The position numbers and the translations under genes were made by a program. A stretch of DNA of 64,000 nucleotides. Origin: a virus. The DNA is taken from positions 67,439 to 131,438 of the IMG/VR virus record IMGVR_UViG_3300023174_000068. One strand, written 5' to 3'. Below the pieces are notes generated by a model, which searched no databases, was not told the DNA's origin, and worked only from the letters and a program-made list of their open reading frames with translations. How positions within the stretch are numbered: position 1 is the first letter of the stretch; every line of letters starts with the position of its first letter. This document shows, piece by piece, positions 1 to 64,000 of this stretch.

Positions 1-214
1 TTCGTCTGGATCTGTAATGTATGTTGAAATGGTTGGGTCTGGTGATGATACAATTTCACAAAAAAGTATTTTACGAGAAGAACTTACACAATCATTAGGA
101 TTTTTTAATGATTCAGAAAAATATCCAGAAAGCATTTTCTATCAAAATTCAAATAGTAACACAGAATATGCACCTATTGATAGAGAAGTGATTGATATTT
201 TATATAATAACTAA
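1..214 (+). CDS. 3' end of a hypothetical protein, probably truncated by the window start
   Basis: Frame open from the window edge to TAA at 212-214; no recognisable motif. Confidence 0.5.
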   Translation, partial: SSGSVMYVEMVGSGDDTISQKSILREELTQSLGFFNDSEKYPESIFYQNSNSNTEYAPIDREVIDILYNN

Positions 215-232
215 ATTATTTAAATATAAGAA

Positions 233-241
233 TAATATATA
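233..241 (+). promoter_or_regulatory. putative late promoter TAATATATA (representative of more than 20 copies)
   Basis: Same motif at 31290, 61751 (+) and 14040-14048, 14632-14640 (-), among others; analogous to the T4 late promoter TATAAATA. Confidence 0.7.
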
Positions 242-248
242 CTTAAGT

Positions 249-629
249 ATGAAAAGACTTAAGTTATTTGAGGCCTTTGTCGACGCCTTAGAATTTGTTA
301 ACGACGGACGCAGAGGTGAATGTAATTTATACCAAATCTGGACCAAACTAGGTGGTAGATTTAGTTTTAACAGTAGAGAAATAAATCTTCTAGATTTCAC
401 AAAAGTCGGTATTAGAAAACCTCTAATTCCAGTGGCAATAAGTCAAGATTTTGATGGCAAAATGTGTATACTTGATTCAATATACATTTCGGGTTCTAAT
501 TTATTTGGCCGAGTTATTATAGATTCATCAGTGGGTAAAAAAATTAAGTCGTTTCCACTAGAATTGATAAACATAGACAGATCAGAAGAGCATTTGTCTA
601 TGTTCAACAAATTAGAACAAAAGATATGA
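249..629 (+). CDS. hypothetical protein with a CTS-like N-terminus
   Basis: Start revised from 192 to ATG 249: MKRLKLFEAF, preceded by TAATATATA at 233-241. Confidence 0.65.
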   Translation: MKRLKLFEAFVDALEFVNDGRRGECNLYQIWTKLGGRFSFNSREINLLDFTKVGIRKPLIPVAISQDFDGKMCILDSIYISGSNLFGRVIIDSSVGKKIKSFPLELINIDRSEEHLSMFNKLEQKI

Positions 630-712
630 AGTTGGCAAAGACGAAAATCACAAAGAAAAAACGCTTTTAGTGGTTGATGCTGACTATGATGTTTATGCAC
701 AAATAGGTAAGT

Positions 713-1324
713 TTAGCTAATAGGGCAATGACTAGCTGAGTAGATATATTTCCAATCCCTTTTAATATTAACACCCAAAGATTCAGCTGTTGTAATAATA
801 TCTTCTAGGCACTCGGAGTCAGCACCACCTACGATAGTAACTTCTTTACCTTTTAACTTTTGAAGTAAGTTATACAATTTAACGGGACATTGAAACCACT
901 GATGATTGTTTCCAATGAATACTATAATAGTACCTTCTTCTGTTGGAAAATACTGACCTTTACTTAGAGTCTTTTCTTGAGACTTAATCTGTTGATAAAC
1001 TTCTTTACTTAGAATCTTTTTATAAAATTCAACATCAACATCATAGTTATATCTTTTTTCAATAATATCCTTTTGATTTGGGAAATTATAAATATCATTA
1101 TGATCTGGGACATCTGGATTATGGTCATATAGATAATCTTTATCCGGATTCTTACCATGGACATGATTATCAAATATTTGATAAACATCAGTAAAGTTAT
1201 TACAATACTTTTTCAACTCATTTAAATACATTTCACTAAAGAACTTCTTAAATGACTTTTGAACATCTACAATTACTAATATAGATTCATTTTGAAACTT
1301 TTCGAATTTTTTAATACAAACCAT
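713..1324 (-). CDS. isochorismatase/cysteine hydrolase-like protein
   Basis: ILVIVDVQKSF (catalytic Asp) and VTIVGGADSECL (catalytic Cys) motifs. Confidence 0.7.
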   Translation of the reverse strand: MVCIKKFEKFQNESILVIVDVQKSFKKFFSEMYLNELKKYCNNFTDVYQIFDNHVHGKNPDKDYLYDHNPDVPDHNDIYNFPNQKDIIEKRYNYDVDVEFYKKILSKEVYQQIKSQEKTLSKGQYFPTEEGTIIVFIGNNHQWFQCPVKLYNLLQKLKGKEVTIVGGADSECLEDIITTAESLGVNIKRDWKYIYSASHCPIS

Positions 1325-1423
1325 TAACTATATATAAAATCAATTTTAATATCTCTTTTTATCTTACTACAAAGAGGTTGTAAATTAGTTTTTGTTTATT
1401 TTGCTAACCCTTTTAATTAAAAA

Positions 1424-1798
1424 TTATGTTATCACCGCACTGACCTCGTATCCAGCGATTGTAAAGTCTATTGTCATATATTCTTCATGTTTTTCTGGAT
1501 GTTCAAAAAAGTCAACTACTACCGAATATTCTATATCATTTATTTCTGGTATGAACTTGCGTATCTGCTGAATTAAATCTGATTGTATTGCATCGGCGGA
1601 TAATCTGGTCTCATGTAGCAACTCTACTAAATCGGAACCTAATTCAGGATTAGCCAATACGTCACCTTTATTAGTGAATATAATCATTTCCCATTTCTGT
1701 ATGATAACTCTCACCACATCATCTTCGATTATTTCAGTGTTTCGAAATTTAGGATGACCTTTGTATCTAATATAAAAATCTATAAAACTTGATTCCAT
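1424..1798 (-). CDS. baseplate wedge protein, gp25-like
   Basis: IIFTNKGDVLANPELGSDLVELLHE matches the gp25/GPW T-x-x-GE-x-x-x-x-P-x-FG pattern; 124 aa. Confidence 0.75.
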   Translation of the reverse strand: MESSFIDFYIRYKGHPKFRNTEIIEDDVVRVIIQKWEMIIFTNKGDVLANPELGSDLVELLHETRLSADAIQSDLIQQIRKFIPEINDIEYSVVVDFFEHPEKHEEYMTIDFTIAGYEVSAVIT

Positions 1799-1817
1799 TA
1801 AGTTATATATAAATATA

Positions 1818-2789
1818 CTAACTCTCAGATACTGCTTCTCGGAGTTTTCCTATTACACTCATCGCCAGAACTATTGGGTCTAATGAAGTTTCGATTTTTG
1901 GATGATATTCAGAGACAATAAAATTACACTGGAATAGTTTATCTATTTTGACACCTCTTTCAATAGCATGGTCTATAAAAGGCTTTCCTAAAATATTTAA
2001 CATATCGTCAATTTTTTCTGGTCCAAATTTTGAGTTAACAAAATGGTATATTTTTTCGTAATCGTTTTGATTGTCGAATATGGCCGAGAATAACTCTTCT
2101 TTTAATCGGTTTGACACGCTGGTGCCCAAAGAATCTTGGTGCCCAGTTGTCAAGAAATCCTGTAAGTGAACTAATGTTTTTCTTAAATCTGGGAAGTTTT
2201 TTTTAACAATATTGACAATGTCCTGTTTTGGTAAAGTTTTATTTTCATCTAGTAGTATAACATCTCTTATTCTTAAAAAAATTTGTTGTTGAATATATTT
2301 TTCTTCTTCGACATTGAGACAATCAAAATTAATCTGAGGAATTCTGGACTTTATACCATCGGAAATCTTATGAATGTGATTAGTAGTTATTATAAATCGA
2401 ACATTTTTATTGTATTTCTCGATGAAGGCCTTAAAGGCATCTTGAAACTGAGCGGATACTCTTTCAAACTCATCTAAAAAAACATATTTCATATCTGATT
2501 CAGCGTCCATAATAGAAGAGAACTTGCAAAAATCGTCAATTTTATTTCTTAAAACATCTATTGATGTAAATAGTGAAGAATTTAACTCAAGATGTGGTTT
2601 ACTTTTATCATACTTACCAATAAGAATTCGAGCTAAAGTCGTTTTACCAGTACCATAGTGGCCATAAAATATAAAATTATTCGGCACGCCGTTTGTGAAA
2701 TACTCACGAATTCTTGGCAACAAAACCATATCGTCTAACGTTTTTGGTCGCCATTTTTCCCATAAAAGTAACTGGTTTACTGAACTCAT
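1818..2789 (-). CDS. clamp loader AAA+ subunit (gp44/RFC small subunit-like)
   Basis: LWEKWRPKTLDD, Walker A GHYGTGKT, Walker B FLDEFE, RFIITTN, IKSR. Second ATG chosen as start. Confidence 0.9.
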   Translation of the reverse strand: MSSVNQLLLWEKWRPKTLDDMVLLPRIREYFTNGVPNNFIFYGHYGTGKTTLARILIGKYDKSKPHLELNSSLFTSIDVLRNKIDDFCKFSSIMDAESDMKYVFLDEFERVSAQFQDAFKAFIEKYNKNVRFIITTNHIHKISDGIKSRIPQINFDCLNVEEEKYIQQQIFLRIRDVILLDENKTLPKQDIVNIVKKNFPDLRKTLVHLQDFLTTGHQDSLGTSVSNRLKEELFSAIFDNQNDYEKIYHFVNSKFGPEKIDDMLNILGKPFIDHAIERGVKIDKLFQCNFIVSEYHPKIETSLDPIVLAMSVIGKLREAVSES

Positions 2790-2855
2790 AATGTTTATAT
2801 ACAAATAAATTACAAAAGTTAAATTTAGAAGACCTCTGAAATTATATATAGTTCA

Positions 2856-3887
2856 ATGATTGGTGAAAGGTTTAATTTTGAAGATGTTTTTTTTAGAGAC
2901 CTTACTGTTTGTGTATTGGACACTTTTGAAGGTCAAATAAAATGGGTGAATCGATTCAGCTCAGGTGATGTAAATGTGAACGTGCCTTTTTACTACTCTT
3001 TGACAGGTGATGAGAGGTTTTTACTAGACTCATTTAGCGATGATATTGTATCTGAAAATCGTTTTGTTGAATTAAACACTGATATTATTCCAAGAGGCCA
3101 TTTGACGATGACAGGATTTAATATAAGATCAGATGAATTTGCAAATCCGAATGTCTGGCTAAGAATGGTAGTGGAAAACGAAATCGAAATTAGAAAAATT
3201 TTAGCCAGAGTTAGAAGTATTCCTATAACTGTAAATTACGACTTAACTGTGTTATTGTCGTCTGAAGTAGACACTTTCAAATGTTCTCAAGCTATCATGG
3301 ACACACTTTGGATGTATAAATATATGTATTTTGAATACAATTTTATGAATATAGACGCCATGATACTGATGCCGGATACAAATACTATTCAGATATCTCG
3401 CGAGAAAAATCTGACGTCGGATAATTCAATAACACTTAAAGTTTCTTTTGAAGTACACACTTACTACCCAGCAATGAGAAAAGACAGAATCAACTCAGAG
3501 GGTTACACAAGAACATATGGTGATGGATCTACGTTTGAAGGAACAAATGGTGAGCCACCGGCTTTTTTCCCAGTTGGTCAATATCCAATAAACGATGGTT
3601 CACTTCAGCCCCCGTTTGTTCAGCCACCATTTCCACCAATTACAGGAGCCACGGGTGCAAATGTTAACATACCCCCAGTTTTTCCAGAAGAATTTCCAAA
3701 AAAGAAACAAAATCCGAGTCTTTTTAATGATCCTGATTATTTCATGATAGCACCTAAAAGAACAAAGTGGTTCAATAATATTCTACAAGCCAGAGAAAAA
3801 AATGCTAGGTTGAATAATATCAATGCTGGTAGTAATCCATCTCCTCCAAAAGGAGGCTCGAACCGACCAACAAATCCAAATTCATAA
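2856..3887 (+). CDS. tail sheath stabiliser/completion protein, gp15-like
   Basis: VNVPFYY...ERFL, IPRGHL and PITVNYDL resemble T4 gp15; Pro-rich C-terminal tail. Confidence 0.6.
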   Translation: MIGERFNFEDVFFRDLTVCVLDTFEGQIKWVNRFSSGDVNVNVPFYYSLTGDERFLLDSFSDDIVSENRFVELNTDIIPRGHLTMTGFNIRSDEFANPNVWLRMVVENEIEIRKILARVRSIPITVNYDLTVLLSSEVDTFKCSQAIMDTLWMYKYMYFEYNFMNIDAMILMPDTNTIQISREKNLTSDNSITLKVSFEVHTYYPAMRKDRINSEGYTRTYGDGSTFEGTNGEPPAFFPVGQYPINDGSLQPPFVQPPFPPITGATGANVNIPPVFPEEFPKKKQNPSLFNDPDYFMIAPKRTKWFNNILQAREKNARLNNINAGSNPSPPKGGSNRPTNPNS

Positions 3888-3969
3888 GTTTACCAGCAGG
3901 AAAAAAGAAAAAATTGACTTTTAATTAATAATATATAGAGTATTAAACTAAAAAATATTTTAAAAAAAT

Positions 3970-5253
3970 ATGAAGAATCTTAAATTAGAATTGTTCAATT
4001 TCAAAAGGAGTCTAACCTTAGACCAAGAAGAAATTTGTCAAATTGTCGAAGGGCATATGAATGCATGTGACACGCATTCAGAAAAAAACATCGTTATGTC
4101 ATTAAACGAAAGATTAAAGCCTTATACTTATGACAAGTCAGTAAAGTCTCTACTCGAATCTCTAAACGATGATATGTCTAATTATGAGCTATTATATGAG
4201 TTAAAAAACTTATATAATGTACTTAATTCAAAAAATCAAGGTGAGCTTTACAGACAGCCAATTAATGTCATTTTACAAACAATTAATTTAGATTCTGACC
4301 AAGATAGACTTTCAAAAATATTAAATGAACTTTCTGTATATGATTGGGTTCCGGAAATTAAATTATTTGTTCACAATTTAACAAAATCACCTGAAAAAAG
4401 AGCAAATCTTTTGAGTGGAGGCAAATCTGAATCCGTTTACACAATTGTTGAAACAGTAGAAGATGGACACATCGCTCTAATCAAAGATTCTTGGTTTCTT
4501 TTGACAGAAAATTCAATTGAAAAGACTCTTTTAGAAAATAATGTTAAAAACGAAGAGGAATTGACTACTTTAAGAACTCTACAAACAGCTATGAACTATG
4601 CTACAATTGTTGAGGATAGAATTAATTTTAGAATATCCGAATATCTAACACTTGGGATGTCTGTTTCAAAGAAAGGTTTACTTTTTGTAAACGATGATGA
4701 ATTAAACGAAGAAACTACTTTAGAATCTTTATTTTCTTCTCCTATTGTGCCGATTGTAAACAAAAACTTTTATCCAATGTTACAAACAGTATCTGAAAAC
4801 TTAGATAAATTCGTTGAATTAGACGTAGTTAAAAGAGTAACAAATTTGATAAATCCTTATTTGGAATGCTTTGCTTTTAACTATAAAAATAATGTCTATC
4901 TTTATAGATGCGACGAAAGATACGGAAACTCCTTCTTTAAATATGAATCTGCATTAGAACTTGTTAATGAAATAAAGAATGAATTAAATTATGATTTAAC
5001 ATATTTCTTTGAAGACAAACTTTCAAAAGAATTAGTTGTTAAGAGAAAACTTGAAGATAAAGAAAGAGAAGTAACACTAAAATTAGAAGATGTTAAATTC
5101 AATATTGAGAAAGTCAAAAGTTCAATCAAACTAATCGGAGAGTCTGAAGTATTAACAACAGCACTTAAAAACTTAGAAAAAAGAAAAACGGTTCTTGAAT
5201 CCGAATTGAACGGAGTAAAAGAATTACAATACAACGAAAGAATTAAACTTTAA
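3970..5253 (+). CDS. hypothetical protein (probably virion-associated, C-terminal coiled coil)
   Basis: 427-aa ORF, AATATATA motif upstream, terminator downstream. Confidence 0.6.
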   Translation: MKNLKLELFNFKRSLTLDQEEICQIVEGHMNACDTHSEKNIVMSLNERLKPYTYDKSVKSLLESLNDDMSNYELLYELKNLYNVLNSKNQGELYRQPINVILQTINLDSDQDRLSKILNELSVYDWVPEIKLFVHNLTKSPEKRANLLSGGKSESVYTIVETVEDGHIALIKDSWFLLTENSIEKTLLENNVKNEEELTTLRTLQTAMNYATIVEDRINFRISEYLTLGMSVSKKGLLFVNDDELNEETTLESLFSSPIVPIVNKNFYPMLQTVSENLDKFVELDVVKRVTNLINPYLECFAFNYKNNVYLYRCDERYGNSFFKYESALELVNEIKNELNYDLTYFFEDKLSKELVVKRKLEDKEREVTLKLEDVKFNIEKVKSSIKLIGESEVLTTALKNLEKRKTVLESELNGVKELQYNERIKL

Positions 5254-5272
5254 TTATTTGAAATAAATTTTG

Positions 5273-5298
5273 AAACCCTCTTTTTAAGAGGGTTTTTT
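5273..5298 (+). terminator. Rho-independent terminator
   Basis: AAACCCTCTT-ttt-AAGAGGGTTT hairpin followed by a T-run. Confidence 0.75.
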
Positions 5299-5455
5299 AT
5301 TTTAATAAACTTTTTTGATGAATAAGTATATAACATGAAAAAAAAGTTAGATTTAATATGATTCATACAGTAAGAAAATTAAAACTAATTCAAAATTCCA
5401 AACTAAATAAAAAATACTTTTCTGATTTTTTATTCAAAAAAATAATCCTAAAGCC

Positions 5456-5821
5456 ATTTATCTAAATAATAAAGATCTCTTCGTAGAGATTATCGTGTCT
5501 AAAGCACAAGGAAAATTAACAAGAAACGCAGAAAAAATGCTAGAACTCTTAGCAAAGAAAACTGTTAAAAAAATGAGATACTGGTCAAATGACGACAAAT
5601 TAGATTGTTATCAATCGGGTCTGTTAGATATGTTTCAAAACTGGTATAATTTCAATGAAGAAAAATCGACTAACGCATTTGCCTACTTCACGGAGATATT
5701 TAAACGCGGCTTGGCCAAGGGATTTAACCAAATATACTCCAAAAAAGGAGACAGCGATAATCAAATAAAACTGCTCTCTATTGAAGGATCTAATGAAGGA
5801 CAAGGTCTACACTCAATCTGA
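5456..5821 (+). CDS. late-transcription sigma factor, gp55-like (start uncertain, probably ATT)
   Basis: YLNNKDLFVEI upstream of GTG 5495 in the same frame; FNEEKSTNAFAYFTEI matches the gp55 family F-x-P-x-K-S-x-N-P-FAYFT motif. Confidence 0.75.
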   Translation: MYLNNKDLFVEIIVSKAQGKLTRNAEKMLELLAKKTVKKMRYWSNDDKLDCYQSGLLDMFQNWYNFNEEKSTNAFAYFTEIFKRGLAKGFNQIYSKKGDSDNQIKLLSIEGSNEGQGLHSI

Positions 5822-5898
5822 TAAAAAAAAACAACCTAATCGAACCTAATCAAAAAATTGATTAGGTTTTTTTATTTAATATATAAGAAAAAACCACT

Positions 5899-6273
5899 AT
5901 GAAAAAAATAAAAAAAATTATATCCAATTTCAACGATTATCTAGCAGATAGACTTTCTTATGTTCTATCAATTATGTTAACTTTTTATGTGATTAGTTTT
6001 CTTGTTGCTGTTCCACTTTTTTACACTCAACCAACAACAGTAGTAGCGTGGGCATCTTATCTTTGCTCAGTAGTATTTCAAGGTTTAGCTCTACCAGTGC
6101 TCGGATACACAGCTCGAAAATCTGGTGAAAAATCAGATAAAATGATGAGCGATATGTACAAAATGACCAAAAAAATTGAGGAATTAACAGAGTTAATTGA
6201 AAAACAACAACAACACTTAGAAAAAGATGTTGAAGAAATAATTGATATAGAGAAGTCTAAAAAGAATATTTAA
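5899..6273 (+). CDS. small membrane protein (two TM helices plus coiled coil)
   Basis: Two hydrophobic stretches followed by a charged heptad tail. Confidence 0.6.
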   Translation: MKKIKKIISNFNDYLADRLSYVLSIMLTFYVISFLVAVPLFYTQPTTVVAWASYLCSVVFQGLALPVLGYTARKSGEKSDKMMSDMYKMTKKIEELTELIEKQQQHLEKDVEEIIDIEKSKKNI

Positions 6274-7352
6274 ATATCTGTAAAAACAGTTCTAATCATA
6301 CGCTCAGTGACTAAGTATGGGTCGCAGTTTGAAGCGGGTCTTCTGTCTTCAAAATATCCTTTTCCATCAATCACAGATTGAGCGGGTATGCGAATTGATG
6401 TGTCTCGTGTGCTATATCCAAAACTAAATTCATGTATACCAGACGTTTCGTGTTCACCTGTTAGTCTCTCTTCATTAAAAAGGCCATAGACTTCTATGTG
6501 ATTGATATGGTTTGATTCTAATTTAGACATAGTCTCTTTGATAATTTCAAATCCGCCATTTTCTCTCATTGATGGAGTAGAGAAATTTACATGACAACCG
6601 GTGCCGTTCCAGTCACCTTTAATAGGCTTAGGGTGTAATGATACGTTTGTATTATATCTCTCGGCCACTCTCTGTAAGATATAACGAGATATCCAGAGTT
6701 GATCAGAACCGTTAATTGGAGTAACTGGTCCGATTTGATATTCCCATTGCCCAAGAAGAACTTCGGCATTTATTCCAGAAATTTCCAGACCAATTTCTAG
6801 ACACATATTCATGTGATTTTCAACAATCTCTCTTCCAATAACTGTATCGGCTCCTATTCCACAGTAGTAATCACCTTGTGGTCTTGGCATTTCTGATGGC
6901 TCATCTGTTGTAAATCCTAAAGGCAGACCTACACCATCTGAAAATGGACTTTTTGGTTTATGAGTTAATGTGTATTCCTGTTCCCAGCCAAACCAAGGAG
7001 AATCATTTTTTTCAACATTGTCATTTATATTAAATTCTAGCAGTGTCTCTGAAAGCATGTGTCTTTTGTTTGAAATGTGTGGAGTTCCATCAGGATTCAA
7101 AACTTCACAAAGTACCAGTTTATCATATACACTTCTTAGCGGATCTCTTACTACAAAAACAGGTTTAAGTAAACAGTCTGTATTTTCACCACGACCTGCT
7201 TTTGCTTGGTTTGTGGAGCTTCCGTCGAAAGACCACATTTGGTATAGTTCAATATTATTATCCAATCCATCTGATTCGACAATTTTGGTCTTACTTCTTA
7301 AATTCTGTGGTTCATTCCCATCAAGCCAGATATATTCTAGTTTAATTTTCAT
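6270..7352 (-). CDS. glnII: glutamine synthetase type II
   Basis: LEYIWLDG, WSFDGSST, FGWEQEY, GINAEV..GQWEYQIGP, PKPIKGDWNGTGCH, RLTGEHET, SIRIP, GYFEDRRPASNCDPY. Confidence 0.95.
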   Translation of the reverse strand: MKIKLEYIWLDGNEPQNLRSKTKIVESDGLDNNIELYQMWSFDGSSTNQAKAGRGENTDCLLKPVFVVRDPLRSVYDKLVLCEVLNPDGTPHISNKRHMLSETLLEFNINDNVEKNDSPWFGWEQEYTLTHKPKSPFSDGVGLPLGFTTDEPSEMPRPQGDYYCGIGADTVIGREIVENHMNMCLEIGLEISGINAEVLLGQWEYQIGPVTPINGSDQLWISRYILQRVAERYNTNVSLHPKPIKGDWNGTGCHVNFSTPSMRENGGFEIIKETMSKLESNHINHIEVYGLFNEERLTGEHETSGIHEFSFGYSTRDTSIRIPAQSVIDGKGYFEDRRPASNCDPYLVTERMIRTVFTDI

Positions 7353-7422
7353 TTTTTTATTTTTTTTATTTTTTTATTCAACAAAGTTTTAAATTAATAA
7401 TATAGAAGTTTCAAATACTTTA

Positions 7423-7701
7423 ATGAAAGAAGTCTATATTCAACTTTGGGAAATTTGGCTAATTGATAATTCTATTCAATCCGATGGTTGTTCTTTGCAT
7501 ATTTCATTAAGTTCTAGAAATAATTTTTTACAAAACTTAGAAAGAAATACCACAGAGCGACCGGTCGGTAAGCAAGAAATTGTTTATGTTGACAATTCAA
7601 TTTATCAAATATTAAAAAGAAAATCCGATATAAGACTCTCAGAAGTTGAATTTAATAATTCATTAAGTTTAAAAAGAATCGAAGTTTATGATAATGTTTA
7701 A
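7423..7701 (+). CDS. hypothetical protein
   Basis: 92-aa ORF overlapping the next gene. Confidence 0.5.
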   Translation: MKEVYIQLWEIWLIDNSIQSDGCSLHISLSSRNNFLQNLERNTTERPVGKQEIVYVDNSIYQILKRKSDIRLSEVEFNNSLSLKRIEVYDNV

Positions 7702-8014
7702 TCTTATTTCACTAATTTTCATTTTCTCTAATTCTTACTATATCTACCATTATAAAAGACTAGATGAACCGATTAGAGTCAGGGATTTCAATAAAAAATT
7801 AGATTTAGTTTATTATAGCCTTAAGCCTCTTTTTATAATCTGGCTCTTAATTGGTATATTTTTACAAGTTTCTAATATCTATTTAGTGCTATCTTTTTTG
7901 ATTATTTTAAGATTTCCTTTATATTATACAAATAAATCATTGTATTCACGATATCACCGTATTGTTCCTGTGGTAAACATCGTTCTACTTAGTTTGTTGT
8001 TGTTTAACTTATAG
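7688..8014 (+). CDS. hypothetical membrane protein
   Basis: Several hydrophobic segments in 108 aa. Confidence 0.55.
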   Translation: MIMFNLISLIFIFSNSYYIYHYKRLDEPIRVRDFNKKLDLVYYSLKPLFIIWLLIGIFLQVSNIYLVLSFLIILRFPLYYTNKSLYSRYHRIVPVVNIVLLSLLLFNL

Positions 8015-8536
8015 GTTAAATTTTTTTAAGTGATCTTCTGTAATTATTATAAACTCAAATCCCTTTTTTTGACACCAAGAAATCATAGTGTCCCATTTTT
8101 GTTTATTTTTATAAGCCATTTTTAGATCGTATTCAAAGTTTTTGAGTTTCTTTCCCCTGTTTTCAGGAATTTCCAATCTGCCTTCATTTAGGGCTAACAC
8201 CATGTTATATTCTTTTTGAGGTTTGACTTCAACTACTACCTTTTTTGTTAGAGTCTCATTAATTTTCATTTCATAATAAAAGTCAGGATAGTACGAGTGT
8301 TCTTTTATTTTAGTATCACCTTTATCAAAGTGTGTCATCTGGTATGGAATTTTCAAACATTCCGCGCCCCAAATAGATATTTTATCATTGTGGTCTAACC
8401 AAGTCATTATCTTTTTCTCCCAACTGCTTCGAAAAAATACGCCTCCAAGTGAATTTAATTTCAGCACTTTTTCTTTAAACTTTGGAATATAATTGCCCTG
8501 GTTATAGTTTGAGTTGTTGGGTTTAGCGTTTATCAT
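8009..8536 (-). CDS. head completion nuclease, gp4-like (TnsA-type PD-(D/E)XK)
   Basis: FRSSWE...W..E...IPY...HSYYPDFY...VEVKP pattern of T4 gp4. Confidence 0.85.
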   Translation of the reverse strand: MINAKPNNSNYNQGNYIPKFKEKVLKLNSLGGVFFRSSWEKKIMTWLDHNDKISIWGAECLKIPYQMTHFDKGDTKIKEHSYYPDFYYEMKINETLTKKVVVEVKPQKEYNMVLALNEGRLEIPENRGKKLKNFEYDLKMAYKNKQKWDTMISWCQKKGFEFIIITEDHLKKFNL

Positions 8537-8569
8537 AATTTATATATAAATAAAACAATCTCTGAGTAA

Positions 8570-9277
8570 ATGGGTGAATTATATGATAGATTTAAACTAA
8601 ATAAATTGGTTAGTTCTAACGACCCGGTAAGTTATTTCAAAGAAAACTCAATAGATTTTTATAAATCTTACACCAAATCAACTGAACAAATAAAAGCAAT
8701 TCCCGTAAGACTGATGATACCGGGAAAATTTTATTTTCTACATTACAAAGATGATTCTAATTGGATAAGATACTCACCTGTATTTATAACCGAACAGAAA
8801 CTTTATGAATCGAATATTCTTTTTACATGTGTAAATTTCAACTTTATACCACTTGAGATTAGAATACTTTTTTTTGATAAGTATATTAAAGAATTAGACT
8901 TTCAACAGGATATAAAAAAGAAAGGAAATCACTTTATAAAAGTAAAACATGAGATTATTTATAGAGAATTAAAAAAATTACGACTGGAATATAGCATCCA
9001 ACCCTATAACGCTGCTCAAATAGTGACCTGTCATAGAATAATGATGGAAGACTTACCCAGATTTTTATTCTCGGCTCACCCAAAAAACAAATATGATCCA
9101 AAGAAGTTAATCGAAATTTGGAAAACAAAAGCAAAAAATTCCGATCAAAGAGATGATGAGATGATGAAATTGACTACCGAGGACCTTTACAACTTTGACA
9201 AAGATTTTATGCAAAAGTTTGATACTTTAAGCTCCCATATCGAAAGGTTTAGAAAGAGTATTGAAAAGTGGGGCTAG
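8570..9277 (+). CDS. DNA end protector, gp2-like
   Basis: IPGKFYFLHY...PVF...VNFNFIPLEIR resembles T4 gp2; divergent from gp4. Confidence 0.55.
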   Translation: MGELYDRFKLNKLVSSNDPVSYFKENSIDFYKSYTKSTEQIKAIPVRLMIPGKFYFLHYKDDSNWIRYSPVFITEQKLYESNILFTCVNFNFIPLEIRILFFDKYIKELDFQQDIKKKGNHFIKVKHEIIYRELKKLRLEYSIQPYNAAQIVTCHRIMMEDLPRFLFSAHPKNKYDPKKLIEIWKTKAKNSDQRDDEMMKLTTEDLYNFDKDFMQKFDTLSSHIERFRKSIEKWG

Positions 9278-9279
9278 TC

Positions 9280-9639
9280 TTATTCAAATATTAGATCTAT
9301 TGAATTGTCTCTGTAAACCTGTTTAGTAATATCTCCTAAAATTGAATCTATCAACTTTTCGTAAATATCATCAACTTGAAGTGTTTCGTATTGATTGAGT
9401 GTGGCTAAATTTTTATTGTACCAACTATAAAAGAAATCGCAACAACACTCGATTAATTCTTCAAATGTGAAGTCATCTCTAAATAAATAACTACAATAAA
9501 GAACTTTGAAACCAAATTGATTCGATGTAGACGAGCCCCAAGACGGATTCTCATAGGAAATTATTACAGCGGTATTCCAGATTATCTCAATAGTGAATCC
9601 AAGTTCTTTTATTTTATCTAAGTGGTCAGTAAATTGCAT
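9280..9639 (-). CDS. hypothetical protein
   Basis: 119 aa, ends with the RDNSIDLIF motif. Confidence 0.55.
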   Translation of the reverse strand: MQFTDHLDKIKELGFTIEIIWNTAVIISYENPSWGSSTSNQFGFKVLYCSYLFRDDFTFEELIECCCDFFYSWYNKNLATLNQYETLQVDDIYEKLIDSILGDITKQVYRDNSIDLIFE

Positions 9640-9641
9640 AA

Positions 9642-9974
9642 TTAATTAGTCCTTTCGTAAGATTGGAAAACACAAACAAAAACTAAATCAGAGTTTCCGG
9701 TATTAAAAACTTTATGAAAGGCCCCGTCAGGGATCAAAATAATGTCATCAGATTTGACATCTATTCTTTGGTCGTCTAACTGCATTATACCCGTACCACT
9801 TTTAAAGAAATAAACTTCTTCTAATCCAGGGTGTGAATGCCCAGAAGTTTCTTTATTTGGGTGTAAAATTGTTTTTGATACACAAAGGTTATTTAAGAAT
9901 CTGTTGTCTTCTACAACATAGACTTCGGTGTCTCTAATTACGTTTCCTGAAATAACGTCACTATTGATTTTCAT
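9642..9974 (-). CDS. cupin domain protein
   Basis: HSHPGLEEVYFF and IPDGAFHKVFN cupin metal-binding motifs. Confidence 0.85.
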   Translation of the reverse strand: MKINSDVISGNVIRDTEVYVVEDNRFLNNLCVSKTILHPNKETSGHSHPGLEEVYFFKSGTGIMQLDDQRIDVKSDDIILIPDGAFHKVFNTGNSDLVFVCVFQSYERTN

Positions 9975-9996
9975 AATTATTTTTTTATTTTATATA

Positions 9997-10944
9997 TTAT
10001 ATTCTTTCACCAGTTACTGGATCATAATTTAGAATCAGTAGTTCGACTCCTTTTTCGGCTTTGCCTTTTGACTCATGATTATTCCCACCGTTTGCGGAAC
10101 TTCTATTAACTTCCTTTTCAAACCAAAGATATTTATCTTTCGGTAATAACTCTTCTAAGAGTGGGAAATAATAGTATGATAATGACCATCTACTTTCAAT
10201 ACCTTTAATCAATTCTAAAAGTCTTCTGTGTGAGGCAGGTCCAAATACACCTTCTGCATCAGACCCATACCAGAAAAGCCTCTTAGCATCGTCTTCGCCC
10301 TTTGATTCGTCAAATCTAGCATAAGGAGGGTCTAAATAAATGTAAGTTTCTGGGCTATCCCATTTTAAGATTAGTTCTTGAAAATCAATATTGTTGAACT
10401 CGGTGATAGATTGTAGTTTCTGTGTATATTTATTTTTCTTTAATTTAGATATTAAAGATTCTAATTTAAGTTTATCCGTATCTTTTTTATACCCAGTAAA
10501 TCCACCGCCTCGTGGATAGACACTGGAAAAACTTGAAGTGATAAGAAATGCGTAAATTGCAGCTCTTTTAAAGTCACCCATTTCAAAGTCATTGTTGTCT
10601 AAAAAATCATTGTCTACATACTTTCTATAGATAGATTTATAGAAATCCCATTTTTTTTGGGGATCCGTTTCGGTTGTATTAAGAATTGTTTGTTTCAATT
10701 TTTCCAGAACATATAAAAACTTTTCCGGTTCAGCGCAACACTTCATTAGATTGACTTGGTGTCTATTTTTATCGTTATAAACCACATTTTCAAAATTTAA
10801 TGTATCATCGTCCATGTAGGTAGCAAAAGAACCCGAAAACGGCTCGAGGTAATTTTTGACACCTATTTTGGGTATTTTTTTGTTAATGAAGTCAATAAAA
10901 ACGGAAGAACTCTTTCCTCCAAAATAAGAAATAACAGCGCACAT
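9997..10944 (-). CDS. dam: DNA adenine methyltransferase (Dam/D12 class)
   Basis: YFGGKS, YLEPFSGS, VYNDKN, IYLDPPY, ELLILNY. Confidence 0.85.
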   Translation of the reverse strand: MCAVISYFGGKSSSVFIDFINKKIPKIGVKNYLEPFSGSFATYMDDDTLNFENVVYNDKNRHQVNLMKCCAEPEKFLYVLEKLKQTILNTTETDPQKKWDFYKSIYRKYVDNDFLDNNDFEMGDFKRAAIYAFLITSSFSSVYPRGGGFTGYKKDTDKLKLESLISKLKKNKYTQKLQSITEFNNIDFQELILKWDSPETYIYLDPPYARFDESKGEDDAKRLFWYGSDAEGVFGPASHRRLLELIKGIESRWSLSYYYFPLLEELLPKDKYLWFEKEVNRSSANGGNNHESKGKAEKGVELLILNYDPVTGERI

Positions 10945-11022
10945 TTTATTTAAATTTAGTTAAGGTTTATTTTATATTCTAAAAATTAATATTGTTTCTT
11001 TTTTTGAGTAGACCACAATTTG

Positions 11023-11523
11023 CTACAACTGGTCTTCTAGTGAGGGTCTTGTTTTTTTAATCAGTTCTAATCTAACTTTCATTAAAATTTTACCTAAATT
11101 ATTCTCACCACTGTTGCCGCATTTTAGGCAATTACAATTTCCCCAAAAATTATCATGCCACCAGTTTTCTTCGACTAGTTCAAAACCACCAGTGTCAATT
11201 AGTTGTTGGGCTAAAGATTCATCAGAGAACTTTTGTGTTATTGCTAAATTCATAAAATCTAATTTTTTTTCACCCCAATCTGTTCGGAGTTTGACTCTTT
11301 GTCCTATTTTTTTAACATCTTGGGCTAGTGGAATTTTTGAAATAAGTTCTCGTAAATCCGGAGCAGTGTAGTATTTTCCATCTATAAATTGCAGGGTGTT
11401 TACTTTTAGGGCAACATAGAAGTGCTCTACAGATGGGTAAATGATTCCTTGGTGTTCTATTTTACACGGGTAGAAATTAGAAAGAAAGTAATATCGACCT
11501 TGAAATTTCGTTATCTTTGACAT
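11023..11523 (-). CDS. NADAR family protein (YbiA-like)
   Basis: FLSNFYP, YPSVEHFY, RTDW, QKFS, LVEENWWHDNFWG, GENNLGKILMKVR. Start revised to MSKITKF because the longer ORF overlaps the tmRNA. Confidence 0.85.
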   Translation of the reverse strand: MSKITKFQGRYYFLSNFYPCKIEHQGIIYPSVEHFYVALKVNTLQFIDGKYYTAPDLRELISKIPLAQDVKKIGQRVKLRTDWGEKKLDFMNLAITQKFSDESLAQQLIDTGGFELVEENWWHDNFWGNCNCLKCGNSGENNLGKILMKVRLELIKKTRPSLEDQL

Positions 11524-11546
11524 ATAGATTATATATTGTAAAAAGT

Positions 11547-11571
11547 AAAAGTCCACTCTAAGTGGACTTTT
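11547..11571 (-). terminator. terminator downstream of the tmRNA
   Basis: AAAAGTCCACT-ct-AAGTGGACTTTT inverted repeat right after the tmRNA CCA. Confidence 0.7.
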
Positions 11572-11575
11572 CAAT

Positions 11576-11942
11576 TGGTGGAGATGACGTTGCACTGCCC
11601 AACGTGTCTTCTTTAGTTGATAATAACTATTCGTTCACAAGCTTAGTCACTTTTTCTAAAGTGGCAAAATAGATGGTTTTTTTGAAAAAACTTCTAAAAA
11701 CTAACAAAAACCGGTTCCAAATTTACTGTCTGGTTCAGTTGTAGATTTTTTACAATTAAGCAAATTGTAGCTCTTCTACTTTGAGCAGGTTGTTTTGTAG
11801 GGCCGCTACTAAATCTTCACGAGTTCCTACTTGATTTGTGTTGCCATTTACGACAGTGTTATCTAATTTATTAGTCGGATATTTAACAAGCCGACACTTG
11901 CATAAAAACCACCACACTACGAATCTATTCTATGACATCCCC
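11576..11942 (-). ncRNA. ssrA: tmRNA (one-piece), predicted tag GNTNQVGTREDLVAALQNNLLKVEELQFA*
   Basis: 5' GGGGATG pairs with 3' CATCTCC-ACCA and has the G3:U70 alanine determinant; T-arm ACGTTG-GGCAGTG-CAACGT; 367 nt; tag frame 11845-11756 after GTAAAT. Confidence 0.9.
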
Positions 11943-11990
11943 AAATGTGTTTCAATTTATATATCATATATTACAAACCAAAAAAAGTTG

Positions 11991-12545
11991 TTAAAAAGGA
12001 AGTCTGCTAGAATTGCTTTCATCACCTATATAGAATTCAAAAACAAGAACCCCGGTAGAAGCACTTTGCCAAATATCAAAATCACACTCGTATTCAGATA
12101 GAACATCTTTTTTAAGTTTGTTAGCCACATCTAAAGCCGAAATAACGGCTTTAAGCGTTGTCGTTTTTGGCAAATGGCATTCTATAATAATTTCTTCGTG
12201 TTTTTTTGATGTCACTCTGACGTCTTTTAATCCGGCGTTTCTAAACATTTGTCTAAGTAGTGAGTGTAGGTTTTCTAAATCGTCTTTGTCATCTTCTTCG
12301 TAATCTGAGTAATCGTCGTAATCGTTATCTGAATTAAACTTAGGATTGGAAGATTTACCTAATTTCTCAAAATCGCTCTCATCATACCAATCATCGTAGT
12401 AACCATAATCTTTTGTAGAATCGTCTTCATAATCATACCCACCTTTGTCATTTTGGTTATTAGCAGGTAGATCATCGTTTAAGTGACTCAGGTCATCTTT
12501 TCGAATAGCCTCTTTAATAAATGTATTAAATTGTTTAATTTTCAT
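11991..12545 (-). CDS. acidic hypothetical protein with a CTS-like N-terminus
   Basis: MKIKQFNTFIKE; D/Y-rich N-terminal half. Confidence 0.6.
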   Translation of the reverse strand: MKIKQFNTFIKEAIRKDDLSHLNDDLPANNQNDKGGYDYEDDSTKDYGYYDDWYDESDFEKLGKSSNPKFNSDNDYDDYSDYEEDDKDDLENLHSLLRQMFRNAGLKDVRVTSKKHEEIIIECHLPKTTTLKAVISALDVANKLKKDVLSEYECDFDIWQSASTGVLVFEFYIGDESNSSRLPF

Positions 12546-14035
12546 TATTTTAATTCTATTTTAAGGTATGTTTTGTCGAATGAACAAGCATCTGACAATT
12601 TATATTTTGTTAAAATATCCTGGATATTAGCAATACCCATATATACATAATCTAAATTTGGTTCTTCTAAGTCTATTCTAATAAAAACTTTATCCAACTC
12701 ACCAATCACTTTTACTTCAAGCACCGATTTACTCTTTTTTATTTCGCTGATTAAGTCTTTATATTTAGCTAAAATCTCTTGATTAAAACCTACTTTTCTA
12801 ACGGTAGGTAATGAGTCCCAATCTACTTTGGTTGAAGCTATGGCTAACTTTTCTAAGAATGTTATATTTATCATCTCAGAATTTCTGTGTTCGTTATAAT
12901 ATCCAACTGATATGTTAGTGCATTCGGCAATATCGTCCATAAAAGACGCCGAATCAGTGTAGACTCCGGTAGTATCAAGTGACAAACTGACTCCACCTTT
13001 TGAGAATTCTTTAGCCAGAGCTTGTCCAAACTCGTTAGAACAGCACTGTCTACCTAATTGATGTGTGATAACCGAAGTAGTTCTCCTTCTATCAAAAGAA
13101 ACGCATCTTTTAATATTCTGTAGGTAATCAACGCTGGTAAAAATACCAGAAAGAGCATTTGAGCCAATTCCTCCTCTTTCTTCGCCTATAAAAAAGTAAT
13201 ATAAACCTGGGACATTATTTGCAATCATATATAACATAACCGTTGTGCCAGCTTTGTCGTCTGCTCCAAGTATTGACTTACCATCTGTATGTATGATTTC
13301 ATCACCAGATCCAGTTTTTATAAGCCTAAAAGAATATCCTTCTTCGCTAACTCTACCTCTGACAGATAGTAAGTTTATATCAACTTGCTCTCTATCTGCT
13401 GTATCTAAGTGACAGGTAAACATAGTTTGTGGATTACTCGGACCAACTATCTTGTAGTAATTTCCAATTTCATCTCTTTTAAGATCACTTGGTAAAAACT
13501 GCAACACCTCTTTTTCATGTCTACAATCTGGAAAGTGTGGGTATGTTTTTGTAGTAAGTGATATAAATGTTCTACGAACATCTTTTGGTGTAAAAGAGAA
13601 ATTTGGAACTTCAATTTTTTCAGACTTTATTTGTTCACCAGAGTCTCCTTCATATGCGAGTTCATTGTACAGTGTGATAAAATCTCTTATATCTGCTTCG
13701 GTAAATAGGCTTGGCCAGTAGTATCTTAAAAATTTTCCAATTTTCATATCATATTTTTTGTCTTCTACAGTCACTAAAAAGCAAAAAGGTTTAGTCGACA
13801 CATCAACGTAAGAAATTCCAAGTCCATTAAAATATTTAGAAGTAGGTTCACCCAGCCACATCATTTCAAAGGCTAAGTATTCATTATTTTCTTCCATTGT
13901 AATAAGAATTTCTTCTAATTTTTTAGAATATACAATTCTTGGTGGTATCCCTTTGCCGAAGCCAAAGTTTTTGTCATTAGGGGCGATAGATTGTGTTGCT
14001 GATTCGAAAAATTGTCCGAACTTAAATAATTTCAT
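12545..14035 (-). CDS. M28/M20-family zinc peptidase with N-terminal extension
   Basis: TCHLDT, LGADDKAG, GEERGGIGS, SFDRR, YTDSASF, NISVGYYNEH. Confidence 0.8.
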   Translation of the reverse strand: MKLFKFGQFFESATQSIAPNDKNFGFGKGIPPRIVYSKKLEEILITMEENNEYLAFEMMWLGEPTSKYFNGLGISYVDVSTKPFCFLVTVEDKKYDMKIGKFLRYYWPSLFTEADIRDFITLYNELAYEGDSGEQIKSEKIEVPNFSFTPKDVRRTFISLTTKTYPHFPDCRHEKEVLQFLPSDLKRDEIGNYYKIVGPSNPQTMFTCHLDTADREQVDINLLSVRGRVSEEGYSFRLIKTGSGDEIIHTDGKSILGADDKAGTTVMLYMIANNVPGLYYFFIGEERGGIGSNALSGIFTSVDYLQNIKRCVSFDRRRTTSVITHQLGRQCCSNEFGQALAKEFSKGGVSLSLDTTGVYTDSASFMDDIAECTNISVGYYNEHRNSEMINITFLEKLAIASTKVDWDSLPTVRKVGFNQEILAKYKDLISEIKKSKSVLEVKVIGELDKVFIRIDLEEPNLDYVYMGIANIQDILTKYKLSDACSFDKTYLKIELK

Positions 14036-14051
14036 AGAGTATATATTAAAT

Positions 14052-14627
14052 TTAAATATAGATTATATTTCTGTTGATAGTGTCTATGAAAGCCCTGCCT
14101 GTTGCGGGTTTATTACTTTCAATAAAATCAACATCTTCATCGTTTAATGATTTGTTAGATAATTCTCTTATTTTTGTCAAAATTTCCTGGTTTGGTGTAG
14201 TTGAAACATTTTTAGAATAACACCACACTATTGGGGTGTTTGATTGACTTTTTGCTTTACTATTTTTCTTAGCAATTTCTGCCGCTCTTTTTAACACAAA
14301 CTCTGGTATTATGTCATCTTTTAGTGCCTTAACAAGAACGTGGCTACCAGGAAATCCAGCGGCATGCAACCAAATATCTTTTTCACTGGGGTAGACACCA
14401 CCTATTGGGTTAGCATTAGTGCCACAAAATTTTGACGTTAGAAAGTGATTTGATTCTTTGTTTCTACCCCAATAAACATCATAGATGTTATTTGGATTAA
14501 ATTCGTCTACAATTTTTTGATGTTTAATATCAACGTTATTTTTTTGTAATTCTTTTAACTGAATTGATATTAAATTTTCTAAAACTTGGTTTTTTGAAAA
14601 GTTATGAAACTTCTTTATTTTTTTCAT
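14052..14627 (-). CDS. NFACT RNA-binding (NFACT-R/DUF814) domain protein
   Basis: GRNKESNHFLT, DIWLHAAGFPGSHVLVK, AAEIAKKNSKAK. Confidence 0.8.
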   Translation of the reverse strand: MKKIKKFHNFSKNQVLENLISIQLKELQKNNVDIKHQKIVDEFNPNNIYDVYWGRNKESNHFLTSKFCGTNANPIGGVYPSEKDIWLHAAGFPGSHVLVKALKDDIIPEFVLKRAAEIAKKNSKAKSQSNTPIVWCYSKNVSTTPNQEILTKIRELSNKSLNDEDVDFIESNKPATGRAFIDTINRNIIYI

Positions 14628-14654
14628 AGATTATATATTAAATTATTTAAAAAC

Positions 14655-14682
14655 AAAAAAGACCCATTAATGGGTCTTTTTT
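14655..14682 (-). terminator. terminator after the major capsid gene
   Basis: AAAAAAGACCCATTAATGGGTCTTTTTT perfect inverted repeat. Confidence 0.75.
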
Positions 14683-14705
14683 GTAAGTTTTAAGTAGTAG
14701 AACTA

Positions 14706-16403
14706 TTAGTTCAAGTACTGACCAGCGTCAGTAACTTGGATAGTCATAAACTGTTTTTGTGGGAACCAACCAACTTCTGTTACAGCATATCTTGATCTCA
14801 ATAACATTCTTGGAGCAAATGTAGCTTCAGAGATGATAGAGATTGATTGTGCCATCAAGTAAGGAACGAAGATGATACCTGGTTGATCAGGATTGTTCTT
14901 TCTTCCTAAAACGATTCTGTTGTCGTTATATCTCATATAAGGGTCAACGTAGATAGAAATATCACCGATTGAACCTACTGGGTATAATTGACCAGAAGCA
15001 TTCATTTTTGATTTAACAGGGTTAATAGTATATCCAGCGATATCAGAAAGAGCAGCAGCAAGACCTCCATTTGTGATAAGGTATTGAGCAGGACCTACAC
15101 GACCTTCAGTAGCGATGAAGTTAGAAGCGTGAACAATCTTAGTGATAAGTTTTCTCTGAACCGCGTGAGTTGTTTCACCACCAACCGCAGATACATAAGT
15201 TGTATCTAAGTCGAAGATAGGATTACCAGAACCATTTAATGGAGCTGATGTTCTGTTCAAAGTTCCTAATTCGAAGATTTTAGCAACGATTTGTTTTGAA
15301 ATTGTTTGAGACAATTCGTTAACAAGAATAGATTCCATTTTTTGAACGATATCCATACCTGTGTTAGCTTTAATATCTTCGATTTCGGTTCTTCTAAGTG
15401 CTGAAGATACTTCGATAGTACCAACTGCTACAGTTTTAGAAGAAATTTTAGGACCGATAACTCCAGCATAGCTGTCATCATCCATACCTCTATCCATTGG
15501 ATACTGTCCGTTAAATCCTGAACCATACTGAGCCCAGTTAGCAGAGAATCCAGGGATGTGGTCTTCAAGAGCCGAAACTAAATCAACTGATGGACTTTGA
15601 CCACTCAATGATACACCACAAATTGATGTAATTTGAGAAACCATAGAAGCAACTGAAGTAAAGGTGTTTCTAGTTTGGTCGAAAGCGAAAACAGATCCAG
15701 CAGAACCAACTGCAGTGTGAGCAGTGTTGAACTGTCTGAAAGCTCTAAACATTGGGAATCCGTCGATTCTTGAGAATCCTAAAAACTCAACGATACCTTG
15801 TTTAGATGCGGTCGCGTTTAGGGTTTGTGAAATAGTAGCACCCAATCCTGTAACACCAGTCGTGTTAATTGAATAATAGAATGGTCCATTTTGTAAACCT
15901 CCTGTTGATTGGTTGATAGAAGCACCACTACCAGTCAACATTGCAGATTTAATAGCACTGATGTTTGTAGCATTCAATTTGAATACTTGTGGTCTTTCAT
16001 CTGCGTTACCATCTCTTGTATCATCATAACGGAAGTCGATGAAAAGAAGGTCGATTTTCGGACCTGGTGTTGGTTTAACAGCAACAAGGTCAAGACCGAT
16101 TGTTTGAGCTGCAATTTTCATCGCAACTGGAAGTAGGTTTTGACCTACATCACCCGAACCAGCAGCTCCGGTCCAGTTAGCACCTTGAATGGTACCTGTT
16201 GGGTTATTAAGACCAACTACAGGGTTAAGGACAGCACCCATACCTGTAACGTTAGAAGCGTTTACATAAGCATTCTCGTTGATTGAGTGGAACTCAGCAT
16301 ATTCTGACATCCATTCTACTCTATCACCTTCAACTCCCATGTTTTCCAAAACTGGAGACCACTTCTTAATAGCTTTTTGTTTGTCTATTCTAATGTGTGA
16401 CAT
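14706..16403 (-). CDS. major capsid protein, gp23-like
   Basis: KKWSPVLE N-terminus, IGLDLVAVKP, ELSQTISKQIV, VYVDPY-like IYVDPY, GIIFVPY, TFAPRMLLRSRYAV; strongly biased codon usage. Confidence 0.9.
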   Translation of the reverse strand: MSHIRIDKQKAIKKWSPVLENMGVEGDRVEWMSEYAEFHSINENAYVNASNVTGMGAVLNPVVGLNNPTGTIQGANWTGAAGSGDVGQNLLPVAMKIAAQTIGLDLVAVKPTPGPKIDLLFIDFRYDDTRDGNADERPQVFKLNATNISAIKSAMLTGSGASINQSTGGLQNGPFYYSINTTGVTGLGATISQTLNATASKQGIVEFLGFSRIDGFPMFRAFRQFNTAHTAVGSAGSVFAFDQTRNTFTSVASMVSQITSICGVSLSGQSPSVDLVSALEDHIPGFSANWAQYGSGFNGQYPMDRGMDDDSYAGVIGPKISSKTVAVGTIEVSSALRRTEIEDIKANTGMDIVQKMESILVNELSQTISKQIVAKIFELGTLNRTSAPLNGSGNPIFDLDTTYVSAVGGETTHAVQRKLITKIVHASNFIATEGRVGPAQYLITNGGLAAALSDIAGYTINPVKSKMNASGQLYPVGSIGDISIYVDPYMRYNDNRIVLGRKNNPDQPGIIFVPYLMAQSISIISEATFAPRMLLRSRYAVTEVGWFPQKQFMTIQVTDAGQYLN

Positions 16404-16456
16404 AATTTTTTTTATTTTTTTTTATTATCTATAGAAGCCCAATTGAGACTTTTAGA

Positions 16457-18550
16457 TTAAATGTTTTTGAATCTTTCTAAGATAGCCTTAGCTTCTCCGT
16501 CTGAAATTTTATCCTCTTGGATTAACATTTCATGAGAAACTAATTGTTTCGTATAAGATTCATTTTTTTTGAGATTTCTAGTAGACCAGAAATGCTCAAC
16601 TTGTGATTCAGTCATTAGGACTTCAGCAGGATACAATCTAGCCTGTGAAAGGATAGATTTTTTGCTTGAGTCTGTTAACTGTTCCCAGATTGGCTTAATG
16701 TTTTCAGGCATCAATCTGATAACTCTTTCTTCAAGAGATTCATTTTTAGTTGACAGTGCTTCTGCGATTAGAGTTAGAACTTCTTTCTGAGAGAAATAGC
16801 TTCTTTCGTTTATGTGAAGTTTAACAGATTCTTGTTCTTCGTCAGATAGTGCGTAGAAACTGTCTACTTGTGACTTGTTTAAGAACTTCAAGAAGTTCAA
16901 ATCAGTCGATTCAGAAACTTTTCGTTTTTTAGCTTCTTCAATAAGTTTATTTATAGATTCTGATAATTCAGAATCGTCTTTTCCGGATACGTTATAATCA
17001 TTTTCTTTTTCTTCCTCTTTTTCTTCCTCTTTTTCTTTATTATTCCAAGCTTCTTTGTTTTTTGAAGGAATTCCATTATATTCTTTTTCTTCCTCTTTTT
17101 CTTCTTCTTTTTCTTTTTCTTCTTCTACGTTTTCAAAACCAACAGCTGATAAAGAAGGAAACTCATGTGCCATTCCGCCATTTTCGAAAAGTCTTTCACT
17201 ATTAGAATTTAACTTTTCAACAATCATACCTTGATAAGAGATTGATTTATCAAGATTTTCAGCGATATATTCAGAATAAGCGATGTTATCATCTAAATGC
17301 TCTGCGATATACTCGGAGTAAGCGATATTGCCTTCAACGTGTTCTGCTAAGTATTCAGAGTAAGCAATTGAATTATCAAGGTGTTCTGCGATATATTCAG
17401 AATAAGCAATGTTTTTGTCTAAGTTTTCAGCAATATATTCAGAATAAGCAATATTTTTGTCTAAGTTTTCAGCGATATACTCAGAGTAAGCAATGTTTTT
17501 GTCTAAGTTCTCTGCTAAGTATTCAGAATAAGAGATGTTTTTGTCTAAGTTTTCAGCGATGTACTCAGAATAAGAAATGTTTTTGTCTAAGTTTTCTGCT
17601 AAGTATTCAGAATACTCGATATTTTTGTCTAAGTTCTCTGCAACATATTCAGCGTAATTGATGGCTTTTTCAAGATTTTCTGCTAAATAATCATTGTGTT
17701 TAACTAACTTTTCTGTAGTAGACTTAAGAGACTTGTTCTCGTTAACAACAACTTGGATTTTTTCAGCTAAGTAGTCTAAATATTTTACAACTTGTGAGTT
17801 AGTGTTGTTTAATTCTTCATAGTATTCTAACAACTGTTCCATTTTTTTAGGTGTTAGATTACCTTTTGATAAAGCAGTTTTAACTTCTTTTTTAGTTGAA
17901 GCTAATTCGTTAACTAAATACTGCGAATAATCAGTCAACTGTTTTTTGGTGACAAAATCGTTTGTGTTCATATTAAATAATTCATTTATTTTTGACTCGT
18001 CGGACATTTCATATATCCTAAAGTTGGTATTTTCTCTGAATCCCAAAGATTCATTAAGTGGTTTAACGGTCATTTTAGCTGAAGCAAATCCTGGATCAGC
18101 CACTATATCATAAGTAAATAATTTTTTCAGAGACACTGAACCATCAGATTCTGTCACACCGGCGGCTCTTGACGATACGAAAACAGGACATCCATCATCA
18201 ACTAACGCTCTGGCTTCTCTACCCCAATAAGTAGTAAGTAATCTAATCTCGCCCTCTACTTTATTGGCTTCTTTGACGTAATTAACTTTTTCGATTATGT
18301 GAGAAGCTCTAGCCAAAGAGGTATCAAAAACATCTGGGTGATCAAATTCTCCATAAACAGCACCTAAAGTGCTCATTCTTTCCTTTAACTCTTCAAGAGC
18401 AGGTATGAATTTATCAGCAGTGTAGATTCTCTCATTCCTGTTCTTAATCCCAAATTCAGTGAAAGTTCCACCTAAAACGTATTCTTTTTTTGAGGAATTT
18501 TCTCTGATAAGAGATGATGTTGAGTTTTCAACTATTAAAACTGGTTTCAT
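16457..18550 (-). CDS. prohead protease (gp21-like) fused to a scaffold-like coiled-coil region
   Basis: KNRNERIY, GEFDHP, ASHII, VSSRAAG, TYDIVADPGF in the first ~170 aa, then 14-aa repeats and an acidic linker; lies upstream of the capsid gene. Confidence 0.85.
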   Translation of the reverse strand: MKPVLIVENSTSSLIRENSSKKEYVLGGTFTEFGIKNRNERIYTADKFIPALEELKERMSTLGAVYGEFDHPDVFDTSLARASHIIEKVNYVKEANKVEGEIRLLTTYWGREARALVDDGCPVFVSSRAAGVTESDGSVSLKKLFTYDIVADPGFASAKMTVKPLNESLGFRENTNFRIYEMSDESKINELFNMNTNDFVTKKQLTDYSQYLVNELASTKKEVKTALSKGNLTPKKMEQLLEYYEELNNTNSQVVKYLDYLAEKIQVVVNENKSLKSTTEKLVKHNDYLAENLEKAINYAEYVAENLDKNIEYSEYLAENLDKNISYSEYIAENLDKNISYSEYLAENLDKNIAYSEYIAENLDKNIAYSEYIAENLDKNIAYSEYIAEHLDNSIAYSEYLAEHVEGNIAYSEYIAEHLDDNIAYSEYIAENLDKSISYQGMIVEKLNSNSERLFENGGMAHEFPSLSAVGFENVEEEKEKEEEKEEEKEYNGIPSKNKEAWNNKEKEEEKEEEKENDYNVSGKDDSELSESINKLIEEAKKRKVSESTDLNFLKFLNKSQVDSFYALSDEEQESVKLHINERSYFSQKEVLTLIAEALSTKNESLEERVIRLMPENIKPIWEQLTDSSKKSILSQARLYPAEVLMTESQVEHFWSTRNLKKNESYTKQLVSHEMLIQEDKISDGEAKAILERFKNI
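17240..17690 (-). repeat. about 10-11 tandem 42-bp repeats coding AENLDKNIAYSEYI
   Basis: Visible in both DNA and protein. Confidence 0.9.
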
Positions 18551-18723
18551 TTAAAATAATTATTTTTGTGGTTTGATATTATATATTGATATATACTGGG
18601 CCTTATTTTACAGAGGTGGATTTTTTATAGCAAACGAAAACCCTTATTGTCATAAAGTTCTACTTAACATTAGATAAGAAAGATTTGAAAATTTTATAAA
18701 TAAAAAAAATTACTGGATTTTTT

Positions 18724-19113
18724 ATGATTTTAACCAGAGAGATAGAGGTAAGAATAACTGAGTCAAATTTTTCCTATTATGAGGACTTAGGTTATGAAGT
18801 GTTCATCGGTGAAGAACTGGTCATACCTACCGAATTATTATCAAAGGGTTCTCATTATAGAATAATATGTAAGTGTGATACCTGTGGTATTCAAAAAGAG
18901 GTGATTTTTAAGAATTACATTAAATATAACAATAACTGGGGTGAATATTTTTGCAGAAAGTGTTCGGAACATAAAAGAAAAAAAACACTCAGAAAAAACT
19001 TAGGCGTAGATTATCCTATACAAAATGAAAAGGTAATGGATAAAATGAAAAAAACTATGGTCAATAAATATGGTGTTGATAATATCTCTAAACGAGAAGA
19101 AAAGAATGAATGA
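18724..19113 (+). CDS. zinc-ribbon protein resembling the N-terminal part of phage homing endonucleases
   Basis: CKCDTC...CRKC; KKTLRKNLGVDYPIQ and KKTMVNKYGVDN repeats; no nuclease domain. Confidence 0.55.
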   Translation: MILTREIEVRITESNFSYYEDLGYEVFIGEELVIPTELLSKGSHYRIICKCDTCGIQKEVIFKNYIKYNNNWGEYFCRKCSEHKRKKTLRKNLGVDYPIQNEKVMDKMKKTMVNKYGVDNISKREEKNE

Positions 19114-19120
19114 ATGAATT

Positions 19121-19570
19121 TTGAATATGCAAAGAGAAATCGAATTTGATGTGGATTGTTTCGATTTAAAACTCGAAAATTATCAATTGTTCTTATCAAA
19201 GTTTGACGAATGGGTCAATGCCAAAAGAGAAATAAATTTAAACTTTATACTAAAACCCGAGAAAAAATTAGAATTTGAAGTCGAGTTAGATAATAGTTCT
19301 TCTGTTTATCATGTTGGTTTCTATGAAAACCCACTTTATACAAACACTGTTCTATTACAAAAATCAGCAGCTGTGATATCTAGTTTTAAGTTTATACTAA
19401 ACAATAATTCAATAGAATCTCTAGTATTGAAATTAAATCCATTAACCACTAATTGGGGTAAAGTTCTAAGCGATATGGTAACATCATTAAACAAACCAAA
19501 ACTTCAACAACAAATAGCAGACGGACAAGTAATCAACTTTTATTTTTTAATAAATAAAAGTGGCACATGA
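19121..19570 (+). CDS. hypothetical protein
   Basis: 149-aa ORF in an operon-like run. Confidence 0.5.
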   Translation: MNMQREIEFDVDCFDLKLENYQLFLSKFDEWVNAKREINLNFILKPEKKLEFEVELDNSSSVYHVGFYENPLYTNTVLLQKSAAVISSFKFILNNNSIESLVLKLNPLTTNWGKVLSDMVTSLNKPKLQQQIADGQVINFYFLINKSGT

Positions 19571-20004
19571 AATTTTATAAATTTGAAACAGACCACACGC
19601 AACTAGAAATCGACAGAATTATTATCAATATGACATTAATCGAAGCCGATCAGATTGATAAACTATTTAGAAGAATAGACTGTGTTGAATATACTGATAA
19701 GGACGGTAATGAATGTATGTTTGCTATTTTGAACAATTTTGATTTTGACATCCTTTGTAGTGTTTATGATAAATACTGTATAAAATATAAATTCTTTGAT
19801 TTATCCGAAAAAGTGCTTTTTGACTTTGCGGTCGATACTAAATTCAAAAACTCAAATAATTTTTCTGTATCTCTTAAATTAAAAAAACTAATGAAAAACT
19901 ATCGAAGAGATTGGCTGACAACAGACGTGGTTTTAGATAAAATACTAAGTCTAGGAATTGAAAGTCTAAATGATTTTGACTACGTTATATTAAAGCGGCA
20001 TTAA
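19567..20004 (+). CDS. hypothetical protein with a C-terminal DUF6576-like motif
   Basis: DVVLDKILSLGIESLNDFDYVIL. Confidence 0.55.
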   Translation: MKFYKFETDHTQLEIDRIIINMTLIEADQIDKLFRRIDCVEYTDKDGNECMFAILNNFDFDILCSVYDKYCIKYKFFDLSEKVLFDFAVDTKFKNSNNFSVSLKLKKLMKNYRRDWLTTDVVLDKILSLGIESLNDFDYVILKRH

Positions 20005-21641
20005 AATTCAAATTCACCACCACCTTCTTCAGCAGGCGGTGTTTCTTCGGCTGGTGCTTCAGCTGGAGCTTCTTCCGTTGTAGATTGACCACCTCCTTCA
20101 GCAGCACCCTCAGCAGCACCTTCGCCACCACCCTCGCCTCCAGCACTAGACTCTGCTCTTGCCCAATATCTTTGGTTTTCGGCCTTTTCTTCAGGTGTTA
20201 ATTTGAAAACGTAGTCCATAATCCACTCAATATGGAAGTAAGGTTTGTCTCCGTTCATTATCCCAGTAAGAGTTGTTATCGCCTCGGCTCTTTTTGATAA
20301 AGTATTAATTTTTTTCCAATCTTCGAAAACCTGATTTGTATAAAATATAACATCTACCGAGTTTAGGAAAACTTCGTCTTCTTTGAGTTCTGGAAACTCA
20401 ATTAACATTTGTAGTTTAAGTGGCTTAACTATAATTTCTTTAAATATTGTTCTAAGCCTCATAATAAAGTTATGGAATTTGATTTCATCTCTGGTCATCT
20501 CAGCAGCATCAGTAATCAGATTTCCACCACCTCCTTCGGCTTCTAATCTTGTAAGGGGAATCTTAGAAGCTCTTTTAAGTGCTTGGTGAAACCACTTTAA
20601 CATTGTTTCTTCGTTAAGGTCATGACCCTGTGGACCAACTAATTCCATTTGAGGCGTTCCAGCGTCCCCTTCAGGGAACCAAACTTGTTTGTTATATGGT
20701 AAGTGCTTTGAACCGTTTATAGATAGTGTACCTAAGGTATCATCCCACTCGACTTCTTCAGAATAATCTTGTATCAATTGTCCGATTTGTTCTTCGGCTC
20801 TTTGTCTTGATAGACCCTTTACCGGGATAACAAATTTTTGATAGATTGTAGCATTAATAACGTTATACATTATTCTTGTTTGTTCAAGAATTTTTAATTG
20901 ATTGTATGGTTTGATTAAGCCTTCTACATAAGAAGTTTCTGAATAATCGTTTTGTGTAGAGTAAGATATAAATACAATTTGTGAATCTAAAAATATTCTC
21001 CTCAACTGAGGATCTTCTGGAAATTGAATCCAAAGGTGGCCAACGTTCGGTTCATAGGCAGGTACTAAAGTTTCTGGTCTTAGCCGGTTAAAACCTACGA
21101 TATTCTTTTTCTTATCATCATAGATGAATTCTATTGCTAAGTATCCATCTATTAAAAAATCTCTCATCATTTGCCAGGCTGTGATACTATCAGCAAATCC
21201 AAACTTGTTATAAATCTTTTCAAAATATTCAATATATTTATCTTGTATTTCTTGTGGATAATCCGAAGGTATTGGCCTTGGTGAGCAAAAGTCTCTAGTA
21301 TCATTATAGACAATTGATTCATCTGATATCGCGCTAACGAAATCTCGTATTTCATCTTTAATTGAATATTCCCTTAAAATCCTTCTTTTATCAGCATAGG
21401 CTTTATCTAAATATGGTATAGATTTTCTATTAAGAACAGAGGCGACTGCTCGTTGTGAAAAAAAATCATACATTGAATTTCCACGAGCTGAATAAGGGTC
21501 TTCGTTGATTCCTATACCGACTTGATTTCTAATAATCATGTCGTCGTAGTTCATACCGTAGTTAGAAAGAGTTCTAAGGATTCTACTAAATAAACCCCTA
21601 TTTTCTACAGGAGAGTTTAATCCTAAGTTATTATCAGCCAT
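20001..21641 (-). CDS. portal protein, gp20-like
   Basis: RDFLIDG, SYVEGLIKPYNQLKILE, KIPLTRL, EMTRDEIKFHNFIMRLR; acidic tail. Confidence 0.9.
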   Translation of the reverse strand: MADNNLGLNSPVENRGLFSRILRTLSNYGMNYDDMIIRNQVGIGINEDPYSARGNSMYDFFSQRAVASVLNRKSIPYLDKAYADKRRILREYSIKDEIRDFVSAISDESIVYNDTRDFCSPRPIPSDYPQEIQDKYIEYFEKIYNKFGFADSITAWQMMRDFLIDGYLAIEFIYDDKKKNIVGFNRLRPETLVPAYEPNVGHLWIQFPEDPQLRRIFLDSQIVFISYSTQNDYSETSYVEGLIKPYNQLKILEQTRIMYNVINATIYQKFVIPVKGLSRQRAEEQIGQLIQDYSEEVEWDDTLGTLSINGSKHLPYNKQVWFPEGDAGTPQMELVGPQGHDLNEETMLKWFHQALKRASKIPLTRLEAEGGGGNLITDAAEMTRDEIKFHNFIMRLRTIFKEIIVKPLKLQMLIEFPELKEDEVFLNSVDVIFYTNQVFEDWKKINTLSKRAEAITTLTGIMNGDKPYFHIEWIMDYVFKLTPEEKAENQRYWARAESSAGGEGGGEGAAEGAAEGGGQSTTEEAPAEAPAEETPPAEEGGGEFEF

Positions 21642-21695
21642 CTGGGTTAGTCAAAATTTAAGATTATATATAAAAAAGATATGTTCCTAAAAAAA

Positions 21696-22346
21696 TTAAT
21701 TTTTAGGTGTAATTGTTATAACAGCTGATATTTCACCCCATGCATCTGGTTCTGAAATGTTTTTTTCAATATTGAATTTTGAAAAATCAATACCTCTAAA
21801 AAGACCATTCCACTTTCTATCTGTGTAAACACCGGGTCCGAAACCATTACACCTTACAGTAATTGTCATGGTATCTTTATCAAATTTTTTGGTCATTCCA
21901 TTAGAAAAATCACTTTTCGCAACAGAAGTCCTTTTGTTCATTTCGTTATAAAGTTTTTGCATGGTAAAAAGGTCACCCCCTACCTTAGCATTTTGAATGA
22001 AACAAACAACGGTACCCCATTTCCAGATAGAACTGATAGAAACTTGCACACTCTCTAATCGGTTTTTAAGTGCTATAAGTTCATCTAGGAATTCCCAGAA
22101 TTTATCATCCGTTATCATTTCGGTATATCCACCCATTGGTGCGGTTTTGAATGCATTCCTAAATGTAATATTCATAGAAGTAAATCCTTCATATTCACCC
22201 TCAGTAATTGTTCTAGGACCTTCGAAAGAATATTCTATATCTAAATCTTTAATAGGAATCAACATCTCATCCAATTCCTCCTGAGAGAAGTCACTGATAT
22301 CTTGTGATTCATTTAAATGTTGTAAAAATTTGTGTAAATATTTCAT
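21696..22346 (-). CDS. hypothetical protein with a CTS-like N-terminus
   Basis: MKYLHKFLQHLNES. Confidence 0.6.
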   Translation of the reverse strand: MKYLHKFLQHLNESQDISDFSQEELDEMLIPIKDLDIEYSFEGPRTITEGEYEGFTSMNITFRNAFKTAPMGGYTEMITDDKFWEFLDELIALKNRLESVQVSISSIWKWGTVVCFIQNAKVGGDLFTMQKLYNEMNKRTSVAKSDFSNGMTKKFDKDTMTITVRCNGFGPGVYTDRKWNGLFRGIDFSKFNIEKNISEPDAWGEISAVITITPKN

Positions 22347-23044
22347 TATTTATTCTTGAGTTTTTTATCAAGTAGTTTCGCCAAATGGTCTCCAATAAAA
22401 TAGTGCATGTTCTTTAATGTATCGGTCTCAAAAGTCACTATCTCATCCATAAATTTAAATTGGTATTTATAGGCATCAACTTCTTCTTCTTCACCTCGTT
22501 CTACTTTCCAAATAGTCAACTCTACATCGTAATTATTGTTGATGTTTATTTTAAAATCAAAAGTAGTTTTATCACACGGGGTAGTCTTAAACTTAGGTTG
22601 GTATTGGACTTCAAAAATAGAATAATCAGTAATTTTTGCCCTTCTCATATAGTAATTAAGAAACATAGCAGGTGCTTCAACAAAGTCAGATAATATCTGT
22701 AGATCTTCACCAAAGTCTCGAGATTTAATTATATCCAACACTTTTTCTTTAAGATTTATTAGATTTTTAAATTCAATTTTGTGATAGACGCAGTTAATGT
22801 CAAAAAGGTAAATAAAGTCATTTTCAATCAATAACTTTTTATCTATATCAACTTTAAATATAAACTTTGTATGTATGATAGAAACGTCTTCAGTTTCTAA
22901 GTCCTGTATAGAAACCACCATTTTGTAAAATTTCTGGTCTGAACTAATTTCATAAACTATATCAACCGACGAGGCTCTAGCATCTTCGTCTTCTGAAAAC
23001 ATATCTCTGAAAACTTCCTGAACTTCACTAACTTTTAACTCCAT
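22346..23044 (-). CDS. hypothetical protein
   Basis: 232-aa ORF, translationally coupled to the downstream gene. Confidence 0.6.
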   Translation of the reverse strand: MELKVSEVQEVFRDMFSEDEDARASSVDIVYEISSDQKFYKMVVSIQDLETEDVSIIHTKFIFKVDIDKKLLIENDFIYLFDINCVYHKIEFKNLINLKEKVLDIIKSRDFGEDLQILSDFVEAPAMFLNYYMRRAKITDYSIFEVQYQPKFKTTPCDKTTFDFKININNNYDVELTIWKVERGEEEEVDAYKYQFKFMDEIVTFETDTLKNMHYFIGDHLAKLLDKKLKNK

Positions 23045-23048
23045 AATC

Positions 23049-23813
23049 TTATTTAAATTGACTATCGTATAATTTTCTTTTAAGTTCCATAAAGCGGTCT
23101 ATATAACCGTTTCTTCTTAGTAATTTAAAAATTAGATTACCAATTGAGAACTCACCACTTTCTGATTCAAGTCCGCTTTTTCTATAATCTTTGATTTTGT
23201 TCCAGACCTTTTTTATTCTATTTTCTAATTGACTGAATTCTTTGGTTTTCGAGTCTTCCTCAATTTCATCAATTAACATCATTAGTACTTTGGACTTTTC
23301 TTTTATCATTCGTTCATTGGGTTTGAATTCAATTTTTTCAGGTATCTTTATCCATTTATTATTTTTTAGTGAAAAAACACCACCCATTTTTCCATCTTCG
23401 ATTTCTTGTAGCATAACATCAGAATCTTGAATAGCAATCTCAACATCATATCCCTTTATTTTAATCTGATGAAGTGTATTCCACATTTTTTTTGCCAAAT
23501 CACATAAATTTTCTACTAATTCATATTCATCATCAACATCGATGAAGTCAATAATTATATGTAAATCAAAGTCAGAATATTTTTCGGACCAATTATAATT
23601 ACAAAGAGAACCACAAAGCACAATATCTTTTATTTTGGCTTGTAGGTCGCATCCTTCATAAAAATCTTTTGCAATAGTTATTAATTGCTTTCTTACCTGG
23701 TTATCAATCTCGAAGTCGTTCCATAACTTAGGGTTAAGGTCGTCTTGTAACCTAAATGATTTAATTGGAACAAATGCTCCTCTTTTTAGCTCATTAATCT
23801 TACTTATTCGCAT
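23049..23813 (-). CDS. Pol-beta superfamily nucleotidyltransferase
   Basis: GSLCNYNWSEKYSDFDLHII (GS...DxD) plus a third acidic residue in DVEI. Confidence 0.75.
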   Translation of the reverse strand: MRISKINELKRGAFVPIKSFRLQDDLNPKLWNDFEIDNQVRKQLITIAKDFYEGCDLQAKIKDIVLCGSLCNYNWSEKYSDFDLHIIIDFIDVDDEYELVENLCDLAKKMWNTLHQIKIKGYDVEIAIQDSDVMLQEIEDGKMGGVFSLKNNKWIKIPEKIEFKPNERMIKEKSKVLMMLIDEIEEDSKTKEFSQLENRIKKVWNKIKDYRKSGLESESGEFSIGNLIFKLLRRNGYIDRFMELKRKLYDSQFK

Positions 23814-23847
23814 AGTTATATGGTATTTGTAAGATATATATTAAAAA

Positions 23848-24981
23848 TCAATATATGATTTTGTTAATCTGTTCTATAACCATATCAGAAGTAATGGCCT
23901 TTGTACATTCAAATTGCCTTTGTGTGCCTCTGTGAATTGGACACCAGTTCCAATCAGAAGCATTTAGTCGGTGGCTATTAAAACATGAATTACAAACCGA
24001 CTTATTTATCACTCGAAGGGTTTTATCGGTGGTTTCAGAGTAAGTGTCGCTAAATCCTGAAATCAAAATGACTGGTAAATCACAAGCCCACGCTAACCAA
24101 CTAAGTCCTGATCCAAGACCAATAAAAAATTGGCAAGTTTCTAAGTCAGATATCAATTGGTCCAAACTTTGAGCTGCGAATTTTTTTGCTCGTAGTGGTT
24201 GCTTATTTCCCATATAACCGTCTTCTTCTCGTGAGTAAATAACAACTTCATACCCTAAGGAATTTAAGTAATCCACTACCTGTTGCCAACCGTCGGGGTT
24301 GTTCCAATATTTAGCCTGTGCGGTGGAATGAATTCCGATTCCTACTTTTTTAAGTTTCTGTGGACGTTTTAAATTTAAAACCGGTCTAATTTCTTGTGGA
24401 TCTAAACCCAAAATATCAGACGCGGTTTGTTGAAGTGAAGTTTTTCTAAAATCTTTTGGATTTTTATTGAAGTCCGGTTCATCGCCGTCATAAAACCAAC
24501 CAATTCTATACTGAGCATAAATATTATGAACAACTTCTCCAGGGTTGACAAATTCAATATCCGAGTAGTCTAATTTAAATAATTCGTTCAAAAATGTTGA
24601 AACCACCACCTGACAATTATGTTTTTTTCTAAACTCTTCGACATATGGAAACCAGGCTATTGTGTCTCCAAGTGATTTTGATTCCAGACTGATAAATATT
24701 TTTTTATCTGTTAGATCTTGTTTGTAACTCCAGACTACTTCACCAGATACATTCTCCAACTTAAGAGTCCATATCGTGAAGTATTTTTTATTGGCCTTAG
24801 CCCACATACCGTTTGATATTTTTGTTCTAAAAAGAAGAATATCACCACTGAACATGTTAATAAAATATTCCGAATCAGGAAAATTATTTATCTCGACAAA
24901 AGGACCATCTACAAAGTTTATATTTACAGACGGACTGGGAAGCCTTATTATGTCGTCTCTTTTTTGGATATTGTTATACAT
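23848..24981 (-). CDS. autotransporter-type O-heptosyltransferase (Aah/TibC-like, GT-B fold)
   Basis: SKSLGDTIAWFPY, STAQAKYWNNPDGW, FFIGLGSGLSWLAWA, VILISGFS, CNSCFN...WCP...FECTKAI Cys cluster. Confidence 0.85.
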   Translation of the reverse strand: MYNNIQKRDDIIRLPSPSVNINFVDGPFVEINNFPDSEYFINMFSGDILLFRTKISNGMWAKANKKYFTIWTLKLENVSGEVVWSYKQDLTDKKIFISLESKSLGDTIAWFPYVEEFRKKHNCQVVVSTFLNELFKLDYSDIEFVNPGEVVHNIYAQYRIGWFYDGDEPDFNKNPKDFRKTSLQQTASDILGLDPQEIRPVLNLKRPQKLKKVGIGIHSTAQAKYWNNPDGWQQVVDYLNSLGYEVVIYSREEDGYMGNKQPLRAKKFAAQSLDQLISDLETCQFFIGLGSGLSWLAWACDLPVILISGFSDTYSETTDKTLRVINKSVCNSCFNSHRLNASDWNWCPIHRGTQRQFECTKAITSDMVIEQINKIIY

Positions 24982-24996
24982 GAGTTATTTATTTTT

Positions 24997-25938
24997 TTAG
25001 ATTCCTAATACGTTACAAATATTTGTAAGATTTTGATGTTGGTCTGTTGTTATTTGATTTGTTTGCTCCATAAGACTTTCACTATAAGTTGGTAATTGTT
25101 TTAGAAATATTGGTAATTTAAAACTTTGGGCTTCTTTAACCGAAATCGGATTTAACTCTAAATTAGAGGGAAAATAAAATAAATCAGCCGCTTTATAAAA
25201 GTCATCGACATCATTTCTTTCGCCGTGTATAACGCAGTTCCCTGGTAATTGGTGCATCAACGGTCGCCAATATTCACTGAAGTTGACTGCTTGATTTCCA
25301 ACAAAGTGAAACTGTATTGGTAATTCTTTAATCTGGGATAATCTTGCCAGTTCTATGAGTTCAGATTGATTTTTACCAGGAGTAAATAGACCAACGTTAA
25401 GCACATGTTTTATTTTAGGGTTAAAGTTGAGTTTTTCTTTGAAGGAATTTTTATCAAAATCTATATGTTGTATTGGATATTCCCAAACTTCAGCGTCAAT
25501 ATCCTGAACTTCAGTCTTAAATTTTTTTAATGACCACTCCGATACTAATATGAATTTATCTGCTAAGTAGGTTAGTGTCTTAAAATCCGTTTGTGATGAG
25601 TGTGTGGTTACAACAATTTTCCAAGTTCTGTTTTGATCATATATTGAATTTAGTATGTCTCTATTTATAAATGTCTCTGGTATCTCTTCGAAGTGGATTA
25701 CATCAGGATTTATCAAGGATATAATGTTTAAAACATCAGATTTTTGACTACTTAGTGAGTAAAAATTTTGTTGTAATAAGTTTTTTATTCTATCTCTTTG
25801 AACAACATACTTACCTCCGGTGATATCAGTCCACTCAACCACAGAAAATTGTATATCTTTTAAAGTCTCTAATTTTTTTAGAAGATACTGAGGTTGGCCT
25901 CCAGTTGATAAATGCGGAGTAATAATTAAGACCTTCAT
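24997..25938 (-). CDS. glycosyltransferase (GT4-like)
   Basis: PHLSTGGQPQ, NVGLFTPGKNQ, DLFYFPSNLELNPISVKEA. Confidence 0.8.
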   Translation of the reverse strand: MKVLIITPHLSTGGQPQYLLKKLETLKDIQFSVVEWTDITGGKYVVQRDRIKNLLQQNFYSLSSQKSDVLNIISLINPDVIHFEEIPETFINRDILNSIYDQNRTWKIVVTTHSSQTDFKTLTYLADKFILVSEWSLKKFKTEVQDIDAEVWEYPIQHIDFDKNSFKEKLNFNPKIKHVLNVGLFTPGKNQSELIELARLSQIKELPIQFHFVGNQAVNFSEYWRPLMHQLPGNCVIHGERNDVDDFYKAADLFYFPSNLELNPISVKEAQSFKLPIFLKQLPTYSESLMEQTNQITTDQHQNLTNICNVLGI

Positions 25939-25994
25939 TTTTTATCTCTTATACAAAAAAACAAAGTTAGTGTTTAGTAAGAGATTGATTTTTT

Positions 25995-28900
25995 CTAAGA
26001 CCAAATTTGAATGTAGCCAAGAAGCGCTGTGTAGTCGTTAGACGTTGTGCTATTCATTATCAATTGGAAATCCCCACCGGTAAACGAAGTAACATCAATC
26101 GGAGTGGATGCATCAGATAACGCGTATCTGTAGTATGTACCATTATTTGCGCACCACCCTATCGAATAGCAACAATAAGCGTTTCCCGCAGTTATAAAAA
26201 TTTCCCCAAAAATTTCAGATGGATGTCCATTTGCTTGAGTACCCGTAGTTGTGGTGGTAGTAAGAGTATCTGTGCCAAATTTTGTTGTTATTGAGACAGT
26301 AGGATTATTATCAGCGGATCCCCATTTCCCAGTGACTCTAAAATGGATGATTTTAGCGTTGTAGTTGATACTATCAGTAAAGAATTGAAGTGGGAAGTTT
26401 CTTGTGCCAAAATTTGATAAACCACCCATTAAATCTTTTGAAACTCCAACAGTATAGTTAATTATGTTTGTTCTAGAATACATCGTTCTCATAGCAACGG
26501 TATGCAAAGTATCGACATTGGGAGTTGAAGAATTTAAAGAAGCACTTGTTCCACTTGTTCCGTTGGTTCCAGAAGACCCCGAGGTTCCGCTTGTAGTACC
26601 TTGGAGTAGATAGGTTACTTGTGTAACTCGTAGTGAAGCAGATGGATTCTCTGGTCTTGCGGGACCAGATTGAGTTCCTGAAGTATATAAAACGAAGTTT
26701 ATGTTTTGAGAGGACCAATATATCTCAAAGTAGTCATTTGAGTTGCACTGAACTAACCAATTAAGTGATGTTATATTCTGTTGGTTAGCATTCGAAACGG
26801 TTAATTCGGATCTGGACCAGGTAACACCGACTCCATTTTTTTCTAACCAGAATTCTATATTACCTAAACCCGGTAGCAGTTTTGTAAGTTGTAACTCAAG
26901 TGTTAACTCGTAAGTTCCACCATTAGATATTAAAACTTGTGAGTTGTTTGAAATTGAGACACCGTTTGAGAATTCTGTAGAGTTGAATGATATTGCGTTT
27001 GCAGCAGTAGCACCAGCATTACTTTGAACAGTGGTATCAAAGAAATGACCGTAATAAGCGTCTATTGGTACCCCAGATGTTCCCGAAGAACCCGATGTAC
27101 CATTTACACCGGAAGTTCCAGAAGTTCCACTTATTCCCGATGTTCCGTTTCCAGAAGTTCCCGACGTGCCACTAATTCCAGAGGTTCCAGAAACGCCAGA
27201 GGTTCCTGATGTTCCATTTATTCCAGAAGTTCCAGAAACGCCAGAGGTTCCTGATGTTCCATTTATTCCAGAAGTTCCAGAAACGCCAGAGGTTCCTGAT
27301 GTTCCATTTATTCCAGAAGTTCCAGAAACGCCAGAGGTTCCTGATGTTCCATTTATTCCAGAAGTTCCCGACGAACCAGAAACGCCAGAGGACCCAGAGG
27401 TTCCACTTAGTCCTGATGTGCCGTTAATTCCAGAAGTTCCTGATGTGCCGTTAATTCCAGAAGTCCCAGACGAACCAGAAACACCCGAAGTTCCTGATGT
27501 TCCACTGATACCGGTGCCACCAGTTCCGATTAGCGCTATTTGAGAATCAACGTAGAATTTGGTTATTAAAGACTGTGAAACAAAAGTTCCCGTGTAATCC
27601 TGTGTATATTCTAAACCTCTCAGATTGCCAACTGTGATAGAGGCAGTTTGCGAGGATATCGAAAAATTGTTATTTGATGTTAAATCTAGACTATCAAAAC
27701 TTATTAAATCAATAGAATCTCCGTATAAGTCTATATTTCCAGAGTTGGAGTCAACTAAAAAGACACCACCATCTAATTGAACATCGACTACAGACCCAGA
27801 CATTGATAGGTTAGAAAAGTCATTAATATTTAAGTCATATCCATTTGCATTTATTGTAGTATTTTGGGATAAAGTGCCTCCTAAAATAATTCGTCCTGAA
27901 TCAAGAGATAATCCATTATCTATGTCTATCCATTGAAAATCTCCCGACCCGTCGTTAGATAACAGATAACCTGCTGTAGCACCTCCATTTAATCCGGTAT
28001 TTAATTTAGAAGCAGTTAATGAACCGTCTATGACCTGTGCAGAAGCCGAAGGTCCAAAGATTGTATTAGATTGGGTAAATTGAATTGTAGCGGTGTTTGC
28101 AAATTGCGTGTTAGAAGGAGTTCCAGTAGTAAGTGAAATTAGAGCCAAGCTCCCAAAGTTAGAAAATGTCCCTCCACTCATAACTAAATTTCCATTAGCA
28201 ATAACAACTTGTCCATAATTAACCAATGTTCCAACTATCTCTAAATCAGCGTAAACCCAATACTGATAATGAGGTGGCACAACGATATAGTCAAAAGAAT
28301 CTACATAGTATTTTACATTAAAAAGGTCTTCATTATTATAGGGTCTATTTAACTGAAAATAAGTCCCATCGTAAACCAAACTATAGACTACATTAGCAAC
28401 GATATCATAAGGATTTAGTGAAACTAGTCCACTCTGAGAGGGTTTTTTTATAATAACTGGTCCTAAGTTATTAACATTCAAGGAAGCCGTCATTCCTACG
28501 TTTGTAGCAGAGAACTTTGTGAAAAAAAGAACATCCTTAGTGTAATTATCAAATAGCGGAGATGAGTTAGCCGAATAAGTAGCCCCATTTGAGGTAGTGG
28601 CTACGATATCTCTGTTTTGACCCACTAACTCTTTATTCCAGGTTCCAAAAGGGAAAGGATATAATCCACCATAGGTTTCATATCTATAAATAGAATTGTC
28701 TTCGTTATCAACTCTTACCGACATACCATCTGTCGGTGTTGTTCCAACCCACTGACTAAGTGTAGAATTCCACTCCACTACATAGCCTGATGAGAAACTG
28801 CCCCAGTTTGGACCAGTTGGTAAGTTCCCTAAAATGTATCTATCTCCGTTTGACGGAGAGAGTGGTTCAGCATTTAGAACAGAAAGAACCGAATCAATCC

Positions 28901-29189
28901 ATTCGCCACTACCACCCGACCCAGAGCCATTAAACTGAGTCCAGTTCAAATTATCAACAATATTAGTATTAGCGAGATTATATTTTAACTGATATGTTTT
29001 ATCTTGAGAAGTGACATAAACTAACATACCCCACTCGCGACGCTCTTGTATAATGTTGTTTCTATCAGAGATTGAATTAACAGTATGTAAACCTCCTTTT
29101 ATTTCATAAGCATAAGCGGTGGCAATCCTATCATTTGAATCTGCTGGTCTTATTGAAGAGGTTATTAAAGTTCCTGTGTTTAAGCTCAT
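25995..29189 (-). CDS. large virion fibre/structural protein with SGTSG repeats
   Basis: 1064 aa, rich in S/G/T/N; DUF2793-like PSNGDRYILG; ~150-aa (S/N)GTSG repeat tract. Confidence 0.7.
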   Translation of the reverse strand: MSLNTGTLITSSIRPADSNDRIATAYAYEIKGGLHTVNSISDRNNIIQERREWGMLVYVTSQDKTYQLKYNLANTNIVDNLNWTQFNGSGSGGSGEWIDSVLSVLNAEPLSPSNGDRYILGNLPTGPNWGSFSSGYVVEWNSTLSQWVGTTPTDGMSVRVDNEDNSIYRYETYGGLYPFPFGTWNKELVGQNRDIVATTSNGATYSANSSPLFDNYTKDVLFFTKFSATNVGMTASLNVNNLGPVIIKKPSQSGLVSLNPYDIVANVVYSLVYDGTYFQLNRPYNNEDLFNVKYYVDSFDYIVVPPHYQYWVYADLEIVGTLVNYGQVVIANGNLVMSGGTFSNFGSLALISLTTGTPSNTQFANTATIQFTQSNTIFGPSASAQVIDGSLTASKLNTGLNGGATAGYLLSNDGSGDFQWIDIDNGLSLDSGRIILGGTLSQNTTINANGYDLNINDFSNLSMSGSVVDVQLDGGVFLVDSNSGNIDLYGDSIDLISFDSLDLTSNNNFSISSQTASITVGNLRGLEYTQDYTGTFVSQSLITKFYVDSQIALIGTGGTGISGTSGTSGVSGSSGTSGINGTSGTSGINGTSGLSGTSGSSGVSGSSGTSGINGTSGTSGVSGTSGINGTSGTSGVSGTSGINGTSGTSGVSGTSGINGTSGTSGVSGTSGISGTSGTSGNGTSGISGTSGTSGVNGTSGSSGTSGVPIDAYYGHFFDTTVQSNAGATAANAISFNSTEFSNGVSISNNSQVLISNGGTYELTLELQLTKLLPGLGNIEFWLEKNGVGVTWSRSELTVSNANQQNITSLNWLVQCNSNDYFEIYWSSQNINFVLYTSGTQSGPARPENPSASLRVTQVTYLLQGTTSGTSGSSGTNGTSGTSASLNSSTPNVDTLHTVAMRTMYSRTNIINYTVGVSKDLMGGLSNFGTRNFPLQFFTDSINYNAKIIHFRVTGKWGSADNNPTVSITTKFGTDTLTTTTTTGTQANGHPSEIFGEIFITAGNAYCCYSIGWCANNGTYYRYALSDASTPIDVTSFTGGDFQLIMNSTTSNDYTALLGYIQIWS
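27075..27530 (-). repeat. GTSG low-complexity coding repeat, including four near-identical 45-bp units at 27181-27360
   Basis: GAAGTTCCAGAAACGCCAGAGGTTCCTGATGTTCCATTTATTCCA repeated with period 45. Confidence 0.9.
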
Positions 29190-29199
29190 ATTCTATTTA

Positions 29200-30219
29200 T
29201 TAAATTATTTCAACGTCTACTGGTGAATTATATGCAGTGTTAGTAACCCAAACTTCATAGTCTGTCCCACTAAAACCGTGTGAGTTAACAAAAGGTGATG
29301 ATGTGCGAACCCTAGTAAACGCCGTATTAATAACTCCATTTACTTTGAATATAGGAGAGGTTGCTTGAGGAACTGTGGAAGGCCATGCAAATATTAAATA
29401 CTGACCATTTCCATTTATTGATTTATAGGTTTTTGATTTACTAACTGAAAATTCTTCTCCATATAAAACCCCATTGGCACCTGCTCCAGTAAGTGATAAT
29501 ATAGCAGAATCAGTACATAAAGAGGCTACAGAAGAAGCCGAGCCTGGATAAAGTGTTAAATTAGGATTTCCAATAGAAGTCAAATTTATCTTTCCCCAAT
29601 ATATTTTATTTTGCCAATATAAAGTTTGTGTTCCAGTAACAACATTAACACCATCTGAAACAGAAATTATAAAAGAATTACTCTCTGAGGCTGTAATTGG
29701 ACTGAGACTATGAGTAGCCGTCGAGACGTGTGACCCAGAGTATGGAGGAAACGACTTTGCCACAGAATCAACAGTCAATGTACCAGGAATAAGAGCTACA
29801 GACCCAAGAGTCACATTATAGTTAAGAGTAACTGACAAAGGAGAACCAAACTCCAACACACCACTACCTATAGAAGAAATAGAAGGCTCGGGTTGAACAT
29901 AGGGGTAAAAAACACGGTCTAAAAGTTGTTGAATAGTACCACTAAAAGTAGAACCCTGAGCTATACCTCCAACATTACCAGTATAATATGAAGGCGTTGA
30001 TGAGTTATAAGTAACAGAGGCACTACCCAGACCTGCTAAGCTCGCTGAAAAAGAATCAATTTTTTGCCACAGAGTATAAGTAACATCTCGAACATTGAAA
30101 GCATCAATAGCTCCTGAATTGTTATCCAATAAACCAAGCAACAATTCGTCTAACGTAGAAAATTCATGACTGACAGAAACAGTGGACCCGGAAACAGAGT
30201 ATGTACCAATTAAAGCCAT
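29200..30219 (-). CDS. putative virion structural protein
   Basis: S/T/G-rich beta-type sequence, directly upstream of the fibre gene, late motif upstream. Confidence 0.6.
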   Translation of the reverse strand: MALIGTYSVSGSTVSVSHEFSTLDELLLGLLDNNSGAIDAFNVRDVTYTLWQKIDSFSASLAGLGSASVTYNSSTPSYYTGNVGGIAQGSTFSGTIQQLLDRVFYPYVQPEPSISSIGSGVLEFGSPLSVTLNYNVTLGSVALIPGTLTVDSVAKSFPPYSGSHVSTATHSLSPITASESNSFIISVSDGVNVVTGTQTLYWQNKIYWGKINLTSIGNPNLTLYPGSASSVASLCTDSAILSLTGAGANGVLYGEEFSVSKSKTYKSINGNGQYLIFAWPSTVPQATSPIFKVNGVINTAFTRVRTSSPFVNSHGFSGTDYEVWVTNTAYNSPVDVEII

Positions 30220-30295
30220 TTAAAGATAAGTTTTGAGATTATATATTAAAAATGGAAACCTCAAATATAAATATTATAACATGATGTTTCATGAA

Positions 30296-30991
30296 TTAAC
30301 AAACAAATAGGTAGAAGTTTCCTATTTTGGATTCGAAGTCCCACTCTTCCCCTAGTTCGCTGGATAGGATACGAGTAATTATTTCCTCTGTAAGCCCGGA
30401 CTCTAACTTCTTATTTAGTTTTTCACTGTCTATGATTTCAGACAATTGTATATTAACCCCAGGCATCACTTCTTTTAATTCCTTTGATGTTTTGTCCATT
30501 ATTGACTCCATTATGTTGAATTTAATCAAGTCTATGTCTTCTTTGTCAAAAACAACCACAAGCAAATCGGTCCCATTCCAATCTATGACTTTGAACAAGT
30601 GTTTTTTTGAATCTACTATATCTATTGAGCTGAGGTCGATATCAAAATAATCTGAAATGCTTTTTTCATGAGATAATTCAGAATTTTCGATTCCTTTAAA
30701 TATATCGGATTCGATTTGGTTATTCTCATCTATAAATTTATAATTCTCAAATGTCAAAACTCCATCAGATTCTAAGGCACATCTATCTTCTATCACATCT
30801 CTAAGGATTTTATCAGTCCCTGAAATCTCATTTAATCCGTTTCTTGATAAAAATTGTTTGAATCTTTTACTACCAGGATTTAAATAATTCATCAAAGAGG
30901 ATGGTCTAATACCCCATTCGTTGATATATTCATCAACTAACTGGTTTACTCTTTGGTAGTACTCGTTGGCTTCTTCTCTATTTGTTATCAT
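30296..30991 (-). CDS. hypothetical protein
   Basis: 231-aa ORF. Confidence 0.55.
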   Translation of the reverse strand: MITNREEANEYYQRVNQLVDEYINEWGIRPSSLMNYLNPGSKRFKQFLSRNGLNEISGTDKILRDVIEDRCALESDGVLTFENYKFIDENNQIESDIFKGIENSELSHEKSISDYFDIDLSSIDIVDSKKHLFKVIDWNGTDLLVVVFDKEDIDLIKFNIMESIMDKTSKELKEVMPGVNIQLSEIIDSEKLNKKLESGLTEEIITRILSSELGEEWDFESKIGNFYLFVC

Positions 30992-31242
30992 TTACGTTGA
31001 AAAAATTTTCCGTATTTTAATGATTCTTGCATTTTTTGAGATTCCATTTCTTTTAAAGATTCAAACTCTTCTTTGCTCAGTTCTTCTATATTTGTTGAAT
31101 TACAATTAGTGCAATTAGTCAAAGTTGCAGTATTCTCTTCGATATTTTGGTCACAATCATCACAATGATAATACAATTCTTGTCTATTACCGCTTAGCGT
31201 TTTTCCATAATCAAATGTTTCAAAAGTCTTAATTATTTTCAT
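30988..31242 (-). CDS. small zinc-ribbon protein with a CTS-like N-terminus
   Basis: MKIIKTFETF; CDDC...CTNC. Confidence 0.6.
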   Translation of the reverse strand: MKIIKTFETFDYGKTLSGNRQELYYHCDDCDQNIEENTATLTNCTNCNSTNIEELSKEEFESLKEMESQKMQESLKYGKFFQRK

Positions 31243-31302
31243 ACAATATATATTAATTTTTATTATTGTCTTTTATATGCTAACATTTTTAATATATAAG
31301 AA

Positions 31303-32205
31303 ATGAATCTGTCTCAATTAAAAGATTTTTATAGCAGAAAGCCTATCGAATTTGTTGTTAAAGAAAATTACGAACTTATTGAAGATAATGAGTATATTCC
31401 GAGATTTTCTTTGAAAAATATAAAAGAAATTGCAAATATTCCAATAAATAGTCCGATAAAATACTCAGATGATATTATTTCCAAAGCAATCAAATACGGA
31501 ATGATATTTTTAATCAATTATAAGGGTGAAGAAGATACTCACTTTTCAGGCCACGAAAGAGTAATCTATCCGATGGTGCTTGGAAAATCCTCTAAAGGAA
31601 AAAACTTATTAAGAGGTTGGCACTTAAACGGTTGGTCTGTTTCAAGCAAAAGACACATCAATAAAATTTGGCGATTATTTAGAACTGATAGAATTTTATC
31701 AATGACTTTTACCGGTTCCTTTTATCGACTACCGCCTGCAGGTTACAATATGAATGATAGAGGAATGCGTGGTGGTATCATTTCAAAAGCAGACTTTAAT
31801 GAGATTAGGCGAAACCAACAAAATTTAGTCAAGCAAAATAAAATTCAAAATAGAGAAGAAGTTGAGATGGGAACCCCAGAAAGATCATTTGCGTCAATTC
31901 GGGTTAAAGATACAAAATCAGAATTAGACCTTTTGAAACCCTTAGAGAACGCTTACATTAGTAGTTCAAAAGATAAATCGGTTCTTAGAATATCCTTTCT
32001 CAGAAGTATTTTTGGAAATAAATACGTAGCGGTTTTAGGCGCTATGGGTCAACCAGGAAATACTATAAAAGTCTTTGTAGACGATGGGACTCAATTAGGA
32101 GTATTTAAGGTTATGGATTCGGTAACTGGAGATGTATTGAAGAGTATAAAAAATGTCAAAGGTAATTCTAAGTATGAACTTTACTTATTTGACAGAAAGA
32201 TATAA
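31303..32205 (+). CDS. WYL-like domain protein
   Basis: INYKGE...ERVIYPMVLG...LLRGWH...WRLFRTDRILSM. Confidence 0.6.
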   Translation: MNLSQLKDFYSRKPIEFVVKENYELIEDNEYIPRFSLKNIKEIANIPINSPIKYSDDIISKAIKYGMIFLINYKGEEDTHFSGHERVIYPMVLGKSSKGKNLLRGWHLNGWSVSSKRHINKIWRLFRTDRILSMTFTGSFYRLPPAGYNMNDRGMRGGIISKADFNEIRRNQQNLVKQNKIQNREEVEMGTPERSFASIRVKDTKSELDLLKPLENAYISSSKDKSVLRISFLRSIFGNKYVAVLGAMGQPGNTIKVFVDDGTQLGVFKVMDSVTGDVLKSIKNVKGNSKYELYLFDRKI

Positions 32206-32237
32206 AAAAACCCGAACTTTCATTCGGGTTTTTTTCT
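32204..32237. terminator. bidirectional terminator
   Basis: AAAAAAACCCGAA-ctttca-TTCGGGTTTTTTT between convergent genes. Confidence 0.75.
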
Positions 32238-32253
32238 TATCAATTTTTCAGTA

Positions 32254-32988
32254 TTATCTAAAATTTTTAAATCTTCTCAAACTTTCTTTTTGAATTTCCT
32301 CAGGCATTTCATTCTTCATCTCATCATCTGCCTCTATTTCGTCATTTTTCATGTGATTGTTGTCATCTGACACATCATGGTCCATCATCTTGTGGTCGTG
32401 GACGTGGTGAGGATCTTCGTGTGTTGCAAAGAAGTTGAATACGTGTTCAATGTTTTCGGCTGCTACAGAAATATGATCTGAAGCCCAGTCATGCTCACTT
32501 AAAATATGGTCTAACATCTCTTCATCCATTTCTAGTAATTCATCCACTAATCTTTTAATAGTTTCTAAATTTGAAAAAAACATATAGTTTTGAGTCTCTT
32601 GGTGTTCCTTCAAACTCTTAAGTGTTTTTGCCAAATTGGCTCTTTTTTTCATCAAAGCTGTAATAGTTTTCTCTTCACCTTTTACTTTGATTTTAGTTCC
32701 AACCTCTCCGTCTACAATTCTTTTTAGAATACCATCAGGAATTTTTTCATCCATATCATACCCTAATTGCTGGTGAAGAGCGCCCTTTTTCATTTTAGTG
32801 TCTTTAATCCACTCGTTATTTTTTTTCTCAGAATGTGGCATCATTTCTTCTTCCATTTCTCGGCACATCATTGATAATTCAGCATTAGAGCAGTTTACTA
32901 AGTCTCTCATAGAGTGACCGTTTTTACACAACATATTACACATCTCTTCTCGAGACATATAATTTTCAAAAGTTTTTATAATTTTCAT
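32254..32988 (-). CDS. hypothetical protein with CTS-like N- and C-termini
   Basis: MKIIKTFENY...ESLRRFKNFR; KKGALHQQLG motif; NYMFFSNLE..HDWASDHI. Confidence 0.6.
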   Translation of the reverse strand: MKIIKTFENYMSREEMCNMLCKNGHSMRDLVNCSNAELSMMCREMEEEMMPHSEKKNNEWIKDTKMKKGALHQQLGYDMDEKIPDGILKRIVDGEVGTKIKVKGEEKTITALMKKRANLAKTLKSLKEHQETQNYMFFSNLETIKRLVDELLEMDEEMLDHILSEHDWASDHISVAAENIEHVFNFFATHEDPHHVHDHKMMDHDVSDDNNHMKNDEIEADDEMKNEMPEEIQKESLRRFKNFR

Positions 32989-33021
32989 TTTGTTATTTTT
33001 TTTTATTATATATTAAATAAT

Positions 33022-34170
33022 CTATATTAAAATATTCACCACTTCAGGATAGTATCTACACACTTCTTCATTCTTATTATCATACTTAATAACAGAAAGC
33101 ACATATCTCATAGCATTTAATCTGCCAATTTTCTTGTCATTAGAATTTATCACAACCCATGGATTTTTGGTAGTAGATGTCTGTTGAAACATTTGCCTTT
33201 TGAAGTTTCCAATAATCTCAAATTTATCTAAAACCTTTGCGTCGTTTGGAGAAAACTTCCAATATTTTAATGGTGATTGTTGACGTAACTCAAACCTTTT
33301 AATTTGTTTATCCTGAGTAATAGAAAACCATAATTTTATTAAAATAACACCATTTCTGTTTATTTTTTCTTCCCATTTGTTAACATTAGACATAAAATCT
33401 TGATATTGGTCTTCACTGCAATATCCCATAGCAGGTTCTACAACCGCTCTATTATACCAACTCCTATCAAAGAAAACTATCTCACCACTATTTGGTAGAT
33501 GCTTTTCGTATCTTGAAAACCAGTTATTTTTTTCTTCTTCTGTTGGAATCCCCAAAGCAACAACTCTAAAGCCCTTTGGGTCTAAATATTCTGTAAACCT
33601 CTTTATAGTTGAACCCTTACCGGCGGCATCCCTTCCTTCAAACACAATTGCTATTTTCTTTCCGGTTTTTTTAACCCACTCTTGAAGTTTTAACAACTCA
33701 ATTTGAATTTGATATTTTTCTGACTCGTATTTTTCTCTACCAATTATCGAACCCTCACCTTCAAATTCATCAAAGTGACCGGAGTTTCCACCCCTAAGCA
33801 GATTCACTCTTGCTTCTACCGAGGTGTAATATTCATCAAAAGTTTCTCTAATTTTACGTTTTGTGTTTCTATTTTTAAGTTCAAGAATTTGATTTACTTT
33901 TCTTAAAAAAGTTTCAACATTTAACTCTTCCACAAATTCCGGCGTGAATTCATTATTTAACTCGCGCATAATGACCGGAATATCAACTTTTTCTAAATCT
34001 CCAAAATTTAGCTGCTCGGTTTCTTGATCGTAGCTGATACTAGATAGAATATACGTTCTGTATTCAGTTAGTCTGTGTAAAAAATTATCTTTCAACTTTT
34101 TAAGAGATTCTGGGTCTAGATCAGAAACTCTGAGATCTTCTAAGATAAAGTTTTGAAATCGTTTTAACAT
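33022..34170 (-). CDS. ppk2: polyphosphate kinase 2 with N-terminal extension
   Basis: FEGRDAAGKG, FFDRSWYNRAVVE, LIKLWFSI, KYWKFSPND, PWVVINSNDKKIGRLN. Confidence 0.95.
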   Translation of the reverse strand: MLKRFQNFILEDLRVSDLDPESLKKLKDNFLHRLTEYRTYILSSISYDQETEQLNFGDLEKVDIPVIMRELNNEFTPEFVEELNVETFLRKVNQILELKNRNTKRKIRETFDEYYTSVEARVNLLRGGNSGHFDEFEGEGSIIGREKYESEKYQIQIELLKLQEWVKKTGKKIAIVFEGRDAAGKGSTIKRFTEYLDPKGFRVVALGIPTEEEKNNWFSRYEKHLPNSGEIVFFDRSWYNRAVVEPAMGYCSEDQYQDFMSNVNKWEEKINRNGVILIKLWFSITQDKQIKRFELRQQSPLKYWKFSPNDAKVLDKFEIIGNFKRQMFQQTSTTKNPWVVINSNDKKIGRLNAMRYVLSVIKYDNKNEEVCRYYPEVVNILI

Positions 34171-34286
34171 GCAGAAAATATTGCTTTTAGTTATATATAA
34201 ATTTTATGAAACAGGAATTTTAAAACCACATTTGAAATAAACAAAAACAAAGATCTATGATAGAATAAAAAACTATCATGTTGTAA

Positions 34287-34697
34287 ATGGAAAAGGTAGA
34301 TAAATTTATTGAATTTTTAATTGACAACAGGTCAGATAGTCGAATAAAAATCAGTAAAAAAATCAAATATGGTTTTAGATATTATTTTTTAGTTTTTGAA
34401 ATTGATCCCGCACCAAATAAAAACACACCTTATCCTTACCGAGAAAGAATGGAAATAATTTTTGATGGTAGAAATAGATGCATTGAAGTTTATAGAGAAG
34501 ATGAAGAAAATCCGATAGTTATAGAAAACGATACACTACTTGACAAATGGTCTAATAAAATAGAAGAGATATTATCAGAAAATATTGAAGACAAAGTTTT
34601 AGAAGTATTTAATGACTCTCTAAATAAATGTTTTAATAAAAACTTATACAGAGATCTGCAAATTTTAAAATTATTTAAAGAAGATGACACCATATAA
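34287..34697 (+). CDS. hypothetical protein
   Basis: 136 aa, ends with YRDLQILKLF. Confidence 0.55.
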   Translation: MEKVDKFIEFLIDNRSDSRIKISKKIKYGFRYYFLVFEIDPAPNKNTPYPYRERMEIIFDGRNRCIEVYREDEENPIVIENDTLLDKWSNKIEEILSENIEDKVLEVFNDSLNKCFNKNLYRDLQILKLFKEDDTI

Positions 34698-35178
34698 CCA
34701 AGAAGAGTTAGATAGAATCGCCAAAGCAAAAGAAACTAATGATAAATTAGAAGAATTTTTTAATGAAAAAAGACTTGAGTGGAACAAACAAATCGAACCC
34801 CTATTCTCTGTTATTAAAATAGACCTGACACAATCTACATCAGCAAACAAAATCTTAGAAGCACAGGCTTTAGCTCTTACATTTAGACAACAAATTGGTG
34901 AACAAATTAATTTTTTTCTAAATAAAAGGAGTCGAGAAACGACTAAAATCAAAAGGCTACGACAAGATAAATTTATTTTCTATGCAACAGGATTTGGAAT
35001 AAAAACCAACTTAGGAGAAAAAGGAATACTTATTGATGGTCATTTAGCCGAAAACGACCGTATTTTGGAATTGATTGAGTCGTATATTGAATTTCTAAGA
35101 GACACCACAAAAAACTTAGAGTCATTAGGGTATTCAATAAAAAACATGATAGAGTTGATGAACTACTTAGGTCGATAG
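34684..35178 (+). CDS. UvsY-like recombination mediator
   Basis: Helical protein ending GYSIKNMIELMNYL, similar to the UvsY C-terminus. Confidence 0.5.
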   Translation: MTPYNQEELDRIAKAKETNDKLEEFFNEKRLEWNKQIEPLFSVIKIDLTQSTSANKILEAQALALTFRQQIGEQINFFLNKRSRETTKIKRLRQDKFIFYATGFGIKTNLGEKGILIDGHLAENDRILELIESYIEFLRDTTKNLESLGYSIKNMIELMNYLGR

Positions 35179-35219
35179 TTGATTTAAAAAATTACAAGAT
35201 CTTGGAAATGGAGCCAGTT

Positions 35220-35753
35220 TCAAGAACGAATACTTTACAAATGAAAACATTATCAATTTTTATCTTCTTTATTTTCTTTCACAACTTTGGTCAAACTGTA
35301 AATGATCTAATCATCAAAAAGGTTAATCAATATCGAAAAGAATATAATCTAACACCATTAAAATATTCTTCAGAGGCAAAATTAGCAAATAGTCAAATGC
35401 TCACCTATATGATTGAAACATCAACAATGCCTTTAGACCATTCACAAAAAATTCCATCTTCTTTTGGAAAAACTTTTGATAATTTTTCTGACAGGATTAC
35501 ATATCTATATGGTTACAATTATGAATATATTGGTGAGAATTTATGCACTTTTGATGATAAAAAAACAGATGAAGAAAGAGCAAATAAAGTATTAGAAATA
35601 TGGAAAAAATCTCCAGCACACAACGCTCTTTTACTTAGTGTAAAGTATGACGGTGTTTGTGTTGGATCCAAAGTATCAAACACAATTTATTATGGTAATT
35701 TGTATTACGAAAACACCCCAACCTTTTATTGTGTTTTAACAATGTATAAATAA
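35220..35753 (+). CDS. CAP/SCP domain protein with signal peptide (start approximate, probably ATG near 35241)
   Basis: VNQYRKEYNLTPL, IGENL, WKKSPAHNALLL; hydrophobic MKTLSIFIFFIFF. Confidence 0.75.
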   Translation, partial: SRTNTLQMKTLSIFIFFIFFHNFGQTVNDLIIKKVNQYRKEYNLTPLKYSSEAKLANSQMLTYMIETSTMPLDHSQKIPSSFGKTFDNFSDRITYLYGYNYEYIGENLCTFDDKKTDEERANKVLEIWKKSPAHNALLLSVKYDGVCVGSKVSNTIYYGNLYYENTPTFYCVLTMYK

Positions 35754-35904
35754 TATAAAACCACATCTTTTATAGGTGGGTTTTTAATTTTTGTATACAA
35801 ATCGTTTTACAATTTATTAAATGTGTCTGCGAAAGATTGTCCGGATTCTTTTGCCGAAACTTCAGCGGCTGTGGCCTGTTCTTCACCTCTTTTAAAGAAG
35901 GCGA

Positions 35905-37005
35905 CTAAACTCTTTTATTCCATTTAGTCTCAACTCCAAGTTTCTTTAATTCTAAATGACCGTCAGAACAATCATCACACAACTCTTCTTTTCCATGATA
36001 ATAAACCAAAATGTCGCCATTGCAGAAATCACACTTCTCTTTTTTACCCCAAACGTCTTTTAACTTGAAACCCCTTTTTAGACTAACATTAGACAATTCA
36101 TCTTTGTCTTTTGACAAAAAAGCCATAGTGTCCACATAAGGATATGTTGAAAAATCACCTTTAACCTTTACGGTGCAAACACCGTTTACTTCAGAGCCTT
36201 TATAAATAAACTGCACACTTTGATTGATATAAGAAACATTATATTTTTTATACATCCAATCATTTTCGTCTGCAAATTTTCTAAATTTTATGATATCAGA
36301 ATCACGATTTGTATAAACGCGGTCCATTAAAAATTTTGTAGGGGCAGGAGATTCTTTTAACTTCCAAACAAGTGCTCTCCCGTGAATTTTCCCATCTACG
36401 TCAATTAAAATAAGTAGTTTTACTTTTGTTTCATTTTCTGTATAAAGTTTGAAAGTTTTTTTTCCTTCATCTTTCATACAAGATCCACCTAGTGTACCCC
36501 CACTGGAAAAATAGTTTTCTAATTTATAGTATTTTGCAATTTCGTCTCCGGCGACCAATTTAAATTGCAGACCAGACTCAGTAGTTGCTTTAAATGCATT
36601 TACAAAATCTTCTAAATCTTTATCACTGATAGTCACACCAAGTTGTGTTAGCATGTATCTAATTGCTCTTCCTACTTTTAATTCCGACCTACCGGGCATC
36701 TCATAGGGAAGTGCCGGACTTTCATCTTCATTCCAGTCATCCCAGGGAATTCTATTGGAACTTATAAAGGTAACTTTATCGTCTTTATCACTTAGATCAA
36801 AAAAGTTTTGAGATAACTCACCAACCTCTTTTTCACCAATAGCACTAAGTAAGATTTCAGCAATTTCACCACTTCTACCTCCCAACACTTTGATTTCTCT
36901 AAGTTTAAATATTAAATCTGACGCGCATTCAATATAAGCCTCTGAAACACTTAATAAGTGAAAAAGTAAATTTTGGAATCTAAAATCGCTATATTTTTTT
37001 AACAT
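35905..37005 (-). CDS. conserved phage protein (SCM / GRALVW / MDRVY motifs), function unknown
   Basis: LGGSCM, IHGRALVW, FLMDRVY, YPYVDT, C-terminal CxxC pairs. Confidence 0.6.
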   Translation of the reverse strand: MLKKYSDFRFQNLLFHLLSVSEAYIECASDLIFKLREIKVLGGRSGEIAEILLSAIGEKEVGELSQNFFDLSDKDDKVTFISSNRIPWDDWNEDESPALPYEMPGRSELKVGRAIRYMLTQLGVTISDKDLEDFVNAFKATTESGLQFKLVAGDEIAKYYKLENYFSSGGTLGGSCMKDEGKKTFKLYTENETKVKLLILIDVDGKIHGRALVWKLKESPAPTKFLMDRVYTNRDSDIIKFRKFADENDWMYKKYNVSYINQSVQFIYKGSEVNGVCTVKVKGDFSTYPYVDTMAFLSKDKDELSNVSLKRGFKLKDVWGKKEKCDFCNGDILVYYHGKEELCDDCSDGHLELKKLGVETKWNKRV

Positions 37006-37051
37006 ATATGGGTATATATTAATTTGAACAAAATAATTTTAGCTCCGGTGG

Positions 37052-37435
37052 TTAATCCTTCTTTTTTCTTCTTTTAGCGCGAGCATTTCGCACGGCTTTT
37101 GCTTTAGCCCACAAATCAGAATCCGCTTTTCGAGCACCACCAGCACCGGTGATAAAAGAATTAACTCTACCAGTGGCCCACGCTTGTTGAGGGGTTCCTG
37201 GACGATGGCCTGCGTTCCAGGCGGCGCTTCCGCGCTTATAAACTTTTTTTAAAATACCCATCGGAATCCCACTTTGTCTTGATTTTTTTCTAATCATTTT
37301 TGCCGCTTTTGAGCTTGGATTATCAACTGATCCAGCCGTTGCTTCCTCTAATATAAGTATATCTTCGACTAGATAAAGATATTTTTGGTAATCTAAATCA
37401 TCTGAAAACGATTCAAAGGTCATTAAATTTTTCAT
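37052..37435 (-). CDS. DUF5824-like basic protein with a CTS-like N-terminus
   Basis: Start revised to MKNLMTFESF; SGIPMGILKKVYKRGSAAWNAGHRPG..QQAWATGRVNSF. Confidence 0.65.
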   Translation of the reverse strand: MKNLMTFESFSDDLDYQKYLYLVEDILILEEATAGSVDNPSSKAAKMIRKKSRQSGIPMGILKKVYKRGSAAWNAGHRPGTPQQAWATGRVNSFITGAGGARKADSDLWAKAKAVRNARAKRRKKKD

Positions 37436-37436
37436 A

Positions 37437-38039
37437 TTATTTATCACCAAACATTTTTTGATAGGCTTTGGTAGCCGATGATTTTTTAGTTTTAACTCTT
37501 TTACCCTCTCCACCTTTTCCTGATTTATAATCAGCATCCCAATCTTTTTTATACTCACTTTTTCCAGCAAAAGTATCGATTTCTTTTTTCATTTTACCGG
37601 GATGTGGTCCGGCTAAATATTTTCCAGGTATTTTTCTACCCTTATATCTTTCTGATTTTCTCCTTTCTAGTAATTCACCCTTAACCTCGTTTATTAAATT
37701 TAAAATATCTTTTTCGATGACTTCAAGTCCAGCTGCTTCTTGGTCCTCGGGTGTGTCACCGTCTAATTCATCTTCAAAAAGCAATTCGTTGTCAACAAAT
37801 TTTTTAACAACATATGGCGTGTCTTTTTTCAAATCTAATTCATATCTATACGGTGTTTTGTCGACTATAAAGTTTACAACTAAATATTCGCCGTTTTTAT
37901 CACTCCAGTTGTAAACTAATTCACTCTCAAAATCCCCATTTTGTAGATTTGATATTAAATCTTCAATTTCTTGCATTTTTGCCTGAACATAACTCTGTTG
38001 AGATTCTACAAATTCCCTAAACATTTTAACTTTAGACAT
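37437..38039 (-). CDS. hypothetical protein with a CTS-like N-terminus
   Basis: MSKVKMFREFVES; basic C-terminus. Confidence 0.6.
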   Translation of the reverse strand: MSKVKMFREFVESQQSYVQAKMQEIEDLISNLQNGDFESELVYNWSDKNGEYLVVNFIVDKTPYRYELDLKKDTPYVVKKFVDNELLFEDELDGDTPEDQEAAGLEVIEKDILNLINEVKGELLERRKSERYKGRKIPGKYLAGPHPGKMKKEIDTFAGKSEYKKDWDADYKSGKGGEGKRVKTKKSSATKAYQKMFGDK

Positions 38040-38126
38040 ATAATTATATATTAATTTTTATTTTTATTAAAAAACTTATTTAAAAAATCTTTAAACATTT
38101 ACAATTTTAAGTAATACTAATATAGT

Positions 38127-38903
38127 ATGTCCCAAAAAAATATAAATTTCAAATTTAAGTCTGATAAAGTTTCGGAATTTATCCAGAAAATTGATGAACT
38201 TTCTAAGATTGAAGATACCATCAAAATAAAAATCGACTCCGAAAATATACTGATGTATTCTATTTTGGGAGGTAATGTAATGTTAGCATTTAAAAATTTT
38301 TTACTCAAAACAGGCGACTATTTTGATTTTGAGGATTTTGATTTTACTATAGATTTTATCTTAGCCAGTTCTAAAAAATTTGTCAAAAATTTGAGTTTTC
38401 TAAATACTTCTCACACAGTACTTTGGGATTTTAATTATAAAAAATCAACCGAAAACGACGATATTGTCTGGGTTAGGTCGGTTCAAGTAAGTGGTGGAAA
38501 ACTTAAAGTAAAGTGGTTAGGTGGAGAACATTATGAATTAAGAGATATAAACAAAGATTCTCTTAAAAATAACTTAAATATCAAAAATAAAAAGTGGTCT
38601 TTCTCCATTAAAAAAGAAGACTTTTTAGACGTAAAAAAACTATCTAACATAAATTCAGAAAGAATCGTAAATATAACAATTGAATCTGGGAAAGTCATAC
38701 TTTCTGAAAAATCAGCATGGGAACTTGAAGTTCAATCTATTGACAGTTCGATTTCATCTAATTTAATGCTAAATAAAAAGTTTCTATCGTGTATCGATGA
38801 GAACAAAGATGTTGAATTTAATATTTTTGAAAACTTCATGTTAATTCAAGATGAAAACTCAAATCTAATGCTGTCGTTTGAGCAAAGTTTTGACGACGAC
38901 TGA
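38127..38903 (+). CDS. probable DNA sliding clamp (gp45-like)
   Basis: 258-aa two-fold alpha/beta pattern with acidic end, directly upstream of the polymerase piece; weak sequence resemblance only. Confidence 0.55.
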   Translation: MSQKNINFKFKSDKVSEFIQKIDELSKIEDTIKIKIDSENILMYSILGGNVMLAFKNFLLKTGDYFDFEDFDFTIDFILASSKKFVKNLSFLNTSHTVLWDFNYKKSTENDDIVWVRSVQVSGGKLKVKWLGGEHYELRDINKDSLKNNLNIKNKKWSFSIKKEDFLDVKKLSNINSERIVNITIESGKVILSEKSAWELEVQSIDSSISSNLMLNKKFLSCIDENKDVEFNIFENFMLIQDENSNLMLSFEQSFDDD

Positions 38904-38915
38904 CGCCTGATTTTA

Positions 38916-38942
38916 AAACAATACCTCTAAATTTTAATATCA
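38916..38942 (+). promoter_or_regulatory. putative pre-late promoter AAAC-N16-(A/T)ATAT
   Basis: Same spacing upstream of the sigma factor (5307-5333), the clamp (38093-38119) and the clamp loader. Confidence 0.45.
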
Positions 38943-38947
38943 CAGAT

Positions 38948-39701
38948 ATGACAAAAGGAGAAAAAATTCAAAAAATTGAGTCATTAAAAAAACAAGCAAG
39001 CGAGTTGAAGAAAGAAGTAGACTACTACAACGCTCTTCAGCTCGCTCTGTTTTGACCCCCTCTTAATTATTTGAGAGGGGGTAGACACGCTAAAATTAGT
39101 ATTAAACGGTTCGTATGGGGCATTTGCTACATCCTACTTTATACTCTATAATAACCACGTAGCAGGAACCATTACAGCCCAAGGTAGAGATTTAACCAGA
39201 ACAATGGATAAAGTTAATGAAGAGTTTTGGTATAATCAGTGGCATAAAGACATCGAACTACATCAACAAATATCAATTAAAGACGTAACTCAAATTTCAA
39301 AAGATGAATCTGTGAGTATCTACGCTGATACTGATAGTTGCCATAAAGATTCTTTAATAAGAACGGATAGTGGTAATTTCACAATAGAGAATTGGTATAA
39401 TAGAAATATAAAAAACGGGTCTGGTGGTGAAACTTCCAAAGGACATGAATCTGTTTTAACTGATGATAAAATTTTAAATTTTTCAGAAAATGAAAATCTA
39501 TATTACGCATCTGTTAAAAGAATTATAAGACACAAGGTATCTAAAGATAAATGGAAATTGAAAACAAAATCAGGAAAGGAAATCATTGTGACTAATGATC
39601 ACTCAATGATAGTTTTTAGAAATGGTAAAAAAATAGAAGTAAAACCATCTGAAATAATTGAAAGTGACAAAATACTAGTTTTGAAAACTAATATATACTG
39701 A
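38948..39701 (+). CDS. family B DNA polymerase middle segment (fingers motif B to YADTD) fused to split intein N-half; interrupted at 39047-39089
   Basis: MTKGEK...YNALQLAL (38948-39049) and LKLVLNGSYGAF...ITAQGR...SIYADTD (39090-39335) lie in different frames; then IntN. Confidence 0.85.
39047..39089 (+). other. 43-nt non-coding insert with stop codons and a GC-rich hairpin inside polymerase motif B (candidate translational bypass or mini-intron)
   Basis: CTGTTTTGA-CCCCCTCTTAA-ttat-TTGAGAGGGGG-TAGACACG; removal restores QLALKLVLNGSYG. Confidence 0.75.
39336..39701 (+). mobile_element. split intein N-fragment (121 aa) at the polymerase YxDTD/S site
   Basis: Starts SCHKDSLIRT (block A); KLKTKSGKEIIVTNDHSM (block B TxxH); then stop. 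Confidence 0.9.
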
Positions 39702-39719
39702 TAAAAGTATCTGTATAAG

Positions 39720-40820
39720 ATGGAACTAAATAAAGAGTTTATTGAGTGGTTTAATAAAAATAAAACAAAAGATGAGTATAGAAAAATAATACTTAAATAC
39801 TTTAAAGAATCTCTATATTGTAGAATATGTGAAGATGTAATTTACTATTACGATTCTTCTTTTATTTTTGGTAAAAATGGTTTGAAATTAAAGGGTAAGT
39901 CATTTGAGACATCTAAAGGTATAGATAAAGTATATTACTTGTCAATTTGTGAGGATTGTTTATCTAAAAAATATCCAGAATATCAAGATAAAAATAAATC
40001 TAGAGTATTTAATCAGATGAATTATTTAACTGAATATGCCTTTGATATAGATCATGAAATTGCTGTAAAATGGGTGAAAGAAAAATATGCAATCACCGAG
40101 ACCAATTTAATAAAAAAATGGGGAGAAGAATCAGGGAAGGAAAGATGGAAAAATTATCTCCAAAAACAGTCTTTTTCTAATACATTTGAGTATAAAAAAG
40201 AAAAGTATGGATGGGATGAAGAAAAATTCAAAGAGTATAATAAGTCAAGATCTGTAACATTAGAAAATCTTATAAATAGACATGGTGAGGATATTGGACT
40301 AAATATTTGGAAAAGATATTGCGACAAACAAAAGTATTCGACATCTGTGGAATACTTTATTGGAAAGTATGGAACATCAAAAGGAATAGAAATATATGAG
40401 AATTTCTGTAAAAAAAGATTACATGGCGCTGGGTATTCTATTGTATCAAAAGAATTATTTGATTGTGTTTTGAATAGAATTCCAAACTTTAAAGCATATT
40501 ATGCTGATAACGAGTGGTATTATTACGATAAAGAAAATAAGAAATATTACTTGATAGATTTCTACATAAAGGAATTAAATGTGGGTATTGAATTTCAAGG
40601 TGATATTTGGCATGCTAATCCTAAAAAATATAAACCAAATGATAAACCATATCCTTTCCAGAAGGACTTAATGGCTAAAGAAATATGGGAAAAGGATAGA
40701 ATCAAGAATGATTTTTTAAAAACTAAATTGAATAAATTGATTATAATTTGGGAATCCGATCTTTATAAGGAAGGAATAGAACAAACAGTTAATAAAATAA
40801 TTAAAGAAATTAATGAATAA
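39720..40820 (+). CDS. free-standing Vsr/DUF559-like homing endonuclease between the split-intein halves
   Basis: IDFYIKELNVGIEFQGDIWHANP...WEKDRIK...IIWESD; repeated K(Y/W/H)G-E-x-G helical units; CxxC motifs. Confidence 0.8.
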   Translation: MELNKEFIEWFNKNKTKDEYRKIILKYFKESLYCRICEDVIYYYDSSFIFGKNGLKLKGKSFETSKGIDKVYYLSICEDCLSKKYPEYQDKNKSRVFNQMNYLTEYAFDIDHEIAVKWVKEKYAITETNLIKKWGEESGKERWKNYLQKQSFSNTFEYKKEKYGWDEEKFKEYNKSRSVTLENLINRHGEDIGLNIWKRYCDKQKYSTSVEYFIGKYGTSKGIEIYENFCKKRLHGAGYSIVSKELFDCVLNRIPNFKAYYADNEWYYYDKENKKYYLIDFYIKELNVGIEFQGDIWHANPKKYKPNDKPYPFQKDLMAKEIWEKDRIKNDFLKTKLNKLIIIWESDLYKEGIEQTVNKIIKEINE

Positions 40821-42042
40821 GTTAGAATATTTTTTAGATGATATAGAATCATGTGAATTGGTAGGGGAATTTAATGATGAATATGTTTATGATGTTGAGA
40901 TTGATGATGATACACACACATTTATAGCAAATGATATATTGGTTCATAATTCTCTTTTTGTTTCTTTTAAACCCGCAGTTGACCACTGTGAGTGGAAAAA
41001 TCTTATTTTTAATAATCACTACTTAAACTCAGTAAAAGAAAGGTTTATTATATTGACCAAAGACCAAAATTTGAAATGTCAAAATACAAACTGCATTGGA
41101 ATTGCAAATGACATACACACTCTTAAAAATTTATTATCAAATGATTATGAATTACTACTATTTGATGGTAGCTTTGTAAAAGACAGAGGTCTTAATAGCT
41201 TAAAAGATGATGGAGCATTTACTTCTGAAATAAAATGGAATTGGTCAACTGAACAGGACTTAATTCACGGTATTGACCATTTTAGATTTGGCCAATACTT
41301 CAAAGATTGCTTAGAAGCCTACGCCAATTCATTTGGAGTTGAAAATAAAGAAGATTTTGAACTAGAAAGAATATCGGAATCTATTATAAATATCGCAAAA
41401 AAGAAGTATATCTGCCATATTATCTTTGAAGATGGAATTTCTTTTGAAAGACTATCTTACCTCTATCCAAAAGGCGTCGAATTGGTAAGGTCATCAACTC
41501 CGGCTTTTGCTCGAGAAAAAATTGTAGGAATTGTCAAATATCTGTTTGAGCATCCAGACACCTTTAATATCAAAGACTTACTGAAACTAGTAAAGTCTCT
41601 TAGAAAAGAATTCGAATTAGCAGACATCGATGACATAGCGATGCAGTCGTCCTGCTCTAATTACGAATTCAAAGTCTTACAAGATAAATCCCTCCCCTTA
41701 CAATTTGTTTCCGGAGCGCACTTTGCTGTAAAATCGGCCGCTCACTACAACTATCTCCTAAATAAAAATAAAGACTGGCAGCAAAAATACGAGTTTATTA
41801 AATCAGGAACAAAGATTAAATATTATGTTTGTAGAGACAAATCTATTACCGATATGTTTGCTTACATTAGGGGTTCTTTTCCAATAGAGTTTGCACCAGA
41901 GATAGACTATGACACGCAGTTCGAAAAGTCAATTCTCTCGCCAATAAATTCTATTATTGAGCCACTTGGTATGCCTGAAATCACAAAGAGGCTATCTGTA
42001 GTTATGGACATATTTTCAGGATTTGGCAAGACTGGTTTTTAG
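40813..42042 (+). CDS. split intein C-fragment (46 aa, 40813-40950) fused to the DNA polymerase B C-terminal palm/thumb
   Basis: YVYDVEI..THTFIANDILVHN/SLFV; then ELERI, AKKKY, KGVELVRSSTP, IKYY, IDYDTQFEK. Confidence 0.9.
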   Translation: MNKLEYFLDDIESCELVGEFNDEYVYDVEIDDDTHTFIANDILVHNSLFVSFKPAVDHCEWKNLIFNNHYLNSVKERFIILTKDQNLKCQNTNCIGIANDIHTLKNLLSNDYELLLFDGSFVKDRGLNSLKDDGAFTSEIKWNWSTEQDLIHGIDHFRFGQYFKDCLEAYANSFGVENKEDFELERISESIINIAKKKYICHIIFEDGISFERLSYLYPKGVELVRSSTPAFAREKIVGIVKYLFEHPDTFNIKDLLKLVKSLRKEFELADIDDIAMQSSCSNYEFKVLQDKSLPLQFVSGAHFAVKSAAHYNYLLNKNKDWQQKYEFIKSGTKIKYYVCRDKSITDMFAYIRGSFPIEFAPEIDYDTQFEKSILSPINSIIEPLGMPEITKRLSVVMDIFSGFGKTGF

Positions 42043-42737
42043 AACTTACCATACCAAATTAATCCCTCTTTAGGAATTGAATAATATGCATCTGACATAA
42101 ATTTATTAGTTGAATCGAAAATATAACACTCTAAATCATTTACTACAATCAAATATTGAGCGTCAAAATCAGTGACGTGTCCTTTGATGTAGACAAAAAA
42201 TCTACTCCTACCTTCGTTGATTTTTTTGAGTGTTTTAACTTGAGCGGACTTTCTTACACCATCTACTTCAAAGAAAAAATCACAACCTTCAATATCATCT
42301 ATCTCAGATGGCGGAGTTACTTCTATTTGTTGTCCTTTTGTTAAAAAATATTTTTCTATACACTCTATAGCTTTCTCTTCTCTATAGCTACCAAGTTTAG
42401 AGGAATTTTCTATAATTGTTATTATTTCTCCAAAATATTTACCATCTGGATGAAACAGGTCATTTGTATTTGATTTTATCCAGTTGATAAGTTCTCCAAC
42501 TGATTTAGCACCTGATGTTTTTTTTACAAAATTGATAACATATCTGTTGTTTTTTGTTTTTCTAAGTAGACTAGCAGAAATTGTGATACCAAATTTAGTT
42601 ATAGAATCAACTTTTAGATATCCCCATACTCTTCTACAAGCTAGAAGTATCTCATATCCCACCACATCTTTATCTTTTTCTGAAAGTATAAAATATGAAC
42701 TTTCAAAAAATTTTTGCCAACTGATTATTTTTATCAT
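42039..42737 (-). CDS. putative PD-(D/E)XK nuclease-fold protein with a CTS-like N-terminus
   Basis: G..REE...DDIEGCDFFF...SAQVKT; N-terminus MIKIISWQKFFES. Confidence 0.55.
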   Translation of the reverse strand: MIKIISWQKFFESSYFILSEKDKDVVGYEILLACRRVWGYLKVDSITKFGITISASLLRKTKNNRYVINFVKKTSGAKSVGELINWIKSNTNDLFHPDGKYFGEIITIIENSSKLGSYREEKAIECIEKYFLTKGQQIEVTPPSEIDDIEGCDFFFEVDGVRKSAQVKTLKKINEGRSRFFVYIKGHVTDFDAQYLIVVNDLECYIFDSTNKFMSDAYYSIPKEGLIWYGKF

Positions 42738-42770
42738 ATCTGGTATATATTAAAATCGGATATATAAAAA

Positions 42771-43016
42771 ATGAAAAGTGATCCGCTTTACGATTTATAT
42801 CTTTCCTACTTAGAGAATGAAAAAAATTTAGGAAAAATTAATCAAGGAAAATTCAGTTTATTTAAGATTTCTGGCGATAGATTTCAGAAATTTAAACTTC
42901 GATACGAATTAGATGACTTCTTTCAAGATAAAGTCAAAGAGTCACATAAGTCCGAGCTAAGAGACCAAAAAATTGATAAAGTGATAAGTGAATCTAATAG
43001 AGGTGATAAAATGTGA
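42771..43016 (+). CDS. hypothetical protein
   Basis: 81 aa, ends with ELRDQKIDKVI. Confidence 0.55.
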   Translation: MKSDPLYDLYLSYLENEKNLGKINQGKFSLFKISGDRFQKFKLRYELDDFFQDKVKESHKSELRDQKIDKVISESNRGDKM

Positions 43017-43314
43017 CGACTCAGTCTACAAGTTTTTTGAAGGATGTGATATAGGTCAGCTGATGAAACACGCAAGAGACGGAAGTGAAGGACACTTGAT
43101 TTGTTTTTGTGAAAATCTGAAGTTAGAGATAAAAAAATGGAACAGACAATCAAAATTAGCGTCTATTTTAGACAACGACAAGTTTAAAAAATTTTCTTTC
43201 AATCAAATAGAAAACAACTATGTCAGAATTTACCAAAACTGTGGACTATCAACTCAAAAACTCCTTGAAATTGTTAAGGGTAAAATAGTCGAAGAACACA
43301 CCACAAAAAACTAA
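42988..43314 (+). CDS. hypothetical protein
   Basis: 108 aa, contains NRQSKLASIL. Confidence 0.5.
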   Translation: MNLIEVIKCDDSVYKFFEGCDIGQLMKHARDGSEGHLICFCENLKLEIKKWNRQSKLASILDNDKFKKFSFNQIENNYVRIYQNCGLSTQKLLEIVKGKIVEEHTTKN

Positions 43315-43367
43315 TTAGTACAATTGATTTTGTAGTTTAATATATACCTTAAATGACAAAATAGTTA

Positions 43368-43862
43368 ATGAGATATCTAATGAAGTGGGATGGTTACAGT
43401 TCTAAGCAAAGAGTAGACGATATTTTAGATAAAATTTCAAAATATGGCATGGACTCTTTAACTCCGTTAGAGAGGGAATTTTTAGACTCGTATAAATCTG
43501 GTACAGAAGAAGAAGTGCATGACAAAATTTTAAGAACTGAAACTGGAACAATCTTTGAAGACGACAGGGGCTATTTCAAATTTGAATTTGATAGCTGCGA
43601 AGATTATGGAGATGAAGTCCATTACTTAGGCACACTTTATGTTCCTGATTTAGAGTTTGAAGACGGTTCAATAATTGAAGGTAGACTTGACGGCAGAATT
43701 GTGGTTTATAGTCAGGGCCAAATTTCACCTGATTTCTACTCCATTCAAAAGGACCCAAAAAGTGGTGATAATTATGACGTTTTTGAATTCTGCAATGGTC
43801 TTGAATACGAATTAGATTCTTTTTTAGATTATGTAATATCAGAAATAGAAAAAAAAGACTAA
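43368..43862 (+). CDS. hypothetical protein with an N-terminal DUF6576-like motif
   Basis: VDDILDKISKYGMDSLTPLEREFLDS. Confidence 0.6.
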   Translation: MRYLMKWDGYSSKQRVDDILDKISKYGMDSLTPLEREFLDSYKSGTEEEVHDKILRTETGTIFEDDRGYFKFEFDSCEDYGDEVHYLGTLYVPDLEFEDGSIIEGRLDGRIVVYSQGQISPDFYSIQKDPKSGDNYDVFEFCNGLEYELDSFLDYVISEIEKKD

Positions 43863-43900
43863 ATGTAATTTTAATATATAAAAAAAATAAAATAATAAAA

Positions 43901-44365
43901 ATGATTAAAAGATATAATCAATTTGTTTCAGGCGTTAAAACTAACGAAGAGTTCATAATGCCAAATAAAAATGATAATTACTCGGATGACATGAAATCAG
44001 AAATGGAACCGGAAATGAATCAGATGCCAAAAATGGAGGAAGAGGAAGTAGCAGTCGATAAATATACTTTAGCTCTTCAAGAACTTTCGGATTTAGCAAA
44101 TGAAATGGGTCTAATTGTAGAATATTCACCTGAAAACAAGTTTTTAACTATTGAAGGAAAACAAGTAATTTTCCCAACCGAAACAGAAAGATATCATATT
44201 GACGGTGTTAAAAAATCATTTAAAACTTCACAGGAAGTAGTTGACTATTTTACAAAAGAGATCAAAGCTCAGGAACAGTCTCAAGATTTACCTGAAATGA
44301 CAAATCAACCAGTTCAAATGGAGTTTGAATCTAAGAGTTATAAATCAAAGAGATACAAAAGATAA
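43901..44365 (+). CDS. hypothetical protein with a CTS-like N-terminus
   Basis: MIKRYNQFV; TAATATATA upstream. Confidence 0.6.
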   Translation: MIKRYNQFVSGVKTNEEFIMPNKNDNYSDDMKSEMEPEMNQMPKMEEEEVAVDKYTLALQELSDLANEMGLIVEYSPENKFLTIEGKQVIFPTETERYHIDGVKKSFKTSQEVVDYFTKEIKAQEQSQDLPEMTNQPVQMEFESKSYKSKRYKR

Positions 44366-44373
44366 ATAAAACC

Positions 44374-44706
44374 CTATTTATCTTTTTCTTCTTCACCAGC
44401 TGTTGTTAAGGTGCTATCTAACTTTTTACTCTGTTCTATTTTGTGAATTAAGTATCCGGAAACTGCAAATTCAACACTTGCCCACAGTAGAAAGTCTGTC
44501 ATGCTAAGCGTTTGATATTTCTTAATCAAAAAGAATATCATACCCCATTGCGCAATTATAAAAGCTGCTCCTGACTCGACTCTCTTTTTTGAGAAAAAAG
44601 ATCTACCAGAAGAGTAGATAAGAGCTACTTCTTTGATAAACCATTTAAAATTATTCCAGATAGACATCATTCTATTTGATACACCAGATGTAGTTTGATT
44701 TTTCAT
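44374..44706 (-). CDS. small two-TM membrane protein (holin-like candidate)
   Basis: SKKRVES followed by two hydrophobic helices; late motif upstream. Confidence 0.45.
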   Translation of the reverse strand: MKNQTTSGVSNRMMSIWNNFKWFIKEVALIYSSGRSFFSKKRVESGAAFIIAQWGMIFFLIKKYQTLSMTDFLLWASVEFAVSGYLIHKIEQSKKLDSTLTTAGEEEKDK

Positions 44707-44766
44707 AGTAGTGGTTATTTCTTTTATATATTATTTTAGAGAACTAACTTTTAGATATATAACTTA

Positions 44767-45240
44767 ATGAAAACTATTAAAGTTTTTAAGTTTCTATTAA
44801 ATAGCACCGATTCTCATTTTATTTCAGTGGATAGAAGGTTTTATCGTAGATGGAAATATGTAGTAAAATTAATAGTACTGCTAAACAAAAACTATAAATC
44901 GGTAGAAATTTTTAGACAAAAATTTAAAAATATAGAAGACTTTGTTGTAGTTGGGCTCAAATGGGGCGGAAAAAATGTTAGAAGGAGAACATCAGGTTTT
45001 GCTAAAGAGTTTGTAGATCAAAATAAGGACTCAAATTGTATCTATTGTGGAAAAACACTAAGCCCAAATAATGCAACGGCTGATCACATTATACCCATCT
45101 CAAAAGGCGGAAATAATTCACAAATAAATCTTGTGGTTTGTTGCTCAGATTGTAATAACGAAAGGGGAAATATTGACTTTAGTAGTTTTTTGAAAATCAA
45201 AAATCCAAAATTCAAGAATATTAAAAATCCAATAATTTAA
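44767..45240 (+). CDS. HNH endonuclease
   Basis: CIYCG...ATADHIIPISKGG..NLVVCCSDCNNERG. Confidence 0.9.
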   Translation: MKTIKVFKFLLNSTDSHFISVDRRFYRRWKYVVKLIVLLNKNYKSVEIFRQKFKNIEDFVVVGLKWGGKNVRRRTSGFAKEFVDQNKDSNCIYCGKTLSPNNATADHIIPISKGGNNSQINLVVCCSDCNNERGNIDFSSFLKIKNPKFKNIKNPII

Positions 45241-46433
45241 TACCTATCAAAATCGTCAAATTTTTTGTTATAATCTACTTCTTTAACAACTTTTTTCTTT
45301 TTTGAAAATTTAGGTATCCATTTAATATCAAAACTATCTTTACTAAAAAAATCACTTAATTTTAGAGTAGCATGTGGATTTTCAACTAAAGTAGCCAGTT
45401 TATTAATATCCTTAACTTTTGATATTCTATGTAGCAACGAATAAGGGTCTGGTGAATTTTTTTTATCGACAATACTTTCAAAGAGTTTATTCCATAAAAA
45501 AACAGGATATCCAGACTTTAATTTTTCATCTGATTTTTTATGTCCAGCTTCGTCATTATCAAAAAAATAACGTATATCTAAATCACCGTTTTCTAAAAAC
45601 CTTGAGTCGGTATTAACACCGACTAAACCAATTGAATTTGGAAAAAATAGCGAATCTATATAACCCTCAAAAATAGTAAGTGTGTTTGAAAAATCGCAAT
45701 TTAAGATATTGAAGTAATACGATAACTTATTATACACAACCATTTGATTAATATCGATTTCTTTAGGTTCTTCTTTTCCAATTGAAGTCCATTCCAGTAG
45801 GTTTTCAAAATTAAAAATTTTAAACATTCTCCTTTTTCCCTCCTTTAGATTTCTTACCTGTAAACCTAACACTTTTTGGTCTCTTCTATTTAACATCACA
45901 ATAATCCACTCAGATTGATCGTCTGTTTTCCACCATTTTGCTTGATAGATATTTTTGTGTAAGTGTGGCGCAATACCACGTCCTATGAGGTATTTATAGA
46001 CCCCTCCGTTGACTTGAATAGGTTTAAAATCAGAAATAGGAGTTAAATTCTGATTGAAAACTCTTTCTAATTCTGTCAGATCTATAAGGTCTTCAAATTT
46101 AGCGTCAACAAAATCACCTTCATAATCTGAATAAGTCATAACACTGTTTAAGTGTTCTATCATTTCCAGTTTCTTATCAGGGTCTATCTGTTCGTTAAAG
46201 TCTTTACAGACTCTACCAAAAGTGGTTTTTTTATCACAGTTAAAACAACAAAAAACCAAAGAATTGAAATATAAATTACCCCTTTTAGCATGTTTATTTT
46301 TAGTTGAATCACCACAATAAAAACAAGCCATGTTTACCCTGTCGGAGTAGGCTACCATTTTCCTTTTGATGGGCTCAGAAAATTCTTTATTTACAATATT
46401 TTGTAAAATTTCTTGTATGTATAACTTGTCCAT
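45237..46433 (-). CDS. DNA primase, gp61-like
   Basis: Zinc finger CFYCGDS...KRG...CFNC; TOPRIM IFEGYIDSLF and FFDNDEAG; KDIN. Confidence 0.9.
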   Translation of the reverse strand: MDKLYIQEILQNIVNKEFSEPIKRKMVAYSDRVNMACFYCGDSTKNKHAKRGNLYFNSLVFCCFNCDKKTTFGRVCKDFNEQIDPDKKLEMIEHLNSVMTYSDYEGDFVDAKFEDLIDLTELERVFNQNLTPISDFKPIQVNGGVYKYLIGRGIAPHLHKNIYQAKWWKTDDQSEWIIVMLNRRDQKVLGLQVRNLKEGKRRMFKIFNFENLLEWTSIGKEEPKEIDINQMVVYNKLSYYFNILNCDFSNTLTIFEGYIDSLFFPNSIGLVGVNTDSRFLENGDLDIRYFFDNDEAGHKKSDEKLKSGYPVFLWNKLFESIVDKKNSPDPYSLLHRISKVKDINKLATLVENPHATLKLSDFFSKDSFDIKWIPKFSKKKKVVKEVDYNKKFDDFDRY

Positions 46434-46467
46434 TTTGAGAGTAACAAATATTTAATATATATTTTAT

Positions 46468-47760
46468 ATGAAATGTTCCTCTTTTGTTGATTTTGAAACA
46501 GCTCTATCCATTGTGAGGGGGTTGAATATTAACAGCGTTTCAGAATGGAGAAAATGGATAAAAGAAAATAAAGATAAAAAAATACCTTATAACCCTGATA
46601 TCATTTATAAAAATAATGGATGGGTAAATTTTAAACATTTCTTCGGAACTTTCACACTAAAAAGAAAAAAATTTTTTACCTTTGAGGAATGTAAATGGTT
46701 TTTAAAACATTTATCATTTAAAAATCACAAAGAATTTATAATTTGGATTAAAAAAAATAAAGATAAAGGCGTGCCATCTAACCCGGAAATAATTTACAAA
46801 GATAAATGGATTTCCTGGGGTGATTTTTTATCAAATAATAATATAAGCAATTCTAAAAAAATATTTTTAGAATTTTTAGAGTGTAAAAATTATTTATCAA
46901 ATTTACAACTAACTGGTTATAAATCATTTATGAGATGGTATGACATAGAAAAACCAAATCATATACCAAATAATCCAAATATCGTTTATAAAGATAAATG
47001 GATTTCCTGGGGTGATTTCTTATCAACTGGTAACGTGAGCAATTCGGATAAAATATTTTTAAACTATGAAGATTGTAAAAAAATTGTTGTCGACAAAAAA
47101 ATAAATTCTATTAATAAGTTTATGAGATGGAAAGACAAACCTAAAAATATACCATCTAAACCAAATATAACTTATAAAAATAGAGGATGGACTACTTGGT
47201 CTGATTTTTTAGAAAGTTTAGTAATTTCAAACAAAGATAAAGGTCAAAAATATCTAAACTACGAAGATGCTAAAAATTATTTAAAAAAACTAGATTTAAC
47301 TCACAAATTAGACTATATTGATTATATTGTAAATCACAATATAGATTTTCTTCCGAAAAGACCCGATTATATCTATAAAAAAGATTGGAAAGGATATTTA
47401 GATTATCTGAACTGTGTTGGTTTAAGGTCTTCTTATGGGGAAATAAAAATCAAAGAGTTTTTAGACGAAAAAAATATAAAATATGAGAGAGAAAAAAAAT
47501 TCGAGTCTTGTGTAAATAAAAATAATAACAAACTACCCTTTGATTTCTATTTAAATGACTATAACATCTGTATAGAATACGATGGTCAACATCATTTCCA
47601 AATCGTATCAAAGTATGGGGGAGAAGACTTCTTTAAAAAGGTGCAAGATCATGATGTTATAAAAACCAAATGGTGCCTAGAAAACAACATCAAGTTAATT
47701 AGAATGCCATATAAAAAGAAGAATAAAATATTTAAAATTTTAAGTACCGAAATTAATTAG
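46468..47760 (+). CDS. putative homing endonuclease: about 4 helical repeats plus a C-terminal PD-(D/E)XK domain
   Basis: Repeats P-x-x-P-x-x-x-YK-x-x-W-x-x-W-x-DFL; SYGEIKI, LPFDFYL, IEYDGQHHF, D..K..WC...LIR. Confidence 0.75.
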   Translation: MKCSSFVDFETALSIVRGLNINSVSEWRKWIKENKDKKIPYNPDIIYKNNGWVNFKHFFGTFTLKRKKFFTFEECKWFLKHLSFKNHKEFIIWIKKNKDKGVPSNPEIIYKDKWISWGDFLSNNNISNSKKIFLEFLECKNYLSNLQLTGYKSFMRWYDIEKPNHIPNNPNIVYKDKWISWGDFLSTGNVSNSDKIFLNYEDCKKIVVDKKINSINKFMRWKDKPKNIPSKPNITYKNRGWTTWSDFLESLVISNKDKGQKYLNYEDAKNYLKKLDLTHKLDYIDYIVNHNIDFLPKRPDYIYKKDWKGYLDYLNCVGLRSSYGEIKIKEFLDEKNIKYEREKKFESCVNKNNNKLPFDFYLNDYNICIEYDGQHHFQIVSKYGGEDFFKKVQDHDVIKTKWCLENNIKLIRMPYKKKNKIFKILSTEIN

Positions 47761-47772
47761 TATATTTGTAGT

Positions 47773-48012
47773 ATGAATTTAAAAGAATTATATGAATCTG
47801 GTGAAGATGTCAGGGAATCACAAATTCCCCCTGATTGGAGAGAAAGTTTTGACCATTTTATCGCAGGTCAAACCTGCTACTTAGTCGACAATCCCAACTC
47901 TGATGAAAAAGAATTCGTATATTTTTCACATGACTTTCGGTTTTGGTATAATCAAAATAAAATGCAAATCGAAAGAGACTCAAAGTTACGAGACGTAACA
48001 ACAGGAAATTAA
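47773..48012 (+). CDS. hypothetical protein
   Basis: 79 aa, ends with IERDSKLRDV. Confidence 0.55.
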   Translation: MNLKELYESGEDVRESQIPPDWRESFDHFIAGQTCYLVDNPNSDEKEFVYFSHDFRFWYNQNKMQIERDSKLRDVTTGN

Positions 48013-49208
48013 CCTATTTTCTTTTTCTTTCTTTTCTTAATTTCCTTCTTTTTCTGAGACACTATCTCCTTTGAAGTTTTTGTTAAATAATCTGTTTGCC
48101 TTAAAAACCGATTATGGAAATCATCCTGTCTAGTCATACTATCAGTCGGATTTAATTGACCGGTAATATTGCCAAATGGAGTGTGCGGTAATACTGAACT
48201 TTCCAAACCAGGTGTGTACATAGAGTTTTCCAAAAACTTTACAAACTGTCGAAACGTAAACACTTTGGACTCTCTTTTATACAAACTCCTTTCGTCTTCT
48301 TCTCCTGTAAAAATAACATGAAACTCACCAATATTACTGTAATCTTCGTTGTTAAGATTTTTACAGACATCATCAATATGTTCCCAATTTTTTCTATCAT
48401 CATCTGAAAACCCAATTTTAGCAACCACTTTCCACGTCTCACCAGATTTAATAGTTTCTATATCATCATTTAGATTTACTTCTAATTCTTTGGCCAAATC
48501 GTCGCATTTTTTGACAAAGTTCTTAAATGCCATTTCTTTTGCCCTTTCTGGGTTATCAGGAGCTCCACCCCTTGATGGTGCAGAAACTCCAATAAACTGA
48601 CAAAGGTCTAAATAGTTGCTTATTAACCTTTCGTCTGAATCAATAGTTTTGTCATAAAGGTGCGAAAACATCTTTAAATGGTCTATCATAGATAATTTTT
48701 GTTCTGAACTCAAATTTGATATGATAAACTCAATAGCCTTTCTCATCGGGCCACCGTTGCTATTTGCACCAGACTCATGTCCTCTGGCTGTAATGATTGC
48801 AAAAAGTGAGCCGGTTGTTAAACATTCAATAAATTTATCATATGATTTTGCGAAGCTGCCCTGTAGTAGTGCCCTTCTAACATCTTTATAGAAAATATCA
48901 GGATCGACTTCATCTCTAAAATTTCTGAAAGGATCATTTGCATATCCAACCACAGTGTGACCGGAATATTCAAAATTTATTTTTCCAATTTGAGACCTGT
49001 AGTGTGCGAAATCTTCGGTATTCATACCGACTTCTAATCCGTTTTCATCTTGGAGAAAGATTTCCGTTGGCATTCTAAAAATGTTATCATCCCAATCAAA
49101 TGCGTAGTAAAGTAATTGATAAACTCTGTATTTATTTCCAGATTTATCATAAAAATCATCTTGAAGATATTCTTCTGTTAAATAGGTATTAAATTTCTTT
49201 AGATTCAC
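48009..49208 (-). CDS. HAD-superfamily-like protein with a CTS-like N-terminus
   Basis: YAFDWDDNI (DxD), IITARGH, K in PERAK, GFSDDD. Confidence 0.7.
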   Translation of the reverse strand: MNLKKFNTYLTEEYLQDDFYDKSGNKYRVYQLLYYAFDWDDNIFRMPTEIFLQDENGLEVGMNTEDFAHYRSQIGKINFEYSGHTVVGYANDPFRNFRDEVDPDIFYKDVRRALLQGSFAKSYDKFIECLTTGSLFAIITARGHESGANSNGGPMRKAIEFIISNLSSEQKLSMIDHLKMFSHLYDKTIDSDERLISNYLDLCQFIGVSAPSRGGAPDNPERAKEMAFKNFVKKCDDLAKELEVNLNDDIETIKSGETWKVVAKIGFSDDDRKNWEHIDDVCKNLNNEDYSNIGEFHVIFTGEEDERSLYKRESKVFTFRQFVKFLENSMYTPGLESSVLPHTPFGNITGQLNPTDSMTRQDDFHNRFLRQTDYLTKTSKEIVSQKKKEIKKRKKKKIG

Positions 49209-49271
49209 TTTTTTTGTAAACTTTTGTATTGAATTTATATATTAAATTTTGTAAACTAAAATAATATCCAA

Positions 49272-49922
49272 ATGGCACAAGGAGTTCATAAAATCACAAA
49301 AAATTTCGAAGACGAATTATCAAAATATACCGGAGCGCCCTACGTTGTAACTGTTGACAACATGAGCAACGCTCTTTTTCTTTCACTCTACTACGAACAC
49401 CATATAAAATCAAGATGTGAAAAATCCATAAAAATACCAAGTAGAACTTATCCTTCTGTGCCGTGTGAAATTATTCATGCAGGATTAAAAGTTGACTTTC
49501 AACCAGTAGTTGGTGAAACGATTAAGGGAGCCTATCAACTAGTTGGATCTCGTGTCTGGGACTCGGCCCTTACTTTTACTTGGAACATGTATATCCCAGA
49601 AACCCATATGTGTGTGTCATTTACCGGACCCTACAAACACTTAAAACTGGGCAAAGGTGGAGCAATTCTAACTGATTGCGAAGAGGCTTACAAGTGGTTC
49701 AAAAAAGCTCGATTCAGTGGTCGAGACGAGTGTTCCTATCACGTTGATGATTTTGACGTTAATCCAGTTGTTGGTTGGAATTTTTATATGATGCCTGAGA
49801 TTGCAGCTCGGGGACTACTTCTGATTTCTCAATTTTATGACCAAGATGGTTCTGCAAAACACAATGAAGATTTAGAACTTCCTTATCCAGATCTTTCCAA
49901 ATTCGAAGTTTATAAAAAGTAA
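49272..49922 (+). CDS. short DegT/DnrJ/EryC1/StrS aminotransferase-like protein
   Basis: FEDELSKYTG, NMSNALFLSL, PSRTYPSV, WDSA, SFTGPYKHLKLGKGGAIL, GWNFYM. Confidence 0.8.
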   Translation: MAQGVHKITKNFEDELSKYTGAPYVVTVDNMSNALFLSLYYEHHIKSRCEKSIKIPSRTYPSVPCEIIHAGLKVDFQPVVGETIKGAYQLVGSRVWDSALTFTWNMYIPETHMCVSFTGPYKHLKLGKGGAILTDCEEAYKWFKKARFSGRDECSYHVDDFDVNPVVGWNFYMMPEIAARGLLLISQFYDQDGSAKHNEDLELPYPDLSKFEVYKK

Positions 49923-49928
49923 CTCGAT

Positions 49929-51866
49929 ATGATCGATTTGTTAAAACAGGTAAAAATCGTTGTTTACTATGTTAGAGATGAAAGGGTAAACTGGGTTAAA
50001 GATCAAATTAAAAATCTTAATCTCACCATTGAATTTGAATTTGTAAGGGGTTTTACTAAAGATGACAGCGAAGGCTATCAAAAAAACAAACACTCAAACC
50101 CTAAATATGCCGAAGCCGAAACAGACGGCCAGATTGCTTGTCTTCGAACTTTTGCAAATATACTCTATAAATTTAGTCAAGACAGCGGTGATAAAAAGTA
50201 TGTAATAACTATGGAAGACGACGCCTGTCTTCTTAAAGACGGGTTTGAAGAAAAACTTACTCAGGCAATACTTAAATATAAAAAATACAGAAAAGAAATT
50301 GACTATGTTTGCTTAGGATATGGACCATTTGATATCGAAAGACTAAAATCAAGAAACACAGGCCATGACGATGGATTTTATTGGGGATTTTGGAATGGCA
50401 GAAAAACAATAGAGGACTTCGATAATCTTTATGGTGGGCAGATGCTATTATTTGATAAAATTGCAGCGAAGCAAATTTCTGATGTATTTCACCAAAATAA
50501 CACCGATGAAATCAGAAATAAGATAAAAGAAAGAATCGACTTTGGGTTGATTTTTTCACTTAAGGTTGATGTATTACTTGGGGACCACGTACTTCCACTT
50601 GTATTTAGACAGTCCGCTCAATACCCACCATTGTGTATTGAAGGAGATTTTTTTACTTCTATGGAACAAGGTTTCAATAATTTTGATACAAGAAATTGGT
50701 CAAAATATCTTGAAATGTCTAATTATTACATAAATCAAAAATCTGATAAAAGAAAAATTCTACTTACCGACATTATGTTTCCAAACAAATTTTCAACTTG
50801 GAGAAATAATGAGATTATATCTTTTATTGAAGAATTTGATACCGATATACTTATTTTCAAAATTGATTCATATGCTGACACTCAATTTGATTTTGATTGG
50901 GACTTTCACAATCAATCAGGACTATTAAACGGTTACAATATTTTAATATCCAATCCAAAATATAACCATTTGAATAAATATAATCAAAGAATAGATGGGA
51001 CTAAATTTAATTATAAATTCTTAGCTTCTTATCTAATAACTAAATCTTCTGACTTTGATATTAATAAATACGATGCAGTATATCATATCTTTCTTAATAC
51101 TTTTAATGTTTTTGACCAACATTTTAAATTTGATTATAGTAAGCAGTTCATACACCTTTACCCAGGAGGCGGTTATACAGATTTATCAAAAATAGACAAT
51201 TTAGAACCAAAAATAAATATCATATCAACACATCACAGGACAACTAAAAAACTAAAAGAAATCGGACATAAAAATTTTCTTATTGCTTACTTTGGAACTT
51301 TGATGAAATCGGATGAATCCTTCTTTGAGAAACCAGAAATAACTGACAAAACAATAAATATTTGTTTCTCTACTATGGGTAGTGCCGTTAACAAAGGCGA
51401 CGATATTTATCACCAACTGATTAATTTTTATCAATTATTTCCTGAAAAAAAGATAAAGTTTTGGGCAGTTGGTAATTTTGAAAAAAGAGATGGAGTAGAA
51501 ATAGTAGAACCAATGGACTACCTATCCTTAGCTAAATTTTACAGAAAAAATATAGATGTTTATATAAATCCTGAAACTGGAAATTCTTTTAACGGATGGC
51601 CGTTAGGCCTGGAGTCCGTGATAAATGGTTCTGTTCTTGTTACCTCTGATCCAAATAATGACCACGATTCATACTTCAAAGAGGAATCTGGTATATTCGT
51701 ATTTAAAGATTTTAGAGAACTTGTAAAAATAATTGACCACCTTTATGAAAATTTATCAGAAATTCGAAGTTACTCAAAATTGACACAGAAAAACCTAAAA
51801 AATTATTTAACATATGAAAATCAACAAAGTATAATATTTAACTATATAAAGAGCAGATTGGTATAA
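49929..51866 (+). CDS. two-domain glycosyltransferase (GT25-like plus GT-B-like)
   Basis: GQIACL...ITMEDDA (GT25-like); C-terminal NKG...YRKNIDVYI...GWPLGLESVING. Confidence 0.65.
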   Translation: MIDLLKQVKIVVYYVRDERVNWVKDQIKNLNLTIEFEFVRGFTKDDSEGYQKNKHSNPKYAEAETDGQIACLRTFANILYKFSQDSGDKKYVITMEDDACLLKDGFEEKLTQAILKYKKYRKEIDYVCLGYGPFDIERLKSRNTGHDDGFYWGFWNGRKTIEDFDNLYGGQMLLFDKIAAKQISDVFHQNNTDEIRNKIKERIDFGLIFSLKVDVLLGDHVLPLVFRQSAQYPPLCIEGDFFTSMEQGFNNFDTRNWSKYLEMSNYYINQKSDKRKILLTDIMFPNKFSTWRNNEIISFIEEFDTDILIFKIDSYADTQFDFDWDFHNQSGLLNGYNILISNPKYNHLNKYNQRIDGTKFNYKFLASYLITKSSDFDINKYDAVYHIFLNTFNVFDQHFKFDYSKQFIHLYPGGGYTDLSKIDNLEPKINIISTHHRTTKKLKEIGHKNFLIAYFGTLMKSDESFFEKPEITDKTINICFSTMGSAVNKGDDIYHQLINFYQLFPEKKIKFWAVGNFEKRDGVEIVEPMDYLSLAKFYRKNIDVYINPETGNSFNGWPLGLESVINGSVLVTSDPNNDHDSYFKEESGIFVFKDFRELVKIIDHLYENLSEIRSYSKLTQKNLKNYLTYENQQSIIFNYIKSRLV

Positions 51867-51870
51867 ATAT

Positions 51871-52431
51871 ATGTTTTATAAAAGAGAAGATTTAGAAAAA
51901 ATTGGATTCAAAAGTGTTGGAGAAAACGTTCTTATATCTGACAAATGTTCGATATATAATGCCAAAAGAATTGATATAGGCAATAACGTAAGAATAGATG
52001 ATTTTTGTGTTATTAGTGCCGGCGAAGGTGGTATAGAAATTGGAAATAATGTTCACATAGCCGTTTATTGTAGTATTATAGGAAAATCAAAAATAACGCT
52101 CTCTGATTTTTCAGGTTTATCTTCAAGAGTCTCTATTTATAGTTCGACAGATGACTATAGTGGAAACTACTTGACCAACCCAACCGTGCCAGAGAGATTT
52201 ACAAATATTATCTCGGGTGAAGTAGTTTTAGGAAAACATGTTATTGTTGGAGCAGGGAGTATAATTTTACCAAATGTAAAAATTGGAAATTACAGCGCAG
52301 TTGCTGGATTATCTCTTGTTTCTAAAAACATTGAAGAATCAAAAATAGCCGGAGGTATTCCAGCAAAAGTCTTAAAAGAACGAAACAACAACCTAATCGA
52401 TTTGGAATGCGAGTATCTAAAAAATTTCTAA
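51871..52431 (+). CDS. hexapeptide-repeat sugar O/N-acyltransferase
   Basis: Left-handed beta-helix repeats IGNNVRIDD, IGNNVHIA, VIVGAGSIILPNVKIG, GIPAK. Confidence 0.85.
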   Translation: MFYKREDLEKIGFKSVGENVLISDKCSIYNAKRIDIGNNVRIDDFCVISAGEGGIEIGNNVHIAVYCSIIGKSKITLSDFSGLSSRVSIYSSTDDYSGNYLTNPTVPERFTNIISGEVVLGKHVIVGAGSIILPNVKIGNYSAVAGLSLVSKNIEESKIAGGIPAKVLKERNNNLIDLECEYLKNF

Positions 52432-52775
52432 TCACCGAACAAGTAGTCATTGATTTTGCTAAGATTTCAAATGACTACAATCCTATTCATTTAGACGAGG
52501 AATACGCAAAAAATACCATTTTCGAAAAAAGAATAGCACACGGTATGCTATTAGCGAGCTATATTTCTGGGTTAATCGCAAATGATTTTCCAGGGGAAGG
52601 ATCTATATATTTAGAACAAAATCTATCTTTCAAAAAACCGTGTTATATAGGAGATGAAGTAGAGGTTGTTGTGAGTCTTATTGAAAAAACAAAAAATAAA
52701 TACAAATTATCAACTACTGTTAAAAGCGGTGAAAATATTTTAATAACCGGTGAAGCTTTGATATTGAAGAAATAA
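52407..52775 (+). CDS. MaoC-family (R)-hydratase/dehydratase
   Basis: FAKISNDYNPIHLDEEYA...IAHGML...PGEGSIYLEQNLSFKKP. Confidence 0.9.
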   Translation: MRVSKKFLITEQVVIDFAKISNDYNPIHLDEEYAKNTIFEKRIAHGMLLASYISGLIANDFPGEGSIYLEQNLSFKKPCYIGDEVEVVVSLIEKTKNKYKLSTTVKSGENILITGEALILKK

Positions 52776-52802
52776 AAAACCCACTTCTGAGAAGTGGGTT
52801 TT
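52773..52802. terminator. bidirectional terminator
   Basis: AAAACCCACTTCT-g-AGAAGTGGGTTTT between convergent genes. Confidence 0.7.
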
Positions 52803-52809
52803 ATTCAAT

Positions 52810-53226
52810 TTAGTTTAATTTTCTTTTCTTAATAAATCTACCAAATGATTCAAGTGTTGGTTCTTTTTTCATTTGAGCCATTTTATTGTTAGACATTTTA
52901 TTCTGAGCCGATTTCATATCCTCCTCGTCATCTTCGTCTTCTTCTTGTGCATATTCATCCTCTTCACCCTCTTCGTCTTCTTCTTGTGCATATTCATCTT
53001 CGTCTTCGTCTTCGTCTTCATCGTCCTCAAAATCGTCTTCTTCTTCAAACTGACCGAAGTTTTGAACTTCTTTTTGACCCTGAGCGGATTTTTCACCACC
53101 CTGCTCGCTAGAACTAAGTGTAAACTCTTCAACAACATCACCGTCCATTTCAGCTGTTACAGAAATCACACCATTGTTTTCTTCAATAGTTAACATATAT
53201 TCACCTATTTCAATTGTAGTTTTCAT
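52810..53226 (-). CDS. highly acidic hypothetical protein
   Basis: D/E tract with duplicated EDEYAQEEDE; C-terminal LESFGRFIK. Confidence 0.6.
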   Translation of the reverse strand: MKTTIEIGEYMLTIEENNGVISVTAEMDGDVVEEFTLSSSEQGGEKSAQGQKEVQNFGQFEEEDDFEDDEDEDEDEDEYAQEEDEEGEEDEYAQEEDEDDEEDMKSAQNKMSNNKMAQMKKEPTLESFGRFIKKRKLN

Positions 53227-53312
53227 ATTTCTTTTATTTTTTTTTATATATTAATTTAAAAAAACAACTTTTTCACTTATTTAATCTAAAAAATTTAATC
53301 AACTCACACAAA

Positions 53313-53969
53313 ATGAATCAATTTCAAAAGTTCTTACTATCACAATCAATTTCAAGTTCACTTTCAGGTGATTATTTCAAAAAACTGGGTAGAAAAAACT
53401 TTGGACCACAATACTTTGATACCGGTGCCATGTCACAGGATGTTTTTTCAAAGCTACTGGATGATAGAATCATATTTTTGTCAGATGAAATAGATTCAGA
53501 TATTTGCAACTTAATAAAAGCTCAATTGCTTTTTCTTGATAGCGAAAGTGACGAAAAAATATCAATCTATATTGATTCACCAGGTGGATCGGTATATTCG
53601 GGCCTTGGTCTTTTAGATGTCATTGATTTTGTAAAATCACCGATTTCTACTGTAAATACCGGCCTAGCCGCTTCCATGGCAGCCGTCATATTGTGTTGTG
53701 GTAGTAAGGGTGAAAGAAAAGCACTTAAACGAAGTAGAACTATGATACACCAACCGCTAACTTATGGTGGTTGGATGCAACAAGCCTCAGATGTAGAAAT
53801 CGAAGCAAAAGAAATGAATACTCTAAAAAAAGAACTCTATGAAATAATATCCGAAAGAACTGGTCAGTCCTATGAAAAGGTATATAAAGATGGTGATAGA
53901 GACTATTGGATGTCAGCTATCGATGCAAAAAAATATGGCATGATCGACGAAATAATTAAAAAAAGATAA
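53313..53969 (+). CDS. clpP: ClpP protease subunit
   Basis: DVFSKLLDDRIIFL, YIDSPGG, GLAASMA (Ser), MIHQP (His), DRDYWM (Asp). Confidence 0.95.
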   Translation: MNQFQKFLLSQSISSSLSGDYFKKLGRKNFGPQYFDTGAMSQDVFSKLLDDRIIFLSDEIDSDICNLIKAQLLFLDSESDEKISIYIDSPGGSVYSGLGLLDVIDFVKSPISTVNTGLAASMAAVILCCGSKGERKALKRSRTMIHQPLTYGGWMQQASDVEIEAKEMNTLKKELYEIISERTGQSYEKVYKDGDRDYWMSAIDAKKYGMIDEIIKKR

Positions 53970-53972
53970 ATC

Positions 53973-54245
53973 TTACTTATCTGATTTTGGTTTTCTAGTC
54001 TTTGGTTTAGACTGAGTTTTATTTTCGGTATCTTTTGCGGTTGCCTTTTTAGCAGATTCTTTTTTTGGAGTTGTTTCTTTTTTTGATACGCTCCTTCTAG
54101 TTTTCTTTTTAACCTCAGGTGCATCTTCAACAGACTCCACAGTTTGAGTAATTGGTGCCTTTTCTGCAACAACTTCTTCTATTTGTGCTTGAACAGCATC
54201 AGATTTTTTACCAAATCCAAATAACTTTTTAATAAATTGTACCAT
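53973..54245 (-). CDS. small Lys-rich hypothetical protein
   Basis: MVQFIKKLFGFG followed by a K/T/S-rich tail. Confidence 0.55.
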   Translation of the reverse strand: MVQFIKKLFGFGKKSDAVQAQIEEVVAEKAPITQTVESVEDAPEVKKKTRRSVSKKETTPKKESAKKATAKDTENKTQSKPKTRKPKSDK

Positions 54246-54358
54246 TTTTATAGTTAATATTTTTTTTATATATCAATATAATATTCTTCTCCTTATGGTA
54301 AAATATGTCTAAATTTCAAAAAAATCAACAAATACCTAAGTTTATATATAAATAGGTA

Positions 54359-56179
54359 ATGAAATTTAGATACGATAAATCTTCTGAAGAAATAGTTGTC
54401 ACGTCTGCAACTCGTATTGAATATCACCAACTTAACCTCTGGTTGACAAGATTTGTTAAGGGTTATAAATATATGCCAGCATTTAAAATGGGAGTTTGGA
54501 ATGGTCAACAATCCTACTTTAAAAACGGTAGATTTAACTTTGGCCTTTGGCGAGAAGCAATGAAAGGTTGTAAAGAAATCGACGCATCATTTATTTTAGA
54601 AAACAAAGAAGATTTCCCCCTAAACAGAGACGTTACGTTAGAAGACGTCACTCTATTTTGCCGGGAATATTTCAAATTTCACAAAGTCAAGACCAAAGCA
54701 GGCGATTGGATTCCATTTATGCCCTATGATCACCAAATTGAATCAGCTTATAAAATTCTTAAAAACAGATATTGCATGGCCGAAGTTGCCACTTCTGGTG
54801 GAAAGTCTTTGATAATTTCAATTGTTATGTTTTACACACTAAAACACATTAAACCAGATGCTAAATTTTTAATAATTGTTCCCTCCATTACCTTAGTAAC
54901 ACAATTTTATGATAATATCCTTGAATATAATTGGGGAAGTAACAACTTATTAAAAATGAAAGAAGAGGGTTTCGCTGAAATAGAAAACAAAGAAGCACAA
55001 TATACACCCTGTGAAGTAAGAGTTGAAGAAGTTATGTCAGAAAAGCCCAGAAAATATTCTGGAACTCACGCTGCAAATGTTTACATTGGAACTTATCAAT
55101 CACTTGAAAAGTGGCCAAAGGAATTCTTTCAACAATTTCACACAGTAATAACCGATGAAGCACACGGTGCCAAATCTAAAACAATAACAACAATTCTACA
55201 AAAAACATTCAGACATGCCTACTCAAGATTTGGAGTATCAGGAACTTTTCCAGAAGACGACACATGTGAGATACTGACAATACAAGCTGTTTTAGGGCCT
55301 AAAATAACCGAAGTTTCTGCCTATGAGTTAAAAGAAAAGGGCATAATCACCCCAATGGAAATAAAAGCCGTAATTATGAACCATGCAGATAGTGAATTTA
55401 ACGAAAGAATCAAACTATTCAAAAAGGCCGGTGCAGGTAAAGACGCCTACGAACTAGAAAAAGCTTATATTCATATTTCAGAAAAGAGACTGGATTTCAT
55501 TAAAAAAATAGTCGAAAAATGTGAGACAAACACCCTACTTCTTTTTCACACAATAGAGTATGGTCAAAAAATATTGCAAAAGTTGGAGTCAGAACTACCC
55601 AGTCGAGAATACTTTTATATTGATGGTGAGATTAGCGGAAAAAAAAGGGAGGAAATAAAAAAACAAATGGAAATTACCAAACAAAAAGTAGAATGGACTA
55701 TTTTGAACTTTGGAGACTATGAGTTAGAATTCAAATCAGACACTAAGATTCCAATATCAGGTGGTGATTGGAAATTAGCTTGTGATATAACACCAGATGA
55801 CCAAATCGATGACGAGTTCCTTAAAAAATTTTTAGATATTTCTAAAAATAAAATAGTAAAAAATAAAAAAGTCACAAAAGATTCTGGGTCCACTAAGGTG
55901 TTAGTTGCTTCTTACGGTACTCTGTCAACAGGTGTCTCCATCAATGCCATTTTTAATGTAATTTTTGCAGACTCTTTTAAATCAGAACAAATAATTATCC
56001 AATCAATTGGTCGAGCCCTTCGTCTGCACACAGAAAAAGAAAAGGCTAAAATTTTCGATTTAGTTGATGTGTTTGACAGTGGTGATATGTCAAATATTCT
56101 TTTTAGACACTTTAAAGAAAGAGAGAAATTCTATCAGAAAAGACAATACCCTTACAAAGTTGTAAAAATTAATCTTTAG
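54359..56179 (+). CDS. uvsW: UvsW-like SF2 DNA helicase
   Basis: PYDHQ, ATSGGKS, TYQSL, DEAH, GVSGT, YIDGE, ASYGTLSTGVSI, IQSIGRALR. Confidence 0.9.
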   Translation: MKFRYDKSSEEIVVTSATRIEYHQLNLWLTRFVKGYKYMPAFKMGVWNGQQSYFKNGRFNFGLWREAMKGCKEIDASFILENKEDFPLNRDVTLEDVTLFCREYFKFHKVKTKAGDWIPFMPYDHQIESAYKILKNRYCMAEVATSGGKSLIISIVMFYTLKHIKPDAKFLIIVPSITLVTQFYDNILEYNWGSNNLLKMKEEGFAEIENKEAQYTPCEVRVEEVMSEKPRKYSGTHAANVYIGTYQSLEKWPKEFFQQFHTVITDEAHGAKSKTITTILQKTFRHAYSRFGVSGTFPEDDTCEILTIQAVLGPKITEVSAYELKEKGIITPMEIKAVIMNHADSEFNERIKLFKKAGAGKDAYELEKAYIHISEKRLDFIKKIVEKCETNTLLLFHTIEYGQKILQKLESELPSREYFYIDGEISGKKREEIKKQMEITKQKVEWTILNFGDYELEFKSDTKIPISGGDWKLACDITPDDQIDDEFLKKFLDISKNKIVKNKKVTKDSGSTKVLVASYGTLSTGVSINAIFNVIFADSFKSEQIIIQSIGRALRLHTEKEKAKIFDLVDVFDSGDMSNILFRHFKEREKFYQKRQYPYKVVKINL

Positions 56180-56258
56180 TTGATTATAGAAACCCTTTGG
56201 TAATATATAAAAAAACCCGCTTATCAAAATTGGTGGTGGTTTAAAATTTAAGAAACTT

Positions 56259-58823
56259 ATGGGTAAATTCATTAATTCTCTATCTGCCGAGCAAAAAAAT
56301 AACATCAATGTTATTATTACAACCGCGCTTAAATCAGGTATAACTAATCCTATAAGTATAGCAGGTGCTTTGGCAATCGTTTCAAAAGAATCTGCGTTTA
56401 TTCCAAAAAATGAAAATCTAAATTACTCAGCAAAGCGACTTCAGAAAGTTTTTGGCATAAGCGCCGAAACAGCTTCACAAATAGCGGGTAATCCTAAAGC
56501 AATAGGTGATGCTATTTATGGAGGTAAATACGGAAATGCCTCAAATGAGGGTTATAAATACCGCGGTAGAGGATTAAACCAGCTCACTTTTAAGGGAAAC
56601 TATGAAAAGTATAAAAGTTTGATAGGACAAGACATCGTATCAGATCCCGAAATAGTTAATAACATATCAACTGCTGCAAAGATTCTTATCGAATATAATA
56701 AGAGTAATATAAATGGCTTAAAAAAATCCGGCAAACTCTCATCTTATGGCGCAACTGATATAAATGGGTTCAAAGATACTAAAAACGCAGTCTTTGCCTT
56801 TTACCACGTTACAGCAGGATCGGGACTCAGCGTGGATAAAATAAAAAACCTCGAACACAACGATAATCTAGGTGGAATGACAAAAGCATTGGCTCGTGTT
56901 GATGAGCTTTATGACTACGTTAAAAAATTCGACCCAAATTCCTTTGCTAACTCGATTCAAGAAAACCCACCACAGTCCGGATTAAGTCCTAATGAATCGC
57001 AACAAACATCAGATGAACAAACGGCCACTCCTACACCACCACCGCCTCCAGATCCAAAGTTAGATGGTCAAATAACATTAGAAAAAGTATCAGGACCTGG
57101 AAACTTGATGGGTCAAATAACATCAGAAGTAGTCTTTGGACAAATCACTTTTTCTGATATTCAATTTGATGAACCCGGAACTTATGTGCTCAGAGCCATC
57201 CCAACTAATTCAAATGTTGAAACCTTGGAATTCACAGTTTTAGTTTCACCCAATGATAATCCAAAATCAACTGAAAAACCAGTTGAAGAGGTGCAGGGAA
57301 AAAGGTCTATAATTACACAAATAGATCCAGTAAGGCTAAAAATATCACCAATCACGTTTCCGGTTCAAACAACAGCAGAACCAGAAAACGCTGAAGTTCT
57401 TTCACAAATAGGCTTAACACCGTTTGTTTGGTATAATGGATTTCAAATTAAAGAATCTTCATTAAAAAAGCTACAAATTTTTTACTATGAATTTGTTCCT
57501 TGCTGTTTGGTTAAATTCTCAGATTTATTAGGCATAATTGCAAAACAGGGTATGCCACTATCTGATGCCACTTTTGATGTCTTTTTAAATTCCAACAGTT
57601 CAGTATTAAAATCGATACATCTAAGATTTAAAATTTTAGACTTTCAACAAAATCCAGACAAGAGTTATACTATGACTGGAATACTTGACTTAAAAAACTT
57701 TTATAAAGTCAATTATAAATCCTACAAAGGAACATCATTTGAAGTAATGAGAAAAATCGCAGAAGAACTAGAACTAGGGTTCAACTCAAACATTGACAAT
57801 ACTTCGGATTCAATGACCTGGATTAATACCGGAGCAAAGTATAAAGATTTTTTAAATCAAATAATAAAACATTCATATATTGGCGATACCTCTTTTATCC
57901 AAGCTTATATAGACTTTTATTACGGACTTAATTTAGTTGACTTAGAAAAAGAATGGAACAGAGATTGTAATAATGACTTAGGGATAACCACAGGTGGCTT
58001 AACAATTGCGGATGGAAATAAGAAGGATGAAAAATCAAATTTAGCCCCATTAATACTTATAAATGATTTATCACTTCATTATTCAAATTGTTATTTTGAA
58101 AACTACAGAGTTCAAAATAACGCAACAAATAAATCGGTCTCCTCTGGTCAATTTACTACTACTAAATACTATGACATTGGAACAAAACAGTTTTTGATTT
58201 TCGATATTGATTCAGCGACAACTCAGAGCAATGATAAGGTTATACTTAAGGGCAAACCTACAGATTCAGAAGACTTGAAAACAAATTACACAACTGTTTT
58301 TGGAGGCAAAGTAGATTTATCAAACGTGCATAAAAATTACCTATATGCAGAAGTTTTAAATAACAGAAACTTGATTGACCTAAGTAAGATTGTTGTGACT
58401 TTTGAGATGCCAAATCCAAATTTTAATCTTTATAAATTTCAAAAAGTAAGGATCCAATTTATCAATCCTGCACCATCAATTATTGAAGAGGATTTCAATC
58501 AAAAAAGAATCAGCGGTGATTGGATGATAATTGATATTGCTTTTCTTTGGAACGGAAAAAGGATGGTGCAAATAGTTAAGGCAGTCAGAAGAGAATTAGA
58601 GAAAGTCGACGAAGAGAAAAACCAAACTGTAGAGAACCAACAACCACTTAAAGAAGGAAATGTGAATCAAGTAGTTGAAGAAACCCCACCTAACTCAATA
58701 TATAAAGTCGACGAAATTTACATTGTCCAGGGATCCGATGGTACTCAATACGAACTTACTGTGAAAGAAATATTAGATAATGGTAATGAAATTTCTGGAT
58801 GGCTATGGGAAATAGAAAAGTAA
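56259..58823 (+). CDS. GH19-like lysozyme domain fused to a probable baseplate hub-like region
   Basis: KESAF..ENLNYS, YRGRGLNQLTFKGNY; later YIDFYYGLNLVD and ISGDWMIIDI resemble gp27/GPD hubs. Confidence 0.7.
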   Translation: MGKFINSLSAEQKNNINVIITTALKSGITNPISIAGALAIVSKESAFIPKNENLNYSAKRLQKVFGISAETASQIAGNPKAIGDAIYGGKYGNASNEGYKYRGRGLNQLTFKGNYEKYKSLIGQDIVSDPEIVNNISTAAKILIEYNKSNINGLKKSGKLSSYGATDINGFKDTKNAVFAFYHVTAGSGLSVDKIKNLEHNDNLGGMTKALARVDELYDYVKKFDPNSFANSIQENPPQSGLSPNESQQTSDEQTATPTPPPPPDPKLDGQITLEKVSGPGNLMGQITSEVVFGQITFSDIQFDEPGTYVLRAIPTNSNVETLEFTVLVSPNDNPKSTEKPVEEVQGKRSIITQIDPVRLKISPITFPVQTTAEPENAEVLSQIGLTPFVWYNGFQIKESSLKKLQIFYYEFVPCCLVKFSDLLGIIAKQGMPLSDATFDVFLNSNSSVLKSIHLRFKILDFQQNPDKSYTMTGILDLKNFYKVNYKSYKGTSFEVMRKIAEELELGFNSNIDNTSDSMTWINTGAKYKDFLNQIIKHSYIGDTSFIQAYIDFYYGLNLVDLEKEWNRDCNNDLGITTGGLTIADGNKKDEKSNLAPLILINDLSLHYSNCYFENYRVQNNATNKSVSSGQFTTTKYYDIGTKQFLIFDIDSATTQSNDKVILKGKPTDSEDLKTNYTTVFGGKVDLSNVHKNYLYAEVLNNRNLIDLSKIVVTFEMPNPNFNLYKFQKVRIQFINPAPSIIEEDFNQKRISGDWMIIDIAFLWNGKRMVQIVKAVRRELEKVDEEKNQTVENQQPLKEGNVNQVVEETPPNSIYKVDEIYIVQGSDGTQYELTVKEILDNGNEISGWLWEIEK

Positions 58824-58826
58824 ATA

Positions 58827-61697
58827 ATGAGTAGTAAAGTAACAGGTTCATATAAAGCAAACGCTGGGGATTGGGATGGCATGCACTCATTCGAAAGTAG
58901 AGTATCGGATGGTTTTGGTGGAAAAATGCACACTAAAATTAACGAGGCATTAAAGGAGTTCTACACAACAAAAAAACTAAATCCATACGTTTCATCGATA
59001 AAAATAACGATGGATAAAAATAATTACACTGTAAATTGGGAAGTCACAATAGACGAATCACCTGATGGCGTTGCCTATGTAGGAATAACTTCTCGCGGTG
59101 GAGCAGGAGGCGCTGATGGTAGTAGTGGATCAATAAACAGAGCATACAATCAAATCGTAGAAAAAAAAGCAGCCTTACCTTCAGAAGTCGAAAATTCAAC
59201 AATATCGGTTGATATTTTTGATTTTTATTTCAAATTTTCAAATTCTGGAGCCGTAAGACAAATATTTATTTTATATACTAGTCCGAGTTCTTATCCGAAT
59301 TTAGCTAAATCAGCAAATCTAACTAATGGCAAAGTAGGGAAGCCAATTGGAAAAAACGTTGGCCCAGAAACCAACGGAAAATTGATTCAAACTTCAACCG
59401 TACCACCCGGTACAACAAATACGGTTTCTGTGAATAATGCGGCACAAACTAATACAAATCCAGAGGCCTCTAAAATAACCAGCCCAGTTGATGGAACTTC
59501 TATACCAACCGGTGGGACATTTGATTTTTCAGAAATTAGCGATTCAAATAAAAACAAAATTGGATTTATCAGCTTTCCACCCAGAAGAAACGGTAGTGTT
59601 CCGGTGCTGGTAATATATCCGAGAAAAGAAAATGTCACAAACGACGAGAATTTTAAATTAGGTAAAGAAGAAGTTGTTGGTAAATTTTCTGGAATAAGGA
59701 TGGCAAACAAATTTTTATCATGGACAAATCCACAGGGTCAAACTGCTGATAAAAATTGGATACCAGATGTCACAAAAGCGATAGGTAGCCTATCTAAATC
59801 ACCACTCGAAAGTTGGTTCTCAAAATGGTGCATAGTCTTTGCAAACGAACCCGATACTGATTTTACTCAACTGACAAATCAAACAACCGAACAGCTGGAA
59901 TCCAGATCAATGACCATATCATCGCTAAACTTAACTATCTTTGCTGATTCGGGATATATAGACAACTCTATTATTAAATCACTTTTGGGAACCCCACCAT
60001 TTCCGATTAAAACCTTAATGCTTTTGGAAGTTTACCCAAGTAAGGAAATTTTAGAAATCTCAAAAAAGATAAAAACCGGGGCTGGTCAAGTCTATAATGT
60101 TTATGACAGTCAAAAGTTCAAAACAAACATAACAAAAAATATTGTAGCTGGTCTATCTTATTCTGGACCACCATTTGAAGAGACTTCAACAGTCTCGAAT
60201 TCCACTACACAATCGCAGTTGTCAAATCCAATCCTATTTTTTGATAGTGTAACAAGTGCCACTATTTCGGCTACTCAATATAATAGTTTGTTTGGAACCT
60301 CGGCCTCTAGTTATTCACCTTTCCCACTGATACCATATAGCAGTCTACCATTTAGTTTAATCCCTGGATCTAGTCCTTCGCAGTTTACACAATCGACCTC
60401 GGTAAAATTTTTAAATGACCTTACTTTTACATATACAACTCTTCCTCAGGACCTTCTAAAAGAAGGAGCATATGTCTACGACTTATCTAAAGACCCTTTG
60501 CGAAATTTTACTTCAATAGGAGCATCCGCCGGATGGCCTGAAGTAAAATTAATAAATGGTGATTACATTTTGACAACCCCCACAGTCACACCAGGACCAG
60601 TAGTTGGTGGCACAGGGTCTACGGCTACTCCATCTACGGCCAGTTCGCCTATACCAGAAATTAACGTAAAATACGTCGTTTCACATCTGCAACAACGTAA
60701 TATAGATGACTTTCCACAATTAGGCTTTCAAATATTCTATAGTGACATTGAAAAAATTATCGGTCAAAGCATTCAAGCTGGAACGCCTCTGCCGCCAAAA
60801 GTTTTACTCTCTGGTCAATTTACATTCGATGTTAGAAAAAAAGGATATTTGATAAATGACCAGCTTGGGGAACTCAAAATAATCGACAAACAAGAAATTG
60901 ATTTATTTATTGGCGCAAGCGAAGAAGTCTATGAAGAAGGACCATCACCAGAGTATGTTGAAGAAGAGTTCAAGGGGGAAGCAGAATCAATTATTGCAAT
61001 TATTGAGAGTGACCAAGAGTATGATTTCACAGTCGATTCTTATGCTAAACCAGATGATACCAGCTCGCCAACTGACAATATAACCACATCATCAGGTGAT
61101 AATAAAGTCACAACACAACCCGTCACAACACCAACTGAAGTAATTAAAATTGACAGTCTACCAGCTTGGAGTAGAAAAATTGCAAAAATCGCAACAACTA
61201 CAGGATGGGAAGCCGACGCTGCTAATTTCATTTCTTTGATGGAGGGATTTAAAGACAAAGCTACTTTTGATGTTAATCGATATAGAATGGGCTTTGGATC
61301 TGAAAAGATATTAAAAAATGGTAAACTTGTTTCTGTAAATCAAGGTGATACTTGCACAAAAGATGAAGCAGTTAAAACATTGGCAACTTGGGGTGTCCCG
61401 GAATTTTCAAAGCAAATTCAAAAAGATTTAGGTTCAGATAATTGGAACAAATTAACAAAATATCAAAAAGCCGCCATAACCAGTTTAGGTTATAATGTGG
61501 GTTCAGGTTATATCCAGGCTAGGTCATATGGTAAAAGAATTAAAGAGGCTATTTCGAAAGGAGACATAAAAGCAGCTGCTCAAGAAATACTTAATGGTCC
61601 TAAAACAGCCAAAGGCAAAGTTCTTAAAGGATTAGTTAATAGGAGAAAACTTGAGGCTCAGTTATTTTTATTACCCGAAAGTAAGTCTATTTATTAG
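58827..61697 (+). CDS. large tail/baseplate protein with a C-terminal GH24 lysozyme domain
   Basis: MEGF..ATFDVNRYRMGFGS, QKAAITSLGYNVG, LKGLVNRRKLEAQLF. Confidence 0.75.
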   Translation: MSSKVTGSYKANAGDWDGMHSFESRVSDGFGGKMHTKINEALKEFYTTKKLNPYVSSIKITMDKNNYTVNWEVTIDESPDGVAYVGITSRGGAGGADGSSGSINRAYNQIVEKKAALPSEVENSTISVDIFDFYFKFSNSGAVRQIFILYTSPSSYPNLAKSANLTNGKVGKPIGKNVGPETNGKLIQTSTVPPGTTNTVSVNNAAQTNTNPEASKITSPVDGTSIPTGGTFDFSEISDSNKNKIGFISFPPRRNGSVPVLVIYPRKENVTNDENFKLGKEEVVGKFSGIRMANKFLSWTNPQGQTADKNWIPDVTKAIGSLSKSPLESWFSKWCIVFANEPDTDFTQLTNQTTEQLESRSMTISSLNLTIFADSGYIDNSIIKSLLGTPPFPIKTLMLLEVYPSKEILEISKKIKTGAGQVYNVYDSQKFKTNITKNIVAGLSYSGPPFEETSTVSNSTTQSQLSNPILFFDSVTSATISATQYNSLFGTSASSYSPFPLIPYSSLPFSLIPGSSPSQFTQSTSVKFLNDLTFTYTTLPQDLLKEGAYVYDLSKDPLRNFTSIGASAGWPEVKLINGDYILTTPTVTPGPVVGGTGSTATPSTASSPIPEINVKYVVSHLQQRNIDDFPQLGFQIFYSDIEKIIGQSIQAGTPLPPKVLLSGQFTFDVRKKGYLINDQLGELKIIDKQEIDLFIGASEEVYEEGPSPEYVEEEFKGEAESIIAIIESDQEYDFTVDSYAKPDDTSSPTDNITTSSGDNKVTTQPVTTPTEVIKIDSLPAWSRKIAKIATTTGWEADAANFISLMEGFKDKATFDVNRYRMGFGSEKILKNGKLVSVNQGDTCTKDEAVKTLATWGVPEFSKQIQKDLGSDNWNKLTKYQKAAITSLGYNVGSGYIQARSYGKRIKEAISKGDIKAAAQEILNGPKTAKGKVLKGLVNRRKLEAQLFLLPESKSIY

Positions 61698-61763
61698 AAA
61701 GTGACCTAAAGTCTGTCAATCTCTTCAGAAACTACAAACAACAAAGTCCGTAATATATAGATT

Positions 61764-64000
61764 ATGTCACTAGATAGTTTAAAAATTAATTTTGAATCGC
61801 TGAAAGTGCTTCAAGAACAGCTAGCTCAAAAAACTGCAGTTACTTCACCCACATTAGCAGAATGGCCACATTCATTGCAAAATCAAGGTATAAATGCACC
61901 AGGTCTTACTAAAAAAGGTTTTTTATCACCAGAGGTAGCAACACTTGATCAGAAACTACCTGAAGGATACCCCAACTACACTGATTGGAGAGGGTTTACT
62001 TTAAAAGAACAACCTTATAGTTTGAAAACTGAACAAAGGGTAAAAAGAAGCATTGATATGCCAAAGAATGCACAACAAAGAGTAGAAGAGCCTTATTCTA
62101 TGAGAGATGTTCCTCTGGTTTTTGGTGACTGGAGATACGATTACTTCAAACACGGGCTCCAAACTATTTATAATAAAACTCCAATTGAAAATCCACCAGA
62201 TGGTCAATCAACTCTGAGATTTGAACAATTTGACAATACACCGTTTGAACAAAATGACCCAGTAATGTTTGGATTCGATATTGTTTTTGATACAATTTCT
62301 TCACCGCTTCTAAACGGCTCGCTTTTAGACTTTATTGCAAATTACAATGGTGTTGATGAGATATGGTCAAGAAGGCAAGTTTATGAAGAATTTAAATATC
62401 AGTTTCAGAAGTTCTTTAGAACAACCGTGCCATTAAAAATCAATGATAAATTCATAGGAATCACAAAAAATAGCGCAGGAAATCCTGCAGAGACAGAAGG
62501 TAGATCGGGATTATTTGAATCTGGTAAAAAAAACTATCTTGGCTATTATATCAAAAAAATTAGTGGGTTAGATTTTCTTATAGAGCAAAATAAAGGAGAC
62601 CAAGTAAAATACGTTCCGGATTACAAAAAAGATATGATTACAATTGACACAATCGAAGATGTCTCGCTAAGTATGGGAACACTTGCTCATCTTTATAAGA
62701 ATTTATATTGGTCAAGACCTAATGGTAAAATTTTGTTTCCTGAAAATTTACTGAGATTCAATTGTTTTATCATCATCTCAGAGTGTAGAAATTTCAACAG
62801 AGTTAAAAAAAGTGCTAAAACCGGAAATCTCAACATTGTAAAAGATAATGTAAATAGGTGGGTTTATAGCCTTAAAGAATGTCAATTTTATTTTGACAAA
62901 ATGCCTCTACCCAACGAAATTGACATAGGTGGACAAGGACCACAAATTTACGAAACATTTTCTTTTAATTTTGATTTTAAATATTCAACGGTCAAGTTTG
63001 AAAGATTTGTACCAAGCGGTGACTGGGGAAGATATGTCGGATATGACGCTGGTGCTATGTGGAAGTTGGGTAATAAGACTGAACAATCAAATAGAGGAGG
63101 ATCGGCATCTATAGGATATTCTATTCCAAAGTTTTTTACAGTTGGACCAAAAGATTTATCATTTGGTGGAACAAGTGAAAAACCGTGGTATCCTAATTTA
63201 CAAGAAAATGGTGTCGATAAACCATTTGTTTTTCAAACAATTTCAAAAAAGCAAATCCCAGAAGATGATGATTTTAATCTTGGCTCGGATATTAAAGTAG
63301 TGAACAAAGATGGAACGACTTCTGATCCAAGTAACCCACTTGTGACACAAACAACAGATAATCAAAATCAGCAACAAAATAATAACTCAAATGTTGGTGC
63401 CCAGGCATCTAACCTGATATCGAACTCAAATTCTGAAAAAAATATCAGTCAATCAGATAGTTTGAAAAACTTTGCAAAGTCCTCAGAAATCAATTCAAAG
63501 AAAATATCTGACAATATAAAGTCGAGCGAACTGAATCAATCAAAAAGTCTGCTCAAAAGTCTAAGCCCGGTCAATATTAAAAATTTTAGCGGTCTTTCTA
63601 AATTGGAAACAAATGATACATTAACACAGGGAATTTCAAATCTGAAAAAACTAAATAATTCCATAAACCAAAAATTACCAACTAAAAGTGGATTTGGTGA
63701 CTTTCTTAACTCAGCAACCAGTTTTGTTAGTGGAGCATCAAACACTTTAAAGGCCGGTCAAAACTTATCAAATATTGTTAATCAAACCAGCACTAATTTC
63801 TTTAACACTATGGGTCAAAAAATCCAAAATGGATCAGAGAATGCTAAAAGTGGATTTGGTGACTTTCTTAACTCAGCAACCAGTTTTGTTAGTGGAGCAT
63901 CAAACACTTTAAAGGCCGGTCAAAACTTATCAAATATTGTTAATCAAACCAGCACTAATTTCTTTAACACTATGGGTCAAAAAATCCAAAATGGATCAGA
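61764..64000 (+). CDS. probable virion (baseplate/tail-tube-related) protein, runs off the window
   Basis: Not in the ORF track; ATG 61764 after TAATATATA (61751-61759); reads MSLDSLKINF...YYIKKISGLD...EDVSL...PENLLRFN; frame appears open to the end. Confidence 0.65.
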   Translation, partial: MSLDSLKINFESLKVLQEQLAQKTAVTSPTLAEWPHSLQNQGINAPGLTKKGFLSPEVATLDQKLPEGYPNYTDWRGFTLKEQPYSLKTEQRVKRSIDMPKNAQQRVEEPYSMRDVPLVFGDWRYDYFKHGLQTIYNKTPIENPPDGQSTLRFEQFDNTPFEQNDPVMFGFDIVFDTISSPLLNGSLLDFIANYNGVDEIWSRRQVYEEFKYQFQKFFRTTVPLKINDKFIGITKNSAGNPAETEGRSGLFESGKKNYLGYYIKKISGLDFLIEQNKGDQVKYVPDYKKDMITIDTIEDVSLSMGTLAHLYKNLYWSRPNGKILFPENLLRFNCFIIISECRNFNRVKKSAKTGNLNIVKDNVNRWVYSLKECQFYFDKMPLPNEIDIGGQGPQIYETFSFNFDFKYSTVKFERFVPSGDWGRYVGYDAGAMWKLGNKTEQSNRGGSASIGYSIPKFFTVGPKDLSFGGTSEKPWYPNLQENGVDKPFVFQTISKKQIPEDDDFNLGSDIKVVNKDGTTSDPSNPLVTQTTDNQNQQQNNNSNVGAQASNLISNSNSEKNISQSDSLKNFAKSSEINSKKISDNIKSSELNQSKSLLKSLSPVNIKNFSGLSKLETNDTLTQGISNLKKLNNSINQKLPTKSGFGDFLNSATSFVSGASNTLKAGQNLSNIVNQTSTNFFNTMGQKIQNGSENAKSGFGDFLNSATSFVSGASNTLKAGQNLSNIVNQTSTNFFNTMGQKIQNGS
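63682..64000 (+). repeat. perfect 162-bp (54-aa) tandem direct repeat, second copy truncated by the window
   Basis: 63682-63838 is identical to 63844-64000. Confidence 0.9.

What the first reader, a model, noticed from the sequence alone, without database searches (positions are those of the whole stretch)
38948..39130. 43-nt stop-containing hairpin inside DNA polymerase motif B: candidate programmed ribosomal bypass or minimal intron
Seen: ATG 38948 opens MTKGEK...YYNALQLAL, then TTT TGA. The rest of motif B (LKLVLNGSYGAF) resumes at 39090 in the +1 frame. The gap holds an 11-12 bp hairpin (CCCCCTCTTAA/TTGAGAGGGGG) extendable by TGTTT/AGACA, which brings both junctions together. A simple +1 slip is blocked by TGA 39072 and readthrough stays out of frame. 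Removing exactly 43 nt gives QLALKLVLNGSYG, the canonical PolB Q-x-A-x-K-x-x-x-N-x-x-YG motif. Known: T4 gene 60 uses a 50-nt hop with matched take-off/landing codons, a stop and a hairpin. Inference: (a) a hop from Leu CUG (39047) to Leu CUA (39090), both readable by tRNA-Leu(UAG), although one Phe codon separates take-off from the stop, unlike gene 60; or (b) splicing, since the junctions GCU/...G/CUA fit the group I U/omega-G rule but no ribozyme core fits in 43 nt, so catalysis would have to be in trans. The flanking polymerase motifs are intact, which argues against a pseudogene.
Basis: partly seen in the sequence, partly recalled or inferred. Interest (0 to 1): 0.92.

Follow-up and report, generated by a model that had tools for sequence, protein, structure and literature searches.

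The report
Ribosome-hop hairpin gap in phage polymerase

Summary
ORF 38948-39055 ends in TGA. A 43-nt gap (39050-39092) holds an 11-12 bp hairpin, and motif B resumes in the +1 frame with no start codon. Independent DNA assemblies carry the gap.

Related phages settle the reading. I found 35 distinct gaps of 36-48 nt, in all three frame relations, at six codons of motif B.
- In 28 of 35, the last gap triplet is synonymous with the codon before the gap (Ala, Leu, Val, Gly, Ser, Tyr).
- The hairpin starts 5-7 nt after that codon, and its stems covary.
- 30 of 35 have an in-frame stop within two codons.
- The downstream frame stays open under strong purifying selection.
- No second polymerase was found in five records.

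An HNH-like homing endonuclease gene lies 60-80 nt upstream of the polymerase gene in 20 of 35 gap-bearing loci and 0 of 45 gap-free loci. The window's copy has lost it.

Best reading (about 0.72): programmed translational bypassing by peptidyl-tRNA re-pairing (CUG to CUA), within a mobile endonuclease-plus-gap cassette analogous to T4 mobA/gene 60 and not detectably related to it. No protein or decisive RNA evidence exists. One RNA-library contig keeps the gap, but DNA carry-over was not excluded.

This scan reported the same family earlier on other DNA. Three literature searches found no publication.

The parts
38948..39049 (+). First coding piece of the polymerase C-part gene (34 codons, MTKGEK...NALQLAL). 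It is the fingers helix leading into motif B, and its last codon, CTG 39047-39049, is the take-off codon.
   Evidence: The same N-terminus (M-T-K/R-E-E-K...) is found in gap-free relatives.
39050..39092 (+). 43-nt coding gap: sense codon TTT, stop TGA (39053-39055), hairpin, 8-nt tail TAGACACG, and landing triplet CTA (39090-39092).
   Evidence: CTA is the only CTN triplet 3' of the hairpin.
39056..39081 (+). GC-rich hairpin with a C5 run on the 5' arm and a G5 run on the 3' arm, 11 bp and a 4-nt loop. It starts exactly 6 nt after the take-off codon. A lower stem, 39048-39052 with 39083-39087, extends it.
   Evidence: stem positions 6-10 covary across 23 gaps.
39093..39338 (+). Second coding piece (+1 frame): KLVLNGSYGAF... 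through motif C YADTDS.
   Evidence: Pfam DNA_pol_B 1.3e-07; tblastn to relatives.
39339..39701 (+). N-terminal half of a split intein (starts at Cys after YADTDS), ending in a stop.
   Evidence: Pfam Intein_splicing 1.5e-10; ORF list.
39720..40820 (+). Free-standing 366-aa ORF between the intein halves. Its only hit is phrog_22677 (function unknown). It is unrelated to the DUF7487/HNH endonuclease that accompanies gaps in relatives.
40813..42042 (+). C-terminal intein half (46 aa, ...LVHN) plus the C-terminal extein of the polymerase (from Ser at 40951).
   Evidence: Pfam DNA_pol_B and Intein_splicing; 61-77% identical relatives.
38127..38903 (+). Conserved 258-aa upstream gene that ends 44 nt before the polymerase ATG. 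This leaves no room for the homing endonuclease gene found at this place in many gap-bearing relatives.
   Evidence: No Pfam or PHROG hit. I did not verify its identity as a clamp.

Best explanation
The 43 nt are a programmed translational bypass (hop) element.

Proposed mechanism:
- Ribosomes translate 34 codons of the polymerase C-part.
- They stall with peptidyl-tRNA-Leu on CUG 39047. At that point the five-G-C base of the hairpin lies at about +10 from the first base of the P-site codon, roughly at the mRNA entrance of the ribosome. UUU and then UGA follow in the A-site path.
- The anticodon lets go. The ribosome traverses the hairpin and its 8-nt tail without decoding.
- The same tRNA re-pairs with CUA 39090.
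- Decoding resumes at AAA 39093 and gives ...QLAL-KLVLNGSYG.

The element belongs to a family of gaps that travel with an HNH-like free-standing homing endonuclease gene placed just upstream of the polymerase C-part gene. By analogy with T4 MobA, the gap most likely breaks the endonuclease's target in the conserved motif-B DNA, so the carrier is immune while gap-free co-infecting phages are cut and converted. The window's phage kept the gap but lost the endonuclease.

Shown: the anatomy, the comparative grammar, the selection on the downstream frame, and the endonuclease association.
Inferred: the hop itself, the identity of the tRNA, the stalling geometry, and the immunity function.
For: 1. 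The gap is real in independent DNA assemblies.

2. Comparative grammar. There are 35 distinct gaps of 36-48 nt. Length mod 3 is 1, 0 and 2 in 15, 12 and 8 gaps, so neither frameshifting nor readthrough can serve them all. The gaps lie after six different codons.

3. Codon matching. The last gap triplet is synonymous with the preceding codon in 28 of 35:
- Ala: GCT>GCA/GCT, 3 of 3.
- Leu: CTT/CTG/CTC>CTA, 13 of 13.
- Val: GTT>GTA/GTT, 3 of 3.
- Gly: GGT>GGT, 2 of 2.
- Ser: TCT>TCA, 1 of 1.
- Tyr: TAT>TAC/TAT, 6 of 13.
Differences are only at the wobble base. Take-off codons end in T in 32 of 35. At the Leu site the landing codon is CTA in 13 of 13 gaps, against 10 of 53 gap-free alleles.

4. 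In 18 of 18 matched gaps of the first set, the landing triplet is the only cognate-box triplet 3' of the hairpin.

5. There is an in-frame stop within two codons of take-off in 30 of 35 gaps. The C-run starts 6 nt after take-off in 27, 7 nt in 5 and 5 nt in 3.

6. The stems covary: positions 6-10 show 3-6 pair types each.

7. The downstream frame is open in 38 of 38 gap-bearing loci. Over 74 codons, median pN is 0.14, median pS is 0.75, and median dN/dS is 0.09 with a maximum of 0.23.

8. Only one split PolB and no PolA were found in five records, three of them estimated 74-89% complete.

9. Gap states are scattered on the polymerase tree. Sister sequences carry gaps at different sites.

10. 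Endonuclease link. The endonuclease is Pfam DUF7487, PHROG 'homing endonuclease', with an invariant YPTIDHK...NLCITKR block. It lies beside 20 of 35 gap-bearing loci and 0 of 45 gap-free loci. In the reverse search, 24 of 24 polymerase genes beside an endonuclease homologue have a gap.

11. An RNA-library contig (X4, depth 56) keeps the gap, and no joined form was seen.

12. Published precedent. In the gene 60 cassettes the bypass protects against MobA and persists after MobA is lost, and wobble-matched codons are the rule (Manning and Atkins preprint, Discussion read). Stem-loops 11-12 nt from the P-site codon block A-site tRNA binding (Bao et al. 2020, passages read).
Against: There is no protein, reporter or ribosome-profiling evidence, so the hop itself is inferred.

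Seven of 13 distinct gaps at the Tyr site have a non-synonymous landing triplet (AAC three times, AAT, GAC, AGC, TAA). They fit only if pairing at 2 of 3 positions is enough, and I could not test that.

The stop is usually one codon beyond the matched codon (25 of 35, the window included). This is unlike gene 60. The codon between is mostly common (TTT is 42.6 per 1000), so a 'hungry A site' must come from the hairpin rather than from the codon.

The hairpin base lies at +10, not at the +11 to +12 measured by Bao et al.

The phage shows no Shine-Dalgarno use (0 of 98 long ORFs), so the gene 60 mini-SD landing aid probably does not apply.

The RNA evidence is weak. It rests on contigs only, DNA carry-over in the RNA libraries was not excluded, and the second RNA library has a hole at 38996-39067.

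The counts are not corrected for shared ancestry of the cassettes.

The window itself has no adjacent endonuclease, so the cassette reading rests on relatives.
Confidence: 0.72

Rival explanations
1. The gap is removed from the mRNA. An unknown RNA-level excision would cut out the hairpin and ligate the ends, as a minimal intron processed in trans, and ordinary translation would follow.
For: A frame-independent mechanism is needed, and excision would provide one. The hairpin could mark cleavage sites. The 7 of 35 unmatched landing triplets pose no problem for excision. One RNA library (X7) has contigs that end at 38995 and restart at 39068, inside the hairpin loop. That hole proves nothing.
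Against: No joined form appears in any laid contig, and the X4 RNA-library contig keeps the gap at depth 56. There is no Rfam family, and 36-48 nt cannot hold a ribozyme core. Excision does not explain three features: the wobble-only codon duplication at six sites (28 of 35), the in-frame stops (30 of 35), or the absence of early cognate triplets (18 of 18). As far as I recall, no such bacterial or phage pathway is known.
Confidence: 0.12
2. The stop is obeyed. The 35-aa peptide and a C-fragment restarted near 39090 are made separately and assemble non-covalently, which would be one more split of an already split polymerase.
For: The enzyme is already in pieces. The N-part gene lies about 90 kb away, and a split intein sits at motif C. 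Stops are present in 30 of 35 gaps.
Against: There is no ATG, GTG or TTG in frame between TGA 39072 and 39204. The landing triplets (CTA, GCA, GTA, TAC, TCA, GGT) are not start codons. The breaks fall inside motif B, even between Y and G of SYG. Five of 35 gaps have no nearby stop. Codon matching would remain unexplained.
Confidence: 0.05
3. The gene is dead, or the gap is tolerated because another polymerase replicates the phage.
For: The record is only an estimated 23% complete, so a second polymerase in the unseen part cannot be excluded for this genome.
Against: The downstream frame is open in 38 of 38 loci. dN/dS is about 0.09 among gap-bearing lineages whose synonymous sites are saturated. 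Only one split PolB and no PolA were found in five records, three of them estimated 74-89% complete.
Confidence: 0.04

Closest known systems
Phage T4 gene 60 50-nt translational bypass within the MobA homing-endonuclease element (Manning and Atkins, bioRxiv 10.1101/2022.08.31.505936; abstract and Discussion read)
   Same: Both are stop-containing coding gaps of tens of nucleotides with a stem-loop at the 5' end and an AU-rich 3' part. Both have take-off and landing codons readable by one tRNA, with wobble differences allowed. Both lie 34-46 codons into the downstream ORF of a split essential replication gene, inside a highly conserved motif, beside a free-standing homing endonuclease gene. In both, the endonuclease is often lost while the gap stays.
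   Different: The host gene differs: family-B DNA polymerase motif B here, topoisomerase in T4. The sequence differs, with a C5/G5 hairpin of 9-12 bp. There are six insertion codons within 30 nt, against two. The stop is usually one codon after the take-off codon. The hairpin starts at a fixed 6 nt rather than at the stop. The phage uses no Shine-Dalgarno sequences, so a mini-SD is doubtful. No dedicated nascent-peptide extension is evident: the N-terminal 31 residues are much the same in gap-bearing and gap-free alleles. The endonuclease carries DUF7487 repeats.
Mitochondrial 'byp' elements of the yeast Magnusiomyces capitatus (recalled as Lang et al. 2014; seen here only as cited in the preprint's Discussion)
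   Same: Both are short GC-rich hairpin-forming inserts in AT-rich genes. Both have matched take-off and landing triplets with tolerance for deviations, an AU-rich 3' part, and no Shine-Dalgarno help.
   Different: Byps are many per genome and spread over several genes. Here there is exactly one per phage record, always in polymerase motif B, and it is linked to a homing endonuclease.
Fractured genes: split inteins with a free-standing Vsr-like endonuclease (Dassa et al. 2009, PMC2677866; passages read)
   Same: The same polymerase gene in this window also carries that arrangement at motif C (39339-40950). Both are ways for a selfish nuclease to sit in an essential gene without killing it.
   Different: That rejoining is done at the protein level by trans-splicing of two polypeptides. 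It does not explain the 43-nt gap, which has no intein sequences.

Membership tests
Programmed translational bypassing of the gene 60 kind (functional class) | Take-off and landing codons that one peptidyl-tRNA can pair with. | tested here: met
   In the window, CTG 39047 and CTA 39090. In the family, 28 of 35 distinct gaps are synonymous, across six codons. The seven exceptions are all at the Tyr site.
Programmed translational bypassing of the gene 60 kind (functional class) | A stop or a slowly decoded codon in the A site at take-off. | tested here: inconclusive
   The stop lies directly after the take-off codon in 5 of 35 gaps, one codon later in 25 of 35 (window: TTT then TGA), and is absent in 5 of 35. 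The intervening codon is usually common.
Programmed translational bypassing of the gene 60 kind (functional class) | A conserved stem-loop at the 5' end of the gap. | tested here: met
   Every one of the 23 gaps folded forms a hairpin, and stem positions 6-10 covary. For the window, z = -4.4.
Programmed translational bypassing of the gene 60 kind (functional class) | A mini Shine-Dalgarno sequence 5-6 nt 5' of the landing codon. | tested here: inconclusive
   In most of the gaps printed the G-run ends 5-9 nt before the landing triplet (8 nt in the window, 13-14 nt in L009 and L010; read off those outputs, not tallied). However, 0 of 98 long ORFs of this phage have GGAG, GAGG or AGGA upstream.
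Programmed translational bypassing of the gene 60 kind (functional class) | One continuous polypeptide is made across the gap. | not testable with these tools
   This needs a reporter, mass spectrometry or ribosome profiling.
T4 MobA/gene 60 cassette (homologous family) | Inserted in the topoisomerase large-subunit gene, with sequence homology to the gene 60 gap. | tested here: not met
   The host gene is PolB. The preprint states that MobA elements are found exclusively in Topo2L, and the word 'polymerase' has 0 occurrences in its text.
Homing endonuclease plus immunity-insert cassette | A free-standing endonuclease gene adjacent to the interrupted gene and co-distributed with the insert. | tested here: met
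   This holds in relatives only: 20 of 35 gap-bearing against 0 of 45 gap-free loci, and 24 of 24 in the reverse search. It is absent from the window. Cleavage specificity was not tested.
Group I/II or other self-splicing intron | A ribozyme core and a spliced RNA. | tested here: not met
   The gap is 43 nt. There is no Rfam match above chance, and no joined form in the laid contigs (contigs only).
Dispersed GC-cluster or MITE-like repeat (byp-like) | Multiple copies per genome. | tested here: not met
   There is one copy in the 131-kb record. Each of four relatives' records (178-242 kb) has one, and a gap-free 635-kb record has none.
Family B DNA polymerase | Exonuclease domain and motifs A, B and C. 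| tested here: met
   The N-part has PF03104 and PF00136 hits at G000:C1 about 16.1-17.6 kb. The C-part has a PF00136 hit, with motif B across the gap and YADTDS.

The most novel reading that the evidence does not exclude
A second, independently evolved natural family of programmed ribosomal bypassing.

Its module is minimal and portable: a wobble-paired take-off codon, a C5/G5 hairpin 6 nt downstream, a short AU-rich tail, and a cognate landing triplet. It works at any of at least six codons of one motif, needs no Shine-Dalgarno pairing and no dedicated nascent peptide, and at the Tyr site tolerates landing with only two of three base pairs.

Homing endonucleases spread it through large aquatic phages as their immunity insert. 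If so, pairing a bypass gap with a homing endonuclease would be a recurrent evolutionary solution, not a T4 oddity.
Probability: 0.5. Interest if true: 0.9.

Novelty: new variant of a known kind. Interest (0 to 1): 0.85.

Why it matters
Efficient long-range translational bypassing in phages has been known only from gene 60 and its homologues in topoisomerase genes. The 2022 preprint still calls that cassette unique.

An independent family with 35 natural variants at six positions would serve as a ready-made mutational series. It could show what a ribosome needs in order to take off, slide and land, in a translation system that does not use Shine-Dalgarno pairing.

It would also show that homing endonucleases have repeatedly solved the problem of protecting their own carrier inside an invariant protein motif by recruiting a hop. 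It explains why polymerase genes of these large phages are called as truncated or frameshifted by gene finders. And it offers a compact element for controlled translational coupling in synthetic constructs.

Tried and rejected
Dispersed repeat. Scans for perfect GC-rich hairpins and for C4+..G4+ hairpins in the 131-kb record found only the polymerase one, plus two hairpins flanked by A-runs and T-runs that look like terminators. A pattern search in five relatives' records found one copy per gap-bearing record and none in the gap-free one.

Terminator. The hairpin has no T-run after it on either strand. I did not run the terminator scan.

Restart. There is no in-frame start codon between 39072 and 39204.

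tRNA genes. None in the window, so the decoding tRNA could not be identified.

Rfam. Only a chance-level hit, E = 0.82 and far below the gathering score.

RNA evidence. No joints. The X7 RNA-library contigs leave 38996-39067 uncovered, which I treat as no evidence.

Shine-Dalgarno role of the G-run. De-emphasised after 0 of 98 ORFs showed SD motifs.

The window's own 366-aa ORF between the intein halves. It is unrelated to the gap-linked endonuclease (BLASTP E = 0.43). It has no Pfam hit and only a chance-level NCBIfam hit (E = 0.0082, 16.7 bits against a 60-bit cut-off).

Endonuclease annotation. A PDB sequence search gave 0 hits, and NCBIfam gave 0. The HNH assignment rests on three things: an invariant D-H...N...N block compared with a recalled consensus, the PHROG names, and an Atlas cluster in which DUF7487 co-occurs with HNH in 85% of members.

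Methods set aside. The MAFFT alignment of the gaps (A1) did not keep the arms in register, so I counted pairs from each fold instead. A single-protein search with the endonuclease reached only 7 loci, so I used an alignment. Of its 78 loci, 24 had a polymerase C-part on the opposite strand within the 3-kb flank. The other 54 showed no polymerase motif there, and I did not study them further.

Alternative take-off from the codon just before the stop. Rejected, because no matching triplet exists 3' of the hairpin and the product would gain a residue inside motif B.

Rows dropped. L011 and L024 (cut before motif B). L112 and L147 (left out of the tree: short, or with a stop upstream). Duplicate sequences were collapsed before all 'distinct' counts.

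Literature. Three full-text searches found no report of bypassing in a DNA polymerase. Supplementary tables of the preprint could not be seen and might list more cases.
Full report
WHAT IS THERE

The window is bases 67439-131438 of a 131-kb IMG/VR virus record with about 31% G+C and an estimated completeness of 23%. Its nearest GenBank relatives by polymerase are uncultured phages of 635-642 kb, at 72-75% identity. Several related IMG/VR records of 178-242 kb are rated 74-89% complete.

The family-B DNA polymerase is in pieces:
- A 508-aa N-part (exonuclease domain and motif A) is encoded about 90 kb away on the other strand.
- The C-part starts at ATG 38948.
- After YADTDS, the C-part carries a split intein with a free-standing 366-aa ORF between the halves.

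Thirty-four codons into the C-part the frame breaks: CTG 39047, TTT, TGA 39053. A hairpin follows at 39056-39081. Motif B resumes at CTA AAA TTA... (39090 onwards) in the +1 frame. That frame is closed by TGA 39072 and has no start codon before 39204. The hairpin folds at -25 kcal/mol in a 71-nt context, z = -4.4. It is the only hairpin of its kind in the record.

IS IT REAL

Yes. A 16.5-kb DNA contig from a different study differs from the window at 34 positions over 4.5 kb and still runs through the gap without an indel. A contig of a third study does the same. Two more metagenome contigs carry the identical gap (L085, L086).

COMPARATIVE ANATOMY

I fetched relatives in three ways: with the C-terminal extein (viral contigs), with the stretch between motifs B and C (metagenome contigs), and from GenBank.

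Of 107 loci of the clade in which both anchors could be placed, 69 encode ...Q-x-A-L-K-L-V-L-N-G-S-Y-G-A-F without interruption. The other 38 carry a gap, giving 23 distinct gap sequences. A reverse search that started from the endonuclease described below added 12 distinct gaps. The total is 35.

The gaps share a grammar:
- Length. They are 36-48 nt, and length mod 3 is 1, 0 and 2 in 15, 12 and 8 gaps. Two near-identical contigs (L015, L017) differ only by one G in the G-run.
- Position. They lie after six different codons within 30 nt: Ala, Leu, Val, Gly, Ser and Tyr of Q-x-A-L-K-L-V-L-N-G-S-Y.
- Codon matching. The last triplet of the gap is synonymous with the codon before the gap in 28 of 35, with differences only at the third base. 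All 22 gaps at the five non-Tyr sites match.
- Take-off and landing bias. Take-off codons end in T in 32 of 35. At the Leu site the landing triplet is CTA in 13 of 13, although gap-free alleles use CTA in only 10 of 53.
- No early landing sites. In 18 of 18 matched gaps of the first set, no other triplet of the same codon box lies between the hairpin and the landing triplet.
- Stops. An in-frame stop follows the take-off codon directly in 5 gaps, after one sense codon in 25, and not at all in 5.
- Hairpin placement. The C-run begins 6 nt after the take-off codon in 27 gaps, 7 nt in 5 and 5 nt in 3. The 3' tail is variable and AU-rich.
- Hairpin structure. The stems keep five C-G pairs at the base, always with the C-run on the 5' arm. 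Positions 6-10 vary with 3-6 pair types each while staying paired.

IS THE GENE ALIVE

- In all 38 gap-bearing loci of the first set, the frame after the gap is open for the full C-part (428-436 aa) or up to a split intein (183-195 aa).
- Among 21 gap-bearing representatives, the 74 codons after the gap have a median pN of 0.14 against a pS of 0.75. The median dN/dS is 0.09 and the maximum 0.23, over the 102 of 210 pairs with a finite dS.
- Family searches in five records found one split PolB each, with no second copy of the same region and no PolA.

THE ENDONUCLEASE LINK

In many gap-bearing relatives a gene of 280-389 aa lies on the opposite strand, with its start 60-80 nt upstream of the polymerase ATG.
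- It hits Pfam DUF7487 and PHROG families named homing endonuclease.
- Eleven copies share CxxC pairs, KYG-type repeats and an invariant C-terminal block, YPTIDHK...NLCITKR.INS. I read this block as HNH-like from a recalled consensus.
- An Atlas cluster pairs DUF7487 with HNH in 85% of its members.

Among loci with at least 1200 nt upstream, the gene is present beside 20 of 35 gap-bearing polymerase genes and 0 of 45 gap-free ones. Fisher's exact p is 9e-10, not corrected for kinship. Two more loci show a 67-aa remnant. In the reverse direction, 24 of 24 polymerase C-part genes found within 3 kb of an endonuclease homologue have a gap.

On a tree of the flanking polymerase residues (75 rows, 104 columns, many forks unresolved), gap states need at least 15 changes. 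Well-supported sisters carry gaps at different sites. So the gaps move relative to the gene.

The window has no such gene. The upstream ORF ends 44 nt before the ATG. This resembles the gene 60 relatives that lost MobA but kept the bypass (preprint Discussion).

HOW IT MOST LIKELY WORKS

A mechanism that ignores frame, keeps a wobble-matched copy of the last decoded codon at the far end of the gap, keeps that copy unique in the tail, and keeps a stop next to the take-off point is best explained by a ribosome that carries its peptidyl-tRNA across the gap and re-pairs it. This is programmed translational bypassing.

From established decoding rules (recalled, not tested here), U-ending take-off codons are read by wobble. 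The A-ending landing codons (or C-ending, for Tyr) would pair in Watson-Crick fashion with a U34 or G34 tRNA, which would favour leaving and capture.

The hairpin base sits about 10 nt from the first base of the P-site codon. That is close to the position (11-12 nt) at which stem-loops block A-site tRNA binding and translocation in E. coli (Bao et al. 2020, passages read). I infer that the hairpin, not the A-site codon, makes the A site 'hungry', and that the stop ends the ribosomes that fail to hop.

The phage shows no Shine-Dalgarno use (0 of 98 long ORFs; A-rich, G-poor leaders). From memory this is typical of Bacteroidota hosts. A gene 60-style mini-SD is therefore doubtful.

By analogy with MobA, the gap would protect the carrier's motif-B DNA from its own endonuclease. 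Several insertion points within one roughly 30-bp target would all serve that purpose.

WHAT DOES NOT FIT

- Seven of 13 distinct gaps at the Tyr site have AAC, AAT, GAC, AGC or TAA as the landing triplet. Each could still pair at two of three positions with a Tyr anticodon, but that is an after-the-fact reading.
- The stop is usually one codon beyond the matched codon.
- The polarity of the C and G runs is invariant, for no reason that I can show.
- RNA evidence is thin. One RNA-library contig (25 kb, depth 56) keeps the gap and no joined form was seen, but DNA carry-over was not excluded. The other RNA library has a hole over the hairpin.
- No protein evidence exists.

COMPARISON AND NOVELTY

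The system works like T4 gene 60 with its MobA element. It is not a member of that family: the host gene, the gap sequence and the geometry differ, and the preprint describes MobA elements as confined to the topoisomerase gene.

It shares GC-hairpin form and independence from SD with yeast mitochondrial byps, but it is single-copy and linked to an endonuclease.

Three full-text searches found no report of bypassing in a DNA polymerase. The preprint's supplements could not be seen.

This scan reported the same family earlier on other genomes, with the same reading. I saw those notes only, and they are not independent evidence. One earlier claim of a different, very short polymerase gap is marked there as having partly failed a check.

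- Six insertion codons.
- The fixed 6-nt spacing.
- The bias from a wobble take-off codon to a cognate landing codon.
- The unique-landing-triplet rule.
- The exceptions at the Tyr site.
- The lack of Shine-Dalgarno use.
- The finding that this window holds an orphan gap without its endonuclease.

VERDICT

The bypass reading is supported at about 0.72. It is a new variant of a known kind and of high interest, pending a reporter or mass-spectrometry test.

Noticed in passing
window 39339-40950: Motif C of the same polymerase is interrupted by a split intein (N-half after YADTDS, 46-aa C-half ending LVHN). A free-standing 366-aa ORF (39720-40820) lies between the halves, matching the 'fractured gene' layout of Dassa et al. 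2009. The ORF hits only phrog_22677 (function unknown), and a 66% identical copy sits at the same place in L013.
   Followed up: partly
G000:C1 about 16098-17624 (L001 772-2298, minus strand), outside the window: The N-terminal 508 aa of the polymerase (exonuclease domain and motif A) are encoded about 90 kb from the C-part. The split falls at the tip of the fingers, and both ends are Lys/Glu-rich helices. Gap-free relatives share the split.
   Followed up: partly
whole record G000 (98 ORFs of at least 150 aa): No Shine-Dalgarno motifs lie upstream of start codons (0 of 98 with GGAG, GAGG or AGGA). Leaders are A-rich and G-poor. From memory this is typical of Bacteroidota-type initiation and hints at the host.
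   Followed up: partly
L002 4873-5412, L003 5053-5571, L010 5023-5556: Relatives encode a full translation initiation factor IF-3 homologue (IF3_N plus IF3_C) directly upstream of the polymerase C-part gene. It occurs in gap-free (L002) and gap-bearing (L003, L010) loci, so it is not tied to the gap.
   Followed up: no
L015 5207-5254 and L017 5208-5254: Two near-identical contigs differ by one G in the G-run of the gap (42 nt against 41 nt). This is either a homopolymer sequencing difference or natural variation, and it is harmless only if the mechanism ignores frame.
   Followed up: no
window 38996-39067 in RNA library X7: Contigs of one metatranscriptome stop at 38995 and restart at 39068, in the hairpin loop. 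The other RNA library and the DNA runs go through. This could be low depth, a reverse-transcription stop or RNA cleavage, and it cannot be interpreted from contigs.
   Followed up: no
window 33022-34170 (minus strand) and 35202-35753 (plus strand): There is a polyphosphate kinase 2 gene (PPK2, E = 1.8e-78) and a CAP/cysteine-rich secretory family protein near the replication genes.
   Followed up: no
window about 52780-52798 and G000:C1:48400-48420: The only other perfect GC-rich hairpins in the record are flanked by an A-run and a T-run. They look like bidirectional intrinsic terminators.
   Followed up: no
L006 and L008, 250-450 nt upstream of the polymerase ATG: A 67-aa remnant, 45% identical to the gap-linked endonuclease, suggests decay of the endonuclease gene while the gap is kept.
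   Followed up: no
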